Below the pieces are notes generated by a model. The model was not told the origin of the DNA, searched no databases, and saw only the letters and a program-made list of their open reading frames with translations. Of a stretch of 33,443 nucleotides of DNA, positions 1 to 33,443 are shown in pieces. The DNA is from Chiloscyllium plagiosum (lineage: Eukaryota): assembly GCF_004010195.1 (NCBI RefSeq), contig NC_057754.1, forward strand, positions 5,569,107-5,602,549, given 5' to 3'. How positions within the stretch are numbered: the first letter of the stretch is position 1; the number at the start of each line of letters is the position of its first letter. Made by a program: the position numbers and the translations under genes.

Positions 1-110
1 CCCCCATCCGCGCCCCGCCCCCTCCCGCGCTCCGCCCCGCCCCCTCCAATCCTCCGCCCCGCCTACTCTCCGCCCCGCCCTCTCCAACCATCCGCGGTGG
101 ATTGGGGGGA
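1..110. other. GC-rich low-complexity tract with repeated CCGCCC (GC-box-like) and CCAAT/ATTGG words
   Basis: Several CCGCCC words in 1-80, CCAAT at 46-50 and ATTGG at 101-105. The tract is cut by the window edge, so promoter versus simple repeat cannot be decided. Confidence 0.3.
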
Positions 111-376
111 GATGGGGAACAATAAAGTTTCGTTGAAAACGGCCAAGGCGGAACAATAAAGCCTTGTTGAAGAGGCCTAGCAGGAAAGGCTTCTGTTGCC
201 CAACTTAATGAGTATTTTTCTGAAATGTGGCCCTGGGCACGGCCTGGGTTTAATTCAAATCAGATCCTCTGCAAATCCAAACCCAACTCAAGCTCAATTT
301 GTTGCCTCCTGCGCCTTGGCCAAGCTGAGATTTGATTTTAGCGTAAATTCTCACTCATGGCCAACCATTGGCGCTT

Positions 377-525
377 CATAAGAAAATGGAGCAGGAGTAG
401 GTCGTGCAGCCCTTCGAGCCTGCTCCGCCATTCAATAAGGATGTTCCACTTACCCGAGCTCTCACCCTAACCCTTAGCTCCTTTATTGTTCAAAAGGATA
501 TCTATCTTAGCTTTAAAAACGTTAA
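377..525 (-). mobile_element. CR1-type LINE 3' end fragment
   Basis: Reverse complement matches the tail at 25606-25810 (atagat..ttgaac..taaagga..taagg..gggtaagtgga...gcaggctcga.gg...cctactcctgctcc). Confidence 0.6.
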
Positions 526-1032
526 CTGAAGGGACGTCGACTGAAGTTTTCGCAGAAACATCTTAAAGAAAAGGGGCATGTTCTGTTCATAATGACGGTC
601 GCGAGGTGGCAAGCGGATGCCACACCATGATCTCCGCGTTCACCGGGAATACATATCCCCGCACAGCCAGATCCCGCCTGTGTGCAGTTGCCACCCCGTC
701 TCTCGTCACGCTGGGGTATGCAGCCCTTTACCCCTTGTTCTAGCAAAGGCAAAGCGAGATGGATAACGCCCAAGCAGAAAGAAAACAGCTCACCGCAGGA
801 CTTCCAAACGATCGAGATCTGAAACAGCCAAAAAAGAAGAAACAGAGCATTTTGGAGGGATTCAGCCAGGTTTAGTGCCGCTTCTGTGGAAGGCAGGCAC
901 CAAATGGACATGGAACGTTAACTCTGCCACAGTCTCCACCGACGCTGCCAGGCTTCCTCAATCCCCCACTCAGAAGGTCAAACCAAGAAATACTTGGAAT
1001 GGCATAATGTGCAGGCTAGGTGCATCATCCAT

Positions 1033-1402
1033 GGTGGGTGGCTCAGTGGTTAGCGCTGCTGCCTCTCAGCACCAGGGACCCAGGTTCAATCCCACCCTCT
1101 GGCGACCCTCTGTGTGGAGTTTGCACATTCTACCTGTGTCTGCGTGGGATTTCCTCCGGGTGCTCTGGCTTCTTCCCCCGGTCCAAAGATGTGCAAGTTA
1201 GGGTAGATCCGCCATGCTCAATGGCCCATGATGTCCCTGGATGTGCAAGTTAGGGTAGATCTGCCTTCGGAAAGACCAGGGTACAGAAATAGGACAGGGG
1301 TGTGGGTCTGGCCGGGGTGCTCTTTGGAAGGTTGGTGTGGACTCGTTGGTGTGGACTCGCTGGGTGGAATGGCCTGCTCCCACACTGTAAGGGATTCTAT
1401 GA
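1033..1402 (+). mobile_element. HE1-type tRNA-derived V-SINE with duplicated internal unit
   Basis: A box TGGCTCAGTGG, B box GGTTCAATCC, V-domain-like GTGTGGAGTTTGCACATTCT..GTGTCTGCGTGGG, tail GGCCTGCTCCCACACTGTAAGGGATTCTATGA; GATGTGCAAGTTAGGGTAGAT occurs twice. Confidence 0.85.
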
Positions 1403-1577
1403 ACACACATCAGTCCTTCTGATCTTCAAGTGTTTGGCTGTAGAAGTCCAGTACGATCGATGTGTTCACAGAATCTGAACACTGCAGAAAGAGGCCATTC
1501 AGCCCATCAAGTCTGCAGTTACCCTCCGAAAAGGGTCCCGCTCAGATCTGTTCCCCCACCCTATCTGGATGGCTCAG

Positions 1578-1908
1578 AGCAGCACAGTGGCTCAGTGGTT
1601 AGCATTGCTGCCCCACAGCACCAGGCATCCAGGTTCGATTCCCCTGCCTCAGGTGACTGTCTGTGTGGAGTCTGCACATTCTCCCCCCCATGTCTGCATC
1701 AGGTTTCCTCCAGGTACTCTGCTTTCCTCCCACAATCCAAAGATGTGCAGGTCAGGTGAATTAGCTGTGTTAAAATCGTGTTAGGTACATTAGTCAGGGG
1801 TAAATATAGGGTAGGGGAATGGGTCTGGGTGGATTACTGTTCGGAGTATCGGTGTGGACTAGTTGGGCCAAATGGCATGTTTCCATAATGTAGGGAATCT
1901 AATCTAAT
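1578..1908 (+). mobile_element. HE1-type V-SINE, single-unit form
   Basis: A box TGGCTCAGTGG, B box GGTTCGATTCC, V domain, 3' GGGAATCTAATCTAA tail. Confidence 0.9.
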
Positions 1909-2362
1909 CCCTGTAACCCCGCATTTACCTTGGCTAATCCACCTAACCTCCACATCCATGATCAGTACAGAGCAATTTAGCACAGCACATCCACCCTAAC
2001 CTGCACATCCCTGACACTATGGGACAATTTAGCACGGCCAATCCACCCTAACCTGCACATCCCTGGACACTGTGGGACAATTTAGCACGGCCAATCCACC
2101 CTAACCTGCACATCCCTGGGCACTATGGGACAATTTAGCACGGCCAACCCACCCTAACCTGCACATCCCTGGGCACTATGGGACAATTTAGCATGGTCAA
2201 TCCACCCTAACCTGCACATCCCTGGACACTATGGGACAATATAGCACGGCCAATCCACCCTAACCTGCACATCCCTGGGCACTATGGGACAAGTTAGCAC
2301 GGCCAATCCACCCTAACCTGCACATCCCTGGGCACTATGGGACAACTTAGCATGGCCAATCC
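1909..2362 (-). repeat. HE1-derived 53-bp tandem array, about 7 units, running into a gap
   Basis: CCACCCTAACCTGCACATCCCTGG.CACTATGGGACAATTTAGCACGGCCAAT recurs every 53 nt; it is the reverse complement of the 15282-17033 unit. Confidence 0.9.
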
Positions 2363-3251
2363 NNNNNNNNNNNNNNNNNNNNNNNNNNNNNNNNNNNNNN
2401 NNNNNNNNNNNNNNNNNNNNNNNNNNNNNNNNNNNNNNNNNNNNNNNNNNNNNNNNNNNNNNNNNNNNNNNNNNNNNNNNNNNNNNNNNNNNNNNNNNNN
2501 NNNNNNNNNNNNNNNNNNNNNNNNNNNNNNNNNNNNNNNNNNNNNNNNNNNNNNNNNNNNNNNNNNNNNNNNNNNNNNNNNNNNNNNNNNNNNNNNNNNN
2601 NNNNNNNNNNNNNNNNNNNNNNNNNNNNNNNNNNNNNNNNNNNNNNNNNNNNNNNNNNNNNNNNNNNNNNNNNNNNNNNNNNNNNNNNNNNNNNNNNNNN
2701 NNNNNNNNNNNNNNNNNNNNNNNNNNNNNNNNNNNNNNNNNNNNNNNNNNNNNNNNNNNNNNNNNNNNNNNNNNNNNNNNNNNNNNNNNNNNNNNNNNNN
2801 NNNNNNNNNNNNNNNNNNNNNNNNNNNNNNNNNNNNNNNNNNNNNNNNNNNNNNNNNNNNNNNNNNNNNNNNNNNNNNNNNNNNNNNNNNNNNNNNNNNN
2901 NNNNNNNNNNNNNNNNNNNNNNNNNNNNNNNNNNNNNNNNNNNNNNNNNNNNNNNNNNNNNNNNNNNNNNNNNNNNNNNNNNNNNNNNNNNNNNNNNNNN
3001 NNNNNNNNNNNNNNNNNNNNNNNNNNNNNNNNNNNNNNNNNNNNNNNNNNNNNNNNNNNNNNNNNNNNNNNNNNNNNNNNNNNNNNNNNNNNNNNNNNNN
3101 NNNNNNNNNNNNNNNNNNNNNNNNNNNNNNNNNNNNNNNNNNNNNNNNNNNNNNNNNNNNNNNNNNNNNNNNNNNNNNNNNNNNNNNNNNNNNNNNNNNN
3201 NNNNNNNNNNNNNNNNNNNNNNNNNNNNNNNNNNNNNNNNNNNNNNNNNNN

Positions 3252-3452
3252 AACGCAGCAAGGCAGGCAGCATCAGGAGGGACAGGCAGGAGGCTGGGGG
3301 AACACAGCAAGCCAGGCAGGATCAGGAGGGACAGGCAGGAGGCTGGGGGAACACAGCAAGGCAGGCAGCATCAGGAGGGACAGGCAGGAGGCTGGGGGAA
3401 ACACAGCAAGGCAGGCAGCATCAGGAGGGACAGGCAGGAGGCTGCAGGAACA
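3252..3452 (+). repeat. 49-50-bp tandem repeat, 4 visible units, emerging from a gap
   Basis: ACACAGCAAGGCAGGCAGCATCAGGAGGGACAGGCAGGAGGCTGGGGGA starts at about 3253, 3302, 3351 and 3401. Confidence 0.85.
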
Positions 3453-3623
3453 CCGAGATAACGCAGAGTCTGCAAGCTGAAAAGACGACTCTTACCTCCT
3501 CTCACTTGTGTGGGCGAAAAGACAGAAAAACCCCAGAAAGTTTAAAAGAAAATAATTTTAATGAGAGAAAGCTTGGATCCATGATTGAAGTGAAGAACAA
3601 GTTGTTTGACAGACAGAAGCGTG

Positions 3624-3752
3624 GCGGAGGAAGTGTGGACTACAGATGCTGGAGAGTCAAGAGTTGAAAAGTGCGGTGGTGGAAAAGCACAGGTCAGGCA
3701 GCATCCGAGGAGCCGGGGAGTCATTGTTTCAGGCCTATGCCCTTCATCTGGA
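3624..3752 (-). mobile_element. Penelope-like terminal-repeat arm, single and degenerate
   Basis: Matches the arm of the palindromic elements (GAGGAAGTG.GGACT.CAGATGCTGGAGA...GGAAAAGCACAGGTCAGGCAGCATCC); the hammerhead core is decayed. Confidence 0.65.
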
Positions 3753-3775
3753 CTGTGGAGTCATGGCTGTAATCA

Positions 3776-4158
3776 AAAAGAGGTTGAGAGGCGACCTTAT
3801 AGAAGTTTATAAGGTCATGTGAGAGTGGATAAAATTGATGGCAGTTTTCTTTTCCCTCGGGATGGGAGATTTCAACACTAGGGGGCACATTTTTAAGGTG
3901 AGAGGAGAGAGATTTAAAAAAGATATGAAGGACAAGTTCTTTTTTTACACAGGGAGTGGTTCGCGTGTGGAACAAAGTTCCTGAGGAAGTGTGGACACAG
4001 TTACAACATTTAAAAAGACATTTGGATAAGGACATGAATAGGAAAGGGTTTGGAGGGATATGGGCCAGGAGCAGGTAGGTGGGACTAGGTTAGTTTGGGG
4101 ATTATGGTCGGCATGCACTGGTTGGGCCGAAGGGTCTGTTTCCGTGCTGGATGACTAC
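3776..4158 (+). mobile_element. HER1/CR1 LINE 3' fragment
   Basis: RLRGDLIEVYK-like coding remnant and the tail GGGCCGAAGGGTCTGTTTCCGTGCTG shared with HE1. Confidence 0.85.
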
Positions 4159-4281
4159 ATGAGACAATTTAACTCGCCCTCTGACCTCGACTTCTGATCT
4201 TTACGTATGTTTTCCCCCTACAACCCATAATATTTGCGTCAATTCAGCTGTCCTGTGTTGTTACAATCCTAATGAGCATGT

Positions 4282-5042
4282 TGTTATGGACAGGGTAAAC
4301 TCTCCTGCTTAATTTAAAACCAGCAACACACAAAAGATTTATCCCATGCAGTAATCTGTAAAAAATTTGAGTGGCCAAGGAGTATTTAAAGTAAAAATCA
4401 ACAACTTTATTTCTTAACATCCAAGTCTCAGAGTTTTTAATCTGCCACCTGCTTCATTCTACACTGTGCCCTCTTTAGGCGCTGTTTGGCTAACTCACCT
4501 CCTGAATTTAATCTCTCCCTCACCTCCAATACATAATCTGGTCCTGTCAATTTTTCTTTAATTAATTTCAAAGGACCTCTCACTTCATGACCGACTATTA
4601 ACTTGAAGGGAGTGAACTGAGTGGATTCATTTGGGGCATCTCTAACGGCAAACAATACGAATGGGATACCTTTATCCCAATCATTCAGGGATTCCTGACA
4701 CTAAACTCAGAACATGGTCTTAAGGTCTGTTGCCACCTTTCCAAAGCTCCCTGGGATTCAGGATGATACACACTAGATATATAGCGTTGTATACCTAAGC
4801 TATCCATAACCTCCTTAAACAGCCCAGCAGTAAAATTTGACCCTTGGTCCGACTGAATCTCTCTAGGTAGCCCATTCCTCCACGTGAATTCTTACCATCT
4901 CGGGAAGCGAGCTTTTTTTTTTTAACTCCTCCAGCAGAATAATCTCTCTTAAAGCCTCAAATGTGCTATCTATTTTCAAAGCACGCACACATCAATCAAA
5001 ATGACTACGTTTAATTCTTTCAAACTCAACGTAAGTCTGACC
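4282..5042 (-). mobile_element. Internally deleted Gypsy-type LTR retrotransposon relic (gag piece, integrase core, possible LTR end)
   Basis: Minus-strand translation: GQTYVEFERIKRSHFD..ALKIDSTFEALREIILLEE..VRIHVEE (gag-like, 5042 to about 4875) abuts GLPREIQSDQGSNF..YHPESQGALER (D-35-E spacing) and DWDKGIPFVLFAVRDAPNESTQFTPF. It contains stops and frameshifts, and ends with AATAAA and ..CATAACA near 4282. Confidence 0.85.
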
Positions 5043-5542
5043 NNNNNNNNNNNNNNNNNNNNNNNNNNNNNNNNNNNNNNNNNNNNNNNNNNNNNNNNNN
5101 NNNNNNNNNNNNNNNNNNNNNNNNNNNNNNNNNNNNNNNNNNNNNNNNNNNNNNNNNNNNNNNNNNNNNNNNNNNNNNNNNNNNNNNNNNNNNNNNNNNN
5201 NNNNNNNNNNNNNNNNNNNNNNNNNNNNNNNNNNNNNNNNNNNNNNNNNNNNNNNNNNNNNNNNNNNNNNNNNNNNNNNNNNNNNNNNNNNNNNNNNNNN
5301 NNNNNNNNNNNNNNNNNNNNNNNNNNNNNNNNNNNNNNNNNNNNNNNNNNNNNNNNNNNNNNNNNNNNNNNNNNNNNNNNNNNNNNNNNNNNNNNNNNNN
5401 NNNNNNNNNNNNNNNNNNNNNNNNNNNNNNNNNNNNNNNNNNNNNNNNNNNNNNNNNNNNNNNNNNNNNNNNNNNNNNNNNNNNNNNNNNNNNNNNNNNN
5501 NNNNNNNNNNNNNNNNNNNNNNNNNNNNNNNNNNNNNNNNNN

Positions 5543-5733
5543 GTCCCATAGTGCCCAGAGATGTGCAGGTTAGGGTGGATTGGCCGTGCTAAATTGTCCC
5601 ATAGTGTCCAGGGATGTGGAGGTAGCTGCATTAGTCAGGTGTAAAAGTAGAGTGGGTTACTCTGCTGAGGGTCAGTGTGGACTTTTTGGACCGAAGGGCC
5701 TGTTTCCCCGCTGTCGGGATTCTATGATTCTAT
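5543..5733 (+). mobile_element. HE1 SINE 3' part with end of a 53-bp array
   Basis: 53-bp units emerge from the gap, followed by GGACCGAAGGGCCTGTTTCC..GGGATTCTATGATTCTAT. Confidence 0.85.
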
Positions 5734-5836
5734 AACTAGCAGCGTTAGGGTGCAGGCTGCTTTCTTGAGAGGGGGTGTGGCCTCACCCATAACAAAATGT
5801 AAGGTATACAACGTAACGAGATCATGGGTAACTTAC

Positions 5837-5903
5837 AATAGTGCAGAGTTTCTCCTCCATGAACTCCTTAGCTTGCTGTGTGCTGAAGTAATTCTCCTGT
5901 AGC
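5837..5903 (-). CDS. BEGAIN/TJAP1-family gene, coding exon 4 (67 nt): (R)LQENYFSTQQAKEFMEEKLCTI
   Basis: Acceptor tgtcccacag, donor gtaagt, phase 2 to 0. Continues EKFW-R from the previous exon and resembles recalled TJAP1 RLQNSYTASQRTNQELEDKLHTL and BEGAIN RIQSNYMALQRINQELEDKL. Not in the ORF track. Confidence 0.88.
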
Positions 5904-6193
5904 CTGTGGGACAAAGCACATTGAGGGTTTCAGCTTTCTCCACCCCCTGGCCACGTTCTCGACTGAATAGTTCTGAGACTTTGAGACTGAGTCGCTGTGT
6001 CTCTCATTTATCGCAGAGTGTTCAAGTTTATTTTCTGGACTTAAAACGTCTTAGAACCTCACAAGACCTTTCAACGTAGGTATGCTCATAGTGAGGAGAT
6101 GCTAGAATGTTCTCCCTGAGCGTCTGGAGTGAGCCACTTGCCTCACTAGAACTACCCACAAACTAAACAAGAAAGTTGGCTCAGTGTACAAGG

Positions 6194-7010
6194 GGACCTT
6201 GATCAGATGGGCCGAAGGGTGGCAGATGGAAGTTTAATTTAGATAAATGTGAGGTGCTACATTTTGGAAAGGGAAGACAGGACAGGACTTATACACTTAA
6301 TGGAAGAGTGTTGCTGAACAAAGAGACCTTGGAGTGCAGGTTCATAGCTCCTTGAAAGTGGAGTTGCAGGTAGATAGGGTAGTGAAGAAGGCGTTTGGTA
6401 TGCTTTCCGTTATTGGTCAGAGCATTCAGTATAGGGGTTGGGAGGGTCATGTTGCGGCTGTACAGGGCATTGGTTAGGCCACTGTTGGAGTACTCATTCC
6501 TGCTACAGGAAGGATGTTGTGAAACTTGAAAGGGTTCAGAAAAGATTAACAAGGATGTTGCCAGGGTTGGAGGGTTTGAGCTACAGGGAGAGGCTGAACA
6601 GGCTGGGGCTGTTTTCCCTGGAGTGTCAGAGGTTGAGGGGTGACTTTATCGAGGTCTATAAAATCATGAGGGGCATGAAATAGACAAGGTCTTTTCCCTG
6701 GGGTTGGGACATCCAGAACTAGAGGGGCATAGGTTTAGGATGAGAGGGGGAAAGATATAAAAGGGACCTAAGGGGGAACTTTTTCTCACAGAGGGTGGTC
6801 CGTGTGTGGAATGAGCTGCCAGAGGAAATGGTGGAGGCTGGTACAATGACAACATTTAAAAGGCATCTGATTGGGTACATGAATAGGAAGGATTTAGAGG
6901 GATATGGGCCATGTGCTGGCAAATGGGACTAGATTAGGTTGGGATATCTGGTCGGCATGGACGGGTTGGGCCGAAGGGTCAGTCTGTGCTGTACATCTCT
7001 AGGAGTCTAA
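6194..7010 (+). mobile_element. HER1/CR1 LINE, 5'-truncated
   Basis: YRKDVVKLERVQKRLTRMLPGLEGLSYRERLNRLGLFSLE..RLRGD.IEVYKIMRG, a typical CR1 ORF2 C-terminus, plus 3' tail. Confidence 0.92.
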
Positions 7011-7078
7011 GGCATATGAGGGATACAAAACATAAAAATGGACTGTGGAAGCTTCTGTAGATACACAAAAGGGAACAG

Positions 7079-7292
7079 GGAGGAAGTGAGGACCGCAGAT
7101 GCTGGAGATCAGAGTCGAGAGTGTGGTGCTGGAAAAGCACATCCGGTCCAACAGCATCCGAGGAGCAACGTTTCGGGCATAAGCTCTTCATCAGGAATAA
7201 AGACCTCGTTCCTGATGAAGAGCTCCTGCCCGAAACATCGACTCTCCTGCTCCTCGGATGCTGCCTGACTGGATGTGCTTTTCCAGCACCAT
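7079..7292. mobile_element. Palindromic Penelope-like insertion with two opposed hammerhead-like cores
   Basis: Inverted arms around 7199-7207. Minus core CTGATGAAGAGCTTATGCCCGAAACGTT, plus core CTGATGAAGAGCTCCTGCCCGAAACATC. AGGGAACAG occurs on both flanks. Confidence 0.75.
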
Positions 7293-7413
7293 GGCATAAC
7301 AGGGAACAGTTTGGTCAAGACAAATGGAGGGTTCCAATACAGGCACGGGGGGGGGGGGGAATCGAGAAGTGGCAGTGACTCAAGAGCGGGGGATTACCTC
7401 CCTCCTCCCTCAC

Positions 7414-7575
7414 CTCCAGAACTTCTCCCTGAGGTCCTCCATGTCCACCCGAGCTCTCTGCAGCTCGGACTCCAGGTGCCCATGGCTGGCCTTGAAGTCC
7501 ATGTCCATCCTCTCCATTTGGTAGGTGGCATGGAGTAGGTGTCTCTGTAGATTTTCATTCTCCTCTTGTAAAGAC
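7414..7575 (-). CDS. BEGAIN/TJAP1-family gene, coding exon 3 (162 nt): (K)SLQEENENLQRHLLHATYQMERMDMDFKASHGHLESELQRARVDMEDLREKFW(R)
   Basis: Pyrimidine tract plus taag acceptor, gtgagg donor, phase 2 to 2. Coiled coil resembling recalled BEGAIN ALQEQKGELRKRLSYTTHKLEKLETEFDSTRHYLEIELRRAQEELEK and TJAP1 LLQEENEELRRRL. Confidence 0.9.
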
Positions 7576-7896
7576 CTTAAGCGTGGTTTGCAGGGGGGAG
7601 GCGGGGGGAAAGACACAGGAGCTGGGGTTAGCCGGTTCCCGCTCTCGAACCGTGACTGTGTTATCAAAGCGCAGACCGCGCCCGTGGAGAATGCTTGCAA
7701 CTCAGTCCATGTTAGTGGCACAGAACTGTACGGTCAGTTTAAGGTGCAGGCGGTGATGATTGGTTGCTCACTCGCCTGAACTCTCACCTCTTGGGACACA
7801 ACAGCCTGGGGTCCAGGGATAGAGCACAGTCTGACCCAGTGCTGCAGGGCCAGAGGGGTTGGGTCTCGATCGGGGCATTTAATATGCCCGTGACTT

Positions 7897-8692
7897 GTAG
7901 AGTCACACAGCACGGAAACAGACCCTGCGGCCCAACTCGTCCGTGCTGACCCATAATCCCCAAACTAACCTAGTCCCAGCTGCCTGCCCCTGGCCCATAT
8001 CCCTCCAAACTCTTTCCTATTCATGTCCTTATCCAAACATCTTGTAACTGTCCCCACATCCACCACTTCCTCTGGAAGTTCATTCCACACGCGAACCACC
8101 CACTGTGTAAAAATTGCCACCCTCCCCATGTCTTTTTTTTTAATCTTTCTCCTCTCACCTTAAAAGTGTGCCCCCTAATCTTGAAAACCCCTACCCTAGA
8201 GAAAAGACACCTGTCATTCACCTTATCCAAGCCTCTCATGATTTTGTAAACCTCTATAAGGTCACCCCTCAGTCTCCTACGCTCCAGTGAAAAAAGTCCC
8301 GGCCTATCCAGCCTCTCAAACCCTCTATTCCCGGCAACATCCTGATAAATCTCTTCTGAACCCCTCTCCAGTTTAATAACATCCTTCCTGTAACAGGGCA
8401 ACCAGAACTGGACACAGTGATCCAGACGAGGCCTCACCAATGTCCTGTACAACCCCAACATGACGTCCTAACTCCTACACTCAAAGGTCTGAGTAATGAA
8501 GGCAAGCGTGCTAAACACCTTCTTAACCCCCCCATCTATGTGATGCAAACATCATAGAATGATGTACCTGAACCCCTAGGTCTCGCTCAGTACCCTGGGC
8601 ACTGCTTTTAATTGTAGAAGTCCTGCCCTTGTGTGTTTTACCAAGATGCAATATCTCGCATTTATCCAAATTAAACACCACGCCTCAACCCA
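7897..8692 (-). mobile_element. HER1/CR1 LINE, 5'-truncated
   Basis: ORF 8021-8461: LYRTLVRPRLDHCVQFW.PCYRKDVIKLER..GLFSLERRRLRGDLIEVYKIMRGLDKV; tail at the left end. Confidence 0.92.
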
Positions 8693-8780
8693 GTTCTGAG
8701 AATTTTTATATTTAAGTCTGAAAGTGAGTGGTGGTAGGAAAAGACAATAGCGGCTTTAAAAATAAAAGGTGAACACTTAC

Positions 8781-8809
8781 TTCAGATGATTGGCATCTAC
8801 AAGCAGCTC
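8781..8809 (-). CDS. BEGAIN/TJAP1-family gene, coding micro-exon 2 (29 nt): ELLVDANHL(K)
   Basis: Strong acceptor tttttgtctctttttatttag and donor gtaagt. Phase 0 to 2 exactly bridges exon 1 and exon 3. Resembles recalled TJAP1 EPLTDAERMK. Confidence 0.85.
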
Positions 8810-9277
8810 CTAAATAAAAAGAGACAAAAAAAAATTGGTGATGGGACAAATTTTCTCAGCCTGGGAGTTCAAACATGATGGATATTTTTTCCTCTTGACT
8901 AACGACCTCTTCTATAATTCCACAAAAACATGAAAAGAGATTGCAAACTGTTCTAAAAGTGATACTTTCTCGTTTAAATTCAAAACGGACGACGTTGGAC
9001 TAAAACATGGCTGCTGCTGGTCACACGGTGCAAGTTGACTACATTTCCAGAAAGTTCCAAAGAGCTTGGACACAATCCTCCTGGGGATCACATGTCCTGG
9101 CGTGGTGTGGCCATTGTGTTGTCAAAGACCAGTTGACAATATGATTCCGCCCCCCTCCCCCCCCCAGCAGAATCTGGTAAATCAACATGAGGTTTTGATT
9201 CTAATTATGCCCGAAAAGGCAATAATAGCCCGTGATTTACCTCACACAACAAACCTGAGTTTGTCTGTAAACACAGA

Positions 9278-9520
9278 ACAGGTGGCAGTGTGCACGGCCC
9301 AGACCGTCACCGAAGCCAACCTCCCATCCATGGACTCCATTTACATGTCGCGGAAAGGCCGCTAACGCCATTAAATACCCCTCCCGCCCCGGTAAGGCCT
9401 CTCCTACGGTCTCTTACGTCAGGCAGACGATGCAGAAGCCTGAACACACGCACCAACAGGTTCAACAACAGCTTCTTCCCCGCTGTTATTAGACCGATGA
9501 ATGGACCTATCTAACTTTAA
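9278..9520 (+). mobile_element. Rex1/Babar-like LINE 3' fragment
   Basis: SGRRCRSLNTRTNRFNNSFFPAVIR.MN terminal motif typical of Rex1-type RT ORFs. Confidence 0.7.
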
Positions 9521-9577
9521 TCAAATGCTAATCTCCTGTGTAACCTCGTCAAAGCAGCTTACGATCTGTAAAACCGA

Positions 9578-9686
9578 AAAGAATGCTGTAAATCAGAAAC
9601 AAAAACAGAAGTGGCTGGAAAAGCTCAGCGGGTCTGGCAGCATCGGTGGAGAGAAATCAGAGTGAACGTTTCAGGTCCAGTGACCC
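9578..9686 (-). mobile_element. Arm of a second Penelope-like family, truncated before the full ribozyme core
   Basis: GCTGGAAAAGCTCAGC.GGTCTGGCAGCATC..GAGAAATCAGAGT.AACGTTTC.GGTCCAGTGACCC; related decayed copies near 911-960, 19520-19650, 22510-22575 and 29310-29445. Confidence 0.55.
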
Positions 9687-9699
9687 GCGCCCCAGAACA

Positions 9700-10325
9700 T
9701 GGGAAATCTGGGGGATGGGGAAATCAGGGAGGGAGGTCAGGGGAGGGGGAGGTCGGGGGTCGGGGGGGGGGGAGATCTGGGGGAGNNNNNNNNNNNNNNN
9801 NNNNNNNNNNNNNNNNNNNNNNNNNNNNNNNNNNNNNNNNNNNNNNNNNNNNNNNNNNNNNNNNNNNNNNNNNNNNNNNNNNNNNNNNNNNNNNNNNNNN
9901 NNNNNNNNNNNNNNNNNNNNNNNNNNNNNNNNNNNNNNNNNNNNNNNNNNNNNNNNNNNNNNNNNNNNNNNNNNNNNNNNNNNNNNNNNNNNNNNNNNNN
10001 NNNNNNNNNNNNNNNNNNNNNNNNNNNNNNNNNNNNNNNNNNNNNNNNNNNNNNNNNNNNNNNNNNNNNNNNNNNNNNNNNNNNNNNNNNNNNNNNNNNN
10101 NNNNNNNNNNNNNNNNNNNNNNNNNNNNNNNNNNNNNNNNNNNNNNNNNNNNNNNNNNNNNNNNNNNNNNNNNNNNNNNNNNNNNNNNNNNNNNNNNNNN
10201 NNNNNNNNNNNNNNNNNNNNNNNNNNNNNNNNNNNNNNNNNNNNNNNNNNNNNNNGGGGGAGATCAGGGGGGTATCGGGGGAGGGGAGGATCGGGGAGGG
10301 GAGGATCGGGGGGAGGGGTAGCGGG
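9700..10325. repeat. G-rich low-complexity repeat (GGGGAGATC-like) spanning a gap
   Basis: G-runs separated by AGATC/AGGATC on both sides of gap 9786-10255. Confidence 0.7.
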
Positions 10326-10380
10326 CGGTGGTCAGAATGGCACTTGCTCCGCGGTCTCAGCAAGCCCAGTGTCCATTCAC

Positions 10381-11112
10381 CTTGTGGACCCCTCCTCCGC
10401 GGGCCTTCCCCTCGACAGCCCAGGGTGATGCCTCCGCCTCTTCCTCCTCCTCATCCCCGTCCCCGTGCTGGGGGCTGCGCCCAGACTCGGTGCAGTGTGT
10501 GTAGGCTCCGGGCCCGGTGCTGGTCTCCAGGCTAGAGGCCGGGCCTGCGGCGAGGGGCCGAGCGTCCTCGGTGTCTCCGTTCCCCGGCGGCCCCCGCGGC
10601 CGGGCATTGAAGAAATCGAGCCTCGCCGGGCTGAGCAACTGAACGGTGATTTCATCCAGGAACCGGGAGAAGTCGGCTCTCCGCTGCTGCCGGCCCCCTC
10701 TCAGGCTCCCCTGGGCCTGGGCCTGGGCCTGGGCCTGGGCCTGGGACTGGGCTGCCCCTGAGCTGCAGGCTCCTGGCTCCCTTCCCCAGGCTTTGAGCCC
10801 TAGAGCAGGGCCCTCCACGGACCTGGCCCTCCTCAGGGAGGAGGGGCCCTGGGCTCGCTGTCCCTCCCCCCGGGAGGGGACCCGTCTGCCCCCAGGCGGG
10901 GAGGAGGAACAGGCCCTCACATCCCCGCAAGACCTCGAGAATGGGCTCCCATTGACCCCAGAGCCTGCCCCCTCGTCCCCCGAGGACCAGGAGCTGGAGG
11001 AGGAGAGGGGCCTGCGGCTTCTCCCCTGGGCCACCTCCTCCCTTTCTCTCCCCAGTCTCCGGGGGCTGAAGAACTTCTCCATCACCTTCAGCTTCCCGGC
11101 TGGCACCTCCAT
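10381..11112 (-). CDS. BEGAIN/TJAP1-family gene, first coding exon (732 nt, 244 aa): MEVPAGKLKVMEKFFSPRRLG...ADFSRFLDEITVQLLSPARLDFF...GGGVHK
   Basis: ATG in GGGATGG context with an in-frame TAA four codons upstream; GC-rich open frame; donor AAG|gtgaat in phase 0, compatible with the 29-nt exon. The link to the family rests on splicing phase, not on similarity of this exon. Confidence 0.75.
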
Positions 11113-12382
11113 CCCCAAGGGTTACTGACCCTTACCCTCCTCTCCCACTCCCCCTCTCACACCCTCCTNNNNNNNNNNNNNNNNNNNNNNNNNNNNNNNN
11201 NNNNNNNNNNNNNNNNNNNNNNNNNNNNNNNNNNNNNNNNNNNNNNNNNNNNNNNNNNNNNNNNNNNNNNNNNNNNNNNNNNNNNNNNNNNNNNNNNNNN
11301 NNNNNNNNNNNNNNNNNNNNNNNNNNNNNNNNNNNNNNNNNNNNNNNNNNNNNNNNNNNNNNNNNNNNNNNNNNNNNNNNNNNNNNNNNNNNNNNNNNNN
11401 NNNNNNNNNNNNNNNNNNNNNNNNNNNNNNNNNNNNNNNNNNNNNNNNNNNNNNNNNNNNNNNNNNNNNNNNNNNNNNNNNNNNNNNNNNNNNNNNNNNN
11501 NNNNNNNNNNNNNNNNNNNNNNNNNNNNNNNNNNNNNNNNNNNNNNNNNNNNNNNNNNNNNNNNNNNNNNNNNNNNNNNNNNNNNNNNNNNNNNNNNNNN
11601 NNNNNNNNNNNNNCCCACCTCTCCACTCCCTCGGGTCAGACCGTCTCCCTTGTCAGAAATGGAAGATCCTCTGAACACAGACTGTCTGACACAGCCCACA
11701 CTGTACTCCCTCAAATGCCTCCGAATATGACCCTTTCCCCCTCTCTCTGTCTCTCTCTTGCTCTCCACAAGCTGGCAGTTAATTGGCGATCACTCCAAAT
11801 GGACCGCACTTAGCACAGACAGCACACATTCAAAACGCCGCAGAATGTAACCGTCTCCCCCCAACCCCGGCTCCACGAGTTTGGCAGGCTGTTGTGGCTC
11901 ACTCAAAGTCCAAATGGGTCTCTCTCAATGCTTTCTCAAATACCACATAATATAGTCCTTTCCCCTCTCTCTATATCTTCCCACCAGCAACTGCCAATCA
12001 TTCGAGGTTAGAATGGATCTCACCCAGCTCCTCAGACGACACAGGACATAACCCTTTCCCCCCTTCTCTTTCTCTGCATCTGTCTGTCTCTATCTGTCTG
12101 TCTATCTCTCCCTCTCTCTTCCACCCAGCAGGCAGTTGTCGATTGTCAGACTGGGAATGGGATTGGGCCACAGAACTGCTGCCAATACCAATCGCCCACA
12201 ATTCGGGAGCTCAGTCGAGCGTGGGAGTGTCACCGTGTCCAGATAAACTCAGGTCCAGGAGAGGGCAGGGAGGCTTTAACCACCACGGCTGTGTGTTCCT
12301 GCAGGGAGGCTGGGAATCCTGCTTACTCAGCTCCTGATTTCCCCCAATTGTTTACAAGAGGCACGAGGCAGGAGGGTGAGGG

Positions 12383-12825
12383 AACACTCCCCACTTGCCC
12401 CTGGATGGGGGCAGCTCCAACAACACTCGAGAAGCTCGACACCATCCAGGGACAAAGCAGCCCCCGCTCGATTGGCCCCACACCCCCTCCCTCCACCCCC
12501 CGACGCTCAGTAGCAGCAGTGTGTACCCTCTACAAGACGCACTGCAGCAACTCCCCGAGGCTCCTCAGACAGCACCTTCCAAACCCACCACCATCTTAGA
12601 AGGACAAGAGGCAGCAAATACACGGGAACACCATCCCCCTGCAAATTCCCACCGCTCCCCATCCCGACTTGGGAATATATTGGCCGTTCCTCCAGTGTCG
12701 CTGGGTCAGAATCCTGGAATTCCCACTTCCTACGCCGCACGGACTGTCCCGCCATCCTCTCGAGGGACAACAGAGGACGTGCAATAAATGCTGACCCAGC
12801 CAATGATGCCCGTGCCCCGTGAGGG
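12383..12825 (+). mobile_element. Non-LTR retrotransposon (CR1-group) 3' fragment
   Basis: WMGAAPTTLEKLDTIQ..RRSVAAVCTLYK.HCSNSP remnant; tail GCAATAAATGCTG shared with the minus-strand SINE at 31850-32140. Confidence 0.7.
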
Positions 12826-13114
12826 AGCAATAAAGAAAGGGGCAGAGCGTGGGTCAGCCCTCCATTTCCTGGTGTGACTGACCTTCACTACTTCAACCAG
12901 AAACCCTGGCAGGCACTGCCATTTTGATAAAGGGCAACTGGTTTTGAGCCGACCCCTACCACTTGGTGGGATCGTTCCAGGAGGCCATTCAGCTGATCGC
13001 AGATCTCTGAACAATCAGCTCACCACCCAGCGCTGTTCTCCTGCCCTTTCCCCACGCTCCCTGCCAGATCGATGTCCGGTTCATTTTGCAAAGCCTTGAT
13101 TGCGCCCGCCTCTT

Positions 13115-13704
13115 GGCACCGTGGTCAGCGCTGCTGTCTCACGGCGCCTGGGACCCGGGTTCGATCCCACCCTCAGGCAACCCCAATGTGCGGGATTTGC
13201 CCATGTTGGCATGTTACCTCCCGCAGTCCAAAGATGTGCAGGTTAGGGTGAATTGGCCGTGCTAAATTGTCCCATAGTGCCCAGGGATGTGCAGGTTAGG
13301 GTGGATTGGCTGTGCTAAATTGTCCCCGTAGTGCCCAGGGGGGGTAAACATAGGGTGGATTGGCCGTGCTAAATTGTCTCGTAGTGCCCAGCGATGTCCA
13401 GGTTAGGGTGGATTGGCCGTGCTAAATTGTCCCCGTAGTGCCCAGGGATGTGCAGGTTAGGGTGGATTGGCCGTGCTAAATTGTCCCATAGTGCCCAGGG
13501 ATGGGCAGGTTAGGGTGGATTGGCCGTGCTAAATTGTCCCATAATGTCTAGGGATGTGCAGGTTAGGGTGGATTGGTCATCGGAAATGCAGGGTTACGGG
13601 GATAGATTTGGAGCTCAGTCTGGGTGGGATGCTGTTCGGTGGTTCGGTGTGGATCTGATGGGCTGAATGGCCTGCTTCCACACTGTAAGGTTTCTGTTAT
13701 TCTA
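13115..13704 (+). mobile_element. HE1 SINE with about 6.5 internal 53-bp units
   Basis: B box GGTTCGATCCC, units from about 13233 to 13580, HE1 tail GGCCTGCTTCCACACTGTAAGG. Confidence 0.9.
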
Positions 13705-14086
13705 GTTGTCTGTGGGTGATGGGAGATTGAAGTGCATCAATTCGAATATGCTTTGACCACCTCAGGCGATGTGAAATAGAGGACAAGGTATTGATTACAG
13801 TTCTCTCACTAAGAGCCGAACTGACATTATGTTAAAAAGGTCCATTGAAGTGCGCAAATTGAATTGACTGCAGGGAGTCAGAGCTCCTCTGGGCTGTAAT
13901 GACTGATATTGTTCTTGTACGAACACGTCTCCAGTGACCTTCACTCATTTGAGCACAGGAAACTGCCAGGAACAGCAGGGCGAAGTTCTCACTCGAACCT
14001 GTGTGGGTACTGACACACTCATAGAGTGTAGATCAGAGTGGTGCTGGAAAAGCACAGCAGGTCAGGCAGCATCCGAGGAGCAGGAA

Positions 14087-14122
14087 AATTGACGTTTCGG
14101 GCAGAAGCCCTTCATCAGGAAT
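14087..14122 (-). ncRNA. Minimal type I hammerhead ribozyme motif
   Basis: Minus strand reads AUUC-CUGAUGA-A-GGGC-UUCU-GCCC-GAAA-C-GUC-AAUU: conserved cores, a 4-bp helix II and a GUC triplet. Confidence 0.7.
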
Positions 14123-14346
14123 AGAGACAGGGTGCCTGAAGAGTGCGGAGATAAATGAGAGGGGGGTGGGGGTGGGGAGAAAGTGGTATAGAGTACAATA
14201 GGTGAATGGGTGTGGGGATGGAGGTGATAGGTCAGAGAGGAGGGTGGAGTGAATAGGTGGAAAGGAAGACAGGCATATACACATAGAGCTGAAAAATGTG
14301 TTGTTGGAAAAGCGCAGCAGGCCAGGCAGCATCCAAGGAGCAGGAG

Positions 14347-14381
14347 AATTGACGTTTCGGGCATGAGCCCTTCTTCAGGAC
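14347..14381 (-). ncRNA. Minimal type I hammerhead ribozyme motif
   Basis: Minus strand CUGAAGA-A-GGGC-UCAU-GCCC-GAAA-C-GUC. The mirror copy on plus (14386-14420) has two CpG-type transitions. Confidence 0.65.
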
Positions 14382-14524
14382 TCAGTCCTGAAGAAGGGCT
14401 CATGCCTGAAATGTCGATTCTCCTGCTCCTTGGATGCTGCCTGACCTGCTGTGCTTTTCCAGCAACACATTTTCAGCACTGATCTCCAGCATCTGCAGTC
14501 CTCACTTTCTCCTCGAAAATACTC

Positions 14525-15077
14525 ATAGAGTCCTACAGCACGGAAACAGACCCTTTGGCCCAACCAGTCCATGCAGACCCATAATCCCAAACTAAACTAG
14601 ACCCACCTGCCTGCTCCTGGCCCATATCCCTCCAAACCCTTTCCTATTCATGTCCTTATCCAAATGTCTTTTAAACGTAGTAACTGTACCCACATCCACC
14701 ACTTCCTCTGGAAGGTCATTCCACACAAGAACCGCCCTCTGTGTAAGACGAAAATTGCCCCCAATGTCTTTTTTAAATTATTCTCCTCTCACCTTAAAAA
14801 TGTGTCCCCAGTCTTGCAATCCCCCACACTCTATGGAAAGGATACCTGCCCTTCACCTTATCCATGTCCCTCATGATTTTATAAACCTCTATCAAGTCAC
14901 CTCTCAACCTCCTACACTCCAGTGAATGAAGTCCCAGCCTCTCCTTATAACTCAATCCCTCCAATCCCGGCAAAATCCTGGTAAATCACTTCCGAACCCT
15001 CTCCAGCTTCATAATATCCTCCCCATAATGGGAGACCACAACTGGACACACTACTCCAGAAGAGGCCTCACCAATGC
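14525..15077 (-). mobile_element. HER1/CR1 LINE 3' fragment
   Basis: Same tail and coding remnant as 7897-8692. Confidence 0.88.
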
Positions 15078-15140
15078 TGAGGGAGAAAGGTTGAGTTGGA
15101 ACCCAAGGAAACTTCTGGTTTTTCCTCAAACAATCCCACA

Positions 15141-15281
15141 GGGTGGCACTGTGACTCAGAGGTTAGCGCAGCTGCCTCACAGCGCCAGGGACCCGGGTTT
15201 GATTCCACCCTCGGGCCACTGTCTGTGTGGGGTTTGCACGTTCTCTCCCTGTCTGCGTGGGTTTCCTCCCACAGTCCAAAG
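15141..15281 (+). mobile_element. HE1 SINE head leading into the large array
   Basis: GGGTGGCACTGTGACTCAGAGGTTAGC..GGGACCCGGGTTTGATTCC, followed by the V domain. Confidence 0.88.
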
Positions 15282-17033
15282 GTGTGCAGGTTAGGGTGGA
15301 TTGGCCATGCTAAATTGTCCCATAGTGTCCAGGGATGTACTGGTTAGGGTGGATTGGCCGTGCTAAATTGTCCCCTAGTGCCCAGGGATGTGCAGGTTCG
15401 GGTGGATTGGCCGTGCTAAATTGTCCCATAGTGCCCAGGGATGTGCAGGTTAGGGTGGATTGGCCGTGCTAAATTGTCCCATAGTGTCCAGGGATGTGCA
15501 GGTTAGGGTGGATTGGCCGTGCTAAATTGTCCCATAGTGCCCAGGGATGTGCAGGTTAGGGTGGATTGGCCGTGCTAAATTGTCCCATAGTGCCCAGGGA
15601 TGTGCAGGTTAGGGTGGATTGGCCGTGCTAAATTGTCCCATAGTGCCCAGGGATGTGCAGGTTAGGGTGGATTGGCCGTGCTAAATTGTCCCATAGTGCC
15701 CAGGGATGTGCAGGTTAGGGTGGATTGGCCGTGCTAAATTGTCCCATAGTGCCCAGGGATGTGCAGGTTAGGGTGGATTGGCCGTGCTAAATTGTCCCAT
15801 AGTGCCCAGGGATGTGCAGGTTAGGGTGGATTGGCCGTGCTAAATTGTCCCATAGTGCCCAGGGATGTGCAGGTTAGGGTGGATTGGCCGTGCTAAATTG
15901 TCCCATAGTGCCCAGGGATGTGCAGGTTAGGGTGGATTGGCCGTGCTAAATTGTCCCATAGTGCCCAGGGATGTGCAGGTTAGGGTGGATTGGCCGTGCT
16001 AAATTGTCCCATAGTGCCCAGGGATGTGCAGGTTAGGGTGGATTGGCCGTGCTAAATTGTCCCATAGTGCCCAGGGATGTGCAGGTTAGGGTGGATTGGC
16101 CGTGCTAAATTGTCCCATAGTGCCCAGGGATGTGCAGGTTAGGGTGGATTGGCCGTGCTAAATTGTCCCATAGTGCCCAGGGATGTGCAGGTTAGGGTGG
16201 ATTGGCCGTGCTAAATTGTCCCATAGTGCCCAGGGATGTGCAGGTTAGGGTGGATTGGCCGTGCTAAATTGTCCCATAGTGCCCAGGGATGTGCAGGTTA
16301 GGGTGGATTGGCCGTGCTAAATTGTCCCATAGTGCCCAGGGATGTGCAGGTTAGGGTGGATTGGCCGTGCTAAATTGTCCCATAGTGCCCAGGGATGTGC
16401 AGGTTAGGGTGGATTGGCCGTGCTAAATTGTCCCATAGTGCCCAGGGATGTGCAGGTTAGGGTGGATTGGCCGTGCTAAATTGTCCCATAGTGCCCAGGG
16501 ATGTGCAGGTTAGGGTGGATTGGCCGTGCTAAATTGTCCCATAGTGCCCAGGGATGTGCAGGTTAGGGTGGATTGGCCGTGCTAAATTGTCCCATAGTGC
16601 CCAGGGATGTGCAGGTTAGGGTGGATTGGCCGTGCTAAATTGTCCCATAGTGCCCAGGGATGTGCAGGTTAGGGTGGATTGGCCGTGCTAAATTGTCCCA
16701 TAGTGCCCAGGGATGTGCAGGTTAGGGTGGATTGGCCGTGCTAAATTGTCCCATAGTGCCCAGGGATGTGCAGGTTAGGGTGGATTGGCCGTGCTAAATT
16801 GTCCCATAGTGCCCAGGGATGTGCAGGTTAGGGTGGATTGGCCGTGCTAAATTGTCCCATAGTGCCCAGGGATGTGCAGGTTAGGGTGGATTGGCCGTGC
16901 TAAATTGTCCCATAGTGCCCAGGGATGTGCAGGTTAGGGTGGATTGGCCGTGCTAAATTGTCCCATAGTGCCCAGGGATGTGCAGGTTAGGGTGGATTGG
17001 CCGTGCTAAATTGTCCCATAGTGCCCAGGGATG
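15282..17033 (+). repeat. 53-bp SINE-derived minisatellite, at least 33 units
   Basis: Unit GGGATGTGCAGGTTAGGGTGGATTGGCCGTGCTAAATTGTCCCATAGTGCCCA (53 nt); variants seen only in the first four or so units; ends at a gap. Confidence 0.97.
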
Positions 17034-17891
17034 NNNNNNNNNNNNNNNNNNNNNNNNNNNNNNNNNNNNNNNNNNNNNNNNNNNNNNNNNNNNNNNNNNN
17101 NNNNNNNNNNNNNNNNNNNNNNNNNNNNNNNNNNNNNNNNNNNNNNNNNNNNNNNNNNNNNNNNNNNNNNNNNNNNNNNNNNNNNNNNNNNNNNNNNNNN
17201 NNNNNNNNNNNNNNNNNNNNNNNNNNNNNNNNNNNNNNNNNNNNNNNNNNNNNNNNNNNNNNNNNNNNNNNNNNNNNNNNNNNNNNNNNNNNNNNNNNNN
17301 NNNNNNNNNNNNNNNNNNNNNNNNNNNNNNNNNNNNNNNNNNNNNNNNNNNNNNNNNNNNNNNNNNNNNNNNNNNNNNNNNNNNNNNNNNNNNNNNNNNN
17401 NNNNNNNNNNNNNNNNNNNNNNNNNNNNNNNNNNNNNNNNNNNNNNNNNNNNNNNNNNNNNNNNNNNNNNNNNNNNNNNNNNNNNNNNNNNNNNNNNNNN
17501 NNNNNNNNNNNNNNNNNNNNNNNNNNNNNNNNNNNNNNNNNNNNNNNNNNNNNNNNNNNNNNNNNNNNNNNNNNNNNNNNNNNNNNNNNNNNNNNNNNNN
17601 NNNNNNNNNNNNNNNNNNNNNNNNNNNNNNNNNNNNNNNNNNNNNNNNNNNNNNNNNNNNNNNNNNNNNNNNNNNNNNNNNNNNNNNNNNNNNNNNNNNN
17701 NNNNNNNNNNNNNNNNNNNNNNNNNNNNNNNNNNNNNNNNNNNNNNNNNNNNNNNNNNNNNNNNNNNNNNNNNNNNNNNNNNNNNNNNNNNNNNNNNNNN
17801 NNNNNNNNNNNNNNNNNNNNNNNNNNNNNNNNNNNNNNNNNNNNNNNNNNNNNNNNNNNNNNNNNNNNNNNNNNNNNNNNNNNNNNNNNNN

Positions 17892-18432
17892 GCAGAGGGA
17901 GTCTGGAGAGGAATGCAGTGGTGTTTGTCGAGGTTCGTCCCGAGCAGCGCCATGACGTGGGACTCCGTGCTCTACGGTCTGTTCCCCGGGGCGCACACCG
18001 AGACGAACATCAACTGTGCCTGGAGGATCATCAACTCGGTGAAGGACGCTCTCTGGGTGGTCCGAAACTTGCTGATCTTCCAGCTGAAGGAGTTGACCCC
18101 GACTGAGTGTTGCAGACTGGCACATTCCAAGGTCCAGGACTACGTGTTGAGGGACGCGCTGAAGCTTGGGGCAGCTGCCGCCAAGGCGCGGTGGGGAAAG
18201 ACCACTGTGTAAAGTCTGCCTGCCTAACGAAGAACAGGGGGCCCGCGCAGTCATTTGGGCTCTGCTGACGCCTCAGCTAATTATATGGGCATATGATCAA
18301 AAAAATGTACAGACCTGTGAAAAAATGATAAATTCTGATCTCTGTATGTAAATGTTTACATACGTATGGCATGACCAATTGTACAGACCATCAAATTATT
18401 TATGAATAAAGTATATTTTTGGGAAAAAAAAA
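17892..18432 (+). mobile_element. Tx1/L1-clade LINE 3' end: ORF2 C-terminus, 3' UTR and poly(A)
   Basis: Open frame VWRGMQWCLSRF..VLYGLFPG..AWRIINSVKDALWVVRNLLIFQ..RWGKTTV with stop at 18210-18212. The W..RN..IF motif is typical of L1/Tx1 ORF2 ends. AATAAA at 18405-18410, A9 at 18424-18432. Confidence 0.82.
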
Positions 18433-18670
18433 CTCTATGATCTTTCACACCAACCTTTGTTCTCTGGAATGGACGATGACGGACAGCCCAAGCAGATCTC
18501 CTGTGGGGAGCCGTCTCAGGGCAGGGGTGAATACCATAACCAATACAATGGCACCTGAAGGAAAACCTCACTTGGGGAAAGAAATCTCTGCACACAAGTG
18601 ATCCATTTGAAGAGAAGCACTGAAACTTGGTTCAACGTGCTTGAAGGTCTATGCAGTCTGATGTGCTGAT

Positions 18671-18750
18671 AATGTGTTGCTGGAAAAGCGCAGCCGGTCA
18701 GGCAGCATCCAAGGAGCAGGAGAATCGACGTTTCGGGCATGAGCCCTTGA
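18671..18750 (-). mobile_element. Penelope-like arm, truncated in the hammerhead core
   Basis: AATGTGTTGCTGGAAAAGCGCAGC..GAATCGACGTTTCGGGCATGAGCCCTT. Confidence 0.7.
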
Positions 18751-18821
18751 CCAGAGGAATACAAAACGTGCATAGTTACATAAATACCCACCTCCTCAAG
18801 CATTTAATTCCACTTTTTCAC

Positions 18822-19357
18822 TCGGATGTCATCTTGCGTCTATACAGGACAATGGTTAGGCCATGTTTGGAACACTGTGTTCAATTCTGGTCTCCCTGTT
18901 TTAGAAAAGACGTTGTGAAACTTGAACGGGTTCAGTAAAGGATGTTGGAGGGCTTGAGATATAGGGAGAGGCTGAATAGGCCGGGGTTTTTTCCCTGCAA
19001 GTGTTGAAGGGGTGACCTTATAGAGGTTTACAAAATCATGAAGGAGGCATGGATAGGGTGAGCAGCCAAGGTATTTTCTCTGGGGTGGGGGAGTCCAGAA
19101 CTAGAGGACATCGGTTGAAGATAGGGGAAAGATTTAAAAGGGGCAACTTTTTCACACAGTGGTGTGCGTGTAAATGGAATGAGCTGCCAGAGGAAGTGGT
19201 GGAGGCTGGTACAATGACAACATTTAAAAATCATTTGGATGTGTACTCAAAAAGGAAGGGTTGGGAGGGATAGGGGCTAAGTGCTGGCAAATGGGACCAG
19301 ATTAATTTCGGAGATCTGATCAGCGTGAATGAGTTGGACCGAAGGATCTGTTTCCAT
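18822..19357 (+). mobile_element. HER1/CR1 LINE 3' fragment
   Basis: LYRTMVRPCLEHCVQFWSPCFRKDVVKLERVQ plus 3' tail. Confidence 0.9.
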
Positions 19358-20131
19358 ACATCTTCTGCACTGCAAATCATTGTTATACTGTGTGGATAGA
19401 AACATACATTCTATACTATGCTTTCTGACAACAACATCTTTTTAATGCAGTGCCCTTAATTTTGGAATGACTGAGAGTTTAACGTCGAGTTAATCAACCA
19501 AGGAACAAACAAAACCCGAAATTCTCCAGAAGGGTCGCCAGACTTGAAAGATTAGCTGTTTTCTCTCTATGGACGCTGCGTTCGGCCTGTTGAGTTTCTC
19601 CAGAAATGTCTGTTTCTGTGCATTTCAGATCGAGAGCACCTGCAGATCTTGCGTTTTAATTTAATCCCAGTCTAGGATCGAGCCAAGGGCGAAACAGCTG
19701 TTGTGTTTGACGGTGCAATACAATTCAAATTAATCCGTCATGTGTGAAATGGGATGTGGTTGGGTTTTTTAACCAGGTGATAATGAGGCACCTAGAGAGA
19801 GGTTACTGTTGAGTTCAGCAGCAATACACACTCAGATGCAAAACATGCTCTGATTTTTGCACCTCATGCCCAGGAGCATTTAGATTATGCTGTGAAAACA
19901 GCTGCCCACATTTATTTATTCTTTCCCAGTAGGACTCCCGATACAAATAAGGCACCTTCTCTCCCTCTCTTCGCGAACATCAGGATGTGCTCCAAGCAAT
20001 GAATTACAGTGGGAGGGCCCTTGTAACAGGAGCAAATGTGACAGCCTATAGATAACCCTCACTCTTCAAAGAATCTTGAGATTGGCCATTTGTAGTTTTG
20101 GACACATCCCCTGGAAAAATAGGCAGATGCT

Positions 20132-20698
20132 GGGGTGACATGGTGGCTCAGTGGTTAGCACTGCTGCCCCACAATCCCATGGACCAGGTGACTGTCAGTG
20201 TGGTTTGCACATCCCCCCTGCCATGGGGTTTCACCATATGCAGGCTCGGCTGGATTGGTCACACTTGGATTGCCCACAATGTCTCAGGGTGTGTAATCTA
20301 GGTGGGTAAGCCATGGGAAATACAGGGCTAACGGGTAGGAGTGTGTAGTACAGGTGGGTTAGCCATGGGAAATAAAGGGATACGGTAGGGGAATGGGTCT
20401 GGGTGGGACACTCTTCAGAGGGTCCAGCGTGGATTCAATGGGCCGAATGGCCTGTTAGGAGAAAGTGAGGACTGCAGATGCTGGAGATCAGAGCTGAAAA
20501 TGTGTTGCTGGAAAAGCGCAGCAGGTCAGGCAGCATCCAGGGAACAGGAGAATCGACGTTTCGGGCATTCCTGAAGAAGGGCTTATGCCCGAAACCTCGA
20601 TTCTCCTGTTCCCTGGATGCTGCCTGACCTGCTGCGCTTTTCCAGCAACACGTTTTCAGCTCCGAATGGCCTGTTACCACATTGTAAGGATTCTATGA
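20132..20698 (+). mobile_element. Diverged HE1 SINE interrupted by a palindromic insertion
   Basis: Head GGTGGCTCAGTGGTTAGCACTGCTGCC; the tail is split at GGCCGAATGGCCTGTTA and resumes as CCACATTGTAAGGATTCTATGA. Confidence 0.8.
20458..20661. mobile_element. Palindromic Penelope-like insertion with 15-bp target-site duplication
   Basis: CCGAATGGCCTGTTA at 20443-20457 and 20662-20676; inverted arms; plus-strand core CTGAAGAAGGGCTTATGCCCGAAACCTC starting at 20571. Confidence 0.85.
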
Positions 20699-20763
20699 AT
20701 AAAAGTTGGAGTTCCTAATCGGTACATCCGCTAACAGAAGTATGTTTGAAATGACCATGTAAT

Positions 20764-21222
20764 GGAGTCACACCAGCACGGACGCCAGTCCTTCGGTCCA
20801 TAATTCCAAACTAAACTAGTCCCACCTGCCTGCTCCTGGCCCCTATCCCTCCAAACCCTTTCCTATTCATGTCCTTATCCAAATGCCTTTTAAACATTGT
20901 AATTGTACCCCATGTGTGAACCATCGACTGTGTCAAAACATTTGCCACTTCTGTCTTTTTAAAATGTCTCTCCTCTCACCTTAAAAATGCACCCCCTCAT
21001 CTTGAAACCCCCCCCCCACCCCATCCTAGGGAAACGAACAACAATCATTTCCTCTAACCTATCTCTCATTTTATAAACTTCTGTCAGGTCGTCTCTCAAC
21101 CTCCTATGCTCCAGTTAAAAAAAAAAGTCCCACCCAACCTAGCCTTTCTTCATAACTCAGACCTCCCATACCTGGCAACATCCTGGTTAATCTCTTCTGA
21201 GCCCCTCTCCAGCTTAATGATA
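20764..21222 (-). mobile_element. HER1/CR1 LINE 3' fragment
   Basis: Tail CCAAACTAAACTAGTCCCACCTGCCTGCTCCTGGCCC as in the other copies. Confidence 0.85.
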
Positions 21223-21249
21223 ACTAGCTTATAAACAGGTTATCGGAAA

Positions 21250-21557
21250 GGGTGGCATGATGGCTCAGTGGTTAGCACTGTTGCCTCCCAGCACCAGAGT
21301 TTGATTCCCACCTCAGGCGACTGTCTGTGTGGAGTTTGCATACTCTCCCTGTATCTGTGCGGGCTTCCTCCCACAATCACAAAGATGTGCAGGCTAGGTG
21401 AACTGGCCGTACTAACTTGCTCATAGTGTTAGGTGCATTAGTCAGGGGGTGAATATAAGAGTACAGGAATGAATCTGGGTGGGTTACTCTTTGGAGGGTC
21501 GGTGTGGATTTGTCAGGCCAAAGGGCCTGTTTCCACACTGTAGAGAATCTAATCTAA
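21250..21557 (+). mobile_element. HE1 SINE, single-unit form
   Basis: A box, V domain and AATCTAATCTAA tail. Confidence 0.88.
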
Positions 21558-21709
21558 AACTGGACACGACCCTATAGAAGAGGCCTAACATTCTGTACCA
21601 TCACAACGTTGGTTGGTTAGAGTGTTATGCTAATAACGTCAAGTGCAGTGGCAAGGTTGGCAAGTGGGTGAGGTTGGCTGTGCTGTGGCAGGATTGGTTG
21701 CTGCTTTTA

Positions 21710-21989
21710 GGGCAGCACGGTGGCTCAGTGGTTAGCACTGCTGCCTCACAGCACCAGGGTCCCAGGTTCGATTCCAGTCCCGGGCGACTGTCTGTGTGGA
21801 GTATGCACATTCTCCCCCGTGTCTGCGTGGGGTTTCCTCTGGGTCCAAAGATGCGAAGGTTAGGCGAATCGGCCGTGCTAAATTGCCCATAGTGTTAGGT
21901 GCATTAGTCAGAGGGAGATGGGTCGGGGTGGGTTACTCTTCGTTTAGGCCAAAGGGCCTATTTCCACATTGTAGGGAATCTAATCTAAA
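21710..21989 (+). mobile_element. HE1 SINE, single-unit form with intact head
   Basis: GGGCAGCACGGTGGCTCAGTGGTTAGCACTGCTGCCTCACAGC..GGTTCGATTCC; tail GGGAATCTAATCTAA. Confidence 0.92.
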
Positions 21990-22577
21990 CATTCATGGCC
22001 TGGAGCCAGGTTGTTGCAAATATGTGGCATGTGTCTTTAACACCATCATGCCACGGAGGTAAATCTAAGCAATAGCAGCTGTTTAGCCACCTGGATATTT
22101 GTACCCAATGTTGTTTGATTATACGTTGCAGTCACCTATAGGGACTTGACAGCTGAACCCATATGAACACACAGTGAAATACTGACCACAGCACATTTGC
22201 ACTCAGTAAGCCTTGTCCAACACATTCACACACTAAAACCCATGCATTGTCTTAAATCAGTGCCACTTGCTGTTCCCAACCGGCATCAGGCTCCAGTGAT
22301 ACTGTTTTCTAAGAAATAAAAGCCTCGGTGGTGAAATGAGGGCAAGTGGGTTGACGCACACAACTCCCGAGAGAGAAGCAACACACTCGCATTGCAAAGA
22401 AAATCTCAGCAGCTCCAAAAAGAAAAAAACTACTTCAGCAGTAGAAAAGGATTTATTTGCCCGATCAGACAGAGGACATGAATATAAAATAAACAGCACG
22501 TGGAGGTATAAAACTGCTGGATAAACGCAGCAGGTCTGGCAATGTCTGTGAAGAGAAAGCAGGGTTAACATTTTGTG

Positions 22578-22875
22578 CCTTAGTAGTTGGTCTCTCAGCA
22601 TCAGGGACCCAGGTTCAATGCCAGCCTTGGGTGACTGTCTGTGTGGACTTCCTCCCACAATTCAAAGATGTGCAGGTTAGGGCGGATTGGTCTTGCTAAA
22701 TTGTCCATAGTGTCTCATGATCTGTAGGCACAGAGGCTTAGCTGTGCTAAATTGTGCGCAGTGTCCAGGGACATGCAGGCTGAGTGGACTGGCTGTGGGA
22801 AACACAGGGTTACAGGGATAGGGTAGGGGTCAGTGTGGACCTAATGGAGGTGAACGGCCTCTTCCCACACTGTCA
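22578..22875 (+). mobile_element. Diverged HE1 SINE with about 2.5 decayed internal units
   Basis: GGGACCCAGGTTCAATGCC..GACTGTCTGTGTGGA; GCTAAATTGT occurs twice. Confidence 0.75.
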
Positions 22876-23069
22876 GGAAAGTCTGATTGATTCTTCAGTT
22901 TCTCCAGCAATTTGTTTTCCTTGCAGCTCTTCAGCATCCCTGCGTGTGTGTGCTTTACCTTCGTTCTCGCTGGGCAGGAACTTGCACGCTGGCCCCATTC
23001 AAGGCAGTTTTGTGAAGACAGTATTGATTAGATCACCCAAAATACTCAACATCAAAAGCACAAAACCTT

Positions 23070-23075
23070 TTTATT
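23070..23075 (-). terminator. Candidate CDCA5 polyadenylation signal
   Basis: AATAAA on the minus strand followed by GT/T-rich sequence, closing a 1.7-kb stretch after the stop codon in which I see no transposon sequence. Confidence 0.5.
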
Positions 23076-24343
23076 GCAGTTCATTACCTCCTTAATTAAC
23101 ACATACACTAACATACCAAATACCACGGATGTCTGACACATCTTCCATACCTACACCATTAGGTCAACGTCAAATTAGTAAATTCCCGACAACGCAGTCC
23201 TACCTACTTTCTCACAGCTAGTCTGCGAACCACGCAGTTACGAAAAACTGCGGAAGAGTTTAGCTGTTTTGATGTAAATAGACGACGGCTAGAGTCCAGT
23301 TCCATTATAACATTTTCTAAAAAAATCACCAACAGAGTTTCATACTGCATTTGATTTGGAAAGAATCAGCGTGGAGCATACATCATTTACTCGAAAGAGA
23401 ATTCAGCTTATCAGTTACCCAATTGTTAGCAGGCGAGACCAGGGCTCAAGGTGAGCAGACATTAATTCACCCACTGAAATTGCCAACCCCATGCTCCTGA
23501 AGCCCATGCAACTGAAGCACAAACACCAGCATGTCACTGGGAGTAACCCCCTCCACTTGGGAAGACAAGATGGCTGTTTATGCTGCTGGGCAGAGGTCCC
23601 AAGGTTCAATGCACATGAACTTTGCTGACATTTCTCTCAGCGTGACTGAAATCCGAACAAGAAAGCACTCTTATTATTAACACAACAACTATACTCTGGA
23701 GGGAACAGGACAGAGGGAACACAATGCTTTCTTCAGTCGACACTGAAAAACAGGGTGTCGATAATATTGACTGAGCGTCTTGTTTGACTCAGGCTATCAT
23801 GTAGTGTGTTTCTGATAAGCTGGTGCCAGCCCACACCTAGAGTGGGTCAGCAGCGAGGGCCAATACCGAGTGGCAGACAAAATGAAAACCCACTCAAACA
23901 TAATCATGTGGGCTCCCCACACAGTATTAAAGCCACATCCAGTTTGGCGGGTATTGTCAGGGTGGGAACAACTGTAAATAAGAAAAAGGACATAGAGTAC
24001 GTTCAACACGAACCAAGGTCAATCAGTAAAAAAGGAAGGATTCGGCTCCACTCTTCCAGAGACACAGACAATAAGCAGTCAGACCGTAGTGGCAGTTTCT
24101 GGGTTTGATTATACATCAACTTCTTAAAAAAGGTACACGTGGGTGTGTTCCTTTTCTTAAAAAAAAAAGACATCTGATCATTTTTCTTCAGTTATACCTT
24201 TTCAAAAGTCAAGCAATGTACAAATTGTATATTTAAAACAACAAAAATAGGGAGCAAGTGAGCAGAGGAATGAAGCGACAGGTTAAATGATTCCGGTTGA
24301 GGCAGTCCAACCTCCAACTCAAAAGCATTGCCCTGTCTCTCCA

Positions 24344-24423
24344 GGGAGAGAGACGGAGAGAGACGGAGAGAGAGGGAGAGAGAGGGAGAGAGAGGGAGAG
24401 AGAGGGAGAGAGAGGGACACACA
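24344..24423. repeat. GA/CT-rich microsatellite in the presumed CDCA5 3' UTR
   Basis: GGGAGAGAGA-type units. Confidence 0.9.
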
Positions 24424-24771
24424 TACCAACACTTGAACCTCGCTGACCAGCAAACCGCAACGGTTAATGTCAGACAGCAGCAGCCGGCAGTGGAGATTCT
24501 ACGTTGACAAGCATGTCTACAAACAGCAGTGCTCCGTGGGGATAGGAGTACGGACATATCCCTGAAAAGGAACCGCAGTTGTTCACCGCAAGAGATAGTT
24601 TGTGGACCGACTGGCTCTTCTGCCTTCGACATCCCTACAATCTACCGGTAAAGAGTTCGGCGCTTCTCTTGACAGTCCTGTTTTGTCAAGGCTCGTGCTG
24701 CATTGAATCCATCTGAAAACTGAAGCGTTCTGCGAGCCCAGAGAGAGCGAGCGAGCAGCTCCCCTTCCTCA

Positions 24772-24852
24772 TCACTCCACAAGCAAATCAAAGCGTTCCG
24801 CTTCTTCGAAGCTAGCGTTCATCTGAGCGGCCCACTCGTCCAACTCGGACTT
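24772..24852 (-). CDS. CDCA5: Sororin, last coding exon: KSELDEWAAQMNASFEEAERFDLLVE*
   Basis: Acceptor ttgttttcccag, phase 0, 81 nt ending in TGA. Close to the recalled human C-terminus KTELDEWAAAMNAEFEAAEQFDLLVE. Confidence 0.97.
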   Translation of the reverse strand, partial: KSELDEWAAQMNASFEEAERFDLLVE

Positions 24853-25605
24853 CTGGGAAAACAACAGGGAAAATAGGGAAGTGAGGGGCTGGGAAGCACA
24901 TTGGATGACAGTTAGGGGTTACATGGACCTCTGGGCTGCTCCCGCCAAAGATGTGTTGAGTAGAGGCTTTAGCATGCCCCATCCAACTCAATGTACATGC
25001 TGTGGGCTCTCGGCATTTCCAGGCGCTCTCTGGAAAACTGGCATGGATTTACGGCCCTGATGCCAGGACCACTCCTTGACTAAATTATTGCTGTGATACC
25101 CCCCTGCTGAAGGGCAACAGAACTTGGTTCCGAGTCGAGCAGGGGCCCTCCCACTCAACACAAAAGCAGCTGGGACGAGCCCTATCCCTATACAACGTCC
25201 TAGGAAGCACCAAATCCCAAACTAACATCAGTCAGTGGGCACCCTGCACAGCAGGGAGACAGAGGACAGCAAGTGTCCATCAAGTGAGCGATGAGCATTT
25301 TTAAAAACAAAACAAAACAGTTCCCGTAAAGTAGACATCGCTAGCTAGGCTATGACATTTCCTGCCCACCCCTCAGGAAAAGATGGTGGGCAGCTGCTTT
25401 CAGCTTCTGTGAGCCACTGAACATTGTGGGAAGAATTCCTAAAAATGTTTCCTGTCCGCCAACAAAGTACATCTTGTGCCGAATGCAAGGATGACGCACA
25501 TGCGTTGCTCAGTGTGTTCTCGGTCCAGCGCAGGACGTCGCGTACCGGCTGTCAGTGACACCTCATGACAGACGGGAACGGGTAAATGTAGAACAGGAAG
25601 GGGCC

Positions 25606-25810
25606 GGGGTTGGGAATCTGTGAAATTCCCTGCCCATGAGGCTACCTCGTTGAATGTTTTTAAGGCAAAGATGGATAGATTTTTGAACAGTAAAGGAATT
25701 AAAGGTTATGGAGAGCGGGTGGGTAAGTGGAGCTGAGCCAGAAAAGATCAGCCATGATCCGATTGAATGGAAGGGCAGGCTCGAGGGTCCAGACGGCCTA
25801 TTCCTGCTCC
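25606..25810 (+). mobile_element. CR1-type LINE 3' fragment
   Basis: W NSLP-like remnant and tail GAATGG..GCAGGCTCGAGGG..GGCCTATTCCTGCTCC. Confidence 0.7.
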
Positions 25811-25939
25811 TCGCTCTCCTGCTCGGAATTGCAGAAGCCAATTTTCTCTCAGCAAGCTCCCAAATGCAGTCACATGATGACAACCAGACACATCTGCCTG
25901 CAAGGCTAGGGGATGGACAGGATACTGGGTGGAAGTCTA

Positions 25940-26290
25940 GTAGCACGGTGGCTCAATGGTTAGCACTGCTGCCTCACTGCACTAGGGACCCGGGTTCAAT
26001 TCAGGCCTCAGGCAACTGTGCAGAGGCCACACAGACAGACATTCTCCCAGTGTGTGTGTGGGATTTCCTCCGGGTGCTCTGGTTTCCTCCCATAGTGCCC
26101 AGGGATGTGCAGGTTAGGGTGGATTGGCCGTGCTAAATTGTCCCATAGTGTCCAGGGATGTGCAGGTGAGGGACATTCATCAGGGATAAACGTAGAGTAA
26201 TGAAGGTAGGGTCTGGGTGGGTTAATCTTTGGAGGGTCGGTGTAGACTTGTTGAGCCAAATGGCCTGTTTCCACACTGTTGTGATCTATA
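25940..26290 (+). mobile_element. HE1 SINE with repeated internal unit
   Basis: A and B boxes intact; 53-bp unit at about 26090-26170; HE1 tail. Confidence 0.88.
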
Positions 26291-26399
26291 AAAAAGTCCC
26301 CTCCTTGTTGCCAAAATGTTTTGTCAAGGGGCATTTTACATCTGACCTGCCTCTGAACCCTGGCACCTTCTCGATGGGAAGGTCAGGCAAATCACCAGC

Positions 26400-26950
26400 A
26401 CTGGGGCTCTATTTCTGGAGGGGCGAGAGGGGATGGCAGTCAGTCAGTCAGGGAAGGGGGAGCGCANNNNNNNNNNNNNNNNNNNNNNNNNNNNNNNNNN
26501 NNNNNNNNNNNNNNNNNNNNNNNNNNNNNNNNNNNNNNNNNNNNNNNNNNNNNNNNNNNNNNNNNNNNNNNNNNNNNNNNNNNNNNNNNNNNNNNNNNNN
26601 NNNNNNNNNNNNNNNNNNNNNNNNNNNNNNNNNNNNNNNNNNNNNNNNNNNNNNNNNNNNNNNNNNNNNNNNNNNNNNNNNNNNNNNNNNNNNNNNNNNN
26701 NNNNNNNNNNNNNNNNNNNNNNNNNNNNNNNNNNNNNNNNNNNNNNNNNNNNNNNNNNNNNNNNNNNNNNNNNNNNNNNNNNNNNNNNNNNNNNNNNNNN
26801 NNNNNNNNNNNNNNNNNNNNNNNNNNNNNNNNNNNNNNNTGGGGACTCTATTGCTGGAGGGACGAGAGGGGATGGCAGTCAGTCAGTCAGGGAAGGGGCA
26901 GCGCATGCCCAGAGGGAAAGGGGGGGGGAGCGCATGCCCAGAGGGCGCAG
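26400..26950. repeat. Intronic G-rich tandem repeat spanning a gap
   Basis: GGGG.CTCTATT.CTGGAGGG.CGAGAGGGGATGGCAGTCAGTCAGTCAGGGAAGGGG.AGCGCA occurs on both sides of gap 26467-26839. Confidence 0.75.
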
Positions 26951-26965
26951 CCTGTCTGGTCTCAC

Positions 26966-27403
26966 CTCGATCTGGGGGACTTTGCGTTTCTTCCTCTTCT
27001 CCTTGGCCACGGCCACGCCAGGGATGTTAAGGTCCAGCTGGGCGAGGGAGCCGGCGGCAAGGAGAGGCTTCTCCACTTCGGGGGTCAGGGGGCGTTTCAC
27101 TGGCGAGACGCCCGGTGCGGTGTCGCCGGCCAGGAGCCTGCCGAAGCCGAAGAGGGACCTGCGGGAGGCAGCCCCCTCTACCTCCCCGTTCGGCGTGGAG
27201 GTGTCCGAAGCCCCGCCGCCCACACTCGGGAGGTGGACGCCGTAGGGGCTCAGGCGGCTGTATGAGCGCCGCACCTTCTGTGACATCAGCGCGCCTCTCT
27301 CGGCGTCCTGGGCAGGGGGCGAGGCGCTGACCCGCGCCGCCTCTTGGTCGGCCACACTCGCCCAATCTCCGCCGGCGTTCTCCTTCACGGTCTTTGGGGA
27401 AAC
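26966..27403 (-). CDS. CDCA5: Sororin, large exon (438 nt): VSPKTVKENAG...QKVRRSYSRL...SLFGFGRLL...KEKRKKRKVPQIE
   Basis: Acceptor ttcccctttccag, donor gtgaga, phase 0 to 0. KEN box at 27377-27385, YSR at 27254-27262, FGF at 27143-27151, and a basic patch. Confidence 0.97.
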
Positions 27404-27537
27404 CTGGAAAGGGGAAAGCGAGAGTTTCAGCGCAACTGACGGCCGCGTTCGCGGTTAGGACATGGCTGAACGCAGAGCCCATCTGGGAGAAGGCAAGGTG
27501 CCATTCAGCCCCTCGATCCTGTTCTATCACTTCGAGC

Positions 27538-27885
27538 CATAGAGCATCTGTACCTGGGTAAGCAGACCCTTCAGCCCAACCAGTCCGTGCTGACCGTAAT
27601 CCCAAACTAAACTAGTCCCGCCTACCTGCTCCTGGCCCATGTCTCTCCAAACCCTTTCCTAGTCACATCCTTATCCAAATGTCTTAAATGTTGTAACTGT
27701 CCCCGCATCCACCACTTCCTCTGGAAGTTTATTCCACACACAAACCACCCTGTGTGTAAAAAATTGTGCCCCCCCCCCCCCCAGTAGTTTTCAAATCGCT
27801 CTCCTCTGACCTTTAAAATGTGCCCTCTTGTCTCGAAACTCCCCAGCTTGGGTAAAAGGCAACTACCATCAACTTTATCTATACC
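27538..27885 (-). mobile_element. HER1/CR1 LINE 3' fragment
   Basis: TRGHILKVRGERF remnant and HER1 tail. Confidence 0.85.
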
Positions 27886-28188
27886 TAAAAACTTTGTTCT
27901 TCTCCTCAATTGGAATTGGACCACATCCTTCTTTCCGTTTTCATTCATGGAATGTGGGAGTCACTGGTCAGACCTTGGGGGCAGTCAAGTGTCAACCACA
28001 TTGCTCTAGATCTGGAGTCCCATGTAGGCCAGACCAGGTAAGGATGGCAGATTTCCTTCCCTAAAGGGCATTTGCCACCGAGATGGCTTTATCCAGCAAT
28101 TAGCAATGGATTCATGGGCCATTATTACATTCCAGATGTTACGTTAGATTCCTGCCACAGTGGGATTTGAACCTGGGTCACCACATCA

Positions 28189-28376
28189 GGAGGAGAAAGT
28201 GAGGACTGCAGATGCTGGAGATCAGAGCTGAAAATGTGTTGCTGGAAAAGCGCAGCAGGTCAGGCAGCATCCAAGGAGCAGGATTCCTGAAGAAGGGCTC
28301 ATGCCCGAAACGTCGATTCTCCTGCTCCTTGGATGCTGCCTGACTTGCTACGCTTTTCCAGCAACACATTTTCAGC
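28189..28376. mobile_element. Palindromic Penelope-like insertion with 11-bp target-site duplication
   Basis: TCACCACATCA at 28178-28188 and 28377-28387; near-perfect inverted arms. Confidence 0.85.
28283..28318 (+). ncRNA. Minimal type I hammerhead ribozyme motif
   Basis: AUUC-CUGAAGA-A-GGGC-UCAU-GCCC-GAAA-C-GUC-GAUU; GUC at 28312-28314. Confidence 0.7.
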
Positions 28377-28411
28377 TCACCACATCAATAGCTGGGTCTT
28401 TGGATTTGTAG

Positions 28412-28599
28412 TCGAATAGTGTGACGCTGGAAAAGCACTGTGGGTCAGGCAGTATCAGAGTTGATGTTTCAGGCATAAGCCCTTCATCAGGAACGTCGAT
28501 TCTCCTGCTCGTCGGATGCTGCCTGACCCGCAGTGCTTTTCCAGCGTCACACTTCTCAACTCTGACTCACCAGCATCTGCAGCCCTCACTTTCTCCTCT
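28412..28599. mobile_element. Older palindromic Penelope-like insertion
   Basis: GTGTGACGCTGGAAAAGCACTG and CAGTGCTTTTCCAGCGTCACAC inverted arms; TGGATT..TAG on both flanks. Confidence 0.75.
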
Positions 28600-28734
28600 C
28601 TGGATTGATAGGCCAGCAACAATACCACCACTAGGCCCTTACACCTCCCCCTCTATAGTCTTCGATAACAAATAAAACCTCGGCTCTTGTTCGAGTCTCC
28701 TCATGTGACTGTGCAAACTTCACACAGAAAGTCG

Positions 28735-29240
28735 CCCCCACGTCTGCATGGGGTTTCCTCCGGGTGCTCTGGTTTTCTCCCACAATCCAAAGGTGTGCAG
28801 GTTAGGGTGGATTGGCACAATCCAAAGGTGTGCAGGTTAGGGTGGATTGGCTATGGGAAATTGTCCTATAGTGCCCAGGGATGTGCAGGTTAGGGTGGAT
28901 TGGCCGTGCTAAATTGTCCCATAGTGTCCAGGGATGTGCAGGTTAGGGTGGATTGGCCATGGGAAATTGTCCCATAGTGTCCAGGGATGTGCAGGTGAGG
29001 ATGGATTGGCCATGGGAAATTGTCCCATAGTGTCCAGGGATGTGCAGGTTAGGGTGGATTGGCCATGCTAAATTGTCCCTGCTAAATTGTCCCATAGTGT
29101 CCATGGATGTGCAGGTTAGGGACATTAGTCACGGGTAAATGTAGAGTAATAAGGTAGGGTCTGGGTGGGTTACTCTTTGGAGGGTCGGTGTAGACTTGTT
29201 GGGCCAATTGGCCTATTTCCACACTGTAGGGATTCTATGA
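28735..29240 (+). mobile_element. 5'-truncated HE1 SINE with about 6 internal units
   Basis: V-domain end, units from about 28790 to 29120, tail GGGATTCTATGA. Confidence 0.88.
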
Positions 29241-30036
29241 AAGTCACGAGGCAGAAAAAGGGAGCTTCTGTACAATTAACAACTGTAGAGGCTATTTCTG
29301 GAAATAAAGACAAGACACTGTGGCTGCTGGAAATCTGAAACCCATGCCCAGCTATTTCCAGTCCTGACGAAGGCTCTCTGGGTTCAAAACATGAACTCAG
29401 TTTGTCTCTGCACAATGCTGCCAGACCTGCTGTGTTTCCCTGCCACTCTATGAAGATATGGAGTCCAACTCCAACTTAAAGTTGCTCCCTCCTTGTTCTG
29501 GAATTCTCCCTGACCAGAGGGGACACCTATGTTACCAAATCCCATTCTTGTTATGAAGGCCTTCAATACATGTAAAGGCAATAAAATGTATCGCCGTAAG
29601 GCAATAAACTTAACTTCAGACTAGAGTTCACAAGTTTTATAAATCCAGTTCGCTGGTGAAGGAAAAATTACTCCAGATCCTACAAAACATTCCAAATATT
29701 AATTTGCATAATCTCAGTCCAGCTCCTTGTTGAGGGGAAATTGACAGCTGGTTGCTGAAATAATTGATTCCCTGCTTAAACACCGGCTTCATGACTGTGC
29801 ATCTACTGTCAGTGTACAGCCCATAAAACCCACACAGCAAGTCACTAATCTCAGTCATACCTCTCCTTGGCTAGCTGCCCTATACAAACCAGCAAATCAT
29901 AGGATAGCTCAGTGCAAGAGGAGGCCACTCCACCCGTCAAATTCAATCTAGCTCATCCTGCTACTCTTTCCTAAAATCCCTGAGTGTTTTTCCTTGGCTC
30001 CCTTCTGCAGGCTACTGTTAGAATAGGCACCAGAGT

Positions 30037-30605
30037 GCCACACGGTGGCCTAGTGGTTAGCACTGCTGCCTCACAGTATCAAGGACCTGGATTTGATTCC
30101 TCCGGCGAACTGTCTGTGTGGAGCTCGTACGTTCTCAGTGACCGAGTCAAAGAGTATAGTGCTAGAAAAGCACAGCCGGTCAGGCAGCATCCAAGGAGCA
30201 GGAGAGTCGATGTTTCGAGCATAAGCCCTACATCAGGAACGAGAGGGGTGGCTCAATCGATTTTTCTGCTCCTCGGATGCTGCCTGACTGGCTGGGCTTT
30301 TCCAGCAGCACACTCTTTGACTCCAATCTCCGGCATCTACGGTCCTCACTGTCTCCACATTCTTGGTGACTGCGTGGGGTTTCCTCCCGGGTTCTCTGGT
30401 TTCCTCCCACAGTCCAAAGATGTGCAGGTTAGGGGATGGATCGGCCGTGGGAAACTGCACATTGTGTCCAGGGATGTGCAGGCGAAGTGGGTTAGCCATG
30501 GGAAATGCAGAGTTACAGGGATGAGATGATGGGTCCGGGTGGGCTGCTATTTGGAGAGTTGACGTGGACCAAAATGGCCTGCTTCCACGTCACAGGGATT
30601 CTAAC
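30037..30605 (+). mobile_element. HE1 SINE interrupted by a palindromic Penelope-like insertion (30143-30356)
   Basis: The V domain is split; imperfect duplication ACGTTCTCAGTGAC (30129-30142) and ACATTCTTGGTGAC (30357-30370). Confidence 0.8.
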
Positions 30606-30722
30606 GATACCCATTAGGAAGCACATGCCAATTCCTAACCATACACTGTAAAATGCCTCGCCTCGTACCACCTTTAGCTCTTCTGGGTGTGGCTGGTGGT
30701 GGAAGTGAGTGCGTACACTTAC

Positions 30723-30764
30723 CCGGGAGCTGCGTCTCGGTGTTGCAGTGATGGATTTAGCAAG
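30723..30764 (-). CDS. CDCA5: Sororin exon (42 nt): LAKSITATPRRSSR
   Basis: Acceptor ctctatctcttgtccag, donor gtaagt, phase 0 to 0; PRRS.R precedes the KEN box as in recalled human RRSPRIS. Confidence 0.92.
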
Positions 30765-31085
30765 CTGGACAAGAGATAGAGAAGAGAGATTGATGTTAGT
30801 GCTGGAGTCGTTTGCAAAAATAACAAACCGCTTGGCAAAGAGCAAGCGTGGGCCGAGTGGCCTCCACCCAAATTGTCGGTCTCTCTAATTTCCAGGTGAC
30901 TGATTGACAAAGCTCGCTGAGACTGCACAGGCTCGCTCTCCACTCAGGAGTCCCTCATCACCTAGCAATCAGACCCAACGTGCCTCTCATAAACCGGGTT
31001 GCATGCGCGGCTGATACTCACCATGGAGTTCGGCTGAAGATCTCCAGGAACCCGTTTCGGGTAAACAACAAGTAATGGGGAGGGG

Positions 31086-31317
<232 letters not shown>

Positions 31318-31391
31318 AAAAAGGAAGACCCGTCAGATCCCAAGGCAGCCCCTCGCTGGCCATCCTGGAAAGCGGAGCGTTCGCCACTTAC

Positions 31392-31451
31392 CACATTTTT
31401 CTGGGGTTCGATCTTCTTCAGAACAATTGAACGCTTGACCACTGGAGCCTG
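31392..31451 (-). CDS. CDCA5: Sororin exon (60 or 57 nt): (Q)[19 protein letters not shown]
   Basis: Tandem acceptor ttcag|cag|, donor gtaagt, phase 0 to 0; resembles recalled human VRKPIVLKRI. Confidence 0.92.
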
Positions 31452-31849
31452 CTGAATAATAAAGAACCCGGGTTAGGGACGAGCGATCAAAGGCTCAGAA
31501 AGCATCACCCTTTCCACACGTTAGAAACCAATCAGCTCTCACACCACAAGCCTGTCCAACGCACTTCAAGCGCTTGCCAATGACCATCCCTTGTTCCACA
31601 CGGTCATAACACGTACACAGTGAAAACATTTAGCCTCAACCCCCTAACACTACACATTTTTGATCTGTTCCCCCCTGGATATTGATCATTTACCAGAGGT
31701 GTTGTTAACAAGGATCCGTGTGAGATTTTCCCACTTTGGGAGCATAAACAGGAAGGCAGTTACGGAATTAGTAACTGTTGGGTGGGAAAGGTGGAGGTGC
31801 ATGGAGATCTGGGTCCCTTTGTACACTAGCAAGGTAAGCATTTTTTAAA

Positions 31850-32140
31850 AATTCAGTCACGGGACAAGGGCTTCACTGGCGAGGCCAGCATTTATTGCCC
31901 ACCCCTAATTAGCCATTGCTGTGGGCAGATATGGGCGATAGCTGGTAAAGGACATTAAAGAACCAGATGGGTTTTTCTGACAATGGTTTTATGGTCACTA
32001 TTAGACTTTTAATTCCAGATCTTTTTTGACAAATTGAATTCAAATTTGACCATCTGCTGGATCTGAATTTAGGTCCCCAGGACATGATCTGGGTTTCTGG
32101 ATTAACAGTCCAGCAATAATACCACTAGGCTATCGCCTCC
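31850..32140 (-). mobile_element. tRNA-derived SINE of the second family
   Basis: Minus head GGGAGGCGATAGCCTAGTGGTA; tail GGGCAATAAATGCTGGCC shared with the LINE end near 12780. Confidence 0.72.
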
Positions 32141-32144
32141 CAAG

Positions 32145-32725
32145 GCTGGTGCAGCAGGTGGTGGCAAAGGCAAACTGTACATTGGCAGTTAGAAGGAGCG
32201 TCGCTCTGAAAGCTAGTGTGCTTCCGATTAAACCTGTTGGACTATAACCTGGTGTTGTGTGATTTTTAAAACTGGACATTGGCCTGGATTTGAGAATTGG
32301 AGCAGGGAAATCTTTCTGCAATTGCTCAGGCCCTTGGTGAGACCAAACACCTGGAATACTGTGTGCACTTTGGGTCTCCTTATCTGAGGAAGAATGTCCT
32401 GCTGATGAGGGGAGAGCAGTGAAGGCCAAGCAGACTGATTCCCTGGGTCGGCAGGACTGATGTATAAACAGGAGATGGGATTGGTTAGGACTGTATTCAC
32501 TGGAGTTGAGAAGAAATGGGGTTTTGGGGAGTCTTAAAGAAACCTATAAAATTCTAACAGGATGTTGCAAATAGTAGTTCAAAACCAAAGGGTCACTGTT
32601 TAAGGATACAGGGTAACCATTTAGAACTGAGACAAGGATAAATTCCTTCATCAAGTGTGTGAAATTCATGGAAAATGGTTCAGGCCAAAACAGGGAATAT
32701 TTTCAACAAGAAGTCAGATATAGTT
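32145..32725 (+). mobile_element. Decayed CR1 LINE fragment
   Basis: ALVRP..LEYCVHFGSPYLRK and RLGLYSLE remnants. Confidence 0.78.
32187..32268 (+). mobile_element. Short insertion, probably a third Penelope-like family, with 15-bp duplication
   Basis: AAACTGTACATTGGC (32172-32186) and AAACTGGACATTGGC (32269-32283); begins GAAGGAGCGTCGCTCTGAAAGCTA, a helix II plus GAAA remnant. Confidence 0.6.
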
Positions 32726-32947
32726 CGCAGGGGCAGAAGTTTCATTTACTATGCGGAAACTCTCTTCCCATCACCATCTCCAAATAAATCACCTCAAGTT
32801 TACTCTTTAAAAAGGAAAGAGTCAACTTAGTAGAGTTCTCTGTACCCAACACCTCAAAGACTTTAAGAGGAACAACATTCTCCCAAAATGGCTATGAAGG
32901 CAGCAGCAGGAATCACTCCACATTGCAGTGCCAGCTCCAGTACTCAC

Positions 32948-33012
32948 TGAGCCTTCATCTTTCTGTGTCGCCGACAATCTGTCAGACTTTCTCCTTGCTG
33001 GTAGGCCAAAAC
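32948..33012 (-). CDS. CDCA5: Sororin, first visible coding exon (65 nt): xFGLPARRKSDRLSATQKDEGS
   Basis: Acceptor aattttgtttttag, donor gtgagt, phase 1 to 0; RRKSDRL basic motif typical of sororin N-termini. The start codon exon is outside the window. Confidence 0.82.
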
Positions 33013-33264
33013 CTAAAAACAAAATTAAAGCAATGATTCTGGGCTCTAAGAAAACAACCAGTCCAGGGAGCTTTCCTGCTGGCTGAGACACTCTCATACC
33101 ATACAAAGAATATCTGTCACTAAGTATGTAAGTTAGCTCGCTGAGCTTGAAGGTTTGTTTCCAGATATTTTGTCACCGCGATGCTGAGGGATCTGAGTAG
33201 TCTGGAAGTCATACTAGGGAGGGGGTGGACAATGTCAAGGAAGGAACTGGGACTGGAGATGTGC

Positions 33265-33443
33265 AAGGGGAATTACACCAACATCCTGCAGCAGCATGAG
33301 TGGGAGTGGGATTATACAAACATTATAAGGGTGGGGTGGTATGGGGAGAGGGCTGACACCAAAATTGAGGGATTGCAGAGATGAGGGGGTGTGTGGGAGT
33401 GGGATTACACCAGCATCCTGGGGAGGGCAGTGGGATTACACCA
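33265..33443. repeat. Degenerate tandem repeat at the window edge
   Basis: G(A)GTGGGATTACACCA-like word recurs four times. Confidence 0.6.

What the first reader, a model, noticed from the sequence alone, without database searches (positions are those of the whole stretch)
5837..11112. Probable third BEGAIN/TJAP1 paralogue next to CDCA5
Seen: four exons (732, 29, 162 and 67 nt) splice in frame into about 330 aa ending in a coiled coil that resembles both BEGAIN and TJAP1 but is clearly divergent from each. Established: human BEGAIN is on 14q32, TJAP1 on 6p21.1 and CDCA5 on 11q13.1; these regions share paralogue sets (KLC1/KLC4/KLC2, PPP2R5C/D/B). I know of no family member at human 11q13. Inference: an ohnologue from early vertebrate genome duplication, kept in sharks and lost in mammals. 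Both known members bind DLG-family MAGUK guanylate-kinase domains, so it may be an uncharacterised junction or synapse scaffold partner.
Basis: partly seen in the sequence, partly recalled or inferred. Interest (0 to 1): 0.75.

Follow-up and report, generated by a model that had tools for sequence, protein, structure and literature searches.

The report
Unnamed third BEGAIN/TJAP1 family gene
This shark gene is a third, still unnamed sister of the scaffold genes BEGAIN and TJAP1; it is also found in rays, bony fish, a newt and a turtle, is apparently lost in mammals, and likely encodes a coiled-coil adaptor that gathers partners through short motifs, probably in neurons.

Summary
Observation confirmed: four minus-strand exons (732/29/162/67 nt, all AG/GT) give 330 aa without a stop. 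RefSeq already holds this as uncharacterised LOC122543995 (bamboo shark, Pfam BEGAIN_coil). The genome has its own TJAP1 (C3) and BEGAIN (C10). The protein sits in a third clade (100/99 support); AU tests reject grouping it with TJAP1 or with BEGAIN. Exon sizes match TJAP1, the neighbours are CDCA5, VPS51, TM7SF2 and MALAT1, and each of the three genes lies near a B56 gene, so an ohnologue is likely. An intact fifth exon lies on an unplaced contig that fits an assembly gap; the last exon was not found. Corrections: the gene is not shark-specific (rays, bichir, sturgeon, gar, bowfin, two teleost lineages including zebrafish si:ch211-276i12.4, newt, turtle). DLG binding is unsupported: the tail motifs shared by BEGAIN and TJAP1 are missing (0 of 23). 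Extra: long isoforms of all three paralogues share an N-terminal helix motif, often preceded by PP1-type SILK motifs. The zebrafish copy marks one rare neuron cluster. Loss in mammals was not tested directly. A new member of a known family.

The parts
10381..11112 (-). Exon 1 coding part (244 aa): mostly disordered, with conserved short motifs
   Evidence: start peptide shared with Mustelus, bichir, newt and turtle models; low pLDDT outside one helix
11062..11112 (-). N-terminal AGKLxVMEKFFxP motif, seen only in this clade
10813..10833 (-). Basic serine motif (RRARSVE here, RKAKSME in most orthologues; also in long TJAP1); predicted kinase site
   Evidence: the kinase-site reading is inference
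10618..10671 (-). Conserved helix motif FSxFLDEITxxxLSPxxL, shared by long isoforms of all three paralogues
   Evidence: 7 invariant columns in 33 sequences chosen for having the long N-terminus; confident helix in both models
8781..8809 (-). Exon 2 (29 nt), start of the BEGAIN_coil region
   Evidence: same size in TJAP1
7414..7575 (-). Exon 3 (162 nt), coiled coil
5837..5903 (-). Exon 4 (67 nt), coiled coil
5043..5542 (.). 500-N assembly gap, likely slot of unplaced contig G000:C6398 that carries exon 5 (108 nt, AG/GT, phase 0/0)
   Evidence: exon 72% identical to Mustelus 478-513; the contig ends in the same 53-bp tandem unit, in register with window 5543; placement inferred
1410..1481 (-). 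Last exon of the RefSeq model (23 aa): unlike what follows exon 4 in any relative, probably a modelling stop-gap
   Evidence: its 3' flank is a repeat, the exon itself is not repeated in 233 kb
24772..27404 (-). Neighbour: last two exons of CDCA5 (sororin)
   Evidence: Pfam Sororin_middle and Sororin_C

Best explanation
The locus is a protein-coding third member of the BEGAIN/TJAP1 coiled-coil family, likely an ohnologue from the early vertebrate genome duplications, and it likely works as a non-enzymatic adaptor: a predicted 120-residue coiled coil would dimerise it, and short conserved motifs in its disordered arms would recruit partners. Shown: exon structure, family, separate clade, neighbours, range from sharks to turtle, loss of the BEGAIN/TJAP1 tail motifs and gain of its own. 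Inferred: origin by genome duplication (about 0.85), dimerisation through the coil (about 0.8), phospho-regulated docking through the N-terminal basic-serine motif and helix (about 0.5), a neuronal site of action (about 0.5, from one zebrafish data set). Binding to DLG guanylate-kinase domains as in BEGAIN or TJAP1 is possible but unsupported (about 0.25). In most bony-vertebrate copies SILK-type and K[VL]xF motifs suggest PP1 docking; the window's own protein has lost both.
For: Splicing and ORF. PF27583 on P0004 and on orthologues. Coil identity: 79 of 122 to Mustelus, 49 of 122 to this genome's TJAP1, 30 of 103 to its BEGAIN. Tree of 40 rows: 24-row clade at 100/99; AU p=0.0009 against window+TJAP1 and p=0.00002 against window+BEGAIN. 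Exons 29/162/67/108 nt identical in TJAP1; 67/108 in BEGAIN. B56 genes at C45:7.75 Mb, C3:136.2 Mb and C10:35.7 Mb, within about 2.2, 1.9 and 0.8 Mb of the three genes. AlphaFold of the Mustelus orthologue: helix 389-512 at pLDDT 95-98, 590 of 877 residues below 50. Zebrafish si:ch211-276i12.4 in 84.6% of cells of cluster OT25 against 0.2% elsewhere (PMC8869500 supplement 2).
Against: The last coding exon of the shark gene was not found in 233 kb around the window or genome-wide, so intactness of the 3' end is not shown. The tree has no outgroup, rests on 122 columns, and did not recover TJAP1 as one group (BEGAIN's long branch fell inside it without support); an older tandem or segmental origin is not excluded. 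No CCDC85 copy was found on C45. The coil evolves faster than TJAP1's, and the newt, turtle and one teleost lineage have eroded its first half. No partner was shown for any motif. The zebrafish copy with expression data belongs to a teleost duplicate lineage.
Confidence: 0.8

Rival explanations
1. It is a divergent copy of TJAP1 (or BEGAIN) made within cartilaginous fish, or a mis-assigned orthologue.
For: The coil is closer to TJAP1 (40%) than to BEGAIN (29-34%); several databases label clade members 'TJAP1'; long TJAP1 shares the SILK and basic-serine motifs.
Against: TJAP1 and BEGAIN orthologues exist elsewhere in the genome; the clade includes ray-finned fish, newt and turtle; AU tests reject both groupings.
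Confidence: 0.04
2. The family member is real, but the copy in this shark is truncated or decaying and ends with the 23-aa RefSeq exon.
For: The RefSeq model stops at 353 aa; the last exon was not found; the window protein has lost the SILK and K[VL]xF motifs.
Against: Five exons have open frames and canonical splice sites; exon 5 is intact on an unplaced contig; three N gaps lie between exon 4 and VPS51; exon 1 is 92% identical and open in C. punctatum; Mustelus, Scyliorhinus, Pristis and Mobula have long tails.
Confidence: 0.1
3. It works like BEGAIN and TJAP1 as a DLG guanylate-kinase-domain ligand at junctions or synapses, here through the N-terminal basic-serine motif.
For: BEGAIN is listed as a DLG GK partner (PMC6989407 passage) and TJAP1 as a DLG yeast two-hybrid hit (PMC10820826 passage); GK domains bind phospho-peptides (listing); the basic-serine motif is conserved.
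Against: The RKDSL tail motif common to both relatives is in 0 of 23 clade members, against 7 of 10 TJAP1 and 4 of 5 BEGAIN rows; that this tail is the GK ligand is my recollection-based inference, not read in a paper. TJAP1 itself is reported mainly at the Golgi (PMC13305319 passages).
Confidence: 0.25
4. The paralogue predates the vertebrate genome duplications (older tandem or segmental copy) and merely sits in a paralogous block.
For: It is further from both relatives than its tail would need to be, and lacks three motifs they share; no root was available.
Against: Identical coil exon sizes; one copy on each of three chromosomes that also carry B56 genes; no invertebrate protein among the named hits.
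Confidence: 0.1

Closest known systems
TJAP1 / Pilt (PF27583 BEGAIN_coil + PF15453 Pilt)
   Same: Coil exons 29/162/67/108 nt; 40% coil identity to the shark TJAP1; long isoform with SILK, basic-serine and helix motifs.
   Different: No Pilt domain, no CNLA, VLEKP or RKDSL motif (0 of 23); separate clade and chromosome; faster evolving.
BEGAIN (PF27583)
   Same: Coil exons 67/108 nt; helix motif in long isoforms of bird, fish and mammal models.
   Different: 29-34% coil identity; no shared tail; BEGAIN rows lack the SILK motif (0 of 4).
Zebrafish si:ch211-276i12.4 and unnamed RefSeq/GenBank models (LOC122543995, LOC144484286, LOC120369056; others mislabelled filaggrin, TJAP1 or LIM-domain protein A-like)
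   Same: Same clade; these are the orthologues, and LOC122543995 is this very gene.
   Different: Annotated only as uncharacterised or under wrong names; the RefSeq model of this gene lacks exon 5 and the tail.

Membership tests
BEGAIN/TJAP1 coil family (PF27583) | BEGAIN_coil domain | tested here: met
   Precomputed PF27583 on P0004 and orthologues; family name; the model is not in the local Pfam
BEGAIN/TJAP1 coil family (PF27583) | Shared coil exon structure | tested here: met
   29/162/67/108 nt as in TJAP1
TJAP1 orthologue | Groups with TJAP1 in a tree | tested here: not met
   AU p=0.0009
TJAP1 orthologue | Pilt domain PF15453 | tested here: not met
   Absent from 8 of 8 clade proteins scanned, present in 2 of 2 TJAP1; the window's own tail is missing from the assembly
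BEGAIN orthologue | Groups with BEGAIN in a tree | tested here: not met
   AU p=0.00002
Vertebrate ohnologue | Lies in a paralogous chromosome block | tested here: met
   B56 gene within 0.8-2.2 Mb of each of the three genes; only one marker family gave support, CCDC85 gave none on C45
Vertebrate ohnologue | Duplication after the split from invertebrate chordates and before the shark/bony-fish split | tested here: inconclusive
   Lower bound met (all three clades hold shark and bony-vertebrate rows); upper bound untested, no outgroup
DLG guanylate-kinase-domain ligands | Binds the GK domain | not testable with these tools
   No DLG sequence or phospho-peptide modelling available; shared tail motif absent
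PP1-interacting proteins | SILK motif (S/G)IL(K/R) | tested here: inconclusive
   Consensus from PMC3937515; 11 of 19 clade rows and 7 of 7 long TJAP1 rows, but absent from the window protein
PP1-interacting proteins | RVxF motif | tested here: inconclusive
   Strict form 5 of 19 clade rows and 2 of 7 TJAP1; with L or M allowed 16 of 19 and 7 of 7; absent from the window protein

The most novel reading that the evidence does not exclude
An unnamed vertebrate ohnologue, kept from sharks to turtles, doubled in teleosts and lost in mammals, is a scaffold of one rare neuron type (possibly retinal horizontal cells, since the zebrafish cluster it marks also shows rem1 and ompa). It exposes an overlooked N-terminal cassette of the whole BEGAIN/TJAP1 family (SILK motif, basic serine, K[VL]xF running into an invariant helix) that makes the long isoforms PP1-targeting adaptors.
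Probability: 0.2. Interest if true: 0.65.

Novelty: new member of a known kind. Interest (0 to 1): 0.42.

Why it matters
It completes the gene family of two poorly understood scaffold proteins, corrects a set of wrong database names, and points to a tractable model: the zebrafish copy already marks one neuron cluster very sharply. The comparison also reveals a conserved N-terminal motif cassette in long BEGAIN and TJAP1 isoforms that gives a testable handle on what these proteins bind. Hidden ohnologues lost in mammals are a familiar kind of finding, which limits the surprise.

Tried and rejected
RNA evidence: no RNA holder was listed for window 7300-11160. Runs X3, X4 and X6 cover introns like exons, so they behave as DNA; raw RNA run X7 (about 2% read) had no depth on the exons; runs X7, X8, X1 and X2 on window 100-1020 gave only repeat matches or nothing. 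None of this is evidence on expression. Complex prediction of two coils of the Mustelus orthologue with a shark ARF6-type protein, GTP and Mg: no answer, score 0.00; not evidence either way. Docking of the N-terminal helix onto the coil: not supported, the helix is equally confident without the coil (different proteins). Fold searches: no Foldseek match; only generic coiled coils at Z up to 7.2. PDB sequence search: best E 0.04. ESM Atlas feature searches named no family; its structure search listed TJAP1 and BEGAIN clusters under its bar. Last exon: not found by tblastn or HMM in 233 kb nor by three genome-wide protein queries. Exon-like pieces at window 3496-3504 and 794-818 were considered as 3' exons and dropped: no Pfam match for the adjoining frames, no RNA. 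An upstream exon like that of turtle or TJAP1 was not found in the window. PF09311 proved not to be a kinesin-light-chain marker, so KLC paralogy is untested. Papers: searches for begain+tjap1 (2 papers, listing only), ch211-276i12.4 (1), begain+paralog+zebrafish+evolution (0), SILK+RVxF+tjap1 (0), begain+PP1+RVxF (0), begain/tjap1 with ohnologue terms (none of the 15 listed of 384 names either gene), horizontal cells+ompa+mdka (0). Supplements of PMC13450315, PMC12954441, PMC8405809 and PMC10662954 held no row for the gene names asked; the ohnologue database itself, bioRxiv supplements and subscription papers were not seen.
Full report
Observation. Splice sites are canonical and the joined frame is 330 aa with no stop. 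The window is G000:C45:5569107-5602549. A search with exon 3 returned one protein, RefSeq LOC122543995 of Chiloscyllium plagiosum (P0004), identical over the 330 aa, with 23 further residues and a precomputed PF27583 domain; PF27583 is BEGAIN_coil. So the gene is annotated but unnamed.

The rest of the gene. The RefSeq last exon (window 1481-1410) resembles nothing that follows exon 4 in relatives. A genome search with the Mustelus orthologue found the expected fifth exon on an unplaced 1,044-bp contig, C6398: 108 nt, AG/GT, phase 0 on both sides, 72% identical to Mustelus residues 478-513. The contig ends in a 53-bp tandem array that continues in register into window 5543, beside the 500-N gap; such arrays are common here, so the placement is likely, not proven. 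The large last exon was not found. VPS51 begins just left of the window, so the missing exon has to lie in a gap (5043-5542, 2363-3251 or the 1,050-N gap at the window's left edge) or be absent.

Paralogy. The genome holds TJAP1 at C3:134.3 Mb and BEGAIN at C10:36.5 Mb. TJAP1's coil exons are 29, 162, 67 and 108 nt, exactly as here; BEGAIN shares 67 and 108. Over the coil the window protein is 79 of 122 identical to Mustelus, 49 of 122 to shark TJAP1 and 30 of 103 to shark BEGAIN. A maximum-likelihood tree of 40 rows and 122 columns puts it in a 24-row clade at 100/99, among sharks and rays, with two teleost subgroups. Left out of the tree: 34 hits that were mostly unnamed (placed by BLAST only: 23 nearest TJAP1, 9 nearest teleost members of the new clade, 2 nearest BEGAIN), two low-complexity hits, exon-1-only proteins and isoform duplicates; five models that skip exon 5 were trimmed. 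Holding the window protein with TJAP1 or with BEGAIN is rejected (AU p=0.0009 and 0.00002). The tree is unrooted, and TJAP1 was not recovered as one group because BEGAIN's long branch fell inside it without support.

Range. Named members: Mustelus, Scyliorhinus, Pristis, Mobula, Polypterus, Acipenser, Amia, Lepisosteus, many teleosts including zebrafish si:ch211-276i12.4, the newt Pleurodeles and the turtle Mauremys. I named 30 of the 67 hits by look-up, plus the hits. No mammal or bird fell in the clade, though mammal and bird BEGAIN and TJAP1 were found. This fits loss in mammals but does not show it.

Synteny. Pfam and Rfam identify sororin (CDCA5) to the right, VPS51 and an ERG4/ERG24 gene (TM7SF2) to the left, and a mascRNA (MALAT1 3' end) about 55 kb right of exon 1. 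That these genes lie on human 11q13 is recalled knowledge. B56 genes lie about 2.2 Mb (C45), 1.9 Mb (C3) and 0.8 Mb (C10) from the three family members; which B56 paralogue is which was not tested. CCDC85 was found on C9 and C10 only. An ohnologue is the simplest reading.

Anatomy. AlphaFold of the 877-aa Mustelus orthologue gives one long helix (389-512, pLDDT 95-98), one confident helix at 180-210 and 590 residues below pLDDT 50. The clade lacks three motifs that TJAP1 and BEGAIN share after the coil: CNLA (0 of 23, against 10 of 10 and 4 of 5), VLEKP (0 of 23; 7 of 10; 3 of 5) and RKDSL (0 of 23; 7 of 10; 4 of 5). It has its own: PPxxFxD 16 of 23 and TAFxPW 11 of 23, both 0 of 15 in the relatives (some rows are partial models). 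Nine of 23 rows, teleosts of one subgroup plus newt and turtle, end in T-x-L, a class I PDZ-type end (class recalled); none of the four shark and ray models and none of the five rows of the zebrafish subgroup do. Exon 1 carries a cassette also found in long TJAP1 and BEGAIN models: a helix motif with seven invariant columns in 33 selected sequences, a basic serine motif upstream, and further upstream a SILK-type motif in 11 of 19 clade rows and 7 of 7 long TJAP1 rows but 0 of 4 BEGAIN rows. SILK and RVxF are PP1 docking motifs (PMC3937515 and PMC6406801, passages). The RVxF-like element here is strict in only 5 of 19 rows, and the window protein lacks both motifs.

Function. BEGAIN is a postsynaptic PSD-95 partner (PMC5066261, passages; PMC6989407, passage). 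TJAP1 was found with DLG and ARF6 by yeast two-hybrid, binds Mint PTB domains through its N-terminal peptide, has a predicted homodimeric coil and is called functionally almost unknown (PMC10820826, passages); it is needed for Golgi integrity (PMC13305319, title and passages). By homology the third member is best read as a coil-dimerised adaptor whose partners are set by short motifs. Because the tail differs, DLG binding cannot simply be transferred. The only expression datum is from zebrafish: si:ch211-276i12.4 is in 84.6% of cells of cluster OT25 against 0.2% of others (PMC8869500, table passage and supplement 2 rows). The authors call OT25 mature tectal neurons. The cluster also shows rem1 and ompa; rem1 is a horizontal-cell precursor marker (PMC10662954, passages) and one OMP paralogue is reported in horizontal cells (PMC4640105, passages; that it is ompa is recalled). 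A retinal horizontal-cell identity is my conjecture.

Novelty. Ten paper searches found no description of a third family member; the library lacks most subscription journals, and I could not see the ohnologue database of PMC13450315. The scan's own notes held nothing near this locus or on this sequence and one note on this genome's BEGAIN. Verdict: a real, annotated but unnamed ohnologue; a new member of a known family; interest moderate.

Noticed in passing
P0091, P0108, P0109, P0049, P0058, P0069 (long TJAP1 and BEGAIN models); shark TJAP1 long exon in L027: Long isoforms of TJAP1 (shark, fish, gecko, bird) and BEGAIN (fish, bird, mammals) carry the same N-terminal helix motif; all 7 long TJAP1 rows also have a SILK-type PP1 motif 72-80 residues upstream.
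   Followed up: partly
G000:C10:36.45-36.49 Mb (L028, L030, L038-L046): This shark's BEGAIN is strongly diverged: longest branch among BEGAIN rows, a coil exon of about 135 nt in place of 162, and no CNLA exon seen by tblastn.
   Followed up: partly
L016:3370-3426 (+): mascRNA/menRNA match (74 bits), i.e. the 3' end of a shark MALAT1-type RNA; a GC-rich stretch about 7 kb upstream may be its promoter, and exons that look like SCYL1 (recalled) follow.
   Followed up: no
window 15283-17033, 13233-13576, 1932-2362: A SINE with an internal 53-bp unit expanded into tandem arrays (33 copies at 99% identity); several assembly gaps begin in such arrays.
   Followed up: partly
G000:C41:11.65 Mb, C98478, C9:84.27 Mb (L051-L053): Three intact intronless ARF6-type genes, 86-91% identical to the first.
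   Followed up: no
window 3496-3504 and 794-818 (-): Two short stretches with good acceptor and donor sites between exon 4 and VPS51; no homology or RNA support found.
   Followed up: partly
window 1-260 and L003: GC-box-rich stretch directly upstream of VPS51, whose first exon probably lies in the 1,050-N gap; leaves little room for the 3' end of the gene studied.
   Followed up: partly
window 4330-5040 and 17892-18212: Broken retroelement-like coding remnants (integrase-like and LINE-like by recalled resemblance, not tested).
   Followed up: no
PMC8869500 cluster OT25: The 'tectal' cluster marked by the zebrafish orthologue shows rem1, ompa, mdka and opn9 and may be retinal horizontal cells.
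   Followed up: partly
P0012, P0103, P0038, P0060, P0011, P0018, P0027, P0008: Members of this clade are mislabelled in databases as filaggrin, LIM-domain protein A-like or TJAP1.
   Followed up: yes
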